A DNA stretch of 64,000 nucleotides. Origin: Candidatus Eiseniibacteriota bacterium (GTDB lineage Bacteria > Eisenbacteria > RBG-16-71-46). Below are positions 1-64,000 of this stretch, piece after piece; within the stretch, counting starts at the first letter, position 1, and every line of letters starts with the position of its first letter. The notes under the pieces were generated by a model that had not been told where the DNA came from, made no database searches, and saw only the letters and a program-made list of their open reading frames with translations. The position numbers and the translations under genes are program-made. The stretch lies in NCBI GenBank assembly GCA_031370785.1, contig JANMQY010000084.1, positions 310-64,309 on the forward strand, given 5' to 3'.

Positions 1-353
1 GATGGGAAGTCGAGCGTGAGCCGGCCATCCTCCCGGCGCACCGAGAGCGGTCCGCTCTTCGAATGGAAGGTGAGTGAGGATCTGCGATCGCCGAGCGCGT
101 GGAACAGGACGTGAGCGGAGGCGAGCGTCGCATGTCCGCACAGGTCGATCTCGAACTCTGGGGTAAACCAGCGCAACGCGAAGTCGCCCTTGTCATCGGG
201 CACGAAGAATGCGGTTTCCGCGAGACCGCGCTCGGTGGCGATGCCCTGCATGGCCGGCTCCTCGAGCCACCGATCGAGCGGGCACACGCCCGCGCCGTTT
301 CCACCGTCGCGGCGGCTGGTAAATGCGTTCAGGTGATAGAACGGGACCTTCAT
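1..353 (-). CDS. PhzF family isomerase (YddE-like), 3'-truncated by window edge
   Basis: Manual translation from ATG at 353 (GGAGG RBS): MKVPFYHLNAFTSRRDGGNGAGV...AETAF...LRWFTPEFEIDLCGHATLA, which are PhzF signature motifs. Absent from the ORF track. Confidence 0.9.
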   Translation of the reverse strand, partial: MKVPFYHLNAFTSRRDGGNGAGVCPLDRWLEEPAMQGIATERGLAETAFFVPDDKGDFALRWFTPEFEIDLCGHATLASAHVLFHALGDRRSSLTFHSKSGPLSVRREDGRLTLDFP

Positions 354-362
354 CGCGCCTCC

Positions 363-845
363 CTAGAGCACGAGCTCGAGGAACAGCGAGCCGGGAATTG
401 AATTCGGGCGATACGGGGCGATCGGTCGAAAACCGAGCGAACGATACAGGCCGATCGCGCTGGTCATCGACGGGAGCGTGTCGAGCCGCATGCGGCCGTA
501 GCCTGCCCTTCGCGCCTCGTCGATGATCGCCATCGCGAGCGCACGGCCCAGGCCATGTCCCTGATGAGCCGGGCGCACCCACAGCCGCTTCATCTCGCAG
601 ACCTCATCATCGAGCCGGCGCAGCGCGACGCACCCGGCCACCGCGGGATCGCCCTTGCCTAAGCCTTCGGGCTCGAGCATCAACAACCGACCGGCGGGGG
701 GAGCGTAGTCGCCCGGCAGTCCTGCCAGCTCGGCATGGAACGACTGGAATGACAGATCGACGCCGAGCGAAGCCGCATACTCCCGCAACAGGGCACGAAG
801 CTCGGGAAGGTCTTCCGGAATCCGGGCGGGGCGAATGAGCGCCAC
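363..845 (-). CDS. GNAT family N-acetyltransferase
   Basis: CEMKRLWVRPAHQGHGLGRAL acetyl-CoA motif; RLDTLPSMTSAIGLYRSLGF. Confidence 0.92.
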   Translation of the reverse strand: MALIRPARIPEDLPELRALLREYAASLGVDLSFQSFHAELAGLPGDYAPPAGRLLMLEPEGLGKGDPAVAGCVALRRLDDEVCEMKRLWVRPAHQGHGLGRALAMAIIDEARRAGYGRMRLDTLPSMTSAIGLYRSLGFRPIAPYRPNSIPGSLFLELVL

Positions 846-878
846 GGCGCTCAGTGTGCCACGCGCCTTGCCGCGGCG

Positions 879-2099
879 CTACTCGAGGCGCGCCCAGACG
901 CGCGTGGCGCACTCGCGTGCGCGGCAGGCGACCTCGCGCTCGTCCACGGTGAGCAGCGTGCCGTTGTCCATCACCATCTCGCCGGCGATCATCACCCCCG
1001 AAACCGGCGCGCGCAACAGGCCCGACCACAGGTGGTCGAGCAGCGTGCGCGACGAGAACTCGGTCGCGGGCCGGTAGTCCACCATCAGGAAGTCCGCCGG
1101 GGAGCCCGCGGCGATTACTCCCAGCTCCTCGCCGAAATGGTGCGCGGCCCAGGTGGCGCCGTGCACGAACAGGCGCTGGTAGTGCATCTCGGCGCGCGCG
1201 CCTCGCGCGAACGGATGAGCGGGGTCGGGCAGCGGCGGCGCGTTGACCCCGGCATCGCTTCCCCACGCCACCTCGGCCTCGCGCACCAGCGCCGCAGCCG
1301 AGCCGGACCCGGTCGCGCTCAGGGAATCTCCTCTCTCCTGGGCCGCGGCGAGCAGACCGCGCGGAGCGGTCTCGGCGTGCGCCCACAGCGCGGGCAGGGG
1401 ACCTGGCTTCCACAGCGGCCGGGCGTTCCAGCGGTCCTGAGGAGTGAGATCCAGTGCCAGATCGACGTGCACCGCGAGCCGATCGCCCGCGGTCTCGAGC
1501 GCATCGTCGAGCAGCACGCTCACGCCTTCCAGGGTGTGCGCCTGCACGCCCATCATGCCGCGAAGCCTGCCCGAGTGCTTCCGCGAAAGCTCGCGCGCGA
1601 AGCCGAGGCTCTCGTCGATCGCGGCGCGACGCTCGAGCGGCGTGTCGGACTCGGCCGCGCCGTAGCAGGTCGCGACCCGGACTCCTACCTGATCCGCGGC
1701 GCCGACCACCTCGGAGAGCGACAGGTCGATCAGCAAGCCCGAGCGATGGAAGTCGCACGCCGTGGTGACGCCGTGCCGCACGCCCTCGACCAGCGCGGCG
1801 AGCGATGCCCAGTAAACGTCTTCGGCGCTCAGCGCATCCTCGTAGCGCCGCCATTCGCGCGGGCTGTGCAGCCCGAGTCCGCGCGCGAGGTGCCGCGCGA
1901 GGTGCACGTGCGTGTTCACGAACCCGGGCATGAGCACGCGCCCGCGCGCCGGCCACAGGGTTTCGTCCGGATACGAGGCCGCGAGATTCCCGGCGCGCCC
2001 GACCTGGGCGATGTGCGAGCCGAGCACGCGGACCGCCGCGTCCTCGAGCACGGTGGGCTCCGGTCCACCGGTGACGACCGTGCACGGGCCGACCAGCAC
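879..2099 (-). CDS. amidohydrolase superfamily protein (SsnA-like, partly degenerate)
   Basis: MPGFVNTHVHL HxH motif, GVTTACDFH, WGSDAG, GSPADF; abuts the upstream amidohydrolase stop. Confidence 0.8.
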   Translation of the reverse strand: MLVGPCTVVTGGPEPTVLEDAAVRVLGSHIAQVGRAGNLAASYPDETLWPARGRVLMPGFVNTHVHLARHLARGLGLHSPREWRRYEDALSAEDVYWASLAALVEGVRHGVTTACDFHRSGLLIDLSLSEVVGAADQVGVRVATCYGAAESDTPLERRAAIDESLGFARELSRKHSGRLRGMMGVQAHTLEGVSVLLDDALETAGDRLAVHVDLALDLTPQDRWNARPLWKPGPLPALWAHAETAPRGLLAAAQERGDSLSATGSGSAAALVREAEVAWGSDAGVNAPPLPDPAHPFARGARAEMHYQRLFVHGATWAAHHFGEELGVIAAGSPADFLMVDYRPATEFSSRTLLDHLWSGLLRAPVSGVMIAGEMVMDNGTLLTVDEREVACRARECATRVWARLE

Positions 2100-3467
2100 C
2101 TACGCCCCCTCCGCGCGCCGGACCAGCGCGCGCGACTCGGCGCGGGCTTCCGCCACGACCCGCGCCGGATCGAGCGTGCTCCACGCGCCGTCGCGGTACA
2201 GCACTCGCCCCGCGACCAGAGTGGCGCGCACGTCGGCGGCACGAGTGGCGTGCACCACGGTCGCATACGGATCGGCCTCGGCATTGGGAGCCTGATGCGG
2301 CGCGGAACCGTCGACCACGATCACGTCGGCCTGTTTTCCCGGCTCGAGCGAGCCGGTGCGCTCTCCGAGTCCGAGCGCGCGCGCGCCGTCGCATGTGGCG
2401 AGCGCCAGCACCTCGCTCGCGTCGAGCGGCTCCGCATCCGCGGGCGCGCTCCCCGCGCCTTGCAGCGCGCGCGACAATCCCGCGGCCAGGCTCATCTCGT
2501 GGAACGGATCGAGCCGGTTGTTGCAAGCCGCGCCGTCGGATCCGATTCCGCAGCGCAGCCCGGCGCGCTTCCACTCGCGCACGTTCGCGAAGCCCGAGCC
2601 GAGCTTGAGGTTCGATCCCGGACAGTGCACCAGCGCCGCATCCGCGCGCTTCATCAGCGCCAGCTCCTCGCCGGACAACCACACGCCGTGCGCGCCCACG
2701 AAGCGCTCGCTGAGCACCGCGCGGGTCGCGAAGTAGCGGGCGGCGGTGGTCGAGACCGCGGCCTCGACCTCGCGCCCTTCGGTCGGACTCTCACCGATGT
2801 GCGTGTGCACCAGCAGCCCGTGGTCGCGCGAGGCTGCCGACACGTCGCGCCACAGCGCATCGCCGCACGACAGGATGAAGCGCGGAGCGAGCGAGACCGA
2901 GAGCCGTCCGCCGGCGGCGCCGTGGAATCGCTTCGCAACTGCCAGGGCGCCTTCGAGCGCATCGCCGGTGCGCTCGCGCAGCGAGGCGGGCACGCCATCG
3001 CCCTGGTCCATCAGCGCCTTGCCGAACACGGCGCGGATGCCGCTTTCCTCGAGCGCCTCGCCCAGCGCTTCGGTGTGGCGCACCGTGCCCATGTCGTTCA
3101 CGCAGGTCACGCCGGCCGCGAGCACTTCCAGCAGGCCGAGCCGGGCCGAGGCCTGCACGCTCGCCTCGGTGTGCGCCGCCTCGAGCGGCCAGATGCGCTC
3201 GCGCAGCCAGCGCAGCAGGTCGTGGTGCTCGGCGAGCCCGCGAAACAGCGTCTGGCACAGGTGGAGGTGGCCCTGGACCAGGCCGGGCAGGACGAAGCAT
3301 CCGGAGGCGTCGATGGATTCGTCGGGCTTCGCGCGGCCGAGCGCCGAGCGAACACTCTCGCCGATTGCGGCGACCAGCCCATCGCGCACGAGCAGATCGC
3401 CGCGCACGACGGTGCGCGCGGCATCCATGCACAGCAACGTCCCGGAATGGATCAGGCAGGTGCTCAA
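2100..3467 (-). CDS. amidohydrolase, MtaD/5'-deoxyadenosine deaminase-like
   Basis: PGLVQGHLHLCQTLFRG, HTHIGES, VHCPGSNLKLGSG, GIGSDG, GSLEPGKQAD; TTG start at 3467 after GGAGG. Confidence 0.88.
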   Translation of the reverse strand: MSTCLIHSGTLLCMDAARTVVRGDLLVRDGLVAAIGESVRSALGRAKPDESIDASGCFVLPGLVQGHLHLCQTLFRGLAEHHDLLRWLRERIWPLEAAHTEASVQASARLGLLEVLAAGVTCVNDMGTVRHTEALGEALEESGIRAVFGKALMDQGDGVPASLRERTGDALEGALAVAKRFHGAAGGRLSVSLAPRFILSCGDALWRDVSAASRDHGLLVHTHIGESPTEGREVEAAVSTTAARYFATRAVLSERFVGAHGVWLSGEELALMKRADAALVHCPGSNLKLGSGFANVREWKRAGLRCGIGSDGAACNNRLDPFHEMSLAAGLSRALQGAGSAPADAEPLDASEVLALATCDGARALGLGERTGSLEPGKQADVIVVDGSAPHQAPNAEADPYATVVHATRAADVRATLVAGRVLYRDGAWSTLDPARVVAEARAESRALVRRAEGA

Positions 3468-3600
3468 GGAACCGCCTCCCTGCGGCCGAGCGGCGAGTCC
3501 GGCGTCCGTGCCGGAGAAGAGTCGCAGCCCGCGGAGCATTGCGCTCGAAGGGAGCAGAGGTCAAGGAAGTTGCGCTCACGCGCTGATCAAGCCCGGGCGG

Positions 3601-3629
3601 TTGACCACCTCTCGCCCCACTCCTACCCT
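3601..3629 (+). promoter_or_regulatory. sigma70-type promoter, probably leaderless pabB
   Basis: TTGACC-17nt-TACCCT, ATG 7 nt downstream, no SD. Confidence 0.55.
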
Positions 3630-3636
3630 TCGCCGC

Positions 3637-5067
3637 ATGCCATCCGGTCTGCCGCTTCCGCTCGTCCGCGCCGTGGACTTGAAGGACCCGAGGGACGCGC
3701 TGCGAGCGCTCGCCACGCTGCCGCACCGCTTCCTGCTGCATTCGTCCATGCAGGACGACCGCGCGCGCTGGTCGTTCTTCGGCGCCGAGCCGTTCTCCCT
3801 GTACAAAGGCGGCGACTACCGTGGCGGGGTGGCCGCGTTCCGCCGTGTGGTGGCGCGCGTGGCCGGCGACGAAAACGCGACCACGCTGGTCCCATTCACC
3901 GGCGGCGCGGTGGGCTACTGGGCCTATGATTTCGGCCGGCGGCTCGAACGCCTGCGCTCGGATCCGGGGCCTGCCGACGATCTCGCGCTCCCGGATTTCC
4001 TGCTCGGCTTCTACGACGTGGTCGGAGCGTTCGATCACCGCACGCGCGAGGCCTGGCTGTTCTCGAGCGGCCTGCCGCTGGATGGCGAGCGCCGGATCGA
4101 GCACGCGGCGCGCCGCCTCGATCGTTTCGCCTTCCTGCTCGAGCACGCCTCGGGAGATGCGTCGGCGCTGCCGGATATCGGCGAGCTTCCGGAGCCTGCC
4201 GCCTCGAATTTCACGCCGGAGGCCTACCGTCGCGCGGTCGAGCGCGTGCAGGACCACATCCGGCGCGGCGATCTGTTCCAGGCGAATCTGTCGCAGCGCT
4301 GGAGCCTGAAGGTCGAGTGCGAGGATCCCGCGGCGCTGGCCGAGGCCGTACACGATCGACTCGCCCGCCTCTCGCCCGCGCCTTACGCCGCATTCCTCGA
4401 TGCCGGCGACCACGCGATCGCCTCGGCCAGTCCGGAGAGATTCCTCGAACTGCGCGGGCGGCGCGTCGAGACGCGGCCGATCAAGGGCACGCGCCCGCGC
4501 GATGCGGATGCCGCGGCCGACGAGAAGCTGCGCGCGGAGCTGCGCGCGAGCGCGAAGGATCGGGCGGAGAACGTGATGATCGTGGACGTGCTGCGCAACG
4601 ACCTCGGCCGGGTGTGCGCGACCGGCTCGATCCAGACCCCGGAGCTGTGCGTGCTGGAGTCCTTCCCGCAGGTGCACCACCTGGTCTCGACCGTCACCGG
4701 GACGCTCGGCGATGGGCACGACGCATTCGATCTGCTCCACGCCTGCTTCCCCGGCGGCTCGATCACCGGCGCGCCCAAGATCCGGGCGATGGAGATCCTC
4801 GACTCGCTCGAGAGCGTGCGCCGCCACATTTATACCGGCAGCATCGGCTATGTGGACTGGCGCGGCGATGCCGACTGGAGCATCGCGATCCGCACCGCGC
4901 TGGTGACGCAGAACGCGATCCACTTCTCGGCAGGCGGCGGGATCACCGCCGACTCCGATCCGGAAGCCGAGTACCTCGAGACCCTGCACAAGGCAGAAGG
5001 CCTGCGCCGCGCGCTGGCCGAGATCGTCGGCCCGGCCGCGCTCGAGATCGGCGCCGTGTCCAGGTGA
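3637..5067 (+). CDS. pabB: aminodeoxychorismate synthase component I
   Basis: PFTGGAVGYWAYD, SASPERFL, RPIKGTRPR, KDRAENVMIVD, FPGGSITGAPKIRAM; PIKGT is typical of PabB; next to PabC. Confidence 0.85.
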   Translation: MPSGLPLPLVRAVDLKDPRDALRALATLPHRFLLHSSMQDDRARWSFFGAEPFSLYKGGDYRGGVAAFRRVVARVAGDENATTLVPFTGGAVGYWAYDFGRRLERLRSDPGPADDLALPDFLLGFYDVVGAFDHRTREAWLFSSGLPLDGERRIEHAARRLDRFAFLLEHASGDASALPDIGELPEPAASNFTPEAYRRAVERVQDHIRRGDLFQANLSQRWSLKVECEDPAALAEAVHDRLARLSPAPYAAFLDAGDHAIASASPERFLELRGRRVETRPIKGTRPRDADAAADEKLRAELRASAKDRAENVMIVDVLRNDLGRVCATGSIQTPELCVLESFPQVHHLVSTVTGTLGDGHDAFDLLHACFPGGSITGAPKIRAMEILDSLESVRRHIYTGSIGYVDWRGDADWSIAIRTALVTQNAIHFSAGGGITADSDPEAEYLETLHKAEGLRRALAEIVGPAALEIGAVSR

Positions 5068-5942
5068 GCGCGTTGAGCCCGCACCCCCGGGGCGTGCGGT
5101 TGCCGCAGCGACGGGTGTGGATCAACGGAACCATCGTGAGTGGCGCCGAGGCCGCGCTTTCGCTGTTCGACCGGGGAGCGCGTGACGGCGAGGGCCTGCT
5201 CGAGACCGTGCGGATCAACGCGGGTGTGCCGCATCTGTGGGAGCGCCACCTCGAACGCCTGGTGTTATCGGCCGCCGAGCTAGGCTTTCCGGTGCCGGCC
5301 TCCCCGGCGAGCCTGAGCGATGCGCTCGGCGAGCTGCTCGCGCTCGAAAAGCTGTCGGACGCGGTGGCGCGCCTGACCGTGACGCGCGGCGTCCCGGGCG
5401 GTCGCCCGACCCGCGCCGGCGCGTGGATCGAGGTCGAGCCGCTCTCGGGACGGCTGTGGAGCGGAACGCGCTCGGGCGCGGCCACGGCGATCGTCTCGAA
5501 AACTCCGTTCGAGCCCGGATCGCTCGGGCGCCACAAGACCACCAGCCGGATGGCCTACTCGCTCGCCCGCGAGGAGGCGCGCGCCGCCCGGGTGGACGAG
5601 GCGCTGCTCGGCTCGGCGAGCGGCGAGCTGCTCGAAGGCGCGGTCAGCAACCTGTTCGTGGTGCGCGCCGGGGAAGTGCTCACCCCGCCACTCGCGCGCG
5701 GCATTCTGCCCGGACTCGCGCGCGCCACTGTTCTCGTGTTGTGCTCGGACCTCCGGATTCCGGCGCGCGAGCGCTCGCTCTCGGTGCGCGATCTGCTCGA
5801 GGCCGACGAGGCGTTCCTCACCAGCTCGGTGCAGGAGGTGGCGCCGCTCGCGAGCGCGGAGGGTCGTGCGTTTCCCTCGCGCGAGGTCGGCCTTCGATTG
5901 CGCGACGCATTCCGGCTCTCCGCCAGCGGCGGGAATGCGTAG
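5064..5942 (+). CDS. pabC: class IV PLP aminotransferase / aminodeoxychorismate lyase
   Basis: DRG..DGEGLLET, HLERL, HKTTSR, EGAVSNLF, GILPG; GTGA overlap with pabB. Confidence 0.75.
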   Translation: MSALSPHPRGVRLPQRRVWINGTIVSGAEAALSLFDRGARDGEGLLETVRINAGVPHLWERHLERLVLSAAELGFPVPASPASLSDALGELLALEKLSDAVARLTVTRGVPGGRPTRAGAWIEVEPLSGRLWSGTRSGAATAIVSKTPFEPGSLGRHKTTSRMAYSLAREEARAARVDEALLGSASGELLEGAVSNLFVVRAGEVLTPPLARGILPGLARATVLVLCSDLRIPARERSLSVRDLLEADEAFLTSSVQEVAPLASAEGRAFPSREVGLRLRDAFRLSASGGNA

Positions 5943-6158
5943 GGGAAAGTCCGATGTCGGGACGCGTCAGGTGTGGCACCCTGGCCGCTGCGGGCTGCGT
6001 CATTTCGCTCAGCGCGGCAGAAACTCTGGCCGATATTCCCCATGGCGAATGCAGGGTTTTCTAAGCCGGGCCGCCCAGCACACCCCTCGAGGCGCGCCAC
6101 ATCGTCAGATTGCACGATAGAATCGATTCCCGCTCGACCCGGGACTCGCGTGCACCGG

Positions 6159-6174
6159 TGGCACATGCCATGCA
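6159..6174 (+). promoter_or_regulatory. sigma54 (-24/-12) promoter
   Basis: TGGCACATGCCATGCA, GG-N10-GC, about 90 nt before CDS 6262. Confidence 0.65.
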
Positions 6175-6261
6175 ATCCAATGGATTGAACGTCTCGGTCC
6201 TTCCGAAACGCGCCCCCTTTCGGGCGCCGGCGGGCCGACTTCGGATCGGATGAGGTGACGC

Positions 6262-7650
6262 ATGGCGGTCAAGGGTGGACGACTCGAGTTCCTGGTTCCG
6301 CACCTGCTGCGCAGTCAGCTGCTGCGACCGGGATTCGTGCGCCTGAGCCTTCGCCTCGGTGCGGCGCAGCAGATGCCGTCGTGGGCCAAGCTCCAGTTCA
6401 CCAACGCCGGCGTCTCGCCCGAAGACCTGGAGCGTGTGCTCGGACGCATCACCAGCCTCGAGTCGTGGGTGGACGAGTGGGAGAGCCTCGGCCGCGCGCA
6501 CGAGCAGGGTGGTCGCGATGCGCTGGCGCTCGGCCGCGACGCGCAGGCCGCGGAGCGTTTCCTCGCCGCCTCGGCGGCCTACAACTTCGGCCAGTATGTC
6601 ATGTTCCTCGATGTCGGACGCAAGCGCATGCTTCACGAGTCGTGCGTACGCGCCTACGCGCAGGCCGCTCCGCTGTTCGAGGTCCCCGCGCGGCCCTTCG
6701 ACGTCCTGTACCGGCGAAAGCCGATGCGCGGCTACCTGCGTGTTCCGGCCGGGTCCGAGCCGGCGCCGGTGGTGGTGATCTTCAACGGCACGAATGCGGT
6801 CAAGGAGGAGCTGCACTGGTGGAGCGAGTCGTTCCTCGAGCGCGGAATCGCCACGCTCACCTTTGACGGCCCGGGCATGGGACAGACCTTCCACCGGCTC
6901 TCGATGGTTGCAGAGCCGCGGCCGGTGGGCGTCGCGATCCTCGATCGGATCGATGGCTGTCCCGAGCTCGACCCGGAAGCGGTCGCGTTCCTCGGCATGA
7001 GCCTCGGCGGATACATGGCGATCCGCATGGCGTCACACGATCCGCGCATCAAGGCGGTCGCCGCGGTGAGTCCGCCATACTCGGCCGACGTCTACTGGAA
7101 TCTCACCCTCGCCGGGATGCGTCGCGAGCTGGCCGCGCTCTACGGCATCGAAGAAAACGAGATGACCTCGGTGATCGACAAGATCACGCTGGCCGACGTG
7201 CTTCCGAAGCTGCACTGCCCGCTGATCGTCTCGGGCGGCGGCCACGACCACATCACGCCGGGCAGCGAGGCATGGCGCATTTTCGAAGCCGCTCCGGGCG
7301 AGCGCGAGCTGGTGTTCTATCCCAAGGGCGCGCACGACTGCTTCAACGTGCTCGCCGATCTCAAGCCGCGCATGGTGCGCTGGCTCGCCCATCAGCTCGA
7401 GCGGCACCACGTCGCCGGGCGAACGCATCTGGCATGGCACATGGTGCCGGGTGCCGTTCCTCAGCCGGCCGAGGCGGTGGACGAGGACTTTGCCGGCGCG
7501 CTGCGCGGCGAGGTGAGGCATCTGGAGTGGCACGCCCCGGAGTCGGGCGGCGAGCCGGTGCGCTGGCGCTGGCCGTGGGAGTCGGTCGGCGTCTCCCAGA
7601 GCATCGAAGTCGTGCATCGCAGCGGGGTGGCTGCCGTGCTCCCGAACTAA
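6262..7650 (+). CDS. alpha/beta hydrolase (FrsA/dihydroxypseudooxynicotine hydrolase-like)
   Basis: FDGPGMG, nucleophile GMSLGG, GGHD, GAHDCF. Confidence 0.85.
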   Translation: MAVKGGRLEFLVPHLLRSQLLRPGFVRLSLRLGAAQQMPSWAKLQFTNAGVSPEDLERVLGRITSLESWVDEWESLGRAHEQGGRDALALGRDAQAAERFLAASAAYNFGQYVMFLDVGRKRMLHESCVRAYAQAAPLFEVPARPFDVLYRRKPMRGYLRVPAGSEPAPVVVIFNGTNAVKEELHWWSESFLERGIATLTFDGPGMGQTFHRLSMVAEPRPVGVAILDRIDGCPELDPEAVAFLGMSLGGYMAIRMASHDPRIKAVAAVSPPYSADVYWNLTLAGMRRELAALYGIEENEMTSVIDKITLADVLPKLHCPLIVSGGGHDHITPGSEAWRIFEAAPGERELVFYPKGAHDCFNVLADLKPRMVRWLAHQLERHHVAGRTHLAWHMVPGAVPQPAEAVDEDFAGALRGEVRHLEWHAPESGGEPVRWRWPWESVGVSQSIEVVHRSGVAAVLPN

Positions 7651-8057
7651 CCACCGACCTCGCTGCGGTACTGGCGAGCCGGCCGCTCCCCTCCGCCAGC
7701 AGCCCGGGCACCGTCTCAGGCACCCCTCGACCGCGGAAAACCCCAGTAGATGCGCCATAAATAGCTTGCTGCGCGCGTTCGCGTACCGCAGAATCGACCC
7801 GCAATCCGGACCTTTGCCGGATCCGCAAGATGGCTGCGCGTTCGGCCGCCCCCGGAACCTGCACCAGGTCTGGAGCGCGTCCGTCGCATTTGATCAGGGC
7901 CCGCGCCTCGCGCGGAGCAGATCGCTCGGATCGACTCCATCTCCGCTCTTCCTATCGGCATTCGTATTCCGTCTGGAAACTTTCGCGGGGCCGTGATCCC
8001 GCGTCCGAACGTGGTTTCGTTCGTTGGGTGCAGAGCTTCAACAGAGGAGATACCGTG

Positions 8058-8984
8058 ATGCGACAGCTACGAAGCTTTGCCGGGTGGATGGGGCTGACGT
8101 CGCTCGCGCTCGCCATGGGCGTGGCTGCGCCGGCGTTCGCGCAAGGGGCGATGGACACCCCCACCATCGAAGTGGTCAGGAGCAACCGCGCCCAGGTGAC
8201 GATGCGGGTCACCGCCGGGCCGAGCGGGACTCCGGGCGGCGTGTACGTCGAGTGGATGAACTATGCCGACTACACCGAGTACGGCGGCTGGCCTCCGGAT
8301 CCCTACGATCCGGCGCTTTACTACTGCCAGTTCGCCGGGGTGCCGACATGGCACTTGAACGGTGCGGGCACCTATCAGCTTGGGCCCGGCGAGAGCATCG
8401 AGGTGGTGCTCGGCGCGCTGTTCGACGAGACCGGCGTCGCGACGGACTACACGTCCGAGATGCCGGAAGGTGGTCACTTCGTGATCCGCGCGCGCGCGGA
8501 GGGCTTCGGCGCGACGGCCGAGAGCCCGAACACCGGAACCATCGAGGCTTTCAGCGCGCCGAATCCGAACAATTGCACGTTCACGCAGGGCTACTGGAAG
8601 AACCACGCCTCGGCCTGGCCGGTCTCGAGCCTGACGCTTGGGACCGTGACCTACACCAAGCCGCAGCTGCTCAGCATTCTCGGCACGCCGGCAGTTGGCA
8701 ATGGGCTCATCATCCTTTCCCATCAGTTGATCGCCACCAAGCTCAATATTGCGAACGGCGCCATCGCGACGGGAATCTCGAGCACCGTGGCGTCGGCCGA
8801 CGCGTTGATCGGCGGGCTGGTGTGTCCACCGGTGGGCAGCGGATACCTGACCCCGTCGAGCACCAACGGTCCCACCAACACGCTCGATGACTGGAACAAC
8901 GGCGTGACCGGGCCCGGACATTGCGCCAGCACCCCGGCACGCGAATCGACCTGGGGCCGGATCAAGTCGATCTATCGCAACTAG
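8058..8984 (+). CDS. secreted protein with TQGYWKNH domain and C-terminal STWGRIKSIYRN tail
   Basis: AGAGGAG RBS, signal peptide ending APAFA-Q, beta-rich N-domain, CTFTQGYWKNH...HQLIATKLN domain. Confidence 0.85.
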   Translation: MRQLRSFAGWMGLTSLALAMGVAAPAFAQGAMDTPTIEVVRSNRAQVTMRVTAGPSGTPGGVYVEWMNYADYTEYGGWPPDPYDPALYYCQFAGVPTWHLNGAGTYQLGPGESIEVVLGALFDETGVATDYTSEMPEGGHFVIRARAEGFGATAESPNTGTIEAFSAPNPNNCTFTQGYWKNHASAWPVSSLTLGTVTYTKPQLLSILGTPAVGNGLIILSHQLIATKLNIANGAIATGISSTVASADALIGGLVCPPVGSGYLTPSSTNGPTNTLDDWNNGVTGPGHCASTPARESTWGRIKSIYRN

Positions 8985-9009
8985 AAGTCATACGACGCGA
9001 GATTCGCAT

Positions 9010-9037
9010 GACGGGGATGCCCTTCGGCATCCCCGTC
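9010..9037 (+). terminator. hairpin, probable terminator
   Basis: GACGGGGATGCC-cttc-GGCATCCCCGTC 12-bp stem after CDS 8984; weak U tract. Confidence 0.6.
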
Positions 9038-9152
9038 CGCGTTATGGCTCGATCCGTTGGCCCGCATGCTCAGCGGGCCGCATGACGCCCGCCGGGCAAC
9101 CTGATAATCTCTCCGCGCTCATCGACCCATCGGCGCCTCCCGGAGACTGGAA

Positions 9153-9629
9153 ATGCCCGACGTGAAGAACGGCGTTCGCACCCGCCCGCTCGACGAACTG
9201 GACATCGGCAGCATCGTCCGCATCGACGAGCGCATCAGCGGCACCTACCGTCCCGAGTTCTGGGAACAGCGCGTGGGCTACTACATGCGCCGCGATCCTG
9301 GCGCCTCACAGGTCGCCGAAGTCGAGGGTCGCGTGGTCGGCTTCATGCTCGGAGACCTGCGCGCGGGCGAGTTCGGCCTCGAAGAGCCGAGCGGCTGGAT
9401 CGAGCGCTTCGGCATCGATCCCGACTTCCGCGGACGCGACCTGGGACGACTGATGTTCGAGGCGATCCGGACGCATTTCGCAGCCGAAGGCGCGACCCGG
9501 GTCCGCACGCTCGCCGACCGCGATCAGGCCGGCGTCGCGGGATTCCTCGCCGCGCTCGGATTCGAGCCCGCACCGCTGGTCGCGCTGGAAATGAAAGTCT
9601 CTGGACCGAAGGGCCAGGAGCGAAAATGA
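9153..9629 (+). CDS. GNAT family protein
   Basis: VVGFMLG, GWIERFGIDPDFRGRDLG, FLAALGF; ATGA overlap with next gene. Confidence 0.85.
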   Translation: MPDVKNGVRTRPLDELDIGSIVRIDERISGTYRPEFWEQRVGYYMRRDPGASQVAEVEGRVVGFMLGDLRAGEFGLEEPSGWIERFGIDPDFRGRDLGRLMFEAIRTHFAAEGATRVRTLADRDQAGVAGFLAALGFEPAPLVALEMKVSGPKGQERK

Positions 9630-10972
9630 AGGTCGAGAACGTCGCACTCGAGAAGAAATACCACTCCGCCGTGGAGCACTGGCGCAGGCACAACTTCAAG
9701 GAATACGACCTGCTGATGGATCAGTGGGAGAAGTATTTCCCGAAGGACGAGCGTTTCTGCCTGTGCGCCAAGATGGAGCTGGGCATGCCCGACACGGTTC
9801 AGGTCGGCGACAATGCCGGCGAGAAGAAGCGGCTCGAGCCGAAGGAGCTGACCGAGGATCAGGCCAAGCATCTGCTCGCCATCATCCGTGCGCAGGCCTC
9901 GACCGAGTTCGGCTCGATCCAGCAGCACTCGGGCACGCTGATGCGCGCGCAGGAGGACGACGATCGCTTCTGGGTGATGCGCGTGATGGCCGAGGAGCTG
10001 CGCCATGGCTACCAGATGCTCCATCTGCTGCTCTCGAAGGACTGGAGCAAGGGGTCGGCCGGGGTCAAGGGCGAGGACATGGTCGAGGAGATCCTGTCCA
10101 TGCAGACCGGCGGACACGTGCTCGACGCGTTCAACCTCGAATACGATTCCTTCGTCGACAACGTATGCTTCGCGGCGTTCGTCGACCGCGTGGGCAAGTA
10201 CCAGCTCACCATGCAGAAGGTGTGCGCGTACAAGCCCATGGCCGACAGCATGCCGCAGATGTTGCGCGAGGAGGCCTTCCACCTCGCGACCGGCGTGATT
10301 CCGATGCGGCGCATGGCGCAGAAGGCCGCCAAGGGCGATCCGCTGGTCTCGATGACGCAGATGCAGCACGCGACCAACAAATGGTTCCCGCGAGCGCTCG
10401 AGATGTTCGGCGATGAGCGCGGCGGCGACACCAACGTGAAGTACGGGTTCAAGGACATGAAGAATCGCGAGGCGCAGGACCTGTACATCGAGGAAGTACG
10501 CAAGATGCTGCGCGACATCAACGCGCGCTTCCTGCGCGCGCGGTTCTCCGAGTACACGACCGAGAAGGTCGACGAGGTGCTGGACGAGATGGAGCGCAGC
10601 GGCGGCACGCATCGCGGGGTCAAGTACGAGGAGCTGCTGCGCCTGCCCGACCGCCGCTTCTTCCGCCGCAAGGGCGAGGCCGCGTTCGGCATGCTCGGCA
10701 TCGACGGCGAGACCTTCACCGACGCGGAAGCGTACCTGCGCTACCTGGCGTCGAATCTCAACGAGGGTTACGTCGCCAGCAAGGACATGCGCCAGTACGC
10801 GGACGTGCTGCGCAAGTTCGTGACCGGCGAGCTGACCCAGAAGGACGCGATCATGGCGATGCCGAAGCTCAAGCGAGTCGGCGGCAGTTGTCCATGCTCG
10901 AACTCGGTGCGCTGGGTTCTGGAGGACAGCGACGGGACGAAGACCACGCCGAGCCAGGTCATCAGCGGCTAG
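9626..10972 (+). CDS. BoxB/PaaA-like ferritin-fold diiron acyl-CoA epoxidase subunit (divergent)
   Basis: QASTE, EELRH, VDRVGKYQL, REEAFH (two ExxH motifs), NKWFPRALEMFG. Confidence 0.78.
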   Translation: MKVENVALEKKYHSAVEHWRRHNFKEYDLLMDQWEKYFPKDERFCLCAKMELGMPDTVQVGDNAGEKKRLEPKELTEDQAKHLLAIIRAQASTEFGSIQQHSGTLMRAQEDDDRFWVMRVMAEELRHGYQMLHLLLSKDWSKGSAGVKGEDMVEEILSMQTGGHVLDAFNLEYDSFVDNVCFAAFVDRVGKYQLTMQKVCAYKPMADSMPQMLREEAFHLATGVIPMRRMAQKAAKGDPLVSMTQMQHATNKWFPRALEMFGDERGGDTNVKYGFKDMKNREAQDLYIEEVRKMLRDINARFLRARFSEYTTEKVDEVLDEMERSGGTHRGVKYEELLRLPDRRFFRRKGEAAFGMLGIDGETFTDAEAYLRYLASNLNEGYVASKDMRQYADVLRKFVTGELTQKDAIMAMPKLKRVGGSCPCSNSVRWVLEDSDGTKTTPSQVISG

Positions 10973-10987
10973 CGCTTCGGCGCCGAT

Positions 10988-11704
10988 TCAATTCGTCAGC
11001 GCATACTCCAGGCTCGTCACGACGCGCAGACGCTTGTCGATCTGGCTGCTCTCTTCGATGCCCTGGGCCTGATCGCGCGGCAGGATCTCGAACACGCCCT
11101 GTGAGCCGCGGCGCAGCCCACCCACCTTGCTTTTCGACTGCTTCGCGAATTCCTCCGCGGCCTGCCGCGCGCTCGCGGTCGCCTCGGCTACCATCGCGGG
11201 CTTCAGGTCGTTGAGCTTCGTGAACGCGTAGCTCGGTCCCCCGTAGGGTCCGCTCTGGAGCACGACGCCCGCGTCGACGAGTTCGCTCATCGCCTGGCTC
11301 GCACGACGAATGCGATCGGGGTCGGTCGAGCGCGCGATCAGCGTGAGGTTGATCACGTAACGCGCGCGCGGCGTGCCACCGTAGGCGTTCGCCTGGTTGT
11401 CCTGCACCTCGAGGCCCTGGATCGTCACCATGCTCGAGTCGATGTCGTAGCGGCGGAGGAAGCGCAGCACGGTGCGGCGGTCGGTCTCGATCTTCTGCTG
11501 CGCGCGCGCAAGCAGGTCATCGCTGGCGACGAAGCGCAGCGGCCAGAATCCGATGTCGGCCTTCACGTCGCGTTCGGCGACGCCGCGCACGATCACGGCG
11601 CGATCCGCCGCGCGAAAACGCACGAGGCCGCCGCCGATCAGGGCGCCGGCGACGATGATCGCGACCGAGACGATGACGTTGCCGAGCGGATTGGACGCGT
11701 TCAT
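10988..11704 (-). CDS. SIMPL (DUF541) domain periplasmic protein
   Basis: N-terminal TM helix, VRGVAERDVKAD, FTKLNDLKPAM, QGVFEILPRD, KRLRVVTSLEY; GGAGGAG RBS. Confidence 0.88.
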   Translation of the reverse strand: MNASNPLGNVIVSVAIIVAGALIGGGLVRFRAADRAVIVRGVAERDVKADIGFWPLRFVASDDLLARAQQKIETDRRTVLRFLRRYDIDSSMVTIQGLEVQDNQANAYGGTPRARYVINLTLIARSTDPDRIRRASQAMSELVDAGVVLQSGPYGGPSYAFTKLNDLKPAMVAEATASARQAAEEFAKQSKSKVGGLRRGSQGVFEILPRDQAQGIEESSQIDKRLRVVTSLEYALTN

Positions 11705-11817
11705 GGACTCCTCCAGGATCGAGAATTCGCGCGGCCGGGCCCGCGTGACGTGACAGGCGATGCGCGTCACCGTATCATCCGCGGCCGTTCCGAATCGACC
11801 TCCGCCAATCGGGCCCA

Positions 11818-13422
11818 ATGCTCCAGACACCGCACGTCGCCTACTTCTGCATGGAATTTGGCCTGCACGAGTCCTTCCCGATCTACTCGGGCGGGCTCGG
11901 AGTGCTGGCGGGCGACTTCATCAAGTCGGCGCACGACCTGAAGCTTCCGGTGGTCGCGGTCGGACTGCGCTGGGAGCGCGGCTATTGCGTGCAGCGCATC
12001 GGCGCCGACGGCCGGCCGCATGACGAATTCCCCGAGTACGACCACGGCTTCCTCGAGGACACCGGAGTCCGAGTGCGGGTGCGCATCCGCGGCGTCGAGG
12101 TGCCGTGCGCGGTGCGCATGACGCAGCGCTTCGGTCACGTGCCGCTCTACCTGATCGATCCGATCCGCAGCGAGGATCGCTGGATCACGCACCGGCTGTA
12201 CGAGGCCGGCACCGATGTGCGCATCGCGCAGGAGATGCTGCTCGGGATCGGCGGCATCCGGGCGCTCAACTGGCTCGGGATTCCGATCGCGACCTGCCAC
12301 TTCAACGAGGGCCATGCGGTGTTCGCGGGGCTCGAGATGATCGCCGAGGCGATGGAGAGCAGCGTGCCCTTTCCCGATGCGTGGGAGGCGACCCGGCGGC
12401 GCATCGTGTTCACCACCCACACCCCGGTGCAGGCCGGCAACGAGCAGCATTCGATCAAGGACCTGCGGCGCATGGGCGCGTGCCTCGAGCTGTCCGGCGC
12501 CGAGATGCGCGCGATCGGCGACGATCCGTTCAACATGACCATCGCCGGCCTCAGGTTGGCACGCGCCGCCAATGCCGTGTCGCGCCTGCACGCCGAGACC
12601 TCACGCGCGATGTGGTCGCACGTGGACGATGCGGCGCCGATCTTCGCGATCACCAACGGCGTGCACGCGCCGACCTGGCAGGCCGAGTCGATCCGGAAGG
12701 CATCGCACGAACCCGCGCGCATCGGAGCCGCGCACGATGCGCTCAAGCGCGAGCTGCTCGACGAGATCGCGCGCCGCGGCGGGCCGCGTCTCGCACCCGG
12801 CACGCTGCTCATCGGATTCGCGCGCCGCGCGGCGAGTTACAAGCGCAGCGATCTGATCCTTCGCGACGAGGTGCGGCTGAGGCGCCTGATCGAGGGCGGG
12901 AAGGTCGCGCTCGTGTTCTCCGGCAAGGCGCACCCCGACGACGGCGCCGGCAAGGGGATCGTGGCCTCGATCGTGCGCTCGCAAAAGGCGCATCCGGGCG
13001 GCGTCGTGTTCCTCGAGAACTACGACATGGCGATCGGCCGACTGCTGACGCGGGGCTGCGACGTGTGGCTCAACAATCCGGTTCGACCGCTCGAGGCGAG
13101 CGGCACCTCGGGGATGAAGGCCGCCATGAACGGCACGCTCAACCTGAGCATTCTCGATGGATGGTGGCCGGAGGCCTGCGAGCATGGGGTCAACGGCTGG
13201 GCGATCGGAGACGACAAGCCGTCGAACGACGAGCGCGACTTCGAGGCGCTCTACGCCACGCTCGAGCGCGATGTCCTGCCAGCCTGGGGCGACCGTAAGC
13301 GCTGGACCAGGATGATGGCCGCCAGCGTGCGCACGGCGGAAACGGGCTTCTCGTCGGATCGCATGGTACGCGAGTACTTCGACCAGCTGTATCGGCTGCC
13401 GCAGCCGGTGGAGTCCCGGTGA
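11818..13422 (+). CDS. glgP: alpha-glucan phosphorylase (compact form)
   Basis: AYFCMEFG..YSGGLGVLAGD, HFNEGH, FTTHTP, GFARR, GKAHP, EASGTSGMK (PLP lysine). Confidence 0.92.
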   Translation: MLQTPHVAYFCMEFGLHESFPIYSGGLGVLAGDFIKSAHDLKLPVVAVGLRWERGYCVQRIGADGRPHDEFPEYDHGFLEDTGVRVRVRIRGVEVPCAVRMTQRFGHVPLYLIDPIRSEDRWITHRLYEAGTDVRIAQEMLLGIGGIRALNWLGIPIATCHFNEGHAVFAGLEMIAEAMESSVPFPDAWEATRRRIVFTTHTPVQAGNEQHSIKDLRRMGACLELSGAEMRAIGDDPFNMTIAGLRLARAANAVSRLHAETSRAMWSHVDDAAPIFAITNGVHAPTWQAESIRKASHEPARIGAAHDALKRELLDEIARRGGPRLAPGTLLIGFARRAASYKRSDLILRDEVRLRRLIEGGKVALVFSGKAHPDDGAGKGIVASIVRSQKAHPGGVVFLENYDMAIGRLLTRGCDVWLNNPVRPLEASGTSGMKAAMNGTLNLSILDGWWPEACEHGVNGWAIGDDKPSNDERDFEALYATLERDVLPAWGDRKRWTRMMAASVRTAETGFSSDRMVREYFDQLYRLPQPVESR

Positions 13423-14072
13423 ACGCGCTCGCGCTGATCGGGCTCGGACTCGTCCTCGGCATCCGTCACGCCACCGATCCCGATCACGTGGTCGCGGTGG
13501 CGGCGATGACCGCGCGCACCCGCCGGCTGCTCCCCGCGGCGTGGCTCGGCGTGGTGTGGGGACTCGGGCACACGCTCACGCTGTTCACGGTCGGAGCTGC
13601 GATCATCCTGCTCGATCTCACCATCCCTCCACGCGTCGGTCTCGCGCTCGAATTCCTGGTCGCGCTGGCGCTGGTCACCGTCGGCGCGCTCAATCTGAGG
13701 CGCGCGGTGCACGCCGCCCACGAGGAGCCGGCGTCGCGCATTCCCGCGTGGCGCGCGTTCGGCGTGGGACTGACGCACGGGCTGGCGGGCAGCGCGGCGG
13801 TCGCGCTGCTGGTGCTGGCCACGGTGCACGATCCGCGGCTTGCCTGCGCCTACCTGCTGGTATTCGGCGCCGGCACGCTGATCGGAATGGTGCTGATCAC
13901 GACCAGCTTCGCGGCCCCGCTTTCGCTCGCTGCCCGGCGCTGGCCGCGCTTCGGGACCGTGCTGCGCGTCGCGACCGGTGCGCTCTCGGTCGGCTTCGGG
14001 GCGTGGCTCATCGCCCAGATCGGGTTCGTCGACGGACTGTTTCTCGCGATCCCGCGATGGACCTCGCACTGA
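13419..14072 (+). CDS. NiCoT/HoxN-UreH-like nickel/cobalt transporter
   Basis: RHATDPDH, WGLGH, GLTHGLAGSA; several TM segments. Confidence 0.85.
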   Translation: MNALALIGLGLVLGIRHATDPDHVVAVAAMTARTRRLLPAAWLGVVWGLGHTLTLFTVGAAIILLDLTIPPRVGLALEFLVALALVTVGALNLRRAVHAAHEEPASRIPAWRAFGVGLTHGLAGSAAVALLVLATVHDPRLACAYLLVFGAGTLIGMVLITTSFAAPLSLAARRWPRFGTVLRVATGALSVGFGAWLIAQIGFVDGLFLAIPRWTSH

Positions 14073-14079
14073 GCGCGCA

Positions 14080-14109
14080 TTGACGATTCACTTTCCCCGG
14101 CCCTAGACT
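14080..14109 (+). promoter_or_regulatory. sigma70 promoter of tyr leader
   Basis: TTGACG-18nt-TAGACT. Confidence 0.6.
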
Positions 14110-14119
14110 CGTGCGCGTC

Positions 14120-14179
14120 ATGAACCGGTCGATCGACACCTGCGCCTATTACGGCCCTCCCGCTCGGGAGTGGGCCTAA
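14120..14179 (+). CDS. leader peptide MNRSIDTCAYYGPPAREWA
   Basis: 19-codon ORF with tandem Tyr codons (TAT TAC, 14147-14152) upstream of an attenuator hairpin and the tyrA fusion. Confidence 0.75.
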   Translation: MNRSIDTCAYYGPPAREWA

Positions 14180-14239
14180 GGCGTAGGCGCGACGACACTC
14201 GCACCTCACCCACTTCCACGAAGCGCGGAGGTGGTTTTT
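14142..14239 (+). promoter_or_regulatory. ribosome-mediated transcription attenuator
   Basis: Terminator CCACTTCC(14210-17)/GGAGGTGG(14227-34)+TTTTT; antiterminator GGGAGTGGG(14166-74)/CCCACTTCC(14209-17); protector GCGCCTA(14142-48)/TAGGCGC(14184-90). Confidence 0.75.
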
Positions 14240-14270
14240 CGTTTTCCGCCCGCGCTTCCCGGAGGCTAAA

Positions 14271-15443
14271 GTGATTTCCGAAGCGCACGGCATCGCCGCG
14301 GTGCGCGGCGCGGTTCCGGTCCGCGCCAATACCGCATCCGACATCGTCGACGCCACCGCACGCCTGTTGCGCGCCCTGCTCGAGATCAACCGGCTCGAGC
14401 CCTCGCGCATCGTGAGCGCGCTGTTCACCACCACCGAGGACCTCGACGCGGACTTTCCGGCGCACGCCGCAAGGCGCCTCGGCTGGAGCGAAGTGCCGAT
14501 GCTGCACGCGAGAGAGATCCCGGTTCCGGGCTCGATGCCGCGCGTGGTTCGCGTGATGCTGACGGTGTGGGGCGTTTCCCCGGGCGCGCGCCTGACGCCG
14601 GTCTATCTCGACCAAGCCGCGGCGCTGCGCCCGGACCTGGCCGTGAGCGGCGCGACCGAGCGCCCTGAGACCGGACCCGCGAAGCCGACGCGGCGCATCG
14701 CGCTGATCGGGCTCGGGCAGATCGGCGGCTCGATCGGGCTCTCGCTGCCGCCCGCGCGCTGGCACCGCGTCGGCTGGGACGTGGACGCATCGGCGCTCGC
14801 AGGTGCGCGTGCCGTGGGAGCGATCGACGTCGCCGCCGCCTCGCTGGCCGATGCGTGCGCCGGCGCCGACCTCGCGGTGATCGCGACGCCGGTCGATGCG
14901 CTGTCCAGCGCGATCGACGCCGCCGCAACCGCACTCCCGCCTGGCGCCGCACTGCTCGATACCGGCAGCGCGCGCACCACGATCACGCCCGCACTCGAAC
15001 GCGCCGCGGCACGCGGAATTCACGCGGTGGGAGGCCACCCGCTCGCCGGCAGTGAGGGCCGCGGCTTCCCAGCCGCGCGTGCTGGCGCCATGCGCGGCGC
15101 ACGCTTCGCGTTGCTACCGCTCTCTGATGGAGTGCCCCCGATCGTGCACGAGCTCCTCTCCGATCTCGGCGCGCAACCACTCACGATCGATCCGACGGCT
15201 CACGACCACGCCCTCGCGCGCACCAGCCACCTGCCCTACCTGCTGGCCTGCGCGCTACGCGAACTCGGAACGCCATTCGCCGAGCGAGGCCTGAGCGGCC
15301 CCGGTTTCGTCGACATGACCCGCCTGGCCGGCGGCGATCCCGGGATGGCCGGAGCCTTCTGCCGAGCGAACGCGCGCGAGGTCGCGCAAGCCTGGCGAGA
15401 ACTGGTGGCGCGAATGAATGAGCGGGTGACAGCGCTGGGTTGA
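14271..15443 (+). CDS. aroH-tyrA: AroH-type chorismate mutase / prephenate dehydrogenase fusion
   Basis: N-terminal AVRGA..FTTTEDLDADFPA..REIPVPGSMPRVVRVML (AroH); C-terminal GLGQIGGS, DTGS, GGHPLAGSE, HD..ARTSHLP (TyrA). Confidence 0.88.
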   Translation: MISEAHGIAAVRGAVPVRANTASDIVDATARLLRALLEINRLEPSRIVSALFTTTEDLDADFPAHAARRLGWSEVPMLHAREIPVPGSMPRVVRVMLTVWGVSPGARLTPVYLDQAAALRPDLAVSGATERPETGPAKPTRRIALIGLGQIGGSIGLSLPPARWHRVGWDVDASALAGARAVGAIDVAAASLADACAGADLAVIATPVDALSSAIDAAATALPPGAALLDTGSARTTITPALERAAARGIHAVGGHPLAGSEGRGFPAARAGAMRGARFALLPLSDGVPPIVHELLSDLGAQPLTIDPTAHDHALARTSHLPYLLACALRELGTPFAERGLSGPGFVDMTRLAGGDPGMAGAFCRANAREVAQAWRELVARMNERVTALG

Positions 15444-15551
15444 TCGACGCTCTTGTCCTCGCGTGCCTGTACGGCTATCATGAACGCGTCCTCGTTTCTA
15501 TACCGGCGCTTCCCACCTCTCTCCTCATAGAACCCCTTCAGGAGATGGTTC

Positions 15552-16280
15552 ATGGCCGTTGATCTGCTCGCGTTCGGGCCGCATCCGGATGATGCGGAGA
15601 TCGGTTGCGGCGCGATGCTATTGCGCATGAAGTCGCTCGGCCACACCACCGGCATCATCGACATGACCACCGGAGACATGGGCTGGGGCACACCCGAGAT
15701 CCGAAAAGGCGAGAGCGATGCCGCGGCGAAGATCCTGAAGATCGACGTGCGTGAGAATCTCGACATGGGGGACTGCCGCGTCGAGGACACGTTCGAGAAC
15801 CGCTGCGCGGTCGCGGGCATGATCCGCAAGCACCGGCCGAGCCTCCTGTTCGCCCCCTACTACAATCTGCCGATCGGGCGCGGGCTCGGGCACAACGACC
15901 ACTACAAGACCGGCCAGATCGTCGCGAACGCGTTCAACCTCGCGCATCTGCCCAAGGCGCCGGTGCCGGGCGAGCCGTGGCAGGCGCGTGCGATCTACTT
16001 CTATTTTTTGCCGCCGGGCACGACGCCCACGTTTATCGTGGACATCACCGATCAGTTCGAGCCCTGGATCCAGGCGCTCGACTGTCATCAGAGCCAGTTC
16101 CACCACCCGGATCGCCCACGCCCGGCGACACAGCCCACCGTGCGCGAACTGCTCGAGGCCTCGGCGCGGAACTGGGGATGGCAGATCGGCGTGCGCTACG
16201 GACAGGCCTATCTGTCGGTGAGTCCACTCAAGGTCAACAACCCGATGCAGCTGGTGAAGGACGTCGTGCCGCGGGCTTGA
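15552..16280 (+). CDS. PIG-L family deacetylase, BshB1-like
   Basis: GPHPDDAEIGCG, RKGES, HNDH, DCHQSQF. Confidence 0.85.
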   Translation: MAVDLLAFGPHPDDAEIGCGAMLLRMKSLGHTTGIIDMTTGDMGWGTPEIRKGESDAAAKILKIDVRENLDMGDCRVEDTFENRCAVAGMIRKHRPSLLFAPYYNLPIGRGLGHNDHYKTGQIVANAFNLAHLPKAPVPGEPWQARAIYFYFLPPGTTPTFIVDITDQFEPWIQALDCHQSQFHHPDRPRPATQPTVRELLEASARNWGWQIGVRYGQAYLSVSPLKVNNPMQLVKDVVPRA

Positions 16281-16340
16281 GCGTCTCGCCCGCGGATCGA
16301 CGCGATTCCTGCGCCCGAAGCGCAGGTTGAAGAGAGCCCG

Positions 16341-18080
16341 ATGCGCCCCTGCGTGACATTGCCACTGCTGTGCGTGCTGCTCCTTGCCGCGGCTCCGGAC
16401 GTACGTGCCGCCACCGCCGACAAGACGGTGGAAAAACTCGGCCGCGAGTACCTGGATCAGTGGCTGCGCCGCCGTCCGCCGCTCGCGACGCGGCTCGGCG
16501 TGCATACCTGGGATGACCTCCTGATCCCGATCACCCAGGCCACCGTGACCGACGATGCGGCCTGGCTGCGCGCGTTTCGCGAGCGCCTCCATGCGGTGCC
16601 TGCGCGCGAACTCGGATTCGACGCCCGGCTCGACCGTGCGTTGCTGGACGCGCGGATCGAGCGCGAGCTGCTCGAGCTGGAGGTCGTGCAGTCGTGGCGC
16701 ACCAATCCGAACACTTACGTGGACCTGATCTCCGGCCCGGTGCAGTCGCTGCTGCAGCGCAACTTCGCATCGCTCAGCACGCGCATGCGCGCGGCGGCGC
16801 GCCGGTTGCGCATGGTGCCGGAGGTGCTGCGCGCCGCCCGGATCAACCTCTCGCATCCCTCGCGGCTCGCGACCGAGGTGGCGATCGCACAGAGCGCGGG
16901 CGTGCTGCAGTTCTACCGCGGCACGGTGCCGGCCCTGACCGCGGCGAGCCGGGATCCGGAGGCGACGGCCGATCTCGCCGAGGCCGACACCGCGGCGGTG
17001 CGCGCGGTCGAGAGCTTCCAGACCTTCCTGCGCGAAGATCTCCTTCCCCACGCCGACGGGAGCTTCGCGCTCGGAGGCGACGTCTATCAGCGCAAGCTGC
17101 TCGCCGATGAAATGGAAGGCGCGCCGGTGGAATCGCTGCTGGCGCGAGGCGAGCGCTCGCTCGAGGAGACCCGGGCGCGCATGGGGACTCGCGCGGAGAT
17201 GATCACACCCGGCGCGGGCGTACGCGCCGTGCTCGACCAGATCGGCGCCGACCATCCGGACGCAGCGCACCTGGTGCCTTTCGTCGCCGGTCGACTCGAC
17301 TCGATCCGCGCCTTCGTCCGCACGCACGACCTGCTCACCGTCCCTGGGCGCGAGCATCTGATGGTGCGCGAGACCCCGCTCTACCGGCGCAGCCTGTCGT
17401 TCGCTTCGATGGATTCCCCGGGGGTGTGGGAGCGCAAGGCCACCGAGGCGTACTACAACGTCACCCCGCCGGATCCGAACGGCTCGGCGCGCGACATCGA
17501 CGATCATCTGGCGTTCTTCAACCGCGCGGCGACCGATATCGTCTCCATCCACGAAGCGCTTCCGGGGCACTACTACCAGTTCCTGGCGCTGCGACGCGTG
17601 CGCTCTCCACTGCGCCAGGCGCTGGCGTGCGGCTCGAACGTCGAAGGGTGGGCGCACTACTGCGAGCAGATGGCGATCGAGCAGGGCTTTGGCGGCGGCG
17701 ATCCGCGCTACGAGATTTCCCAGCTCCAGCTGGCCGCGCAGCGTCTCGGCCGTCTGATCGTCGGTATCTCGCTGCACACCCGCGGCATGAGCCTCGAGGA
17801 AGCGCGGCAGGTGTTCGAGGAGCGCTGCTACATGTCGCCGGTCAACGCGGCCCGGGACGCGCGACGCGGAGCGCTCGATCCCACCTACCTGGTGTACACG
17901 CTCGGCAAGTGGCGCATCCTCGAGCTGCGCGAGGAGGTGCGCGCTCGGCTCGGCGCGCGCTTCCGCCTGCGCGAGTTCGACGACGCGCTGCTGCGTGCCG
18001 GAGCGGTTCCGCTTCCGATCGCGCGTGCCATCGTGCTCAACGCCCTGACCGGATCCACCGAGGTTCCGGCGGAGCCGTGA
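16341..18080 (+). CDS. DUF885 family secreted protein
   Basis: signal peptide; HEALPGHYYQ, VEGWAHYCE, YTLGK, FRLREFDD. Confidence 0.88.
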   Translation: MRPCVTLPLLCVLLLAAAPDVRAATADKTVEKLGREYLDQWLRRRPPLATRLGVHTWDDLLIPITQATVTDDAAWLRAFRERLHAVPARELGFDARLDRALLDARIERELLELEVVQSWRTNPNTYVDLISGPVQSLLQRNFASLSTRMRAAARRLRMVPEVLRAARINLSHPSRLATEVAIAQSAGVLQFYRGTVPALTAASRDPEATADLAEADTAAVRAVESFQTFLREDLLPHADGSFALGGDVYQRKLLADEMEGAPVESLLARGERSLEETRARMGTRAEMITPGAGVRAVLDQIGADHPDAAHLVPFVAGRLDSIRAFVRTHDLLTVPGREHLMVRETPLYRRSLSFASMDSPGVWERKATEAYYNVTPPDPNGSARDIDDHLAFFNRAATDIVSIHEALPGHYYQFLALRRVRSPLRQALACGSNVEGWAHYCEQMAIEQGFGGGDPRYEISQLQLAAQRLGRLIVGISLHTRGMSLEEARQVFEERCYMSPVNAARDARRGALDPTYLVYTLGKWRILELREEVRARLGARFRLREFDDALLRAGAVPLPIARAIVLNALTGSTEVPAEP

Positions 18081-18081
18081 C

Positions 18082-21000
18082 ATGATCGAACGCTTCGCGG
18101 GTCGCTACGCGTTGCTCAAGCACCTCGGCCGCGGGGGCATGGGCGACGTCTATCTCGCACGCGACCTGAGCACCGGAACGGAATGCGCGCTCAAGCGCAT
18201 GATCCCGGGCTCCTCGCGACTGCCGGCCGACCTGCTGCGAAACGAGTTCAAGACCCTCGCCCGCGTTCGGCATCCCGCGATCGTCGGCGTGCACGAGCTG
18301 AGCCTCTCTCCGGACGGCGTTCCCTACTTCACCATGGACTACGTGCCAGGCCTGCCGGCCGACCGCGCGCTGCGGCCGGGCGACTGGGCAGGGTTCTTCT
18401 TCGTCGCGGCCGAGCTGGCGCGCGGGCTCGAGGCGCTGCATGCGGCGGGAATCGCGCACGGAGATCTCAAGCCCTCGAACGTGCTGGTCGTCCCAGGGCC
18501 GGGCGCCGATGCGCCGCCGGTCGCGGTGCGCCTGCTCGATTTCGGACTCGCCTCGCTGTTCGGCGACGCCGCGGGGCACCGCGGCACGCCCGGCTTCGCC
18601 GCGCCGGAGACGGTGCGGGGCGAACCGATCGGCGAGCTCGCGGATCTGTATGGGCTCGGCGCCACGCTCTATGCGCTCGCCGTCGGCCGCACGCCTTTCG
18701 AGGGGCGCGGCACCTCCTCGCTGCTGCGCCAGCAGCAGACCGGACCGCCGGCGGCGCAGCTGCTCGAGGATGCCGGCGCACCCGTGGCGCTCACCCGGCT
18801 GGTACTGCGCCTGCTCTCGCCCGCTGCCGCCGAGCGCGGAGCGAGCGCGCGCCAGGTGCGCCGCGAGATCGAGCACGTGCATCCGGCGGCGCGACGCGGG
18901 CTGGCGGAGCGCTTGGCCAGCGCCCGCCTGGTGGGGCGCGAGCGCGAGCTGGCAAGACTCGAGGCCTGGATCTCCGCGCCTGCCGCGAATTCCCGCCTCA
19001 CCCTCGTCACCGGAAGCCCGGGGATCGGGAAGAGCGCGTTTCTCGACGAGCTCGCGACGCGCGCCGCCGTCGCCGGTCGCCGGGTGGCCCGGCTTTCGTG
19101 CGGCGGAAGCGCGGTCGCCGGTGAGACCGCCCGCGTCGTGCTGCGCCGGCTCGCCGCCGACGTGGTCGGGGCCGGGCTTGCCCCGGGCCACGACGCGCTG
19201 CGGGCTGGCCTCGAGGACGACGCGACTCCGATCCGCGAGGAGGCGCTCGGCGGATTGACGGCCGTGGCGGTGGCGTGGATGCGTGCGCTGGAAGATCGCG
19301 GCGGTTCCCCGCTCCTGCTGCTCGACGACATCGAGCGGCTCGATCCACTCTCGGACACACTACTGCGTCGATTGCTGCTGCACGCGGAATCACCCGCGCT
19401 GCACTGGGTGTGGGCACATGGGCGCGACGCTGGAACCGCCGATGGATGGCAGGTGCTTCTCGATTCGGGCGCCGCCCACGAGCTGGAGCTGATGCCGCTC
19501 GACCGCGCATCCACCGCAGAGCTGGCTTCCGCGCGACTCGGAGAGCCCGCTGCCGAGCGTCTGGTGGATTTCCTGTGGACGCGCGGGTCCGGACATCCGG
19601 GCCTGATCGTGGACCTGCTTCGGGCCGCGGCCGAGGCCGGCGCGCTCATCGAGGATGAAGCCGGCGTCCACGTGGCCGGCGATGCGCTCGAACGCGTGCG
19701 CATCGCCGAGGACTTCGGGCTCGGTCGACTCGCGCGCTGGCGCGCCCTGGCTTCCGCCCCTGCGGCGGCGCTTGCGACCCTCGCAGTCTGGGGTCGCGCC
19801 GTCTCGCCCGAGGATCTGGCCGCGGTCGAGCCGCGCGCGGACGGGGAGTCGCTCGCCGCACTGTTCGCAGGCGGCCTGATCACGCGCGACGAAACCCGGC
19901 GGCTGGTGATCGCCCCCTCGCTGGGCGAGCGCATCGAAGAGGCGCTCGACCCGCAGGAGCGCGTGCGCGTGCATCGCGCGCTGCTGAACGGCGCACGCCT
20001 CTCGGCGGCGGAGCGCTTCCGCCACATGCGTGCGGTCGGTGATACGCGCGGCGCTCTGGGGGCCGCCGAGGCGGCGTACTCGGAACGACCCGACGAGCGC
20101 CTCGCCGCCGATGCCGCCACGCTGGCCGAGAATGCCGCGCCCGAGAATGCCGCGCCCGAGCAGGCCCCGACCTGGCACGGACGCGCGGCGGATGCGGCGA
20201 TTCGCGGCGCTCGCTACGCGGCGGCCCTTCCCCATCTCGAGCGTGCGATCGAGCTCGCGCCGCCGGGCGCGGCGCGAAACGAACTGCGGCTCAAGCGCTG
20301 CGGCGCGTTCGCGAGTCTGGGGCGGATCGCGGCGGTCGAGGCCGACGTGCGTGCCGCTCTCGACGAGGATCTTCCGGAGGGAATGCGAGCGCGCTGGCTG
20401 GTGTACCACGCCTGGTGGCAGGACTCGACCGGAGACCGGCCCGGCGCGCTGGTGACGGACGAGCGCGCGCTCGCCCAGGCTCAGGCCGCGGGTGACGACC
20501 TCGCAGTCGCGAATGCCACGAGAAGCGCCGCGCACCTGATGCTGCGCCTGAACCGGATCGGCGAAGCTCCCGCGATGGCGGAACGCGCGCTCGCGGCCTC
20601 CCGCCGGGCCGGAGACCCGCTTGGAGAGGTGAGGGCGCGCATTCTGCTGGCCGCGGTGGCGCGTTTTCGTCATGAATTCGCGGAGGCGGATCGGCGACTG
20701 GTCGAGGCGCTGGAGGAGGCGCGCCGACTTCATCTGACGCTGGCGATCGAGGAGACGCTCCAGTACCGCGCGGTGGTGCTGGTGGAGCTGGGCCAATGGA
20801 AGGCGGCGCGCGAACAGGCGGCGGAGGCGCTGAACGTGACGCTGGAAGTCGGCCGAGGCCCCGGCGCCGCGACGGCGATGATCACGCTCGCGCTCCACGA
20901 CGGCCTGTGCGGCCGCCCGCACGAGGCGATGCGCCATTCGCTGGCCGCGGTCCGGCTGTGCCGGGCGCACATGCCCGGCCGCAAGATGGGCGCGCGGCGC

Positions 21001-23193
21001 GCACTCGCTCAGGCGTTGCGCATCCAGGGCCGGCTGGTGGCGGCGGAACGCGTGGCCCAGCGCGCGGTCGAGAACGCGCTGCGCATGAGGAACACCGACG
21101 AGATGGACTGGAGTCGGGTGGAACTCGGGCAGTGCCTGGCCGCGACCGGGCGCTGGCGCGACGCCGGCGCGGTGTGGACGGACGCCGCCCCCGCGGCAAG
21201 ACCTGTCGATTCGATCGCTGCGGCGGCCCTGCACCTTCTCGCCGGTCGCGCAGCGTTGCGCCAGGGGGCGGTGGACACTGCTCGCGAGCGACTGGCGGCG
21301 GTGGATGCCTGGCTCGATGGCCATCCGGCGCTCTATATGTCGGCGCTCGCGGATCAACTGCGCGCAGAGGTCGCGTTCCAGGCGGGCCGTGAGTCCGAAG
21401 GGGTGGCGGCCGCGCGGCGGGCCCTGACGGTGTTCGACGATCTCCCTGCGCCAGCCGATCGGGCCGCCGCGGCTTTCGAATTCGCGCGGATGACGATCGA
21501 TCAGGAGTCCGGCACGCGTGCCCCGGTGGGCGAGTGGCTGGAAGAGGCCGCGGCCGGCTTCGAGCGTCTCGGGAACCGGCGCGGTCGCGAGCGCGCGCTG
21601 ACCCTGCTGGTGCGCTGGCTCAAGCAGACGCGAGGCGGGAACGAGCCGGGGCGCGACCACGGTCTCATCGAGGCAGTGAGCCGGCTCCTGCACTCGTTGT
21701 CCGATCTGCGCGAGCTCGCGCAACGAGCGATGGAGATCGTGGTCGAGCAGCTCGGCGCCGAGCGCGGCGTGCTGCTGCTCGCGGATGCCGAGACCGGGCG
21801 GCTCACTCCCATGGCCGAGCACGGCGCGGTGGACGCGGCGATGCGACGAACCGCGGTCGGCTACAGCACGCGCGTCGTGCAGCACGTCGCGGACAGCGGC
21901 GGGAGCCTGCTGATCGTGGATGCGCCTTCCGACCGCCGCGCGCTCTCGGACAGCGTTCTCGCCCTCGGTCTCAAATCCATCGTGTGCGTGCCGATGTACC
22001 TCGGCGGCAAGGTGGTGGGAGCGGTGTACCTCGATGATTCACGGCTTCCCGAGGCGTTCAGCGACGACGATCGTCGCCTGCTCGAAGGCTTCGCGCACCT
22101 GATGGCGGTCGCGATCGAGAAGAGTCGCGGGCACGAGGAGGTGCAGCGCTTCAACCAGCAGCTGGTGGGGGAGAACATCACGTTGCGCCAGCAGGTCGGC
22201 GCGCGGTTCCAGGCGCAGAATCTGATCGGGACCAGCACCGAAATGCAGCGCGTGCTCGCGCACATCGCCATGATGGCGCACAGCGACAGCTCGGTGCTGC
22301 TGACCGGAGAGAACGGCACCGGCAAGGAGCTGATCGCCCGCATCATCCATCACTCGGGCCGCCGGCGCATGCGGCAGTTCGTGGCGGTCAACTGCGGTGC
22401 GATCCCCGAAACCCTCCTCGAGACCGAGCTGTTCGGAATCGGTCCCGGAGTCGCCACCGACGTGCGGGCCCGTGATGGACGCTTCGTGCAGGCGGACGGC
22501 GGCACGCTGTTCCTGGATGAGATCGGGGAGATGCCGCTCCGCCAGCAGGTGGCGTTGCTCGCGGTGCTCTCGAATCGGGAGGTCACGCCGGTCGGCGGCG
22601 GCAAACCGATTCTGGTGGATGTCCGGATCATCGCCGCGACGAATCGCGACCTGCGCCAGCTCGTCGAGGAGGGCGCGTTCCGCGAGGATCTCTTCTACCG
22701 TCTCAACGTCATTCCGATTGACGTGCCGCCGTTGCGCGAGCGCAAGGCGGACATTCCCGCACTGGTGCGTCACTTCGTGAACGAATTCGCGGGGCACCAG
22801 GTGCGCGAAGTGCCCGAGCTCTCCACCGACTTTCTCCCCACGCTGATGCAGAGCGACTGGCCAGGCAACGTGCGCGAGCTGCAGAACTATATCGAGCGCG
22901 TGATGTCGCTCCACCCCGGCCGCGTTCTCTCTCCCAGCCCGATGCCACGCGACCTGGGCGAACGCCGAACCATGGTGCGCACAGGACGTGGCCGTCAGCT
23001 TCCGGACCTGGTCGAAGAACTGGAACGCCGCATGCTCGAAGAGGCACTGGCCCGGGCGAGCGGCAATCAGACGATTGCAGCAAGAGAGCTTGGACTCACC
23101 GAACAGACGCTTCGCTACCGCATGAAGAAATATGACGTGGATAGCGCTCGCAAAAAACGGCGAACTCGTAGTAAATTGCGCACAAGACGATAA
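18082..23193 (+). CDS. Ser/Thr kinase - STAND-type AAA - TPR - GAF - sigma54 activator - Fis HTH multidomain regulator
   Basis: GRGGMG, CALK, HGDLKPSN, DFG, APE; LVGRERE, GSPGIGKS, LLLDD; helical repeats; SIVCVP..VGAVYLD GAF; GENGTGKE, TLFLDEIGEM, FREDLFYRL, WPGNVREL; GNQTIAARELGL. Confidence 0.92.
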   Translation: MIERFAGRYALLKHLGRGGMGDVYLARDLSTGTECALKRMIPGSSRLPADLLRNEFKTLARVRHPAIVGVHELSLSPDGVPYFTMDYVPGLPADRALRPGDWAGFFFVAAELARGLEALHAAGIAHGDLKPSNVLVVPGPGADAPPVAVRLLDFGLASLFGDAAGHRGTPGFAAPETVRGEPIGELADLYGLGATLYALAVGRTPFEGRGTSSLLRQQQTGPPAAQLLEDAGAPVALTRLVLRLLSPAAAERGASARQVRREIEHVHPAARRGLAERLASARLVGRERELARLEAWISAPAANSRLTLVTGSPGIGKSAFLDELATRAAVAGRRVARLSCGGSAVAGETARVVLRRLAADVVGAGLAPGHDALRAGLEDDATPIREEALGGLTAVAVAWMRALEDRGGSPLLLLDDIERLDPLSDTLLRRLLLHAESPALHWVWAHGRDAGTADGWQVLLDSGAAHELELMPLDRASTAELASARLGEPAAERLVDFLWTRGSGHPGLIVDLLRAAAEAGALIEDEAGVHVAGDALERVRIAEDFGLGRLARWRALASAPAAALATLAVWGRAVSPEDLAAVEPRADGESLAALFAGGLITRDETRRLVIAPSLGERIEEALDPQERVRVHRALLNGARLSAAERFRHMRAVGDTRGALGAAEAAYSERPDERLAADAATLAENAAPENAAPEQAPTWHGRAADAAIRGARYAAALPHLERAIELAPPGAARNELRLKRCGAFASLGRIAAVEADVRAALDEDLPEGMRARWLVYHAWWQDSTGDRPGALVTDERALAQAQAAGDDLAVANATRSAAHLMLRLNRIGEAPAMAERALAASRRAGDPLGEVRARILLAAVARFRHEFAEADRRLVEALEEARRLHLTLAIEETLQYRAVVLVELGQWKAAREQAAEALNVTLEVGRGPGAATAMITLALHDGLCGRPHEAMRHSLAAVRLCRAHMPGRKMGARRALAQALRIQGRLVAAERVAQRAVENALRMRNTDEMDWSRVELGQCLAATGRWRDAGAVWTDAAPAARPVDSIAAAALHLLAGRAALRQGAVDTARERLAAVDAWLDGHPALYMSALADQLRAEVAFQAGRESEGVAAARRALTVFDDLPAPADRAAAAFEFARMTIDQESGTRAPVGEWLEEAAAGFERLGNRRGRERALTLLVRWLKQTRGGNEPGRDHGLIEAVSRLLHSLSDLRELAQRAMEIVVEQLGAERGVLLLADAETGRLTPMAEHGAVDAAMRRTAVGYSTRVVQHVADSGGSLLIVDAPSDRRALSDSVLALGLKSIVCVPMYLGGKVVGAVYLDDSRLPEAFSDDDRRLLEGFAHLMAVAIEKSRGHEEVQRFNQQLVGENITLRQQVGARFQAQNLIGTSTEMQRVLAHIAMMAHSDSSVLLTGENGTGKELIARIIHHSGRRRMRQFVAVNCGAIPETLLETELFGIGPGVATDVRARDGRFVQADGGTLFLDEIGEMPLRQQVALLAVLSNREVTPVGGGKPILVDVRIIAATNRDLRQLVEEGAFREDLFYRLNVIPIDVPPLRERKADIPALVRHFVNEFAGHQVREVPELSTDFLPTLMQSDWPGNVRELQNYIERVMSLHPGRVLSPSPMPRDLGERRTMVRTGRGRQLPDLVEELERRMLEEALARASGNQTIAARELGLTEQTLRYRMKKYDVDSARKKRRTRSKLRTRR
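20126..20160 (+). repeat. 15-bp in-frame tandem duplication (ENAAP x2)
   Basis: ccgagaatgccgcgc twice plus ccgag. Confidence 0.8.
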
Positions 23194-23237
23194 TCATTTA
23201 TAACACAACTGATTACGCCACAAACACCGCCTCGCTT

Positions 23238-23251
23238 CGCAACTAGTTGCG
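23238..23251. promoter_or_regulatory. perfect palindrome, candidate enhancer (UAS)
   Basis: CGCAACTAGTTGCG; related boxes at 23149-23162 and 23167-23180. Confidence 0.45.
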
Positions 23252-23348
23252 TCCTGCAACGCCATCTGCGTTCCTACCTCGATCGCCTACGTCGAGCCAA
23301 GTCATTGCAGCACAAGCTCATCAAGTCCAGAGCAGAAGTGTCGTCGCG

Positions 23349-23364
23349 TTGGCAGGCTTTTCGC
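23349..23364 (+). promoter_or_regulatory. sigma54 promoter
   Basis: TTGGCAGGCTTTTCGC, GG-N10-GC, about 55 nt before ATG 23420. Confidence 0.55.
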
Positions 23365-23419
23365 CTTGGTTCGTCCTCGTTCCCCCCGCTTCAACCAGGA
23401 CGCCTCAAGGAGAGTGCCC

Positions 23420-23725
23420 ATGGGTTTCGTGCGCAATTCCGTTCCGTTCTTCGCCGTCATCACGATCGCCGCAGCGATCGCAGCTCCCCGAAGCTCGAAC
23501 GCCCAGATCATGGATCCGGGCTCTCCTCCGCGATTGGGCGCGGTGGCGGTCGCACCGAGCCTCGAGAGCGCGCTGCCCGCACCGAGCTTGCGCATCGACG
23601 GTTTCCTCGCTGCGCGCACCACCCAGATGCAGATGGCCGCAATGCGCTGGCTCAGCAATACCTCCCGGTCGGCGGTGAAGGCACGTCCGACGCGCGCAGA
23701 CCTGCGTCCTCGCGTCACGCGTTGA
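23420..23725 (+). CDS. small putatively secreted hypothetical protein (101 aa)
   Basis: AAGGAG RBS; hydrophobic FFAVITIAAAIAA followed by SSNA-Q cleavage-like site; basic tail. Confidence 0.6.
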   Translation: MGFVRNSVPFFAVITIAAAIAAPRSSNAQIMDPGSPPRLGAVAVAPSLESALPAPSLRIDGFLAARTTQMQMAAMRWLSNTSRSAVKARPTRADLRPRVTR

Positions 23726-23819
23726 GATCATGACGCCCCGCGGGCTTCGCCAGGTGCGTGCATGTGCGGGAGCCGTTCGCGATGCCGCCCCCGCGCTGCC
23801 GCACCTGTATCGACACAGC

Positions 23820-24272
23820 ATGAGTCATCTGCTCCTGCTCGGTGGATCGGCGCGTGAGCGCGAACAGCTTGCGCTCGCCTTTCACCGCGAGAGCGCGCTG
23901 CGCACGGGACCTTTCATTCGCGTCGATTGCTCGAGCCAGGAGGCGCAGCTGCGCGTGGCGCTCGAATGGTGGCTTGCGCGCTCGCGCCGCCGCGATGGTC
24001 CGAACCCGCTGTGGCCGGCCGAGCGCGGAACGCTATTCCTCGACGAGATCGACGCGCTTTCTGCGAACGTGCAGCGCCTACTGCTGGCGCTGATATGCCG
24101 CGGCGATGGCGGAGCGGACCGCGAGAATTGGGCTGGACGTCTGGCCGCGGGTTCGTCCGAGGATCTCGCGAACGCGGTCGAGGAAGGGCGCTTTCTTCCC
24201 GCGCTTCACGACGGGCTCGACAAGATCTGCGTGGCCCTCGGCGCCGCGCAACCGCACGTAGGTGCGGCATGA
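23820..24272 (+). CDS. stand-alone degenerate sigma54-activator AAA fragment
   Basis: LLLLGGSARERE (decayed Walker A), GPFIRVDC, AERGTLFLDEIDALSANVQRLLL, VEEGRF; no GAFTGA or HTH. Confidence 0.75.
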   Translation: MSHLLLLGGSAREREQLALAFHRESALRTGPFIRVDCSSQEAQLRVALEWWLARSRRRDGPNPLWPAERGTLFLDEIDALSANVQRLLLALICRGDGGADRENWAGRLAAGSSEDLANAVEEGRFLPALHDGLDKICVALGAAQPHVGAA

Positions 24273-24658
24273 GGCTTCGCCGAAACGCGTCCGAGGTGCT
24301 GTTGATCACGGCACTGCCCGAGGCTCACGATTCTCTGGTGAGCTCGCTCCGGCGCCGCGGGATCGAAGTCTCGGTCGCGCATGGCGGGAATGCCGCGCTG
24401 CGCCGGCTCGGGCGTGGCCCGTCGGTGGTGCTGGTGGATCTCGTACACGGCGCAGGACTGGATCGCACGTCTGTTTCGAGGATCAATCGGACGCGCGGAC
24501 GCAGCCTGGTCGTGGCCCTGCACGCGGGCGGATTCGGGCAATTTCACGGCGCAGTCGAAGATCTGAGCGTGGACGGGTTCTGCCCCGTGGAAGACTGGCA
24601 TCCCATCGCCGGTCTGGCGCGCGCCACATCGTCCACACATAGCGCCCAACCGCACTGA
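24269..24658 (+). CDS. degenerate receiver (REC)-like protein
   Basis: LRRRGIEVSVAHGGNAALRRL..PSVVLVDL pattern; lacks acidic pair and conserved Lys; ATGA overlap. Confidence 0.6.
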   Translation: MRLRRNASEVLLITALPEAHDSLVSSLRRRGIEVSVAHGGNAALRRLGRGPSVVLVDLVHGAGLDRTSVSRINRTRGRSLVVALHAGGFGQFHGAVEDLSVDGFCPVEDWHPIAGLARATSSTHSAQPH

Positions 24659-24786
24659 TTTTGGCCGCCGGATCGGGGGCTCGCGACGCGACTGAGGGGC
24701 CGCGCCTCGCGAGTCCATCCGGCGGTTCGCTCTGAGCGGCAACGGGTTCATGCCCGAATTGCCCTGCCTGAACTCTCTGTCCCATC

Positions 24787-24803
24787 TTGGCACAATTGAC
24801 GCT
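24787..24803 (+). promoter_or_regulatory. sigma54 promoter candidate
   Basis: TTGGCACAATTGACGCT, GG-N10-GC. Confidence 0.5.
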
Positions 24804-24901
24804 ACCTATGACGTGACGTTAGACTTCCAGCCGTAACTCTGCCGATTTCAGGGATGCACTCGGCACACCGGCTCTCCCCATGAGGGCGTTCAGGAGGATT
24901 C

Positions 24902-25825
24902 ATGTCGCATTTTGCCCGACGCCTTTGGGGAGCCCTGCTCCTTGCCGCGCTGATGGCGCTCTCGACCATGACGGTCGCAGACGCCGCCCCCGTGAAGACT
25001 GGCCGCTCCGCCTACCGTGCAGCGGCCTCCACCAGGACCGGGACGCGGGCGACCCATCGCCGCCGCGCGCGCCGTGCCCCTCCGGGTGGAGTCGTCTGGG
25101 CCCGCAATGCGATCGTGCTCGATCCCGCCACCGGCGAGATCCTGTTCGAGAAGAACTCGGACCGCTCTGTTCCCATCGCGAGCCTCACCAAGCTCATGAC
25201 CATGATGGTTTTTCTCGAGCAGAAGCCCGACCTGGACCTGGAGGCCGTGGTCACCCGCGAGGAGATCTCCGGCGGAGGCCACACCCAGCTTCGAACCGGT
25301 GAGATGGTTTCTCAGCGCGACCTGCTGCACATGGGGCTCATGTGCTCGGACAACGTCGCGACCCGGGTGCTGGCACGCGAATCGGGCCTGTCGCGTGAGG
25401 ACTTCCTCGCCCGCATGAATCACAAGGCAATCGAGCTGGGCATGACGCACACCCGCTTCGTGGAGTTCACCGGCCTCGACGAGCGCAATGTCTCCACCGC
25501 TGCCGATGTCGCCCGCATGCTGCATGCGGCCGCCGACATCGATCTGATCCGTGAGATCACGACCACTCGTTCCTACGCGTTCCGCACCCAGCGTCGCATG
25601 CACCAGATCAGCAACACTAACCGCCTGCTGTTCAGTCGCTACGAGATCCTGGGGGGCAAGACCGGGTTCATCAACGAGGCCGGGTACTGCTTCGCCACGT
25701 GGCTCCACACGCAGGGCCGCGATCTGATCGCGGTCGTCCTCGGAGCGCCGACCAACGCCACGCGCTTCGCCGACACGGTCCGGCTGGTCCAGCGCACGAC
25801 TACGGCCAGCATCGCCCAGCCCTAG
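24902..25825 (+). CDS. D-alanyl-D-alanine peptidase, S11 family (PBP7/PbpG-like)
   Basis: signal peptide, IASLTK (SxxK), SDN, KTGF. Confidence 0.9.
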   Translation: MSHFARRLWGALLLAALMALSTMTVADAAPVKTGRSAYRAAASTRTGTRATHRRRARRAPPGGVVWARNAIVLDPATGEILFEKNSDRSVPIASLTKLMTMMVFLEQKPDLDLEAVVTREEISGGGHTQLRTGEMVSQRDLLHMGLMCSDNVATRVLARESGLSREDFLARMNHKAIELGMTHTRFVEFTGLDERNVSTAADVARMLHAAADIDLIREITTTRSYAFRTQRRMHQISNTNRLLFSRYEILGGKTGFINEAGYCFATWLHTQGRDLIAVVLGAPTNATRFADTVRLVQRTTTASIAQP

Positions 25826-25832
25826 CCGCGGC

Positions 25833-26636
25833 ATGACCGCCCGCCAGCGCGCCGGCGCCCTGCTCGCAGGGTTCGCCGCCGGGTTGGCGGGCGGACTCTT
25901 TGGTGTGGGCGGCGGACTCGTGCTGATCCCGCTCATGACCACCTTCTTCGGGCTCACCCAGCACCAGGCGCATGGAACTTCGCTGGCGGTGATCGGCGCG
26001 ACCGCGCTGGCCTCGATCGCGGTGTACGCCGCCTACTCGAACGTGGCGTGGGGCACGGCCGCAGTCGTCGCCGCTGCCAGTCTACTGACCGTGCGCCTCG
26101 GAGCGCGCTGGGCGACGCGGCTCTCCTCGCTCTGGCTCACCCGCAGCTTCGCCGTGTTTCTCGTGGTGGTCGCGGTGCGCCTGCTGTGGAAGTCTCCGTC
26201 CGGCTCGGGTGATCCGATCTATCACGGGCTTCCCGGGATCGCGCTCGATGCCGCGCTGGGAGCTGCGGTCGGCGTGCTCGCCGGCTTCATGGGAGTGGGC
26301 GGCGGCATTCTCGCGGTTCCGGCCTTCACTCTGCTGCTCGGCATGTCCCAGCAGTTGGCGCAGGGCACCTCTCTCGCGGTGATTCTGGTGACCGCCCCGG
26401 TCGGCTCCCTCGAGCATGCCCGGCACGGCAATGTGGTGTGGAAGCTGGTCCCGATGCTCGCTCTCGGGGCCGCCATCGGCGGACCGGCCGCCTCGTGGCT
26501 TGCCCAGGGTCTTCCCCAGCAGCTCCTCGCCCGCGCCTTCGCGGTGTTCCTGCTGATCAACGCCGGGTCCACCTGGGCACGTGCCAGCCGACGAACCGAC
26601 GGGAAGCAGCCGTCAGAGACCATCCGGGCCTCCTGA
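25833..26636 (+). CDS. TSUP (TauE/SafE) family transporter
   Basis: duplicated GLFGVGGG/GFMGVGGG and AHGTSL/AQGTSL motifs. Confidence 0.9.
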   Translation: MTARQRAGALLAGFAAGLAGGLFGVGGGLVLIPLMTTFFGLTQHQAHGTSLAVIGATALASIAVYAAYSNVAWGTAAVVAAASLLTVRLGARWATRLSSLWLTRSFAVFLVVVAVRLLWKSPSGSGDPIYHGLPGIALDAALGAAVGVLAGFMGVGGGILAVPAFTLLLGMSQQLAQGTSLAVILVTAPVGSLEHARHGNVVWKLVPMLALGAAIGGPAASWLAQGLPQQLLARAFAVFLLINAGSTWARASRRTDGKQPSETIRAS

Positions 26637-26760
26637 CGCCTACTTAGCGCAGATTCTCGGGCGAAGCCATGGTCCTGGGCCTCGCTCTGGCTTCCTCGTG
26701 AATCAACGGCTTTTCCTCCAGATTTTTCCTGCGAGAGAGCATTACGTACTTGTGAAATGC

Positions 26761-26776
26761 CTGGCGCGGTCTTAGC
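26761..26776 (+). promoter_or_regulatory. sigma54 promoter candidate with upstream IHF-like site
   Basis: CTGGCGCGGTCTTAGC GG-N10-GC; AATCAACGGCTTT at 26701. Confidence 0.4.
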
Positions 26777-26988
26777 CTTATCGTCGTTCAAGTTCGATAA
26801 GACGCGCGGCTCCCCGCACCTCTCCGCGACGAACCCCCTTCGGGACGGTCTCGCCATCCGGGTCCACGGGCGCTTCGCATCCTCGCCCGACGCAGGGCCG
26901 GCCACTCGGATTGTCCACGGAACTCACGGGCCGTGACCCGTCGGCGCATTCCATTTCATCAAGGGTACACACCCGCAAGGAGAGCATC

Positions 26989-27774
26989 ATGAAGAATGCT
27001 ACGAAGCTCATGACCACAGCGCTCGCCCTCGGTCTCGCGGCAATCGCGGCATCGTCGGCTCAGGCAACCGTCCTCGTGAGCGAAGGCTTCAACTACGCGA
27101 ACGGCAACCTGGTTCCCAACGGTGGATGGGCCAACTACAGCGGCGCCCTGACGGACATTCAGGTCACGAGCAACCGCGCCGTCGGCTTCGGTCCCAACGC
27201 GAATGACGACCACAAGCTGTTCACGGCCCAGCCGACCACGGCCAAGACCTACGCCTGCTTCGAAGTGACGATCCCGGCCGTCGCGGGCGCGCCCAAGCCC
27301 ATCTATTTCGCCGAGCTCAAGGACGCGGGTGCAGCGAACCTCGTGTCGCGCATTTATGTGCTGCCGATCACGGGCGGCTGGACGTTTGGCCTCTCGCACT
27401 CGAGCACCAGTGCCACGGTTGGAGTGGTGGCCTGGTCGTCCACGACTCTCCTTTACGACACGCCCTACCAGCTCGTCATCAACTACGATCCGGTGGCGAA
27501 GTCGTCGACGTTGTGGGTGAATCCGGCGAACGAGCTCAGCCCGAGCGTCTCGATCACGAACTCGGCGATTGCGGCGCTCGCGGTCTCCGGATTCGGACTG
27601 CGTCAGAGCAATTCGGCGTCCACGTTGCCCTCGAGCCCGGCATATGTCGGGACCGCGGACTGGGGCTTCTCGGTGGACAATCTCGGCGTCGGCACGACGT
27701 TCGACGATGCGTGCTTCCAGGTGACTCCTTCGAATCGGTCGACGTGGGGCCGACTCAAGGTCATTTACCGCTAA
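26989..27774 (+). CDS. secreted beta-rich protein with C-terminal STWGRLKVIYR tail
   Basis: AAGGAG RBS, signal peptide ending SSAQA-T; lectin-like beta composition; TLWVNP. Confidence 0.85.
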   Translation: MKNATKLMTTALALGLAAIAASSAQATVLVSEGFNYANGNLVPNGGWANYSGALTDIQVTSNRAVGFGPNANDDHKLFTAQPTTAKTYACFEVTIPAVAGAPKPIYFAELKDAGAANLVSRIYVLPITGGWTFGLSHSSTSATVGVVAWSSTTLLYDTPYQLVINYDPVAKSSTLWVNPANELSPSVSITNSAIAALAVSGFGLRQSNSASTLPSSPAYVGTADWGFSVDNLGVGTTFDDACFQVTPSNRSTWGRLKVIYR

Positions 27775-27791
27775 CAGAGCTGCTTTTCGAG

Positions 27792-27827
27792 CGGCCGCCC
27801 GAGTTTCGCGGGCGGCCGTTTTCGTTT
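27792..27827 (+). terminator. intrinsic terminator
   Basis: CGGCCGCCCG/CGGGCGGCCG stem + TTTTCGTTT. Confidence 0.75.
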
Positions 27828-28176
27828 GAGGTCTCGGGCGCGGCGTGCCCAATTCCCCTCAAGCCAGGGACCCGTCCGGGGCCGGGACACCCTGTCGCGG
27901 GGGAGCGCCCACGGCGGGAAGGTTCTTTACACCCAGGTGGCAAGAGTCCATCACTCTCCACCCACTTCCCACCACTTGGATCGGGCGCTCAAAGAATCTG
28001 GATTCTGAGCCCAATTCCGCCTCGCACAATCTCTTGCGTCCGACACCCCATGCCCGGGTTCCCCGCCCCAGATTCCGGCCGACGAATTGCTAATTGAAAG
28101 GTCGGACGTGAACCCCTAAGCCCCGGGGCGCGCATCCAGCCGGTACCGCTCTCCAGTCCGACACCCCGGAGCATCC

Positions 28177-29976
28177 ATGCCCCGTCCCGAGAGGCCGCGT
28201 ATGCAGCCCGCCCGGAAGTCCCGTGCTCTGCGCGTCCGCGCTGCGGATGCGACTCCCGAGCGATCGCGCCCCCCGGAACGCGCGGAATCGTCGGCGCCCC
28301 ATCCCACCTCGCTGCCCGCGGAAGTCTCCCGGCAGGCCCAGCGCGAGATGGATCGGCTGCGCCGCCTGCCCTCGGGATCCCCCGAAGCCGGGCAGATTCG
28401 CGCGTACCTGCAGTGGCTGTGGTCTCTGCCCTGGGAAGCGCTCTCGAGCGAGGACGCCGATCTCAAGCAGGTCGAGGCAAGTCTCGAGCGCGATCACCTC
28501 GGCATGGCAAAGGCCAAGGAGCGCATCGTCGAGTATCTCGCCGTGCGTCGCCTCAAGCCCGATCTGCCTGGACCTGCGCTGTGCCTCGTCGGCCCGCCCG
28601 GCACCGGCAAGTCGTCGCTCGGCGCCGCCGTGGCTCGTGCGCTCAATCGTCCGTTCGTGCGCATCAGCGTTTCCGGAAGCAGCGACGCCGGCGAGCTGTG
28701 CGGCGTGAGCCGCACGCTCCCGGGTGCGCAGCCGGGCAAGATCGTACGTGCGCTGCGCGAAGCCCGCGTCGCCAACCCGGTGCTGATGATCGACGGAGTG
28801 GATCGACTGGTCGGAGAAGGCGGCCTCGAGGTCGCCGAGGTGCTGCTCGAGCTCCTCGATCCCGAGTCCAACGCCCATTTCAACGATCACTATCTCGGGC
28901 TGCCGATCGATCTTTCGCACGCGGTGTTGCTGCTGTGCGCGAACAATCTCGATGGGGTTCTGGACTCGCTCCAGGAGCGCATCGAGGTCATCGAAGTTCC
29001 GGGCTACGGCGAGGATGAGAAGATCGAAATCGCGCGTCGCTTCCTCCTGCCGCGCCAGCTCCACGATCACGGTCTCTCTCCGCGCGACATCGTGCTGTCC
29101 GAAGAGACGCTGCGCGCGATCGTCCGCCACTACACGCTCGAAGCCGGCGTGCGCGGACTCTCACGTCAGATCGCGACCGTGTGCCGCAAGGTGGCGCGCG
29201 CGCGCGCAACCGGCGACATGCGCCGCCATCAGGTCAGCCCCGCGAAGATGGAGGACTATCTCGGGCATCAGGTCTACGCGCCCGAGATGGTGGGCAAGAG
29301 CGATGAGGTGGGAGTCGCGGTCGGCCTGGCGTGGACCGCCGCCGGCGGCGAGATTCTCATCGTCGAGGCGCTCAAGATGCCGGGCTCGGGGCGGGTGGTG
29401 ACGACCGGACAGCTGGGCGAGGTGATGAAGGAGTCGGTGCAGGCCGCGCACTCCTACGTGCGCTCGCGCGCGGATCTGCTCGAGATCGACGCCGAGTCCT
29501 TTGCGAACTACGACATCCACATCCACTTCCCCGCCGCGGGAGTTCCCAAGGACGGACCGTCGGCCGGGATCACCGTCGGGCTGGTCATCGCCTCGGTGCT
29601 CAGCGATCGGCCGATCCGTCACGATGTGGCGATGACCGGCGAAGTGAGCCTGCGCGGCAAGGTGCTGGTGGTGGGCGGACTGCGCGAGAAGGCGCTCGCC
29701 GCGTATCGCGCCGGATTCCGCACCCTGCTGTTTCCGATGGCCAATGCGAAGGATCTCGGCGACGTGCCTGCCGACGTTCGCGAGAAAATCGAGATGGTGC
29801 CGGTCGAGACCATGGACGAGGTATTCACGATCGCGCTGCACCGGGTCATTGTGCCGCAGCGCATGTCGGGCAACTTCATCATCCAGGTCGAGGACGACGA
29901 GGAAGAGGACGGCGATTCGTCGCAGGAGCCGGCACAGCGCGTCGCCCGGCCCGGCCGTCGGGCTCGCCCGCGCTGA
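28177..29976 (+). CDS. lon: Lon protease variant lacking N-terminal domain
   Basis: IRAYLQWLWSLPW, KERIVEYLAV, GPPGTGKS, GLAWT, TGQLGEVMKES, KDGPSAG, GGLREK; exact start uncertain (28177 or 28201). Confidence 0.88.
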   Translation: MPRPERPRMQPARKSRALRVRAADATPERSRPPERAESSAPHPTSLPAEVSRQAQREMDRLRRLPSGSPEAGQIRAYLQWLWSLPWEALSSEDADLKQVEASLERDHLGMAKAKERIVEYLAVRRLKPDLPGPALCLVGPPGTGKSSLGAAVARALNRPFVRISVSGSSDAGELCGVSRTLPGAQPGKIVRALREARVANPVLMIDGVDRLVGEGGLEVAEVLLELLDPESNAHFNDHYLGLPIDLSHAVLLLCANNLDGVLDSLQERIEVIEVPGYGEDEKIEIARRFLLPRQLHDHGLSPRDIVLSEETLRAIVRHYTLEAGVRGLSRQIATVCRKVARARATGDMRRHQVSPAKMEDYLGHQVYAPEMVGKSDEVGVAVGLAWTAAGGEILIVEALKMPGSGRVVTTGQLGEVMKESVQAAHSYVRSRADLLEIDAESFANYDIHIHFPAAGVPKDGPSAGITVGLVIASVLSDRPIRHDVAMTGEVSLRGKVLVVGGLREKALAAYRAGFRTLLFPMANAKDLGDVPADVREKIEMVPVETMDEVFTIALHRVIVPQRMSGNFIIQVEDDEEEDGDSSQEPAQRVARPGRRARPR

Positions 29977-29995
29977 ACCATCGCAGGGCACCGTT

Positions 29996-30373
29996 CTAGG
30001 TCGGCTCGACGCCTTCGATGTCCTCGTCCGTCACCGCGCCGCCGCGCTCCAGCGCCTGCAGGTAGTCGGCGATGATCTCGCGAGCTTCGTCGGCCTCGCT
30101 GCGCGGCACCAGGATTTCTCCCCACGCCGTCGTCGTCCAGTCGCGTCGCACCGTGCCATAGCCCGGAAGCATCGTGCTGCGCAGCACCGTGCGGATGCCC
30201 CGGTGCTCGAGCACGCCACCGAGCAGCGCTCCCGATGCGGCGTCGGGCACCCGGTGCACGACCTCGGGCGCTTCATCGAACGCGGGAGGTTTGGCGTTCA
30301 GCACCACGCGGCATTTCGGGCACGCGGCCACCGCGGCCTCGTACTCCGCGCCGCACTCCGGGCAGAATCCCAT
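29996..30373 (-). CDS. zinc-ribbon + DUF2007-like small protein
   Basis: MGFCPECGAEY..CPKC; LEHRGI; EILVPRSEADEAREII. Confidence 0.75.
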   Translation of the reverse strand: MGFCPECGAEYEAAVAACPKCRVVLNAKPPAFDEAPEVVHRVPDAASGALLGGVLEHRGIRTVLRSTMLPGYGTVRRDWTTTAWGEILVPRSEADEAREIIADYLQALERGGAVTDEDIEGVEPT

Positions 30374-30374
30374 G

Positions 30375-31595
30375 TCACCCCTCGCGTCGCGTCGTGCGCA
30401 CGGTGCCGACGTAGTGTTCGCGAAGACGTCGCGCGGCCTCAGCAACGTCTTCGCGACGCGTCGCCAGCGACATCCGCACCCAGTCGCCGCACTCCGGGCC
30501 GAACGCGGTGCCGGGCAGCACCGCCACACCGAGTCCCAGCCATTCGTGCACCAGATCCCACAGCGGACGGCCGTCGCGGGCCTCCGACACGTCGGCGAAT
30601 GCGTAGAACGCGCCGCGCGGCACCGGCACCCGGATCGCGCTCTGGCCCTCGAGCCCGGCGAGCAGCAGATCGCGGCGCTCCGCATAGGCTCGGCGCATCG
30701 TCTCGACCGCGACCTGCGGTCCGCGAACCGCGGCGAGTGCCGCGCTCTGCACCGAAGGGAATACGCCGTGGGTCGTGTAGAACGAGAGCAGCGGACCCAT
30801 CACGGGACGCAGGGGCGGTGGCGAGACCACGTAGCCGATGCGCCACCCGGTCATCGCGTACGACTTCGAGAACGTATAGACGCTGAGCGTGCGCTCGGCC
30901 ATGCCGGGCATCGATCCCAGGCTCACGTGCGTGGCGCCGTCGAACAGAAGGTGCTCGTACGCTTCGTCGCTGATCACCCACAGATCGCGCTCGATTGCGA
31001 CTTCGGCAATCACTGCGAGCTGCTCGCGGGTGAGCACCACTCCGGTGGGATTGTTCGGCGAGTTCACGTACAGGCCGCGCGTCTCGGGTTGCAGCGCCGC
31101 GCGCAGCGTGGCGCCGAACTCTGCCGGTGAAATCGCGCCCGAGCCCAGACCGAGATAGGCGGGCAACGTGCGATAGCGCGCGCCATGCGCAAAGCCGACC
31201 AGCTTGGGGATTGCCATCCAGTGCGGCGAGAGCACCAGCACTTCATCGCCCGGGCTGAGCAACCCCTGAAAGGCGAGGAACAGCGCATGCGTTCCTCCGT
31301 CGGTCACGACGACGTCGTCGGGTTCGCAGCGGATGCCATTTTCGCGCGCCAGCTTTTCGACCACCGCCTGGCGAAGCGGCATCGACCCGCGCGCGTCGGG
31401 GTAGTGCGTTTCGCCGGCACGCGCCGCGGCGGCCAGCGCCTCGACCACGTGGGGCGGCGTGTCGAAGTCCGGTTCTCCGCGCTCCAGATGCATCACGCGC
31501 TCACCGGCCTGCTCGCGCGCGCGGGCTGCGGCCATCACCTGGCCGAGTTCGGAGGTCATGCGCAACACGGGGCGATCGGCGATGAGCTTGGGCAT
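30375..31595 (-). CDS. class I/II PLP aminotransferase (AspAT-like)
   Basis: GEPDFDTP, NSPNNPTG, SDEAY, FSKSYAMTGWRIG. Confidence 0.92.
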   Translation of the reverse strand: MPKLIADRPVLRMTSELGQVMAAARAREQAGERVMHLERGEPDFDTPPHVVEALAAAARAGETHYPDARGSMPLRQAVVEKLARENGIRCEPDDVVVTDGGTHALFLAFQGLLSPGDEVLVLSPHWMAIPKLVGFAHGARYRTLPAYLGLGSGAISPAEFGATLRAALQPETRGLYVNSPNNPTGVVLTREQLAVIAEVAIERDLWVISDEAYEHLLFDGATHVSLGSMPGMAERTLSVYTFSKSYAMTGWRIGYVVSPPPLRPVMGPLLSFYTTHGVFPSVQSAALAAVRGPQVAVETMRRAYAERRDLLLAGLEGQSAIRVPVPRGAFYAFADVSEARDGRPLWDLVHEWLGLGVAVLPGTAFGPECGDWVRMSLATRREDVAEAARRLREHYVGTVRTTRREG

Positions 31596-31742
31596 GGCGG
31601 ACTCCTGGAGGTCTGGATGAATTCGGTCGGCGCATTGCACTTTAGCATGCCAACCGACACCGCCCGCACCGCCTCCCCCGGCACAAGCCTTGCCCTCCAG
31701 ACCAGTCCCCGGACCGAACCTGCACCCCTGGAGGGATTTCTC

Positions 31743-33113
31743 ATGTCCAAGTTCGATCTTCGTGACATCTCGGAGCGGCTCACGCGCTCTCGCGACACCG
31801 AAGCCGTGGTTTTCGAGTTCCTCGGCTATCTACAAGCGATGCGCTCGGATTGGCGGGCGTCCCTCGCCTTCTACGAAGTCAGCCGTGATGCATTGGTGAA
31901 CGTGTACGAGCGACAGGGTCATCGCCTGATCCGCAGGGACCAGACCATCGGCGTGGACCAGTTGCCCGCCCGACTCGTGCGAAAGTTCTTCCACCCCAGT
32001 GCATTTTTCAATCGCACCGACCGCAGGGCCCTTCTGTCCCATGTGTTTCAAACCTCACCCTGGTACGAACCGGACGTGCTCGAAGCGCCCGCGCTGCGAC
32101 TCGTGACGCCGGTCGCCAACTGGCAGGCGTGCGTCTGCATGCCGCTCGTGGACCAGGAGGACATCCTCGCGATGCTGGTGATTGCGAGCGAGAAAAAGGG
32201 CGCGTTCACCAGCAACGTGATCAGCGAGCTGATTCCGGTCAAGAGCATCGCCGCGTTGGCGCTCTCGCAGCACCTCTATCGCACCTCGCATCCGCAGGTG
32301 GAAAAGGCGAACGATCGCGAAGTCCGGGCCGCGGCGGCCGACTTCCAGGAACGCATCCGCCAGCTGAACGCACAGACGGAGCAGTTGCGCGAGGAGAACC
32401 ATCTCAAGGCGCGCAAGCTGGAAGCGCTCAGCGGTCAGATCGCGGCGCTCGACCGGGACTCCGGCGAGTACCGGCAGGAGCTGGAGCGGGTGAAGAACAC
32501 CCTGTTCGCGCTCGAGGAGCAGTCCGCCGAGGCCACGCAGCATCTCAGCGCGGCGTACTCGGAGCTCAGCCAGGCACAGCAGCAGATGGTCGGTGGTCAG
32601 CAGACCCTCGACTTCTTCAAGGAGGTTTTCCGGATGCTCTCGGACGAGCACGACAGCGAAAACTTCACGCGCACGCTGGTCTCGTGGTTCTGCGAGCAGT
32701 TCGGCGTCGAGCGCTGCAGCCTGATGGTGCTCGACGGCTCGGGCGAGACGCTGCAGATCCATGCGCAGCTCGGCATCGATCCGAGCATCGCAAACCAGGT
32801 CAGGGTGCGGCTCGGGCAGGGCATTGCGGGCTGGGTGGCGCACAATCGCAAGCCGCTTTTCGTCCGCGCGCCCGAGGAGGCGATCGACTCGCCGCACACG
32901 CACCAGGACGCCTACAACTCGGACTCGTTCATCTCCGTCCCGCTGGTGCACAACAACCGTCTGTCGGGCGTCCTCAACCTGAGCAACAAGAATGACGGCG
33001 AAGTCTTCGACGACCTGGATCTCGACCGGGCGGTGCTGGCCGGCTCGCTGATCGCGATGGTGCTCGGTGCGCAGCAGCGTGCGCGACACACGGACGCCCA
33101 TCGGGCGGCCTGA
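31743..33113 (+). CDS. GAF-like - coiled coil - GAF protein with no output domain
   Basis: central heptad region; ERCSLMVLD, GQGIAGWVA, SFISVPL, GVLNLSNK (GAF); N-terminal GAF-like CVCMPL. Confidence 0.8.
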   Translation: MSKFDLRDISERLTRSRDTEAVVFEFLGYLQAMRSDWRASLAFYEVSRDALVNVYERQGHRLIRRDQTIGVDQLPARLVRKFFHPSAFFNRTDRRALLSHVFQTSPWYEPDVLEAPALRLVTPVANWQACVCMPLVDQEDILAMLVIASEKKGAFTSNVISELIPVKSIAALALSQHLYRTSHPQVEKANDREVRAAAADFQERIRQLNAQTEQLREENHLKARKLEALSGQIAALDRDSGEYRQELERVKNTLFALEEQSAEATQHLSAAYSELSQAQQQMVGGQQTLDFFKEVFRMLSDEHDSENFTRTLVSWFCEQFGVERCSLMVLDGSGETLQIHAQLGIDPSIANQVRVRLGQGIAGWVAHNRKPLFVRAPEEAIDSPHTHQDAYNSDSFISVPLVHNNRLSGVLNLSNKNDGEVFDDLDLDRAVLAGSLIAMVLGAQQRARHTDAHRAA

Positions 33114-33129
33114 TCCTTCTCTGAAGCGT

Positions 33130-33693
33130 CTAGGAAGCGTGACCCGACCTCCGTCGGATTCGGAGGCCGGGCTCGTGCGGCGTTTCGCGCGCAACCGGGC
33201 GGAACTCGGCGAGGGCGCGGCGGTGCGAGGCGAATGCGATCTGCTTCGGCAGGCGGGCGAGCGGATGGAAGCGCGCCGCGATCGCATCGTCACCGGGCCG
33301 GAGTCGTCCGCCGGTGCGCTCGGCGGTGTACAGGATCAGCACCGCACGGACGCGTGGATCGTCGAAGCCCGCATAGACACCGAACAGGCCGGTCAGTCGC
33401 GCGATGATGCCGGTCTCCTCGCGCAGCTCGCGCAGCGCGCAGTGCTCCGGCGTCTCGCCGTACTCCATGAATCCCGCCGGCAGGCACCACGTGCCGGCGC
33501 GCGGATCGAACTTGCGGCGCACCAGCAGCACCTCCGCGTCTCGCGCGAGCAGCACGCCCGCCGCCGGGGCCGGATTGCGATAGTAGATGAATCCGCATCG
33601 ATCGCAGGTGGGGCGTTGCTGCCCGTGATCGTCGCGCGGGCGAAGCGGCGTCGAGCAACGCGGACAGAAACGGAAGAGGTGTGGCTCGGGCAT
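33130..33693 (-). CDS. NUDIX hydrolase with N-terminal zinc ribbon
   Basis: FCPRC..CDRCGFIYYRNP; PAGFMEYGETPEHCALRELREETG Nudix box. Confidence 0.92.
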   Translation of the reverse strand: MPEPHLFRFCPRCSTPLRPRDDHGQQRPTCDRCGFIYYRNPAPAAGVLLARDAEVLLVRRKFDPRAGTWCLPAGFMEYGETPEHCALRELREETGIIARLTGLFGVYAGFDDPRVRAVLILYTAERTGGRLRPGDDAIAARFHPLARLPKQIAFASHRRALAEFRPVARETPHEPGLRIRRRSGHAS

Positions 33694-33980
33694 GGCGGGC
33701 GACACTACGTGGCGCGTCGGAGCCGCGCAACCGCTGGGCGCCCGGCGCCGGGCACCTTCGCGCCGTAACAAGACGCCGGCCATCGGGCAGGCGTGCGCGC
33801 CTGCTTCGAAGACGGGCATGCGAAGGCCCGGCCGGATGCTCCGGCCGGGCCCTGCGCTCCGCCGCCATCATGAGGAGCGCCGCGCTGCTCCCTTCCGCGT
33901 CGATCCACGCCCTGGATCCGTCGCGCCGCTGGCGCGTGCGGTCGGGATCGACGCCCCTCAGGACGGGGCGGCAGACCGGA

Positions 33981-35024
33981 TCAGTTCCGGTGCATCTCGC
34001 GCATCTGATCGCGGAGCTGTTTCATCTCCTCGCGCAGCTGGCGCATCTGCTCACGCAGGTCGCCGTCATCGAGCCGGTTCTGAATGCGAATGCGATCGCC
34101 GAGCGGCCCATCCTGTGAGCGGAACATCGTGCGTGTCTCGCGATTCAGTTGCGCCTCCAGCGTGCGACGGGCGCCGCGGCGCACCACGCTCAGCGTCACC
34201 TTCTGGTCGGCTCCGCTCAGCGCCTCGATCACATCGTTCGAGTCGTACACCTTGCTCGAGCCGACGGCGGTGATGACGTCTCCCGCCTTGAGACCGGCCC
34301 GCTCGGCGGGCGTATCCTTGATGACTTCGACGACCAGCGCTCCCTTGCCCTCGGGTGAGCCGAGCGCGCCGGCCAGGTCCGGATTGAGATCCTCGAGCCT
34401 CACTCCGAGCCGCCCGCGGCCCGTGAACATCCCGGGAAAATCGCGCGGCGTGGTCTCGAAGCGGAACGCGCGCGGAGCGACCCGTCCTCTGACCTCGGGA
34501 ACGACCGGCGTGGGCATGTCGGGCATGTCGGACATGTCGGGCGCTTCGGGTGTCTCGGGCGCTTCGAAACCTTCACCCTCCTGGTCGCTCCGGCCACGTG
34601 CCCGGGTCTGGCCGTCCTCGGACGGACGCGTGGCCAGCCTGGCGTTGAGTGTGCGCTTCTCGCCGTTGCGGACGATCTCGAGCGCGATGCTCTGGCCCGG
34701 ATTTTCCGCCAGCACCAGGTTCGAGAGGTCCTCCGGAGTCCGCACCGGGCGCGAGTTCAGGCGAACGATCACGTCGCCCTTGCGCAGGCCCGCCCGATCC
34801 GCGGGACTCTGCGGTACCACCCGATTCACCAGAACGCCGTCACCCTTGTAGTCGAGCCCATCGCGAAGCGCGTCGGTGAATTCCTGCGAATACACGCCGA
34901 GCCACGCCTTCGCCTTCGCATTCTCGTCACTGGCGGCGTGCGCCGGAACAATGCCGAGCGACATCGCCGCGAGCGCGATCGCCGCTGCGGTCGCGACCCA
35001 CCCCATTGGCTGTTGCCTGCGCAT
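33981..35024 (-). CDS. secreted tandem PDZ-domain protein with C-terminal coiled coil
   Basis: signal peptide; AWLGV..SPADRAGLRKGDVI; GRLGV..TPAERAGLKAGDVI; no protease domain. Confidence 0.85.
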   Translation of the reverse strand: MRRQQPMGWVATAAAIALAAMSLGIVPAHAASDENAKAKAWLGVYSQEFTDALRDGLDYKGDGVLVNRVVPQSPADRAGLRKGDVIVRLNSRPVRTPEDLSNLVLAENPGQSIALEIVRNGEKRTLNARLATRPSEDGQTRARGRSDQEGEGFEAPETPEAPDMSDMPDMPTPVVPEVRGRVAPRAFRFETTPRDFPGMFTGRGRLGVRLEDLNPDLAGALGSPEGKGALVVEVIKDTPAERAGLKAGDVITAVGSSKVYDSNDVIEALSGADQKVTLSVVRRGARRTLEAQLNRETRTMFRSQDGPLGDRIRIQNRLDDGDLREQMRQLREEMKQLRDQMREMHRN

Positions 35025-35148
35025 GAGATTTCTCCCTGTGCTAGTTTGCCGAGCCTGAATTCCACCCGAGCCTGCGTGATGAACCCGCCATTCGCGGCCC
35101 GGTTCCCGGAACCTGCCCGCTTCCTGCGTTGGACAGTCCGAGCGTGCC

Positions 35149-36525
35149 ATGAAAGTCAATGACCTGTTAAACCTCGAGGTCGAGCAGCTTGCCCTTGGCG
35201 GCAAGGGGCTCGCCCGTCACGACGGCCGTGTCGTGTTCGTGGATCGTGGGCTGCCCGGAGACTCGATCCGGGCACGGCTCACCCGGGTCAAGCGCGGCTG
35301 GGCCGAGGCGCGCCTCGAAGAGGTGGTTCGCCCCTCGCCGAGACGAGTGGATCCGCCGTGTCCGCACGTCGCGCGCTGCGGCGGGTGCCGCTTCCAGGAT
35401 CTGCCCTACGCCGATCAGCTCCTGTGGAAGGAGCGACAGCTGCGCGAGACGCTCGAACATCTCGGCGGCCTGGTCGCCCCGCGGGTGCTCCCGATCACCG
35501 GCGCGCCCGAGCAGTTCCGCTATCGCAACAAGATGGAGTTCAGCTTCGCGCCCGATGCGGCCGGCGAGCCGGTGCTCGGGCTTCACGAGCGCGGCACGTT
35601 CGACCGTATCTTCGCGCTCGAGACCTGCCTGCTGCCGAGCGCACTGACCGTCGAGATCGTTCGCTTCACCCGGGACTTCGCGCGCCGTCATCGCTGGCGC
35701 GCCTACCACCCTCGCCGCCACGATGGCGTGGTGCGCTTCCTGACCGTGCGCCACCTGCCGCTGACCGACGAATGCGCGGTGCACCTGATCGCGTTCTCCG
35801 AGGACGTGCCCGGGCTCGAGCAGTGGGCTGCCGGAGTGAGCGCGCTTTCGCCCGCGATTCGCGGGGTCATGCTGGGCCTCGCGCGCTCACGCGCAAACAT
35901 CGCGTCCAGCGAGGAGGAGCGGGTGCTGGTCGGACGCGCCACGGTGGTGGAGCGCCTGCTCGGGCTCGAGTTCGAAGCGTCGGCCAACGCGTTTCTTCAG
36001 ACCAACAGCCGGCAGGCCGAGGCGCTCTACGCCGCTGCCCTCGCCGCGGCGCGTCTGTCGGGCGGTGAGACCGTGCTCGATCTGTACTGCGGCACTGGCA
36101 CGCTCACCCTGCTGTTTGCCCGGGCCGCCTCCCGCGCGATCGGGGTCGAAAGTGTTCCCGAGGCGGTGGAGGCGGCGCGGCGCAACGCGGAGCGCAACCG
36201 CATCGCGAACGTCTCGTTCGAATGCGGAGAAGCGCGCCGGGTGCTTCGCGAGTGGGCACGCGGCGAACGTGCTTCCGCGCCGCGCCCCGACCTGGTGGTG
36301 GTGGATCCGCCACGCGCCGGACTTCACCCGCGCGTCGTCGCGCGGATCGCCGAGCTCGAGCCGAAGCGCATGGTCTACGTTTCGTGCAACCCGGCGACAC
36401 TGGCGCGCGACCTCAAGGGTTTCGCCGCTCTCGGACTCGGCCTGGACGAGGTCGCGCCCTTCGACATGTTCCCGCACACCCCGCACATCGAGTGCGTGGC
36501 GCGACTCGAGCCCACCGGGGGTTGA
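35149..36525 (+). CDS. rlmD: 23S rRNA (uracil-1939-C5)-methyltransferase
   Basis: TRAM domain, CPH..CGGC, YRNK, DLYCGTG, VDPPR, YVSCNP, DMFPHTPHIE. Confidence 0.93.
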   Translation: MKVNDLLNLEVEQLALGGKGLARHDGRVVFVDRGLPGDSIRARLTRVKRGWAEARLEEVVRPSPRRVDPPCPHVARCGGCRFQDLPYADQLLWKERQLRETLEHLGGLVAPRVLPITGAPEQFRYRNKMEFSFAPDAAGEPVLGLHERGTFDRIFALETCLLPSALTVEIVRFTRDFARRHRWRAYHPRRHDGVVRFLTVRHLPLTDECAVHLIAFSEDVPGLEQWAAGVSALSPAIRGVMLGLARSRANIASSEEERVLVGRATVVERLLGLEFEASANAFLQTNSRQAEALYAAALAAARLSGGETVLDLYCGTGTLTLLFARAASRAIGVESVPEAVEAARRNAERNRIANVSFECGEARRVLREWARGERASAPRPDLVVVDPPRAGLHPRVVARIAELEPKRMVYVSCNPATLARDLKGFAALGLGLDEVAPFDMFPHTPHIECVARLEPTGG

Positions 36526-36552
36526 ATCCGGGCTGTGCTACACTTTCCGCCC

Positions 36553-37305
36553 ATGAATTCCTCCTGCTGGCGCTCCCTGCTCACCGTGTGGATGGCGGCC
36601 TCGGCGCTTGCCGCCCCCTCCGCCCCGGCCCTTTCGACCGAGCTCGACAGCGCCACGTTCAAGATCTACCTCCATGGCCGGCCGCTCGGACGGGAGCTGT
36701 ATCGACTCGAGTCCGGGGGCGACACGCTCACCGTGTATGCGCAGGCCCAGCTCGTACTTCCGGGCCCGGTCACCGGGGACACGCTGATCAAGAGCATGCG
36801 CATGGTTGCGGACGCTTTCGACTTCGACATCCGGCGCTATGAGTCGTTCCAGCGCTTCCGCGGTCAGAAGCTCAATCGGGCGATCATCGCGCGCGACACC
36901 TCGATGGTCGTCTACCGCGAGGTGGAGGGGGCGGGGACCTCGGACACCTATGCGCGCCCGCCCGGGCGCCTGTTCGTGATGGACGGACAGGTCTTCAGCT
37001 CGTTCGAGCTGATGTGCCGCGCGCTGCACGGACGCCAGTTCACCAAACGCCAGATGCACGTATTCGCGTTGAGCGCCCACGACCTGCTCACCGAATTCAC
37101 CGCGACCGATCTGGGGACCGAGGTGCTGCCGTGGGGAGGACGCCCGGTGACGACGCGCAAGCTCGGCATCAGCGATGAGCAGAACCACTACCTGGTCTGG
37201 ATGGGGCCCACCGGGCACATGATCAAACTGGAGATGCCCGAGGGCGGCCTGCGTCTGGATCGCGAGCCGCCGCCGTTCAAGAGGCTGAAGAAGCCGAAGG
37301 CGTAG
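36553..37305 (+). CDS. secreted hypothetical protein
   Basis: signal-peptide-like N-terminus, beta-rich, coding-like codon usage. Confidence 0.7.
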   Translation: MNSSCWRSLLTVWMAASALAAPSAPALSTELDSATFKIYLHGRPLGRELYRLESGGDTLTVYAQAQLVLPGPVTGDTLIKSMRMVADAFDFDIRRYESFQRFRGQKLNRAIIARDTSMVVYREVEGAGTSDTYARPPGRLFVMDGQVFSSFELMCRALHGRQFTKRQMHVFALSAHDLLTEFTATDLGTEVLPWGGRPVTTRKLGISDEQNHYLVWMGPTGHMIKLEMPEGGLRLDREPPPFKRLKKPKA

Positions 37306-38803
37306 CGCGCCGCTGGATCCACTCCAGCAGCAGTCGCACTCCGAATCCGGTCGGCCCGCGTCCCTCGTGCGCACGCTCCGCCGGGATCCACGCGGTGCTC
37401 GCGATATCGAGGTGCGCCCAGGACATGCCGCGCGCGAAGTGACGCAGGAACATCGCGCCGAGGATCGCGCCGCCCTCGCGTGCCGCGGAGTTCACCATGT
37501 CGGCCGTGTCGCTCCGGAGCTCGGGCGCGTATTCGTCCCACAGCGGCATGCGCCACAACCGCTCGCCGGTCACGAGGCCCGCCTGCTCCAGTTCGCGCGC
37601 GAGCCGTTCCTCTGCGGTGAACAGCCCGGCGGCCAGATGCCCGAGCGCGATGCTGATCGCGCCGGTCAGCGTGGCCAGATCCACCACCGCCTCGGCGCCG
37701 AAGCGCCGCGCGTAGCCCAGTGCATCGGCGAGGATGAGCCGGCCCTCGGCGTCGGTGTTGGTGACTTCGATCGTCGTCCCGTCCAGCGCCCGCACCACGT
37801 CGCCGGGCTTGAGCGCGCGCCCGCCCGGCATGTTCTCGGCCGCGGGGATCAGGCCGACGATCCGGAACGGAGTCTCGATCGCGGGCAGCGCGGCGAACAT
37901 CCCGAGCACCGCTGCGGCGCCCGACATGTCGTATTTCATCTTGTGCATGTTCTCGCGCGGCTTGAGCGAGATCCCACCGGTGTCGAAGGTCACGCCCTTG
38001 CCGATCACTACCAGCGTTCGCGGCGCCTTCGCCCCCGCCACACGTCGCGGCTTGCGCTCGAGCACGATGAAGCGCGGCGGGTGGATGCTGCCGCGCCCGA
38101 CGGCGAGCAGCGCGCCCATGCCGAGCCGCTCCATCTGCGGAACATCCAGCACCCGGACGGTCGCGCCCGCCCCTCGCGCGATCTCGCGCGCGCGTGAGGC
38201 GAGGACTTCGGGTGTGAGGTCCTGTCCGGGCGTGGACGCGAGATCCCTCGCCAGGCACACCGCCTCTCCGATGCGCGCACCGCGCGCAACCGCCGCCGCC
38301 AGCGCCTTTGCGTTCCTGGCTTCGCGCTCGATGATCTCCACGCGCCGCAGCGGCGGCGGATCCGGCCGGGTGCGGTACGCGGAGAAGCGGTGGTGTCCGA
38401 GCGCCACGCCCTCGGCGACCGCCTGCGCGAGCTGGTGCGCCTCCGGTCCGCCGCGCATTGCGACAGGAGCGATTGTGGCGAGCACGCCGACGCGCAGATC
38501 TCGAGCGCGGCGGGCGACCAGCGCGAAGGCCTGGCGCGTACGATGCGCGTCGAACACCTTCGGGTCACCGAGCCCGACGACGATCACGCGCTTCGCCCGC
38601 CCGCGCACCGGATGCAGCACCACGCACTCCAGCCAGCGTCCGGAAAAATCTCCGGAGCGAAGCAGCGCCGCGAGCGCGCCGCCGGTCGCGCGATTCACCT
38701 CGGCTGCCGCGCCGGAGAGCCGGCGCTCGTCCTGGAACATGCCGAGCGCGAGCGCGCCAGCCACACGTGCGGCGGGATTGCCACCGCGAATCACGATGTC
38801 CAT
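37277..38803 (-). CDS. pepA: leucyl aminopeptidase (M17)
   Basis: GKGVTFDTGG, MKYDMSG, NTDAEGRL, ATLTGA, HLDIA. Confidence 0.95.
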   Translation of the reverse strand: MDIVIRGGNPAARVAGALALGMFQDERRLSGAAAEVNRATGGALAALLRSGDFSGRWLECVVLHPVRGRAKRVIVVGLGDPKVFDAHRTRQAFALVARRARDLRVGVLATIAPVAMRGGPEAHQLAQAVAEGVALGHHRFSAYRTRPDPPPLRRVEIIEREARNAKALAAAVARGARIGEAVCLARDLASTPGQDLTPEVLASRAREIARGAGATVRVLDVPQMERLGMGALLAVGRGSIHPPRFIVLERKPRRVAGAKAPRTLVVIGKGVTFDTGGISLKPRENMHKMKYDMSGAAAVLGMFAALPAIETPFRIVGLIPAAENMPGGRALKPGDVVRALDGTTIEVTNTDAEGRLILADALGYARRFGAEAVVDLATLTGAISIALGHLAAGLFTAEERLARELEQAGLVTGERLWRMPLWDEYAPELRSDTADMVNSAAREGGAILGAMFLRHFARGMSWAHLDIASTAWIPAERAHEGRGPTGFGVRLLLEWIQRRATPSASSAS

Positions 38804-38922
38804 GGGTCTCCTGCGACGTGAGGGTCATGCGAATCGAGCCGCTCGGGAGACTAGCGCAACTGCCTGTGCGCTCGACAGGATGCAGGGAATGGGGAATGCC
38901 GCTTGCCTGACGACGTATGGCG

Positions 38923-38938
38923 CTGGCATGCTTCCCGC
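38923..38938 (+). promoter_or_regulatory. sigma54 promoter candidate
   Basis: CTGGCATGCTTCCCGC GG-N10-GC; weak -12. Confidence 0.35.
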
Positions 38939-39041
38939 GTCCCAACCTCGAACACGAGCGTGAAGCGAGAGGCATCACGCCGTCGACTGCGCTCCGACAG
39001 AACAGGCGCGCGGTCTGCGGCACAACGAAGGAGATTCCCTC

Positions 39042-39821
39042 ATGAAGCGAATCTGGACCCTCGCGGCAGCGGCCGCGATTGCAGTGGCGTTGTTCACCGG
39101 CTGTTCGAAGAAGGCGGACGAAGCGACGACCAGCGCCGACAGTCTGCTCTCCCCCAGCCCGGTCGAGCAGCCTCAGGGCGATCTGACACCGCAGACCGCG
39201 TATCAGTCTCCGCAGACCCAGGCTCCTCCAACCACAACCCCGAAAGCCAGGCCGAAGACGTCGGGTGGCGGTAACGCGCCGTCGAGCACCCCGAGGGCTC
39301 CGGCCAACCCGGGCGTCACGATTCCCGTCGGCACCGGCGTCTCGGTCGCGGTCGATGCACAGCTCTCCTCGGAGACCGCTCACGAGGGTGACACCTGGAC
39401 CGGCACGGTGAATGAGCCGGTGGTCGTCGGCAGCGCCGCACCCATTCAGGCGGGAAGCACCGTGCATGGCGTCATCGTCGGCGTGCATCCGGCGCAGAAG
39501 GGCACGCGCGCCTACCTCGTGCTGGCGATCACCTCGGTCGATGTGAATGGCCATGCGGTGGGCCTGCACGCGACCGCGGACAGCATCATCGCGGGCTCGA
39601 CCCGTACCCGGAACCTGGGCTCGATCGCGGGCGGCGCCGCTGCCGGTGCGATCATCGGCAAGGCGGTGGGCGGCGGCGGCAAGGGCGCGGTGATTGGCGG
39701 GCTGCTCGGCGCCGGCGCGGCCACCGGCGCGGTCGCGGCCTCCAAGGGCTATCAGGCGACACTGAAGGAAGGCTCGGTGCTGGTCTTCCGTGTGGACCGG
39801 AGCACTTTCATTCGCACCTGA
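39042..39821 (+). CDS. lipoprotein with P/T-rich linker and glycine-zipper domain
   Basis: lipobox LFTG-C; IPVGT..LSSETAHEGD; GGAAAGAIIG..GAVIGGLLGAG. Confidence 0.85.
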   Translation: MKRIWTLAAAAAIAVALFTGCSKKADEATTSADSLLSPSPVEQPQGDLTPQTAYQSPQTQAPPTTTPKARPKTSGGGNAPSSTPRAPANPGVTIPVGTGVSVAVDAQLSSETAHEGDTWTGTVNEPVVVGSAAPIQAGSTVHGVIVGVHPAQKGTRAYLVLAITSVDVNGHAVGLHATADSIIAGSTRTRNLGSIAGGAAAGAIIGKAVGGGGKGAVIGGLLGAGAATGAVAASKGYQATLKEGSVLVFRVDRSTFIRT

Positions 39822-39836
39822 TCGATAGCGTTGGTT

Positions 39837-39872
39837 CGAAACGGGCGGAGGGAACATCCTCCGCCCGTTTCG
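39837..39872 (+). terminator. intrinsic terminator
   Basis: CGAAACGGGCGGAGG/CCTCCGCCCGTTTCG inverted repeat. Confidence 0.75.
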
Positions 39873-40072
39873 CTTTGGGCGCTCGCGCGTTCCTCGATCT
39901 CCTTCGCCGCAAACATCGGGCCGCCTCTATCGGACCCGGTGCACACTTCCTCGAGGCGGCGGTGCCCCGCATCGAGCACCCATGACGCGCGCCTGACCCG
40001 GCGAGGACACCGCAAGCGCGACTCACCGCATACGCCTCCTTGCGGCGCAACGGCTTTGGGGCCCGCTTCCAG

Positions 40073-40088
40073 TGGCATGGGCTCTGCT
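40073..40088 (+). promoter_or_regulatory. sigma54 promoter
   Basis: TGGCATGGGCTCTGCT GG-N10-GC, about 70 nt before ATG 40160. Confidence 0.6.
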
Positions 40089-40159
40089 CTCCATGGCTTC
40101 ACCCGGGCCCTGAACGTCCTGCCGCGTGCCCCTCGGTCGCGGCCCCAAGGAGGAGTTCC

Positions 40160-41143
40160 ATGCGTCTCAAGTCGGTCCTTTCTTTCTCGCCCCTGCTCGC
40201 CGTCCTGATCGTGCTCGCGAGCGGGTGCGGCAATAACCAGAACAAGGTGATCGCACCCGGCGGATCGACGTCGCCGGGCGGCGGCGCCGCCATGGAGCAG
40301 GCTCAGATCTCGAGCGCGATGGCGCGGACCCCCGAGCTGATCGAAGACGGCCTCTCGGAGAGCGCAGAGGAGGCCGCGCTGGGCGCCGACGGGCCCGCGG
40401 GCGGCGCCGCGCTGCTCCATCCGCTCCACTATTGGCGCCGCATCGACAGCGTGAACCGGACCTTCGACTTCGCTTTCTCCGACTCGGATTCGACCGGCCG
40501 CCCGACCCGGGCGCTGGTCACGATCCGCAAGGTGCTGCGCGGCTCGTTCAACATCCTGAACGATGACGCTCCCCGGGATTCCGTGCGGCCCGACACTTCG
40601 ACCACGCACGTGGTGCGCAAGCGCCTCGCCGACCTGTGGGAGCGTCACGTGCTCCTGCGCCGCGTGCGCTCGACCGGAGATCCGGCCCGCACCGAGTGGA
40701 AGGTGGCTGCGGTCTCCGGGGTCAAGATCACCTCGTTCCATGGCGACGACGCCCGGCCCGCTTTCGGAGTGACCCGGGTGGTGAAGTTGCGCATCCAGTC
40801 GGCGAGCGGGGATACCGTGATCAACGATCCGCTCGCGCTGTTCCGGCTGCGCACCATTCCCGGCTTCCATGCGGGCGAGGACGTGACGCTGACCGCGACC
40901 ACGCTCCGCAACGACGACGTGGTGGTGCTGATCCGCGCGACTGATCGCCGGCGCTTTCACAACAACGGCGACAATACCTACACGATCTTCTGGCGCGCTT
41001 CCCCTGAGACTGGCGCGCACCATGTGGGGGTGAACGCCCTGTCGCGCGGCACGCTGTTCGACGACGGGGCGCCGTACGACTCTCAGTCCTGGCTGTTCCC
41101 CTACCTGGTCAGGCCCGACGAGCTGCCGGAGCTGATGCCGTAG
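40160..41143 (+). CDS. lipoprotein of unknown function
   Basis: AAGGAGG RBS; lipobox LASG-C. Confidence 0.8.
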   Translation: MRLKSVLSFSPLLAVLIVLASGCGNNQNKVIAPGGSTSPGGGAAMEQAQISSAMARTPELIEDGLSESAEEAALGADGPAGGAALLHPLHYWRRIDSVNRTFDFAFSDSDSTGRPTRALVTIRKVLRGSFNILNDDAPRDSVRPDTSTTHVVRKRLADLWERHVLLRRVRSTGDPARTEWKVAAVSGVKITSFHGDDARPAFGVTRVVKLRIQSASGDTVINDPLALFRLRTIPGFHAGEDVTLTATTLRNDDVVVLIRATDRRRFHNNGDNTYTIFWRASPETGAHHVGVNALSRGTLFDDGAPYDSQSWLFPYLVRPDELPELMP

Positions 41144-41257
41144 GCGTACACGCCAACGCGTGTCGAGAAACCATCGGCGATGCGAGACGGGCGGCCTGCC
41201 GCGAGGCAGACCGCCCGTTGCATTGACGCGATCGCACGCGGCGAGGCTTGCCCAGGA

Positions 41258-41773
41258 TTACTCTTCGAGATGATCCGAAGGTCGGGGATCGCGAAACAGC
41301 TTGGCCCACTCCTCGAGCTCGCTCTTGCTGATCGCGGCAGGCTTCTCGATCTCCTCGGCCTCGCCGCCCGCCGAGCGCGGGCCGAGTGTGCTCGCGAGGA
41401 AGAGATCGGCGAGCGCGATGTCGGCCCCGGCCGCGCGCGCATGGCGTGCGACTTCGAGGTCCGAGGTGACTACGGTGAGGCGCTCCACCCGATCGATCCT
41501 CTCTTCCACGATGGTGCGGATCAGATCGTCGGCTTTCTCGGGAGGTTTCGAGAAGCGCACGTCGACGCGCGAGCTTCCACTGACGCGGGCGCCGCCTTCG
41601 TCCGCGCCGTCGAACACCACCACGAACTGCGCGTCTCCGGTGCCAACTGCCCAGGACAGCAGGTTGACCAGCTTCTCACGCGACTGACGCAGCGAGCGTC
41701 CGGGTCCGGGTTTTAGCTGTGGTGTGCGCAGGATGATGTTGTAGCCATCCACCACGATCAGGCGATCCGACAA
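41258..41773 (-). CDS. NYN (YacP/Rae1-like) domain ribonuclease
   Basis: LIVVDGYN, VVFDG, ADDLI, VVTSD; TTG start after GGAGGAG. Confidence 0.85.
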   Translation of the reverse strand: MSDRLIVVDGYNIILRTPQLKPGPGRSLRQSREKLVNLLSWAVGTGDAQFVVVFDGADEGGARVSGSSRVDVRFSKPPEKADDLIRTIVEERIDRVERLTVVTSDLEVARHARAAGADIALADLFLASTLGPRSAGGEAEEIEKPAAISKSELEEWAKLFRDPRPSDHLEE

Positions 41774-41882
41774 CGGCGCTCCTCCGCTCGGGCGAGGACT
41801 ACGGGGACAGCGGCCTGCGCCTCGAACGGGGCGGCGCACCGGCCATGAGGCCGATGCGCCGCAGTCTAGCATGCGCGCAGGA

Positions 41883-43154
41883 TCAGGGCTTTCCGCCGCG
41901 CGCGGTATGAATGATCGCGCCGCTGTTGCCCACCGCCCAGCCGTGAAGCGCATCGGTGAAGAACACGCTGTTGAGGTGGAACTGCGTGTTCGCGGTCTGC
42001 GGCTCCCAGCTGAGACCGCCATCGTCGGTGCGCAGCACCGCGCCTGATCCGCCGCTGTTGAGTCCAACGATGTAGCCGATCGCGTCGGTGGGATAGTTCA
42101 CGTCCTCGAGCGTGAGCGTCGAGCCCGCGTTCTGAAGCTCCCACGCGGTCGAGTCGGTAGTCACTATGGTGCGAGGCGCGACGCCGAGGCCGCCGACCGC
42201 CCAGGCCAGGGTCGAGCTGCGCCGCCAGACACCGTGGAGCGACTGCGCAGTGAGCGACGGCTGAACCACGAACCAGGTGAGTCCGCGGTCGTGCGTGCCG
42301 ATGATGACGCCCGCATCGCCTACCGCCCACCCGTCGCGCGTGCCGCTGAACGCCACGCTGTGCAGGGTCGAAGCAGTCGGATGGAGTCTGGTCCAGGTCC
42401 CGCCCCGATCGAACGTGCGCAGGACGGCGCCGCTCGAGCCCACCGCCCAGCCGGTGTCGCGCGTGGCAAAGATGACGTCCTGCAGGTTTTCGCTCGCCCC
42501 CGGGGACACGGGCGTCCAGGAGTTGCCGCCGTTGAGCGTGTGCAGGACCGTCGCATTGTTACCCACTGCCCAGCCTTCGGTCGCGCTCGTGAACCACACC
42601 GACTGAAGGTTGAATGCGGTGTTGCTGGTCTGGGTTGCCCACGTCTTTCCGGCGTCCGAGGTCTTGACGACGCGTCCGCCGTCACCCACCGCCCATCCGG
42701 TGCGGCCATCGGTGTGGAAGAAAACGCCGTTGAGATTCGAGCTGGTGTTGCTGGTCTGCGTGTACCACCCGGACCGGGTGTACACCGAGACGATGGCGGT
42801 GTCGCGCTTGCCGCCGGCTTCGGCGATGATCAGCGTGACGCCCTCACCCACTCCCGCCACGCGCCCGGTCGAGCTGACCGTCGCGACCGCGGAATTCGTG
42901 GCGCTCCACGAGAACGACGCGCTTCCGACCAGGGCACCCAGCGTGTCGAGTGCGGCCGCATTGAACTGCGCGTTCTGGCCGACCTGCAGCGTATCCGTGG
43001 CCGGAGTCACGACGACCGCAGAAAGCGGCGGCAGCGGGATCACCGGGGCCGCGGGGTTGGTGGTGCTGCAACCCGACACCAGCGACACGGCGATCAGCGC
43101 GGGAAGCGTGCGGGAAGCGCGCACAGTCCACCGGAGGAAAGCGCCAGATTTCAT
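41883..43154 (-). CDS. lipoprotein with Ig-like domain and YCF48/BNR beta-propeller
   Basis: lipobox VSG-C; WSATNSAVATVSSTG; repeated GWAVG..T.DGG.TW. Confidence 0.88.
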   Translation of the reverse strand: MKSGAFLRWTVRASRTLPALIAVSLVSGCSTTNPAAPVIPLPPLSAVVVTPATDTLQVGQNAQFNAAALDTLGALVGSASFSWSATNSAVATVSSTGRVAGVGEGVTLIIAEAGGKRDTAIVSVYTRSGWYTQTSNTSSNLNGVFFHTDGRTGWAVGDGGRVVKTSDAGKTWATQTSNTAFNLQSVWFTSATEGWAVGNNATVLHTLNGGNSWTPVSPGASENLQDVIFATRDTGWAVGSSGAVLRTFDRGGTWTRLHPTASTLHSVAFSGTRDGWAVGDAGVIIGTHDRGLTWFVVQPSLTAQSLHGVWRRSSTLAWAVGGLGVAPRTIVTTDSTAWELQNAGSTLTLEDVNYPTDAIGYIVGLNSGGSGAVLRTDDGGLSWEPQTANTQFHLNSVFFTDALHGWAVGNSGAIIHTARGGKP

Positions 43155-43477
43155 GGGCACCCGAATGGTTGGAGGAATGGGCAGGCGGTCGAGCATGGAG
43201 CGGGCGGGGAGGCGAGCCTCCTTAGCCCAACAGGACTCGTGCAATTCTAAGGCCAAATGGCTGTGGTGAGAGAGGGTCAAGTTAGCGCTCGGCCGTGGCG
43301 TTCGCTTACCCATCGACGCGGGAATTGCCCGGACCAGCATCTTTTTCCGGGCGGTTTCGCCCGATCGATACGCCGCCTTGAGGAAGGCTGGACGTTCTTC
43401 TAGTCTGCGCCATCCGTGCGCCACCACGCTTACCGCCCGATCGGGCCGCGCGTGGCCGGCGAAGAAACGAGGGGCCG

Positions 43478-44431
43478 ATGCTCGAAGTTCGCGACGTCAC
43501 GAAGAGCTACGACGGGCGGGCGGTGGTCAACAGCGTGTCGTTCGAAGTGCAGCCGGGCGAAATCTTCGCGCTCCTCGGCCCGAACGGCGCGGGCAAGACC
43601 ACCCTGATCCGCATGATCACCGACATCCTCAAGCCCGACTCCGGCAGCATCATGCTTGGAGGCAGCCCGGTCGGCGGCGATCAGCGCGCGCTCGTTTCCT
43701 ATCTTCCCGAGGAGCGCGGCGTCTACAAGCGCGCGCGCCTAGTGGACGTGCTGGCCTACTTCGGCGAGCTCAAGGGCATGAAGTCGCCCGACGCGCGGGC
43801 GACGGCGATGAGGCTCCTCGAGAAGGTGGAGCTGGCGGGACACGCGCAGAAGCAGGTGCAGACGCTCTCCAAGGGCATGCAACAGAAGGTTCAGCTGTGC
43901 ACCGCGCTGATCGGGGATCCCAGGCTGCTCATTCTCGACGAGCCCTTCACCGGCCTCGATCCCATCAACGTTCAGCTGTTCGAGCGGGTGCTCCAGGAGC
44001 GCCGCGCGGCGGGGACGACCATCCTGCTTTCGACCCACCAGATGAACAAGGTCGAGCAGCTGTGCGACCGCGCGCTGATGATCAATCGCGGCCATATGGT
44101 GCTGTACGGGTCGGTCCGGGAGATCCGCCGGCGCCACTCCGGCCACGCGGTGGTGGTGAGCGGAGGAGCGGTGCCCGACGGCGTCCCCGGCGTGAGCCGC
44201 GTGGCCAAGGTGAACGAAGGCCATCTGCTCACTCTCGAACCCACCGCCACCCCCGAGGGCGTGCTGCGCGCACTGCTGGAGCGCGGCATGAGCCTGCGCT
44301 CGTTCGCGCTGGATGAGCCGCCGCTCGAGGACATCTTCGTGAAAGTGGTGACCGAGGGACTGGGCCTCGACCGCGGCCAGAGCGGGCCACCGACCGTCGA
44401 TGAGCTCATGGCCAGCGGGAGCGCGCGATGA
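43478..44431 (+). CDS. ABC transporter ATP-binding protein (NatA/YhaQ-like)
   Basis: GPNGAGKT, YLPEERG, LSKGMQQK, ILDEPFTGLDP. Confidence 0.95.
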   Translation: MLEVRDVTKSYDGRAVVNSVSFEVQPGEIFALLGPNGAGKTTLIRMITDILKPDSGSIMLGGSPVGGDQRALVSYLPEERGVYKRARLVDVLAYFGELKGMKSPDARATAMRLLEKVELAGHAQKQVQTLSKGMQQKVQLCTALIGDPRLLILDEPFTGLDPINVQLFERVLQERRAAGTTILLSTHQMNKVEQLCDRALMINRGHMVLYGSVREIRRRHSGHAVVVSGGAVPDGVPGVSRVAKVNEGHLLTLEPTATPEGVLRALLERGMSLRSFALDEPPLEDIFVKVVTEGLGLDRGQSGPPTVDELMASGSAR

Positions 44432-45723
44432 GCTTCTCTCTCGCGCGCGGCATGATCATCGCCCGTCGCGAGTATCTGTCGACGATCCGGCGCAAGGCAT
44501 TCGTGTTCAGCCTGCTGCTCACGCCGATGGTGTTCGGACTGGTGACGGCGATCCAGGTGTTGACCGCTTCGGACGAGGCCAAGCAGGCACTCAAGATCGG
44601 CTCGATCGCGGTCGTCGATTCCGCGGGCCTGCTCGGATCGGCACCCCGCAAGTTCGAGACCGAAGTGCTCAACAAGGACGACGCGACACGCCGGCTCAAG
44701 GCAAAGGCCGAACCCAAGCGCGTGCCGACCACCATCGAGTTCTTCCCGGATCAGGTTTCCGCGCTGGCCGCGCTCAAGAGTGGACGCGTCAGCCAGGTGC
44801 TGGTGGTGCCGCCCGACTACCTGGCGCGGGGCCAGCTGCGACGCTTCAAGCTCTCGAACAACCTGTTCTCATCGAGCGACGAGCGTGCGGTGGGTCGCTG
44901 GCTGGCAAGGAGCCTGGTCGCGAACGCAGTGGATTCGGTACGCGCCGACCGCGCCTCGCGCCCCTTGAGTGGCATCCAGCTGTTCACGCCGACCAAGAGC
45001 GGCGAGTACGAACTCCACGACGAGAGTCGCGAGCTGATCGACTTCTTCGTGCCGTTCGGAATGGGCCTGCTGCTCAGCATCGCGATCGTCACCGGCGGTC
45101 AGTACCTGCTTCAGGGCGTGAGCGAAGAGAAGGAGTCGCGCATTCTGGAATCCCTTCTTTGCACCGTGACCTCCGAGGAGCTCATGTTCGGCAAGCTGGT
45201 CGGTCTCGGCGGCGCCGGGCTCACGCTGGTCGCGGCATGGACGCTGATGGGCTCCTACTTCGTCGCACCCCTGGCAATGGCCGGGAAATTCCACATGTCT
45301 CCACTGCTGCTCGCATTCGGCGTCCTCTACTTCATGCTCGGCTACCTTTTCTACGCCAGCCTGATGACCGGGATCGGCGCGATCGCAACCAATCTGCGCG
45401 AGGCGAACCAGATGGCGATCCTGTTCACGTTCGCGAATTTTGTCCCGTTCTACATGCTCCCGAAGATCATCGGGCACCCGGACTCCGGGCTCGCGGTGGC
45501 CCTGTCCTTGTTCCCACTCACCGCGCCCACCAGCATGCTCATGCGCCTCGCAGCGACGGACGTGGGCGTGCCGGCATGGCAGATCGGAGCCTCTCTCGCG
45601 CTGCTCGCGGGCGCGGCATGGCTGGCGGTGGTGATCTCGGCCCGCGTGTTCCGCATCGGACTGCTCATGTACGGGAAGAGCCCGACACTTCCCGAGATCA
45701 TCCGCTGGGCCCGCCAGGGCTGA
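44428..45723 (+). CDS. ABC-2 permease (NatB/YhaP-like)
   Basis: IARREY, EEKESRILESLL, LMFGKLVG, GLLMYGKSP. Confidence 0.92.
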   Translation: MSFSLARGMIIARREYLSTIRRKAFVFSLLLTPMVFGLVTAIQVLTASDEAKQALKIGSIAVVDSAGLLGSAPRKFETEVLNKDDATRRLKAKAEPKRVPTTIEFFPDQVSALAALKSGRVSQVLVVPPDYLARGQLRRFKLSNNLFSSSDERAVGRWLARSLVANAVDSVRADRASRPLSGIQLFTPTKSGEYELHDESRELIDFFVPFGMGLLLSIAIVTGGQYLLQGVSEEKESRILESLLCTVTSEELMFGKLVGLGGAGLTLVAAWTLMGSYFVAPLAMAGKFHMSPLLLAFGVLYFMLGYLFYASLMTGIGAIATNLREANQMAILFTFANFVPFYMLPKIIGHPDSGLAVALSLFPLTAPTSMLMRLAATDVGVPAWQIGASLALLAGAAWLAVVISARVFRIGLLMYGKSPTLPEIIRWARQG

Positions 45724-46145
45724 GCGGGCCGCCCCAGAGCTTCATCCCGGGCGCTTTGGCCGCAGCGCCCCACGACACCAGCCTGACCTCGGGCGCCCGG
45801 CAGCCTTCTCCAGTGCTGGGGGGACGGCCGCTGGTACCCCAGGCGGGGACTGGCGGGCACGCTCGGGAGCCTGAGCCAGCCTCCCGTCGACACTGCACAT
45901 ACGTGCCAAAGCGGGCGCTTTCGGTTCAGCGGTGTGGCAGAACGCCTCACTCTTGTTGCGTCGAACACGCCCATGCCTCATCGAAAATTCCGCTTGGCTC
46001 CCGACCCCCCTGTTGCGACAATTACTTACGCGTAGCGACAGGCCCCACTCCCCAAGGAACGGGACTTGCGTAACTACGACACGGCCGCCGGACGAGATCC
46101 GGCAGCAACAAATCATCAAGAGCACGACGGCGCACAGTAAAGATT

Positions 46146-46294
46146 GGGTCCCGAGAGACCCCTGGCGCTGACACGGAATGGAGTCGGATCGCCCCGCACC
46201 AAGGCTGGGGACGGTCCGTTCCCTCTTGAGCGCGGACGCACGATCGTTCGCGACTAACGGGATCGCCCGGTCACAAGGCCGGGCGCTTTCGTTT
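46146..46294 (+). ncRNA. candidate structured small RNA ending in intrinsic terminator
   Basis: nested pairings (CGGATCG/CGGTCCG, GCGCT/AGCGC, GTCCCG/CGGGAT) and terminator 46264-46294; no family recognised. Confidence 0.3.
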
Positions 46295-46305
46295 CCCCCC
46301 CACGC

Positions 46306-46334
46306 TTGCACGCTCTCGCGCGAAGTTTCACAAT
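46306..46334 (+). promoter_or_regulatory. sigma70 promoter of nadE (near-leaderless)
   Basis: TTGCAC-17nt-CACAAT, ATG 9 nt later. Confidence 0.5.
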
Positions 46335-46343
46335 CGGCGCCCC

Positions 46344-48134
46344 ATGCGACCGCTCCGTCTGGGCCTATCCCAGATCAACCCCACCGTCGGCGATCTCGAC
46401 GGCAATTTCGAGCGGGTGCGAGCCACGATTGAAGAGGCGCGAACACTGGGCGTCGAGCTGCTCGCCTTCCCCGAGATGGTGATCACCGGCTATCCGCCCG
46501 AAGACCTGCTGCTCAAGCCATCGTTCATCGAAAGGGCCATCGAGCGCACCCGGGCGCTGCTCCCCTTCAGCGCCGGCATGACGGTGGTGGTGGGCACGGT
46601 GGATCGGGACTTCGACCTGTACAACGCCGCCGCGGTACTGCACGACGGCGAGTGGATGGGCACCTACCGCAAGCGCTATCTGCCCAACTACGGCGTCTTC
46701 GACGAGAACCGTTACTTCATGCCGGGTACGCGCAATCCGGTATTCGTGCGCGGCGGCACCGTAATCGGCGTCAACATCTGCGAGGACATCTGGTACCCGG
46801 GCGGCCCCGTCGAGGAGCAGGTGATCCGGGGCGGCGCCGAGATCATCGTGAACCTGTCCGCATCCCCCTATCACGCCGGCAAGGCGTTGGCCCGGCGCCG
46901 CATGCTGTGCACGCGCGCCTCCGACAATCTCGCCGTGGTGTGCTACGTCAATCTGGTCGGCGCGCAGGACGAGATCGTCTACGACGGCGGCAGCCTCATC
47001 GTGGACGAGCAGGGCCAGATTCTGGCCGAAGGCCGCATGTTCGAAGAGGACCTGGTCATTGCCGACGTCGACTTCGAATCGGTGTTCAACGCGCGCCTGC
47101 ATGATCCGAGATTGCGCAAGGGTCGAGCGCTCGACCCCGGCGAGACCTCACCGCGAGTGGAGCTGACGACGCGACCGCCCGCCATCGTCGTCGGGGAGGC
47201 CGGTTCCCGAGAAGCGAGCGGCGGCGGCGCGGTGGCGATCGCGACCCGGCCTGTGCTCGAGCGTCGGGCCGAGCCCAGGCGGCTCGACCTGGTCACCGAG
47301 ATCTACGAGGCGCTGCTGCTGGGCACGCGGGACTACGTTCAGAAGAACCAGTTCAAGACCGTGGTGCTCGGGCTCTCGGGCGGCGTGGACTCCGCACTGT
47401 GCGCGTGCATCGCCGCCGACGCGCTGGGCGCCGCAAACGTCGTCGGCGTGTCCATGCCGTCGGAGTTCACCTCGGGGGCTTCGCGCGAGGATGCCGAGGC
47501 GCTGGCCCGCGCGCTGGGGCTGCGCTTCTACTCCATCCCGATCCGCGACGTGTTCGAGACCTATCGCCGCGCGCTGGAACCCGCGTTCAGCGGGAAGGAA
47601 CCGGACACCACCGAGGAGAACCTCCAGGCGCGCATTCGGGGCAACTACCTGATGGCGCTCTCCAACAAGTTCGGCTGGCTGGTGCTCACCACCGGAAACA
47701 AGAGTGAGGTCTCGGTCGGCTACAGCACGCTCTACGGCGACATGGCCGGCGGATTCGCGGTGCTCAAGGACGTCTACAAGACCATGGTCTACGAGCTCGC
47801 GCGCTCCCGCGCCGTGCGCGACGGCAAGCAGGTGATCCCCGAGCGCACGCTGACCCGCCCGCCGAGCGCCGAGCTGCGGCCCGACCAGACCGATCAGGAC
47901 ACGCTGCCTCCGTACGAAGTGCTGGACCCGATCCTGCGCCTCTACGTCGAGGAGGACCGGGCGGTTCGCGAGATTGCGGAGCTGGGCTACGAGGTCGAAA
48001 TGGTGCGCCGCGTCGTGCGCATGGTGGACCGCGCCGAGTACAAGCGTCGGCAGAGCCCGCCCGGGATCAAGATCACCCCGCGCGCATTCGGCAAGGACCG
48101 GCGGTTGCCGATCACCAATCGCTGGTCGGGATAA
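46344..48134 (+). CDS. nadE: glutamine-dependent NAD+ synthetase
   Basis: FPEM..GYPPEDL, LPNYGVFDE, ICEDIW, GLSGGVDS, ENLQARIRG, TGNKSE, PPSAELRP. Confidence 0.96.
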   Translation: MRPLRLGLSQINPTVGDLDGNFERVRATIEEARTLGVELLAFPEMVITGYPPEDLLLKPSFIERAIERTRALLPFSAGMTVVVGTVDRDFDLYNAAAVLHDGEWMGTYRKRYLPNYGVFDENRYFMPGTRNPVFVRGGTVIGVNICEDIWYPGGPVEEQVIRGGAEIIVNLSASPYHAGKALARRRMLCTRASDNLAVVCYVNLVGAQDEIVYDGGSLIVDEQGQILAEGRMFEEDLVIADVDFESVFNARLHDPRLRKGRALDPGETSPRVELTTRPPAIVVGEAGSREASGGGAVAIATRPVLERRAEPRRLDLVTEIYEALLLGTRDYVQKNQFKTVVLGLSGGVDSALCACIAADALGAANVVGVSMPSEFTSGASREDAEALARALGLRFYSIPIRDVFETYRRALEPAFSGKEPDTTEENLQARIRGNYLMALSNKFGWLVLTTGNKSEVSVGYSTLYGDMAGGFAVLKDVYKTMVYELARSRAVRDGKQVIPERTLTRPPSAELRPDQTDQDTLPPYEVLDPILRLYVEEDRAVREIAELGYEVEMVRRVVRMVDRAEYKRRQSPPGIKITPRAFGKDRRLPITNRWSG

Positions 48135-48238
48135 GCGGCGCCGCCCCTAGGCCGCGCGGGCGAAATCGAAACGCCGGGCCCCCAGGGGCCCGGCGATCGT
48201 GTTACTCGAAGCGGCGACGATGCCGCGGCGCCTTCTGC

Positions 48239-48793
48239 TCAGGGATTCGCCGAGATCACCGCAACCACCACGGCGTTGGTTACCTCGATGTCGTAGGTGG
48301 TGGTGCTGCCGAACAGGTAGAGGGTGAAGACGCCGTCGCCCTTGATTTCGTTCTTGAGCGTGGTCTTACCCGCGGCCGTGAACAGGCCGGCCGAGGCGTC
48401 CCAGTCCACCTTCCTGGTTTCGTTCGCACCCAGCGACATCGCCCACAGCTTGAGGCCGCCGGCGGCGGTCACCGAGGCCTGGTCGGCAAGCAGCGCTGCG
48501 CTGGACGGACTGGGCACGATCCAGACTTCGGCGCTGACCGGAACGGCAAGATTGTTCCTGAACGTGCCGAGCACCGCGATGTCGACGATGTCCTTGAGCT
48601 TGTCCTTGTGCTTCTTGTAGTCCGGGCTCTCTGCCGAGAGGTCGACGTACATGCCGACCGAGGAAAGGCCGTTCACGGCATGCAGGTCGCCGAGATTTGC
48701 CGAGACCACGATCTGTCCCGAGATCAGGAAACAGCCGGTGGCGGTCATCGCGGCCAGCGCGATGCTGGGGATCAGTATCCGAAGATTCTTCAT
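48239..48793 (-). CDS. lipoprotein of unknown function
   Basis: lipobox TATG-C; beta-rich; probably co-transcribed with the OMP gene. Confidence 0.78.
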   Translation of the reverse strand: MKNLRILIPSIALAAMTATGCFLISGQIVVSANLGDLHAVNGLSSVGMYVDLSAESPDYKKHKDKLKDIVDIAVLGTFRNNLAVPVSAEVWIVPSPSSAALLADQASVTAAGGLKLWAMSLGANETRKVDWDASAGLFTAAGKTTLKNEIKGDGVFTLYLFGSTTTYDIEVTNAVVVAVISANP

Positions 48794-48806
48794 GGGTGTC
48801 GGCTCC

Positions 48807-49349
48807 TTACGGCAGGCTCAGGAAATTGTACGAGACCCCGACCGTCACGTTTGCATACTTGCGGGACGCCTCGTTGATCGGAATCGCGTTGAGCTCGCCT
48901 CGCAGGCTGACGCCGATCTTGGGCACCGGCGAGAGCTGGAGTCCGAGTCCGAAGTTGTAGCCCATGTCGGTTTCGTCGGCGAGACCGGCCTTCTTGATGG
49001 TGAACGAACCGATTCCGGCGTACGGGAAGAAGCTGAGCACGGGCGAGCCGGCATCGAGCCGCGCGTTCAGCCCGTACCCCGTGACCTTGCCGCCGTCGCG
49101 GGTGTAGGAGACCCCGGCGAAGGTCTGAGACTTATCTCCGAGGGCGGAGCTGGCGAAATACGGCTCCAGGCTCAGCAGTGGAACCAGGTGAACGGGCACA
49201 CGCACTCCAAACTGCGTGCCCTGATCGCTGTCGTCCTGAACGATGGGGATGCTCAGGCCGCCGAACACCTCGACCCCGATACTGGCGGCCCTCGCCGTGC
49301 CGGCGCCCAGCGTGAGAACCAGCAGCAGCAGGACGGCGAAGTTTCTCAT
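48807..49349 (-). CDS. small outer-membrane beta-barrel protein
   Basis: signal peptide ARA-A; PYAGIG, GYNFGLGLQL, VTVGVSYNF. Confidence 0.82.
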   Translation of the reverse strand: MRNFAVLLLLVLTLGAGTARAASIGVEVFGGLSIPIVQDDSDQGTQFGVRVPVHLVPLLSLEPYFASSALGDKSQTFAGVSYTRDGGKVTGYGLNARLDAGSPVLSFFPYAGIGSFTIKKAGLADETDMGYNFGLGLQLSPVPKIGVSLRGELNAIPINEASRKYANVTVGVSYNFLSLP

Positions 49350-49454
49350 GATGAAGTCCTCCTTCCGTATGACGAGCGCCGCGGGAGGTGCCCACGGCCG
49401 GGGGAGCGCAATCCGCGGAATGTAGGCGCGGCCCGGAATCGAATCAAGGCAGCC

Positions 49455-50141
49455 CTATTGGGCAACCCTGACCGCCAGAACGCTCGCCGCACAGTACCGG
49501 GTCAGCAATCCGGCGATGTGCTCGAGCGCCACCGAGAGCGACTGGCCGGCCCGATCCACCGGGCAGAACAGAACCACGACCAGGTTTCGGGTCTCGCCGG
49601 TCACGGCGGTGCGCAGCGAGTCCGAGGTGGGCGCGCCGAAAGGTCCATCTTCGTCGGAGAGCAGCAGTCGTCCGGACAAGTTGACGCGCTGCTTGCGGAT
49701 GCCGGGGTAGCCTTCGCCATCGCGCCCGACCCTGACGCGTACGTTGCCGCGGATCTGATCCCGATCGTAGAGGCCGAGCGGGATCTGGTGCTCGAGCGAA
49801 CACAGATTGCACACATCCACCGCCGGATTGACCCGCGGCAGGCCCTTGCCCTGCAACACGCGGCGCAACAGCGCCTCGCTGCTCGGGCGGGTCTTGGTCG
49901 GATCGAGGTCGAGCTTGTGGAACAGCGAGCGCGCTTCGGCGACCCCCGGGATGTCGGTGGGCTGACGGCCAGAGTAGCTGCCGATCAGCCGTTGCACCGT
50001 CCGGTCTCGCTCCTCCTCGAAGGTCGGGGGGAGCGTGTCGAGCTGAACGTTCTCGGCCTCGAGCAGTCCGAGCGCGAGCGTTCCGAGCAGCGACTCATCG
50101 ACCGCCATCTGCACACCCTCAGGGCGCGCCTGGAGCGACAT
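49455..50141 (-). CDS. stand-alone B3/B4 domain (PheRS-beta editing-like) protein
   Basis: DPTKTRPSSEALLRRV, VDVCNLCSL..PLGLYD, DGPFGAPTSDS. Confidence 0.88.
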   Translation of the reverse strand: MSLQARPEGVQMAVDESLLGTLALGLLEAENVQLDTLPPTFEEERDRTVQRLIGSYSGRQPTDIPGVAEARSLFHKLDLDPTKTRPSSEALLRRVLQGKGLPRVNPAVDVCNLCSLEHQIPLGLYDRDQIRGNVRVRVGRDGEGYPGIRKQRVNLSGRLLLSDEDGPFGAPTSDSLRTAVTGETRNLVVVLFCPVDRAGQSLSVALEHIAGLLTRYCAASVLAVRVAQ

Positions 50142-50586
50142 GACAGCCTCACCTGCCCGAGATGAACTGACGCCTCACTCAATGCCACCCGAGCGGGGGC
50201 AAGCTTCAGAGTGGGCGGCGGGAATTCCCTTTCCAACCCAACAGCCGGATGACACGGAGGTCATCCTTGTCGTTGCGGCCAAACGTCAATGTCTTTCGCC
50301 GCCCACCGAAGGCCTAGCAATCCGCTCGGCGGACCGTGCGCATCTTTCGTCTTCGGGATCGATGCGCGCCTCGCCCATACGTGGACGCGCGCTGTGGTCG
50401 ATCAAATCGAGGGGCGGAACATAGCCTCTTGCGAGCGGTGCGCAAGAATTTTTTCGCGTGCCAGCGCACACGGTCTTTTTTGTCGAAGAGCGCACTTGAC
50501 TTGCGCGCGCGGAGATGTGCAGCGCACTCGTGTCCGCGAACCGACATGCGCCGACGCCTCGGCCGTTTTCGTTTGCCGCAGCGCTG

Positions 50587-53301
50587 CTATTCGGTCGGAA
50601 CGTCCACGTTCGCCGGCGGCAGGCGCCGCTCGACGGTGGTGATGCGGTAGCGACGCCGGTTCGCACCCTCGCCGAGATCGATCTCGTCGCCCACCTTGTG
50701 ATTCATGAGCGCACGACCCACCGCCGACTGGAACGACACGACGTCTGGCCCGAGGTGCTGCTCTCCCTCCCCGAGGATCCAGTAGGTGAGGTCGTCGCTA
50801 CCGTCCTCGAGCCGCACCTGGGCGCCGAGTCCGACCACGCCCTTCTTGAATTCGGCATCATCGACGAAGCGCGCGCGCGCGAGGCGCAGTTGCAGCGAAG
50901 CCACCTGCTTGCTGACGGTGGACTGCTTGAGCTTCGCCGAATGGTACTCGGCGTTCTCCTTGAGGTCCCCGAGCTCGCGTGCCTTCTGGATGGTCTGAGG
51001 AATGGTCGTGCGCAGCTCGCGTTCGAGCACCTCGAGATCGCGTTGCAGCTTCTGCGCGGTGGCCCGGGTCATCACCGCCAGCTCGACGTCTTCGGATTGC
51101 TGTCCGACGTTGGCGAACAGCCGCTCCGTGCTCTTCTGGCGCGCCTCGCGAACCGCCGCCGCCTCCTCGGTGAGTCCGAGGCGCTCCAGCGCCTCCATCG
51201 CGGGGAACAGAAAGCGGTCGCTCGATCGCCACTGGCGCAGCAGGACGCGGATCCGCAGCGCCATGGGCTCACCGGCGGGAGTGCCGCGCAGCATGCGGTC
51301 GAACGGACCGTCCGGTTCCAGCCAGCGCAGCACCTTCTCGGCGACCGAAGGCTTCGGCTTCTCCTCCATCAGCGTCAGCGTCGCGAACAGCATTCCCCAG
51401 CCGTCGGGCGGTGCGGGTCGATCCTCGATGTGCTCTTCGATGAGACGCAGCGCCGCCGACGGGTAGCGCGATGCGTGCTGCAGAAGAGTGCGGCGCATGT
51501 CCGCACGCCCGGCGTCGTCGAGCTGCGCGCGATAGCGCAGCGCGGCGTCGCGGACCGCGGCGAAGCGCGAGTCCAGCGCCGAGAGAATCGCATCCGACTC
51601 GACGCCCGCGGCGTGCGAACCCTCGAGCACCGCCAGCTGCTCGTCTTCGGACGGCAGATCGATGATCGACAGCCCCCGCTCCCAAAGCTCGCGCAGCAGG
51701 GGCGTCCACTCGTCCTTGCGATCGGGATACCAGCGCACGAAGTACATCCCGGCGCGGGCGCGATCCGCGAGCTCGCCGTCGGGATCGACCACCGCGCGCT
51801 GTACGAACTTTCCGAAGCGCACCGAAAGCGCGGGCTCGGCCTGCGGGTGCTGCGACAGAAACTTGCGCAGCGTGTTCAGGTTCGTCTTGACCGACTTGCG
51901 CGGCTCGAGTCCTGGGAGCGGCGTGTTGGGGTCGGGGCCCGCCGGAACCGCACCGGCCGGAGTCAGACGATAGTGCTGCTCGAAGGCACGCGCGTGATCG
52001 ATGCGCGGATCCTTCTCGGCGGCGGCGCGGGCCTTGCGCCAGAACACCGTCCATTCGGCCGCGGGCACGAGGCCGGTCCCGACCAGGAACACCTTCAGCT
52101 TGTGGGCGTCCGCCGAGCCCGCGAGCGAGGCGAGCGCGCGCACCAGCATCTCGCCCGGATCCTCGGCGCGCATGCGCTTGAGCTCTTCCGGCTGGGTGAA
52201 CTGCATGAGCCTGAGATCGTCTTCGGCGACCGGAGTCAGGGTGCGCTTCGCCGCGGCGAACGGCATCTTGTGGCCGCGCGATTTCGCGAAGTCGATCACC
52301 ACGGTCTCCGCGTCGTTGGAGACGATCCGCCCGGGACCGAATGCGTCGTGATGCACGGCGCGGCCGGGGGGAAGCGCGGCGATCTGGTCGAATTTTTCGA
52401 GTGCCGGCAGCAGTGGCTTCATGGGATCTCCCAGCGAGGAATGTTCGATCACGCGAGCCGCGTCGGGCAGCTCGCCGGCCGCATGCTCACGCAGGGCCTC
52501 GACCACTGCGGCCCGGAACGTTTCGGCGCCCGAGGCGCCCTGTACTGCGGCCGCGCGGATCGCGACCTCTCGAAGCGCCGCGGCACATTCGCCGGCGCGT
52601 CCTGCGGCCTTCACTCTCGGCCATGCGATGTCGAGCAGCTGCTTGCACTCGGCGAACGCGTCGTCCGCAGCCAGCGCGGGCAGGGTCTCGATCAGCCGCA
52701 CCAGTCCGTCGATCGAGTCGTGCTCCACGAATTCGAGCGCAGCTTCCTCGAGTCCGGCGTAGCGCTTTTCGGCGGCGAAGCGCGGGATCAGCTCCGCGAG
52801 CAGCTCGCGCCGATGCTCGCCCTGCCCGGCGTTGCCGAGGCGGACCGAGAGCAGCAGCGCGATCTCGAGATCATCTGGCAGCATCGCCCAGGCCCGTTCG
52901 AGCGCCTCGACTCGTGCCGGATCGCGTCCCAGTCCTTCGTGCGCACGCACCAGCAGCCGTACCGCGGCTGCGGTCTCCTCGAGTGCAAGCGCGCGCTCGG
53001 CGACGGCGGCCAGCGGCTCCCACTGCTTGCTCTCGGCCAGATGCTCGCCCAGCACCAGAAGGGTCTGGTGCGCCCGCTCCACCTCACCGCCCAGCGCGCA
53101 TGCGGCCGAGAGCAGGTACTGGGCCGCGAGCGGCGCATCGCTCTGGCGCAGCCTTCCGGCGCATTCGTCCCGCAGCCATGCCAACTGGCCCGCGGCCTGC
53201 GCGTCGTGGGCGAGCGCCTCAAGTCGCTCGCGCGATTCGGGCGCGAGGTCGGAGACGAACTCCCCGCGTAAAACGGACGGCAGCGTGTCGCGAACGGACA
53301 T
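50587..53301 (-). CDS. greA: long GreA/GreB family factor with large N-terminal extension
   Basis: C-terminal ARELGDLKENAEYHSAK, YWILGEGE, VSFQSAVGRAL; N-terminal helical repeats and HDAFGPGRI..VIDF module. Confidence 0.88.
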   Translation of the reverse strand: MSVRDTLPSVLRGEFVSDLAPESRERLEALAHDAQAAGQLAWLRDECAGRLRQSDAPLAAQYLLSAACALGGEVERAHQTLLVLGEHLAESKQWEPLAAVAERALALEETAAAVRLLVRAHEGLGRDPARVEALERAWAMLPDDLEIALLLSVRLGNAGQGEHRRELLAELIPRFAAEKRYAGLEEAALEFVEHDSIDGLVRLIETLPALAADDAFAECKQLLDIAWPRVKAAGRAGECAAALREVAIRAAAVQGASGAETFRAAVVEALREHAAGELPDAARVIEHSSLGDPMKPLLPALEKFDQIAALPPGRAVHHDAFGPGRIVSNDAETVVIDFAKSRGHKMPFAAAKRTLTPVAEDDLRLMQFTQPEELKRMRAEDPGEMLVRALASLAGSADAHKLKVFLVGTGLVPAAEWTVFWRKARAAAEKDPRIDHARAFEQHYRLTPAGAVPAGPDPNTPLPGLEPRKSVKTNLNTLRKFLSQHPQAEPALSVRFGKFVQRAVVDPDGELADRARAGMYFVRWYPDRKDEWTPLLRELWERGLSIIDLPSEDEQLAVLEGSHAAGVESDAILSALDSRFAAVRDAALRYRAQLDDAGRADMRRTLLQHASRYPSAALRLIEEHIEDRPAPPDGWGMLFATLTLMEEKPKPSVAEKVLRWLEPDGPFDRMLRGTPAGEPMALRIRVLLRQWRSSDRFLFPAMEALERLGLTEEAAAVREARQKSTERLFANVGQQSEDVELAVMTRATAQKLQRDLEVLERELRTTIPQTIQKARELGDLKENAEYHSAKLKQSTVSKQVASLQLRLARARFVDDAEFKKGVVGLGAQVRLEDGSDDLTYWILGEGEQHLGPDVVSFQSAVGRALMNHKVGDEIDLGEGANRRRYRITTVERRLPPANVDVPTE

Positions 53302-53464
53302 GCCCAGCGGTGACACCTCGGAAGCAGGGTGATTGGAAAGGGGATATATGATCGCCCACGCGGACTCCGCTGGCAAGCAGGGGATGGCCCGGAGCCGCGT
53401 GACGGCAAGGCGCAGTGCACGCTCGCGACACGGCCCCGCGCACTCGTGCGGACGGAGGCGCGGC

Positions 53465-55462
53465 CTAGCGTGCGCGGCGGAAGCGGATGGGCTCGGAGTA
53501 GGCGGTCTCGCCCCGGGCCAGCTCGGAGCGGGCGAGATCGAAATTCGGGCGCGAAATGGCGAGACGCTCGAGCGCCGCGGTGCGCTCGATGCGGACCGCG
53601 CCCGAGTCGTTGCTCGCGTCGCGGAAGAAGGAGAAGCAGCTTCCTTGCTCGGCCACGCCCGCGGGCAGATCGAAGGTCCAGCCGGCCGGAGGCAGGATGC
53701 GGATGCGGTCGCGGCGCTGCTCCAGTCCGTCGAACAGCACCGGGTTGCGGCGGCTGGTCCGACGCAGCGGCTCCGCCCAGCCCGGCGGCGAGAGGAAGTC
53801 GCCGGGCAGCACGATCGCATCTCCGGCGACGGTTGCGCAGCGCGGCCAGGCGAAATCGATCGCGAGCACCAGCGGCTTCTCCACACTCTCGAGCCCAGTG
53901 ATCTGGAACTCCTTGAGCCTCGCGCCCGAGAGCTCGCGGGTGAGGATGCGGTCGATCAGCTGTTCGCGCCCTGGGGCGCCTCGAGTGCGAAACGCCCCGC
54001 GATAATCCATCCCCGGCTCTCCGCCCACCCGGATCTCGAGCGTGCCGGACAGCCCGCCTTCCTCGTCCATCGCGGCGAGCACGCGCCGATCGATGATGCT
54101 GCGCTCGGGATCGAGCACCGGGGTCGCGAGGAAGCGCGATACGGACGGGCCGACCACCAGCGCCATGATTCCCTGATCGGCAGCCGGCAGATAGTCGGCG
54201 GTCGCATACTCGGCGGTCGGGTCGAGCCACCAGCCGCTCTCGCCGATCGGAAGCCAGACGATCATGTGATTGAACTGGCCGATGTTCACGAGCGCCGTGT
54301 CCACCGCCCCCTGGTCGCGGGTTCGCACCAGCGCCGCGAACCCCTCGATGCCGATCTCGTGGAGCAGGCTCAACAGCAGCGTCGACTTGTCCTTGCAATC
54401 GCCGTAGCGCAGCCCCAGCACCCGCTGCGCGGGATGCGGCTGATAGCCGCCGATGCCCAGCTCGATCGCGACGTAGCGCACGTCGGTCTGCACGTAGCCG
54501 TACAGCGCGCGCACCTTGTCGATCGGGGTCGCGAACCCCGCGGTCAGGCGCGTGGCGAGCTCGCGAATCTGGGGTGTGCCTTTCAGCTGCGGCATCAGGA
54601 GCTCGTCGTAGTAATGGCGCCCGACCCAGGCCCACGACCAGCCGGTTCGGGTGGGCGCTCGCGGCGCGAGGCGGATCAGTGGCGCCAGATCCGACAGCGG
54701 CGGCATCTGGGTCTCCTGGACGATCGCCTCGACGTCCCGCATCTCCCAGGTGAATTGCTTCACCTCGCCCTCGGGGCGAGGCAGCACCTGAACCATGGGC
54801 GTGGTCCGCGTGAGCCCCGAGACCCGCACCGCCTGATCGAATTCCTCGGCGAGAAACGCGCGCGGCACCACGAAGCTCACGCGCGAAACCAGCGTCGGGA
54901 TGTGATGCGCGAACAGGTGCTGGTCGTACGAATAGATCGAAGGGCTGGTGTACTCGTAGCTCACGTCGATGACGGTGCGCGGCGCGATGGCGGGGAAGGC
55001 GAAGCGTTTGCCGCGGATGTCGGAGTACAGCACTTGGTCCGGGAACATCGATACGTCGTGAAAATCCTTCTTCTCGACCCGGTGGCTCTGATTCGGCGAG
55101 AGCCAGGTGCGCGCTTCGATCCGCGACAGGCTGTGGTACTCGGAATTCGGAATCTCCCAATCGAGCCAGCCCGCAGCCTGCTGTGGATCGATGATCGCGA
55201 TCACCTGGTGGACGTCCACGCGTCGGCCGAACTCGTCGCCCTGCCGGCCCAGCTCCGAGACGGTCTCGTCGAGCAGGAAGACCGCGCCGGCATCCGGATA
55301 CTTCGCCTTCAGCGCATCCCAGTCGGGCCAGTCGAATTCGGGCTTGCCGAAGGCGACGCGCGGCGTAATCAGCGCGAGGACCGCGCCTGCGACAAGCGCG
55401 AGACGCGCCAGCGAGCCGCTTCGCGGAAAGCTCGCGCGAACGGATGGGGAGTGGCGGAGCAC
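53465..55462 (-). CDS. DUF3857/transglutaminase-like secreted protein
   Basis: VRYVAIELGIGGYQP, YGDCKDKS, FNHMI, WLDPT (Cys-His-Asp). Confidence 0.88.
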   Translation of the reverse strand: MLRHSPSVRASFPRSGSLARLALVAGAVLALITPRVAFGKPEFDWPDWDALKAKYPDAGAVFLLDETVSELGRQGDEFGRRVDVHQVIAIIDPQQAAGWLDWEIPNSEYHSLSRIEARTWLSPNQSHRVEKKDFHDVSMFPDQVLYSDIRGKRFAFPAIAPRTVIDVSYEYTSPSIYSYDQHLFAHHIPTLVSRVSFVVPRAFLAEEFDQAVRVSGLTRTTPMVQVLPRPEGEVKQFTWEMRDVEAIVQETQMPPLSDLAPLIRLAPRAPTRTGWSWAWVGRHYYDELLMPQLKGTPQIRELATRLTAGFATPIDKVRALYGYVQTDVRYVAIELGIGGYQPHPAQRVLGLRYGDCKDKSTLLLSLLHEIGIEGFAALVRTRDQGAVDTALVNIGQFNHMIVWLPIGESGWWLDPTAEYATADYLPAADQGIMALVVGPSVSRFLATPVLDPERSIIDRRVLAAMDEEGGLSGTLEIRVGGEPGMDYRGAFRTRGAPGREQLIDRILTRELSGARLKEFQITGLESVEKPLVLAIDFAWPRCATVAGDAIVLPGDFLSPPGWAEPLRRTSRRNPVLFDGLEQRRDRIRILPPAGWTFDLPAGVAEQGSCFSFFRDASNDSGAVRIERTAALERLAISRPNFDLARSELARGETAYSEPIRFRRAR

Positions 55463-55541
55463 GGCGCGATTGTTTCACCGCATGTTCGTGCTGTCTGTAG
55501 GGAACTGCGGGCCCGCCCCCGCGCGCCCCGGTGCGCGGGGC

Positions 55542-55570
55542 TTGTGCGCGCTCCACCCCGCCCCTAGACT
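55542..55570 (+). promoter_or_regulatory. sigma70 promoter, leaderless pduO
   Basis: TTGTGC-17nt-TAGACT, GTG 7 nt later. Confidence 0.55.
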
Positions 55571-55577
55571 GCGCCGC

Positions 55578-56126
55578 GTGAAGATCTACACGCGCACCGG
55601 CGATGACGGCACCACCGGCCTGCTCGGCGCCGGCAGGGTCCCCAAGTCCGATCCCAGGGTCGAAGCCTACGGCAGCGTGGATGAGCTGAACGCCGTTCTG
55701 GGCGTGGCGCGTGCGCTCGACGCCGAGCGCCGCCTCGATACCGAGCTCGGATCCATCCAGAGCACCCTGTTCCGGGTCGGCGCCGAGCTCGCGACGACCG
55801 ACTCGCGCATGCTCGAAGGCCTCGAGCGGGTGAGCGATGCGGACATCGCCACCCTGGAATCGTGGATCGACCGGCTCGAAGCCGACCTTTCGCCGCTCAA
55901 GAACTTCATCCTGCCGGGTGGCACGCCCTGCGCCGCCGAGCTGCATCTGGCGCGCACCGTGTGCCGGCGCGCCGAGCGCCGGCTGGTCGCGCTGGCCGCC
56001 CGCGAGGCAGTCGAGCCGCGGCTCGGGCGCTATCTCAACCGGCTCGCCGACCTGTTGTTCGTGATGGCGCGCTGGACCAATCGACGCGCCGGGACGCCCG
56101 AGACCGAGTGGCGCGGCAGGGTGTGA
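55578..56126 (+). CDS. pduO: PduO-type cob(I)alamin adenosyltransferase
   Basis: KIYTRTGDDGTT, YGSVDELN, FILPGG, ARTVCRRAERR, YLNRLADLLF. Confidence 0.93.
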   Translation: MKIYTRTGDDGTTGLLGAGRVPKSDPRVEAYGSVDELNAVLGVARALDAERRLDTELGSIQSTLFRVGAELATTDSRMLEGLERVSDADIATLESWIDRLEADLSPLKNFILPGGTPCAAELHLARTVCRRAERRLVALAAREAVEPRLGRYLNRLADLLFVMARWTNRRAGTPETEWRGRV

Positions 56127-56152
56127 CCCGGGAGGGGTCTCGCGCGGGGGAC

Positions 56153-56181
56153 TGGACAACGGCGGGCGGCGCGAGGATAAT
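56153..56181 (+). promoter_or_regulatory. sigma70 promoter upstream of long rho leader
   Basis: TGGACA-17nt-GATAAT. Confidence 0.5.
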
Positions 56182-56538
56182 GCCCGCGCACCCCATTCCC
56201 GGGGAGGAACGCACGATCGGTCGCGGTTCGCGTCCGGTCCGCCTCCCGCGGTCGGCTCACCCTCCTGAGAATCGCCCTGACTCCGCTTCACCGTGGGCGC
56301 GGATGTGGTGAGCGAGGTGCCGAACGTCTCCAGCACTGCGACACAGGGCTTTCAAGCGCAGTTCGCGCCGTCCGGTGGAAGCAGGTGGAGGCAGAAGCTG
56401 CACTAAGCCGGCGAGCGCCGTGAGATCACCCCGGCTCGCGCCACTTGCAGCGCACGCGCCCGTTTCATTTGCCTTCGAGCGCGCGCGCGCTTTCCATCAA
56501 CGCCGGTCGCCCGAGCATGGACGCCGGAAGGAATCCCG

Positions 56539-57771
56539 ATGAGACCACGTCGTCGACGCCCGCGAGGACCGCGGCCGCCCCAGCCGGGCGGACCCCTTCC
56601 CGAAGGGCAGTCCACCGCACAGGCGCCCATGCCTGGCCAGCAGACTCAGCCCGGCCAGGGCCAGATTCAGGGTCAGGGCCAGGGCCAGCGCCGCCGCCGC
56701 CGCCGCTCGCGCGGCCCCCGTCCCCTGAACAACAGCGCCCCCCAGCCCTATGCCGGAAACGGGCAGCCTGCGGGAGCAAACCTCGGCCCGCGCAATCCCA
56801 ACGGCCAGGGCCAACGAAGGGGACGGCGAGGGCGGCAGGGAGGCCGAGCGGGCGGGGGCGAGAAGCACCGCGGACTCGAAGTCCTGCGCGAGATGCAGCA
56901 GATCGGCGCGGCCCTCGATCCCACCGAGCGTCTGATCCTCGAGTTACCGCCCGGGAAGGGCGATCCGCCGTACGGCGACCGGATCACCGGTCGCGCCATC
57001 GACCTCATCGCGCCGATCGGGCGCGGGCAACGCTGCCTGATCGTGTCGCCCCCCAAGGCGGGCAAGACCCGAATTCTTCAGAGCATTGCCGCCTCGATCG
57101 CATTCAATCATCCCGAGGTCGGCATCTACGCTCTGCTGGTGGACGAGCGCCCGGAGGAAGTGACCGACTTCCGCCGAAACACCCCTGCCGAAGTGATCGC
57201 CGCCTCGAGCGACATGAGCGTGGACGAGCACGTCGAGACCGCCGAGCGCGCGATGGAAACCGTCGCCGCCCAGGTGCTCGAGGGCAAGGATGTCGTGCTG
57301 CTGCTGGACTCGATCACACGCCTGGCGCGTGCCTACAACACCACCGCCGAGGGGAGCGGACGCACCCTCTCGGGCGGTCTCGATGCCGCGACCATGCAGG
57401 CGCCGCGGCAGATCTTCGGCGCCGCGCGCAAGATCGAGGGCGGCGGATCGCTCACGATCGTGGGCACTGCCCTGGTCGACACTGGTTCGCGCATGGACCA
57501 GGTCATCTTCGAGGAGTTCAAGGGCACCGGAAACATGGAGCTGGTGCTGTCGCGCGAACTGGCCGAGCGCCGCATCTACCCCGCGATCGACATCGCCAAG
57601 AGCGGCACACGCAAGGAAGAGAAGCTGTATCCGCCGGAGATCATCCCGCGCTTCCACCTGCTGCGCCGCGGACTCGCCGGGCTGCATCCGCAGGAGGCCA
57701 TGACCAAGCTGCTCGAGCTCCTGAACCGATGCAAGACCAACCAGGAGATCTTCGATCTGATCAAGGCCTGA
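56539..57771 (+). CDS. rho: transcription termination factor Rho, atypical (low-complexity N-terminus, no OB RNA-binding domain)
   Basis: IDLIAPIGRGQR, PPKAGKT, LVDERPEEVTD, LDSITRLARAYN, FEEFKGTGNME, SGTRKEE. Confidence 0.92.
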   Translation: MRPRRRRPRGPRPPQPGGPLPEGQSTAQAPMPGQQTQPGQGQIQGQGQGQRRRRRRSRGPRPLNNSAPQPYAGNGQPAGANLGPRNPNGQGQRRGRRGRQGGRAGGGEKHRGLEVLREMQQIGAALDPTERLILELPPGKGDPPYGDRITGRAIDLIAPIGRGQRCLIVSPPKAGKTRILQSIAASIAFNHPEVGIYALLVDERPEEVTDFRRNTPAEVIAASSDMSVDEHVETAERAMETVAAQVLEGKDVVLLLDSITRLARAYNTTAEGSGRTLSGGLDAATMQAPRQIFGAARKIEGGGSLTIVGTALVDTGSRMDQVIFEEFKGTGNMELVLSRELAERRIYPAIDIAKSGTRKEEKLYPPEIIPRFHLLRRGLAGLHPQEAMTKLLELLNRCKTNQEIFDLIKA

Positions 57772-57788
57772 GCCCTGGCCTTCCCCGA

Positions 57789-57837
57789 AAACGAAGATGC
57801 CGTCCGAAGCGCTGAGCCCCGGACGGCGTCTTCGTTT
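57789..57837. terminator. bidirectional intrinsic terminator between rho and efp
   Basis: AAACGAAGATGCCGTCCG / CGGACGGCGTCTTCGTTT. Confidence 0.75.
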
Positions 57838-57850
57838 CGGCGCCCGGGCC

Positions 57851-58408
57851 TCACACCCGCTCGACGAACTCCCCGGTGCGGGTGTCGATCTTCACCCGAT
57901 TGCCGCTCTCGATGTAGCTCGGCACCTTGATCTCGAGGCCGGTCTCCAGCACCGCGGGCTTGGCGGTGTTCTGCACCGCGGCGCCCTTGATGTTCGGGGT
58001 AGTGTCCTTGACCGTCAGCTCCACGAACATCGGGGGCTCGATGCCGACCACGCGACCCTCGAAGTAGTCCGCGAGCAGCATCATGCCGTCGGTCAGGTAG
58101 CCGGCGTTGTCGCCCAGCACGTCCTTCGAGAGCTCGATCATCTCGTACGACTCGGTGTTCATGAAGTGGAAGGTGTCGCCGGCGCGGTAGCTGAACTGCA
58201 GCTTGTGCTGCTCGAGATTCGCGCGCTCGACCTTGTCCTCGGACGAGAAGCGCTGTTCGGCGTTCGCGCCGTTCTCGATGTTCACCAGGCGGACCTGCAC
58301 GAAGCCGCGCAGATTGCCGGGGGTGCGATGGACCACGTTGGTCACGCGGTGCGGCTTGCCGTTGTGCAGGACCACGTTTCCGACCTTGAGCTGGGTTGCG
58401 ACGATCAC
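57851..58408 (-). CDS. efp: elongation factor P
   Basis: ATQLKVG..HRTPGNLRGFVQ..FMNTESYE..KPAVLETG..VPSYI..IDTRTGEFVER; GTG start after GAGGAG. Confidence 0.93.
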   Translation of the reverse strand: MIVATQLKVGNVVLHNGKPHRVTNVVHRTPGNLRGFVQVRLVNIENGANAEQRFSSEDKVERANLEQHKLQFSYRAGDTFHFMNTESYEMIELSKDVLGDNAGYLTDGMMLLADYFEGRVVGIEPPMFVELTVKDTTPNIKGAAVQNTAKPAVLETGLEIKVPSYIESGNRVKIDTRTGEFVERV

Positions 58409-58557
58409 TGGAGGCTCCTCGAGACGGGGGTGGCATTCGAAGGGGACCTTGAGCCCTTCGACGGGGCCTCCCCTGCTGCGTTGCGGCGCGAGATTGTGTC
58501 CCATGCGGCTGCCCGACCGCAACCGCGGCCTGCAGCCTCCAACCGCGCACTGCGGCT

Positions 58558-60492
58558 CTAGCGCGAGCGGTCCGCGGCGTCGTGGCGCGCGATGTCGGCC
58601 TGCATCTCTTCCAGCGAGCGCAGCACGCCGGCACGCATCACCCAGCGCACGCGCCTCAGGGCCTTGACGTCGCGGGTCGGGTCCGCGCCCACGATCAGAA
58701 GGTCGGCCTTCTTTCCCGGCTCGACCGTTCCGAATTCCCCGGCCCGCCCCATGGCGAGCGCACCTCCATGCGTCGAGGCCACGATCACCTCCATCGGCTT
58801 CATGCCGGCGCGCTGCATCGCCTCCATCTCGCCGTAGACCGAAGGGCCGTGCAGCGTGAGCGGGTTGCCGGCGTCGGTGCCCATCGCGATCGGGATGCCC
58901 GCGCGGCGGGCGACGAGAAGATTGGCGCCGACCATGCGCTCGAGGCTGTCGAGCCTGCTCTGCCGCGCCAGCGCGCGACTCGCGAAGCTGCCGCGCGCCG
59001 CGCCCGGCGTGCTCGCGACCCTGGCGAGGGTGCGCGCGTCCACTACGTGATTCGGATCGTCCACTGCCGGCGGGTCGCCACCCGCGGCGCGATAAAGATG
59101 CGAATAGCCCTCGAGCACGGTGATGGTCGGGCAGTAGATCGTCCGGCTCGCCTTCGCCAGCGCCAGGAACTCCGCATCGAGCGGCAGATCGGCGACGCCG
59201 TGCACCAGCACCTTCGCGCCGGCACGCAGCGCGGCCTTTGCCTCCTTGAGCCCGGTCGCGTGCACGATCAGGGGCAGACCCAGGCGACGCGCCTCGTCTC
59301 CCGCCGCCATCACGGCCCGCACCGACGCCTCGAAGTCGATTTCCGGGCGCAGGATGAACCAGATCTTGACCGCCGATGCCCCGAGCGTCTCGAGGTAGCG
59401 AACTCCCTCGCGCGCCGCGGTCGTGTCCCGCAGATGAATGAACTGCTTCTCGGCCGGAAGCCCCAGCCAGAAATCCAGAGTCGAGAGCAGCGGCCCGGCC
59501 GCGATCACGCGTGGCGCGGCGGGATCGTCGCGGGTCGCCTGCTGGAGTGCGAGCGTCCACGGATAGCCGCCCACGTCGAACACACTGGTCACGCCGCTGG
59601 CCAGAAAGGCGCGGTGGAAAACGTCCGGATGCTCGCGCAGCCGTTGCTCGACCTCGGCGTAGGGATAATGGTCGCGCACGTCCATCGCATCGGGGCGGCC
59701 GTCGGCCCAGCCGGTCTGCGAATAGTGAACGTGGGCGTCGATGAGCCCGGGCAGCAGCCAGCAGCCGCGCGCATCCACCGTGTCCATGCCGGCCGGCACC
59801 CGCACCCGCGAGCGCGGCCCGCGAGATTCGATCCTGCCGTCCCGCACGATCACGACCGCATCGCGCACCGGAGTTCGGCCGGTGCCATCCACCAGCGTGG
59901 CCCCGACGATCGCGAGCGGCGGGGGCGGCGTCCCGGGTGGGGCCGGGAAGGCGGTCGAGACCGCGATCTTCCAGCCGTCCGGCGTCGCGAGGAACACGCG
60001 CTCGGACAGCCCCGACTGCTCGCTCGTCCCGAAACGCACGCGGTAGCGATAGGTCCCATAGACGACGCCGTCGCGCACCGGGACCAGCGCGAGATCGCGC
60101 GCCTCGAAGAAGTCCGGCCACTCGTCGCGCCCGGCGGAGGCCGCCAGCGAATCGTATCCGAGCAGGAAGCCGGCCGGTCCGGTGCGCGCGAGCTGGCGGC
60201 TGGCGAGATAGCAGGCCAGATACGCGTCGCGGTCGTGGCGGCGGATCGCGTCGAGGTTGGTCTCGAACACCCGCCGCGCCGCGGCCAGATCTGCACCCGG
60301 CTCCGCGCCCGAGGTGCGGACCGTGCCCGCGGTCAGGAGCGCGAAGGCGAGCAGGGCGGCGCGCAGGATCAGGGTCACGATCGCACCGGGCCGATCGGAG
60401 CCCGGTTCTCGAGAGTGGTTCCGTGGTCTGCCGGTCGTAAGCATCGGGTCGGGCTCCGCTCGCCCGGAGGACGAACCCCGGGGCCGGACCAT
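58558..60492 (-). CDS. secreted amidohydrolase with N-terminal SnoaL/NTF2-like domain
   Basis: LPGLIDAHVH, GVTSVFDVGG, IVHA, LVHG, MGTDAG, GKKADL; start may be GTG at 60378 (signal peptide). Confidence 0.85.
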   Translation of the reverse strand: MVRPRGSSSGRAEPDPMLTTGRPRNHSREPGSDRPGAIVTLILRAALLAFALLTAGTVRTSGAEPGADLAAARRVFETNLDAIRRHDRDAYLACYLASRQLARTGPAGFLLGYDSLAASAGRDEWPDFFEARDLALVPVRDGVVYGTYRYRVRFGTSEQSGLSERVFLATPDGWKIAVSTAFPAPPGTPPPPLAIVGATLVDGTGRTPVRDAVVIVRDGRIESRGPRSRVRVPAGMDTVDARGCWLLPGLIDAHVHYSQTGWADGRPDAMDVRDHYPYAEVEQRLREHPDVFHRAFLASGVTSVFDVGGYPWTLALQQATRDDPAAPRVIAAGPLLSTLDFWLGLPAEKQFIHLRDTTAAREGVRYLETLGASAVKIWFILRPEIDFEASVRAVMAAGDEARRLGLPLIVHATGLKEAKAALRAGAKVLVHGVADLPLDAEFLALAKASRTIYCPTITVLEGYSHLYRAAGGDPPAVDDPNHVVDARTLARVASTPGAARGSFASRALARQSRLDSLERMVGANLLVARRAGIPIAMGTDAGNPLTLHGPSVYGEMEAMQRAGMKPMEVIVASTHGGALAMGRAGEFGTVEPGKKADLLIVGADPTRDVKALRRVRWVMRAGVLRSLEEMQADIARHDAADRSR

Positions 60493-60526
60493 GGAAAGGC
60501 CCGGCCCCCTCGACTATTGAAGCGAA

Positions 60527-61195
60527 CTACGGCTTCGACTGCATCAGGGAGATGCCCACCCGCAGCACCAGGCCCGAATAGTCCTCGGTCTTGAGGCCCG
60601 AGGCCGAGACATCCTGGCCACCGATGGTGTCGATGTCGATGTCCGCCATGCGGTACCCGGCCGAGACGAATCCGGCGAACTCGGGCGCGAAAGCATAGTT
60701 TCCGGTGGCGCGAACCTGGCCGCCGACGCCCGAGCCCTTGATCTTGTTATTCGTGGTCGGGTCGTTCAGTTCGCCATTGAGGGTGTAATAGTCGCCCGAG
60801 ATGCCGAGCGCGAAGCTCATCGAGCCCTGCGCCGGGAACAGGTAGTCGATCGAGGCCCCGAACGAGTTCGCCTTGGGCTCGATCGAGACGCCCTGGTCTT
60901 CGCTCTTCTTGGGCATCACCATTTCGTAGTGGGCGCCGATCTCCCACTTGTCGTCGACGATCACGAACGGGCCGAGGCCGGCCGAGTAGCCGCTCGTGAT
61001 GTTGTCGAAGTTGGATCCACTGCCGGCGTTGCTGGCGTCGATGATGTCGTTCCAATCCTTCATGCTGTGGGTGTTGAACGCGCCGAACACATTGGCGCCC
61101 CAGCGCATGCCTGCCGCCGAGCTGACGCTGGCGGTAAGCGCGATGGTGGAAAGCGCGAGTGCGACGACAACGAACGAACGGACCTTGATGAACAT
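60527..61195 (-). CDS. outer-membrane beta-barrel protein (paralog A)
   Basis: signal peptide, alternating strands, AGYR, EDYSGLVLRVGISL. Confidence 0.8.
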   Translation of the reverse strand: MFIKVRSFVVVALALSTIALTASVSSAAGMRWGANVFGAFNTHSMKDWNDIIDASNAGSGSNFDNITSGYSAGLGPFVIVDDKWEIGAHYEMVMPKKSEDQGVSIEPKANSFGASIDYLFPAQGSMSFALGISGDYYTLNGELNDPTTNNKIKGSGVGGQVRATGNYAFAPEFAGFVSAGYRMADIDIDTIGGQDVSASGLKTEDYSGLVLRVGISLMQSKP

Positions 61196-61339
61196 CGTTC
61201 CCTCCTGAGGGGAGTTGGTGATGGGAAGCGGCCGCGGACCGATGAGGACCGAGGGCGGGCAGCCTAGCGCAGCCGGGCTGTATAGTCGAGCGCGCCCGCA
61301 AGTCAAAGCGATACAGAAGATTAGCGCGGCCCAACCTGA

Positions 61340-61388
61340 TTGGAAGAAAAAGAATGCGGGGCCGGCGCTCACTGACGCCGGCCCCGCA
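61340..61388 (-). terminator. intrinsic terminator
   Basis: TGCGGGGCCGGCG/CGCCGGCCCCGCA stem followed on minus strand by TTCTTTTTCTT. Confidence 0.8.
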
Positions 61389-61402
61389 GAAACGGTCCTG
61401 AA

Positions 61403-62077
61403 CTAGTTGTGGCTGGGCTGGTGGAACGAGATTCCGACCCGGGCGACGACGCCCGAATAGTCCTCGCTCTGAAGCGAAGATCCCGAGGTGCTCGCGCCGC
61501 CGACCGTGTCGATGTTGATGTTGGCGAGCCGGTAGCCCGCCGTGAGACTTCCCGAGAACATCGGGCTGAACGCGTAGTTGGTCATCCCCAGAAGCTGGCC
61601 GCCGACGCCAGAGCCTTCGATCTTGGCGCTGGTGGTCGTGTCCTCGACCTTGCCGGTCAGCGTCATGTAGTCCACCGCCCCGCCGAGCCCGAAGCTCATC
61701 GAGGTCTTCGAGGGGAACAGGTACATCGCCGAGACGCCGAACGCGTTTGAGGAAGGCTTGAGGCTCTGGCCGGTGGTTGCGTCTTCCGACTTCTTGCCCA
61801 TCAGCATCTCGAAGTGCGCCCCGAGCTGCCAGGTGCCATTGACGGTGAGCGTCGGACCAAGGCCGAATGAGTATCCGCTGTTGACCTTGTCGAAGGTGCT
61901 GCCGCCGGCGTTGGCCGCATCGATCGCGTCGTTCCAATCACCCATCTTGAAGGTGTCGAAACCACCGAAGACCTGGCCGCCCCAGCTCATGCTGGCGGCC
62001 GATCCGTTCGATGCGAGGCCTGAAGTGATGACCATCGCGAGCGCGACGATCGTGAGGATGCGGGGAATGCGGACCAT
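61403..62077 (-). CDS. outer-membrane beta-barrel protein (paralog B)
   Basis: clearly similar to 60527-61195 (M.DWND.IDA.NAG, GSGVGGQ, AGYR, EDYSG). Confidence 0.8.
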   Translation of the reverse strand: MVRIPRILTIVALAMVITSGLASNGSAASMSWGGQVFGGFDTFKMGDWNDAIDAANAGGSTFDKVNSGYSFGLGPTLTVNGTWQLGAHFEMLMGKKSEDATTGQSLKPSSNAFGVSAMYLFPSKTSMSFGLGGAVDYMTLTGKVEDTTTSAKIEGSGVGGQLLGMTNYAFSPMFSGSLTAGYRLANINIDTVGGASTSGSSLQSEDYSGVVARVGISFHQPSHN

Positions 62078-62327
62078 GGTTTCCCTCCCTGGATCTAGAG
62101 ACTGGTGCGTGGGTCCTCGTGACCCACCGGACGGAAAGCTAACGCATCCACTCGCGCGAGTCGAGGGAGTGATTGCACCAGGCGAGCGCCTGCCCGAGGT
62201 CGCGCCGAGCCCCCGAAGACGAAGTCGAGCCACAGCTCACGTCGAATCACCGGCGCACCACCTGCCAACGAGACCGGCCCGGCCAGCCGAGGCCGGGCCC
62301 CCATCCTCGCTCAAAAAGTGAAGATAA

Positions 62328-64000
62328 CTACGGCGTGGCGGTCTCCGGCAGCGCGACCGGGCCGCGTGCTGCGGCCGGTGCGACATCGGCCTCCCGCGAG
62401 GCTTCCAGCGCGCGCTTGATCCGGGCGCGGGTCTCGAGAAAATGAGCGCGCGTGTAATCGCCGAGCGGGGTCTTGGCCGCCAGCGCCTGCGAGATGCGCC
62501 CGTCGATCCGCACCAGTTGCAGCCGGCTGAGGGCGCGGGCGTCGTCCGGCGCTCCGCTGACGCTGCCCAGCATCAGGGCGGTCAGCTTGTCGACGTAGGC
62601 CCGCTGCACGTCGCGCCGGGTCCCCGGACCATCGAGCGCCTTGATCGCGACCGGCGTTGCGCCGCCCACCTCGCCCCATAGCGAGCGGGTCAGACGGTCG
62701 AACAGCTCGCTCATGCGGAAGGGTTCGGTGGCGTGCGACTCGCCCTCGCGCAGGCGCGAGAGCAGATTCGGCGACAGGAGGGCGCCCAGCAGCGCGTTCT
62801 GGATCGAGAACACGCGGTCGTTGAAGTTGTAGTCGAGACGGACCGGGCCGTTGAAACCGTTCTGCACTCCCCAGTGGCTCCAGCGGTCCTGCGCCATGCG
62901 GTTGAGCATCGAGGGGGGTAGCGAGAAGGCATCTGCCGCGAATGCGCGCTGCGAGAGAAACTCCAGCGCCTCGCGCTGGCGCGCTGTCGGCACCGGCACG
63001 AGTGGATCTTTCCCATCGGTCTGGCCGCGATGGTTGCGTGAGAAGTACTGGCCGCCGACGTATTTGACCGCGAGGCCCAGGGAGATGGCGTACTGCCCGA
63101 GCACGGTGTCCATCGCCCGGCGCAGCACCGGGTACTCGCCGTCCGGACCCACGATCCGCTCTTCGAAGCGCGGGTTCTTCCACAGGCTCGCGAGGTAGGC
63201 GGCGCGGTCCCTGGCGAATCCCAGCGGATCGTCTCCGAGATCCCAGATGTTGGTGCGCGGATCCAGCGCGTCGGCCGGATAGGTGTCTTCGTCGGTCGAG
63301 AACTCATGCCCTGGCCTGGTCGACTCGTCCGCCACGGCGCGGATGATCGCGTAGTCGCTCTCGGGATCCTTCGCCCCGGTCGGCATGTAGCCGTACCGGA
63401 TGTTCCACACGTCGCCGTCACCGACGGTGGACGAGTAGTACTCGCCCTGCTTGGAGCGGTCCGCCGAGATATTGGGCGACGCGTAGTCCATCACCGATGA
63501 GACCAGGCCGTGCTGGCCGGTCCACGCCGGGTCGTTGAGCCTGGCCAGAGGCGTCGCGGTGCTGGAGCGGAAATTGTGCCGCAGCCCGAGGGTATGCCCG
63601 ACCTCGTGCATGGTCGCCCAGATGATGGCCTTGCCGACATAGTCGATCGGCACCGGACCGCCGGGAGGCATCAGGCCGTCGAGGAGAAGACCGACGTGAA
63701 GCAGCCCACCCCCGTCGACCATGCCGGTCTGGGCGTCGCAGCGGAGATCCGGGTTCATGAACGCCGGCCACTGCGTGGTCTGCGGCATCACCTGCGCGCC
63801 AATCGCCTCGGGACCCGAGAAGCGGCGATAGCCGTTCCGGAAGCCCTGAATGAACGAGGCCTCGAACAGGATGTCGGCGTCCAGGATCTCCCCGGTGCGC
63901 GGATCGACCCGCGAGGGACCGATCGCGCCGAACGCCGGCTCGTTGGAGGTGATCCAGCGGATGGTGCTGTAGCGCACGTCCTCGGGGTCCCAGTCCGCAT
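62328..64000 (-). CDS. Met-zincin zinc metalloprotease (EcxA/DUF4953-like), 5'-truncated by window edge
   Basis: DPEDVRYSTIRW, DPRTGEILDAD, HEVGHTLGLRHNF, SSVMDY. Confidence 0.92.
   Translation of the reverse strand, partial: ADWDPEDVRYSTIRWITSNEPAFGAIGPSRVDPRTGEILDADILFEASFIQGFRNGYRRFSGPEAIGAQVMPQTTQWPAFMNPDLRCDAQTGMVDGGGLLHVGLLLDGLMPPGGPVPIDYVGKAIIWATMHEVGHTLGLRHNFRSSTATPLARLNDPAWTGQHGLVSSVMDYASPNISADRSKQGEYYSSTVGDGDVWNIRYGYMPTGAKDPESDYAIIRAVADESTRPGHEFSTDEDTYPADALDPRTNIWDLGDDPLGFARDRAAYLASLWKNPRFEERIVGPDGEYPVLRRAMDTVLGQYAISLGLAVKYVGGQYFSRNHRGQTDGKDPLVPVPTARQREALEFLSQRAFAADAFSLPPSMLNRMAQDRWSHWGVQNGFNGPVRLDYNFNDRVFSIQNALLGALLSPNLLSRLREGESHATEPFRMSELFDRLTRSLWGEVGGATPVAIKALDGPGTRRDVQRAYVDKLTALMLGSVSGAPDDARALSRLQLVRIDGRISQALAAKTPLGDYTRAHFLETRARIKRALEASREADVAPAAARGPVALPETATP

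Follow-up and report, generated by a model that had tools for sequence, protein, structure and literature searches.

A putative tyrosine-sensing leader-peptide attenuator upstream of the chorismate mutase-prephenate dehydrogenase gene of Candidatus Eisenbacteria

In the window (the whole 64,000-nucleotide stretch of DNA analysed here) a spacer of 198 nt separates the gene of a NicO-like membrane protein (13419-14072) from a 390-aa gene (14271-15443) coding for a fusion of chorismate mutase and prephenate dehydrogenase (CM-PDH). This spacer carries a real and conserved element: its component sequences recur in related genomes, its antiterminator (2:3) and terminator (3:4) helices covary, the tyrosine codons of its short ORF are conserved in frame, and the positions of these codons are matched to those of the helices. 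Taken together, these features make it very probable that the element is a classical ribosome-mediated transcription attenuator sensing charged tRNA-Tyr, which we term ‘tyrL’ for the tyrA-like gene downstream of it. The mechanism itself is well known and is not new. We also favor, with distinctly less assurance, a broader reading: that this is an undescribed family of Tyr-specific leader attenuators belonging to a lineage-wide, ribosome-sensed aromatic regulon of Candidatus Eisenbacteria, with leaders for Tyr at CM-PDH, for Trp and Tyr at DAHP synthase, for Trp at trpE in some genomes and possibly for Phe at CM-PDT in others.

The leader and its structural gene

The features of the leader and its structural gene all lie on the plus strand. 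The sole promoter-like site in 13500-15000, for which shuffled sequences lead one to expect 0.1 sites, is a sigma-70-like promoter at 14080-14109: its -35 hexamer TTGACG (14080-14085) and -10 hexamer TAGACT (14104-14109), both from a promoter scan, are separated by an 18-nt spacer, and the TTGAC of the former is kept in an alignment of 11 orthologous leaders. Ten nucleotides 3' of the -10 hexamer is the ATG (14120) of an ORF of 19 codons and TAA (14120-14179; stop codon at 14177-79), whose product is MNRSIDTCAYYGPPAREWA. It has no Shine-Dalgarno site, and as the ATG is only 10 nt after the -10 hexamer, the 5' UTR can be at most a few nucleotides long. As in classical attenuators, a short and apparently translatable ORF is thereby placed between the promoter and the structural gene, with TAT TAC (14147-14152) as its predicted regulatory Tyr codons.

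Folding defines four regions in the leader. Region 1 (14139-14161), which includes the Tyr codons, forms the 5' arm of a protector helix with 14166-14187 (dG -31.2, z -4.4). Region 2, with the core GGGAGTGGG (14166-14174), has region 1 and region 3, CCCACTTCC (14209-14217), as alternative partners; its pairing with the latter constitutes the antiterminator, which is the minimum-energy structure when 14164-14219 is folded alone (dG -24.7, z -3.0). Region 3 in turn alternates between region 2 and region 4, GGAGGTGG (14227-14234): CCACTTCC at 14210-17 pairs with region 4 in an 8-bp stem (dG -14.4, z -3.5), followed directly by the U tract TTTTTCGTTTT (14235-14245), forming an intrinsic terminator 5' of the structural gene. 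A T-rich tract also follows the stem in the aligned leaders. Hence, the three helices, 1:2, 2:3 and 3:4, are mutually exclusive in these folds. The whole leader (14112-14250) folds with a dG of -60.2 kcal/mol (z -3.2), and equally good folds were seen in 0 of 200 shuffles. A simple consensus terminator scan of the leader region returned 0 sites because the terminator loop has 9 nt and the scan is limited to loops of 8. In all, the leader spans about 125 nt, most of it taken up by the ORF and the terminator; the U tract ends 25 nt short of the GTG start of the structural gene, whose Shine-Dalgarno sequence GGAGG (14261-14265) is not sequestered by any helix. An initial annotation of this DNA had proposed the promoter, the near-leaderless 19-aa ORF with its Tyr-Tyr pair, the helices and the U tract, and all of these were recovered, with offsets of no more than a few bases, at the positions first assigned to them.

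The same annotation had identified the gene as a chorismate mutase-prephenate dehydrogenase, which agrees with its domain matches: CM_1 (PF07736, E 1.7e-36), PDH_N and PDH_C. In this Tyr-branch enzyme (14271-15443) an AroH-type, and not an AroQ-type, mutase is fused to the dehydrogenase; the E. coli T-protein is analogous but has a different mutase fold. Among named sequences, those nearest to the fusion protein come from MAGs labelled Candidatus Eisenbacteria (62-68% identity). The genome with the window (contig C64; 3.44 Mb in 147 contigs, 68% G+C, completeness score 100%) has the fusion as the only AroH domain and the only chorismate mutase domain found in it: AroQ chorismate mutase (PF01817) was not found in the genome, nor was prephenate dehydratase (PF00800), for which the same search was positive in 14 of 14 control genomes. 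With the fusion as sole chorismate mutase and no prephenate dehydratase, control of CM-PDH by Tyr only would starve no other branch. The failure to find prephenate dehydratase and AroQ suggests that the organism is a phenylalanine auxotroph or uses an unrecognised dehydratase. Across the family, prephenate dehydratase is present in just 9 of 41 genomes, and in 4 of 4 inspected loci it is fused to an AroQ domain of its own.

Conservation and covariation of the leader

We recovered 25 unique versions of the element, all from Candidatus Eisenbacteria of two families of one order and always upstream of a CM-PDH gene. A protein search of 41 related genomes gave a match to the fusion protein in 23 (the tallies of this search and of the DAHP synthase loci discussed below include one unpublished genome, G026, whose sequence was not used and on which none of the conclusions depends). 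The upstream DNA of 19 loci with the chorismate mutase end contained a homologous leader in 11 instances and none in 8: at two of the latter (L005 and L015) the upstream gene ends near the CM-PDH start, and the other 6 have unrelated upstream DNA. The 11 leaders were used to build a covariance model (R1; 130 positions, 19 pairs), which found matches in 27 of 89 genomes of the window's family. These comprise 28 matches: 23 are Tyr leaders directly 5' of a CM-PDH gene, 2 are Trp leaders 5' of a trpE-like gene and 3 are gene-end terminators only. Searched against a phylum-wide sample, the model matched 24 of 151 genomes: the window's family contributed 21 (of 59), a second family of its order 1 (of 6), and the 85 genomes of all remaining families a single weak match. 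The 23 Tyr leaders of the family search and 2 from the second family make up the set of 25. The weak match, in another family of the class (L074:1501-1624, G161; E 7e-5), aligned solely over the terminator arms and was dropped as a non-member. No Tyr leader was found at chorismate mutase or prephenate dehydrogenase loci of other phyla (L035-L044) or at one further Eisenbacteria locus (L031). As the same arrangement is kept in 25 unique leaders, the architecture is beyond chance.

Covariation was assessed in an alignment of the 25 leaders from region 2 to region 4 (A4). In the antiterminator, 94.7% of 225 cells are paired, a figure favored by the way region 2 was delimited, namely as whichever 9-mer of a leader best complements its region 3, as against 42-66% when the partner is slid by 1-3 columns; two pairs (12 cells) have changed on both sides. 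The terminator is paired in 98.2% of cells (slid controls 50-66%), again with two pairs (11 cells) changed on both sides. Because the genomes are related, these cells do not represent independent events. From clade to clade, all three regions change in concert: GGGAGTGGG / CCCACTTCC / GGAGGTGG of the window, for regions 2, 3 and 4 respectively, become GGGGATGGG / CCCGTCTCC / GGAGGCGGG in one genus; another genome has GGGGGCGGG / CCCGCTTCC / GGAGGCGGG. The inner protector helix is paired in 90.7% of cells over 26 rows, with one-sided variation only and no compensatory changes. Covariation was thus seen in the antiterminator and terminator but not in the protector helix, and 1:2 pairing stands without double changes. 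When the duplex energy of each region 2 was computed against five types of region 3, its own partner was the best in just 9 of 25 cases, because variants replacing G-U by G-C improve every pairing; the sole clean contrast is that between the CCCACTTCC and CCCGTCTCC classes.

The leader ORF itself carries a coding signal. In all 25 leaders the ORF opens with ATG, spans 19-25 codons and ends at a stop just past region 2. Clustered cognate codons are conserved in them, as in classical attenuators: 24 of the 25 have 2-4 Tyr codons patterned YY, YxY or YxYxY, and the remaining one (G096) has one Tyr codon only, the neighbouring position being occupied by His (CAC). Tyr accounts for 62 of 568 leader residues (10.9%) versus 2.1% of codons in the long ORFs of the genome, and TAY triplets inside the leader ORFs number 62 in frame versus 0 and 2 in the other two frames. 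The two codons vary synonymously, with 32 TAT and 30 TAC, as compared to a TAT share of 21% among the genome's Tyr codons. Conservation of the Tyr codons across orthologs, named in the initial annotation as a check, is therefore in frame, with synonymous variation. Further, reading of the upstream sequences revealed a TAnnnT hexamer 6-10 nt 5' of the ATG in 25 of 25 leaders. This leaves no space for a Shine-Dalgarno site; therefore, the leader ORF is likely to be leaderless or nearly so.

These observations bear on an alternative explanation, in which a ligand or a protein acts on the hairpins as a terminator/antiterminator switch (as in riboswitches, or in TRAP- or PyrR-like systems) and the short ORF is incidental and untranslated. 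The conservation and covariation of the helices, which hold regardless of the ORF, would fit such a switch. However, it does not account for the near-confinement of TAY triplets to the ORF frame, the free interchange of TAT and TAC, the invariance of the ATG and of its short distance from the -10 hexamer or the position of the stop codon, which is always 3' of region 2. Moreover, the RNA beyond the helices is poorly conserved, leaving no ligand pocket, and an Rfam cmscan of 13000-15500 with E up to 10 retrieved no leader, riboswitch or T-box family. The three matches that it did return (SAH, mir-2766 and CRISPR-DR29) are at chance level and all far below their gathering scores. We accordingly regard such a switch as very improbable.

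Ribosome position and the proposed switch

From these features we infer where transcription starts, that the ORF is translated, and that stalling and termination couple it to tyrosine. Transcription would start at or a few nucleotides before the AUG, and the ORF would be translated with no 5' UTR or almost none. When Tyr-tRNA is plentiful, the ribosome is expected to reach the stop codon (14177-79) and cover region 2 (14166-74); region 3 (14209-17) would then pair with region 4 (14227-34), and the polymerase would terminate in 14235-45, before the CM-PDH gene. When Tyr-tRNA is scarce, the ribosome would stall with TAT or TAC (14147-52) in its A site, holding region 1 and leaving region 2 free to capture region 3 as soon as it is transcribed: the terminator would be blocked and the CM-PDH gene transcribed. 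If the leader is left untranslated, regions 1 and 2 would pair with each other and the terminator would form.

The geometry of this scheme was examined in silico: each codon in turn was placed in the A site, the RNA was masked to 10-12 nt beyond its first base and the transcript was folded as it stands before region 4, with capture defined as pairing of region 2 with at least 8 of the 9 bases of region 3. A first simulation with a 15-nt mask gave the antiterminator in 1 of 25 leaders only; as it covered half of region 2, this mask was judged too long and the simulation was redone with 9-13 nt. Capture of region 3 is then limited to a short run of codons that coincides with the Tyr codons: in the window's leader it is A-Y-Y-G at offset 12 and Y-Y-G-P at offset 10. 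The initial annotation had predicted that a stall at 14147-52 frees 14166-74 for 14209-17, and with Tyr in the A site simulated masking gave capture of region 3 in 24 of 25 leaders, which applies only before region 4 is transcribed. For a ribosome placed at the stop codon, the simulation gave the terminator in 25 of 25 leaders. Thus, in the model, a stalled ribosome would mask region 1 and not region 2, and one at the stop codon would mask region 2, as in classical attenuators. Tyr is the commonest residue of the capture window: at offset 12 it accounts for 44 of 146 codons inside and 18 of 422 outside (odds ratio 9.7; 4.9-19 across offsets 9-13). Relatedness among the source genomes means that the 25 leaders do not count as independent observations, and Fisher statistics on them are overstated.

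It is against this enrichment that one may weigh a second alternative, in which the leader couples attenuation to translation but senses general translation capacity, or the supply of Ala, Arg or Pro, and not Tyr specifically. At offset 12 the antitermination window is indeed also rich in codons for Ala (33) and Arg (23), and the leader in the window has just two Tyr codons. Yet Ala and Arg are equally common outside the antitermination window (66 each), as expected at 68% G+C, while Tyr alone is both enriched within it and conserved in position across clades; the regulated gene is, moreover, the Tyr-branch enzyme. The odds of this explanation are, in our estimate, slight. The single Trp codon that had been pointed out in the window's leader is present, but does not appear to be regulatory: it lies inside region 2 and outside the antitermination window, and is replaced there by Met or Gly codons in other clades. 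Hence, its role is structural. A TnaC-like arrest sensor (TnaC being the nascent-peptide arrest sensor for tryptophan), in which a conserved peptide, Y-x-Y-P ... G-W, stalls the ribosome upon free tyrosine, would explain why residues other than Tyr recur (Pro following the last Tyr, Gly-Trp close to the end), but these are encoded by the CCCC and GGGGTGGG helix arms, become G-M-G and G-T-G exactly where the helices covary, and would give a response of the wrong sign, with abundant Tyr inducing a biosynthetic gene when its product is plentiful, making this the least credible of the three.

The attenuator reading makes a demand on folding kinetics. The alternative folds predicted for the leader each form in their own segment, but with region 4 transcribed the antiterminator no longer represents the equilibrium fold: even a ribosome placed at a Tyr codon abolishes the terminator at equilibrium in no more than 15-16 of 25 leaders, and in 14162-14236 of the window the terminator stays the minimum-energy structure. 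Therefore, the antiterminator must win kinetically, in the course of transcription. It probably forms first and persists while the polymerase passes the U tract, as in classical systems.

Known attenuators and other aromatic leaders of the lineage

Leader-peptide attenuation is textbook knowledge for Trp, Phe, His, Leu, Thr and Ile/Val, and the curated Rfam leader families are those of the Trp, Phe, His, Thr and Leu leaders and the like; the element described here does not belong to any of them. Tyrosine genes, on the other hand, have been described under the control of TyrR or of T-boxes. TyrR is a DNA-binding protein tied to free aromatic amino acids, and E. coli tyrA is under its control; we know of no leader that controls this gene. 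T-boxes, which require a structured leader of some 200 nt, recognise uncharged tRNA by direct binding. The long structured leader, specifier loop and tRNA-binding T-box sequence that define them are not seen here, as there is no Rfam match and the leader has only about 125 nt. TyrR, the Tyr T-boxes (which respond to tRNA-Tyr charging) and the element are alike in tying the expression of tyrosine genes to tyrosine supply, but in the last the sensor is predicted to be the translating ribosome. A conserved, covarying leader with Tyr codons thus fills a gap in the control of these genes.

The trpL/pheL logic attributed to the leader in the initial annotation is supported by the comparative and folding tests in silico. 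Like E. coli pheL-pheA and trpL-trpEDCBA (summarised in PMC11802643), it has a short leader ORF with codons for the end product, and it shares with them regions 1-4, mutually exclusive 1:2, 2:3 and 3:4 helices and an intrinsic terminator before the gene. E. coli pheA is likewise a chorismate mutase fusion serving one branch. Unlike pheL and trpL, the element would sense Tyr, its ORF has no Shine-Dalgarno site and is predicted to start at or next to the transcription start, it is unrelated to them in sequence or Rfam family, and its host belongs to an uncultured candidate phylum. The nearest published Tyr-containing leader that we found is aroR, 5' of aroF of C. glutamicum, for which ribosome-mediated attenuation with a Phe-Tyr-Phe motif was reported by Neshat et al. 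2014 (cited in PMC11802643). It too has Tyr in a leader before an aromatic-pathway gene; however, according to the same review, it responds to Phe with no effect of Tyr availability, and it controls DAHP synthase and not the Tyr branch, whereas in the leaders reported here Tyr is the only conserved regulatory residue. The leaderless polycysteine short ORFs of mycobacteria, described in bioRxiv 10.1101/834739 as Cys-responsive attenuators of downstream genes, are comparable by description only: they are leaderless short ORFs forming the first cistron and respond to an amino acid, but they sense Cys and are found in Actinobacteria. A comparative study of Actinobacteria (PMC1262725) reports having seen no RNA element before tyrosine genes, and names T-boxes as their regulators in Firmicutes; a survey of 26 genomes (PMC8632094) has, in its excerpted part, uORF attenuators for Cys and Phe and none for Tyr. 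Our own exact-phrase and broader literature searches, covering main texts mostly outside subscription journals, found no Tyr-specific leader or attenuator, and an earlier description is possible. Within the Rfam and literature searched, the initial view that a Tyr-codon attenuator is unusual therefore holds.

Other aromatic genes of the lineage have comparable leaders. In the genome with the window, a type-I DAHP synthase (contig C125; gene at L080:1240-2253) has a leader ORF of its own, MRLTRCTWYWRWYGNARRGRECASVQ (L080:1065-1145), with three Trp, two Tyr and no Phe; it has a Shine-Dalgarno site and is followed by a terminator. A small ORF with at least 3 aromatic residues, in many cases with WxWRWYG, is found 5' of DAHP synthase in 17 of 29 related loci and was absent by a crude test in the other 12; one locus from an unpublished genome was excluded from this comparison. 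Aromatic biosynthesis in this lineage thus seems to be controlled as a rule by ribosome-sensed attenuation, which lends support to the reading of the Tyr leader as an attenuator. If so, the combination of Trp and Tyr without Phe in the DAHP synthase leader would mirror the apparent lack of a phenylalanine branch, and the regulatory codons of leaders may reveal the biosynthetic capacities of an uncultured organism: Tyr and Trp would be made and Phe probably not. The Tyr leader would place the ribosome-sensing design, whether it evolved there or was retained, in a candidate phylum that has no cultured member, and would combine it with leaderless initiation. At about 125 nt it is a compact part and, if it responds to tyrosine as expected, may find use as a biosensor.

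At two loci, L069:1501-1663 (G085) and L071:1501-1647 (G020), WWWW and WVWWW leaders are located 5' of a trpE-like gene. The terminator of these Trp leaders, CCCACTTCC...GGGGGTGGG, is near-identical to that of the Tyr leaders, which suggests either shared ancestry or a common terminator module. The trpE of the window's genome has no leader; its start overlaps the upstream gene. Another locus (L077, G045) holds an AroQ-CM/PDT fusion gene, and the stretch scanned upstream of it contains three Phe codons in a small ORF, MTRDRLTFGFLFTRSRGAGGGRL, possibly a Phe leader. A crude genome-wide search for a short ORF followed by a terminator and a downstream ORF gave 115 candidates, but in a genome this rich in G+C they were mostly noise and were not used. 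Lastly, at 3601-3639 of the window TTGACC, 17 nt, TACCCT, 7 nt and an ATG follow one another in an arrangement like that of the leader ORF; the gene after it is an anthranilate/isochorismate synthase paralogue with 43% identity to the TrpE-like protein of a relative. This second leaderless-type start hints that leaderless mRNAs are common in the organism.
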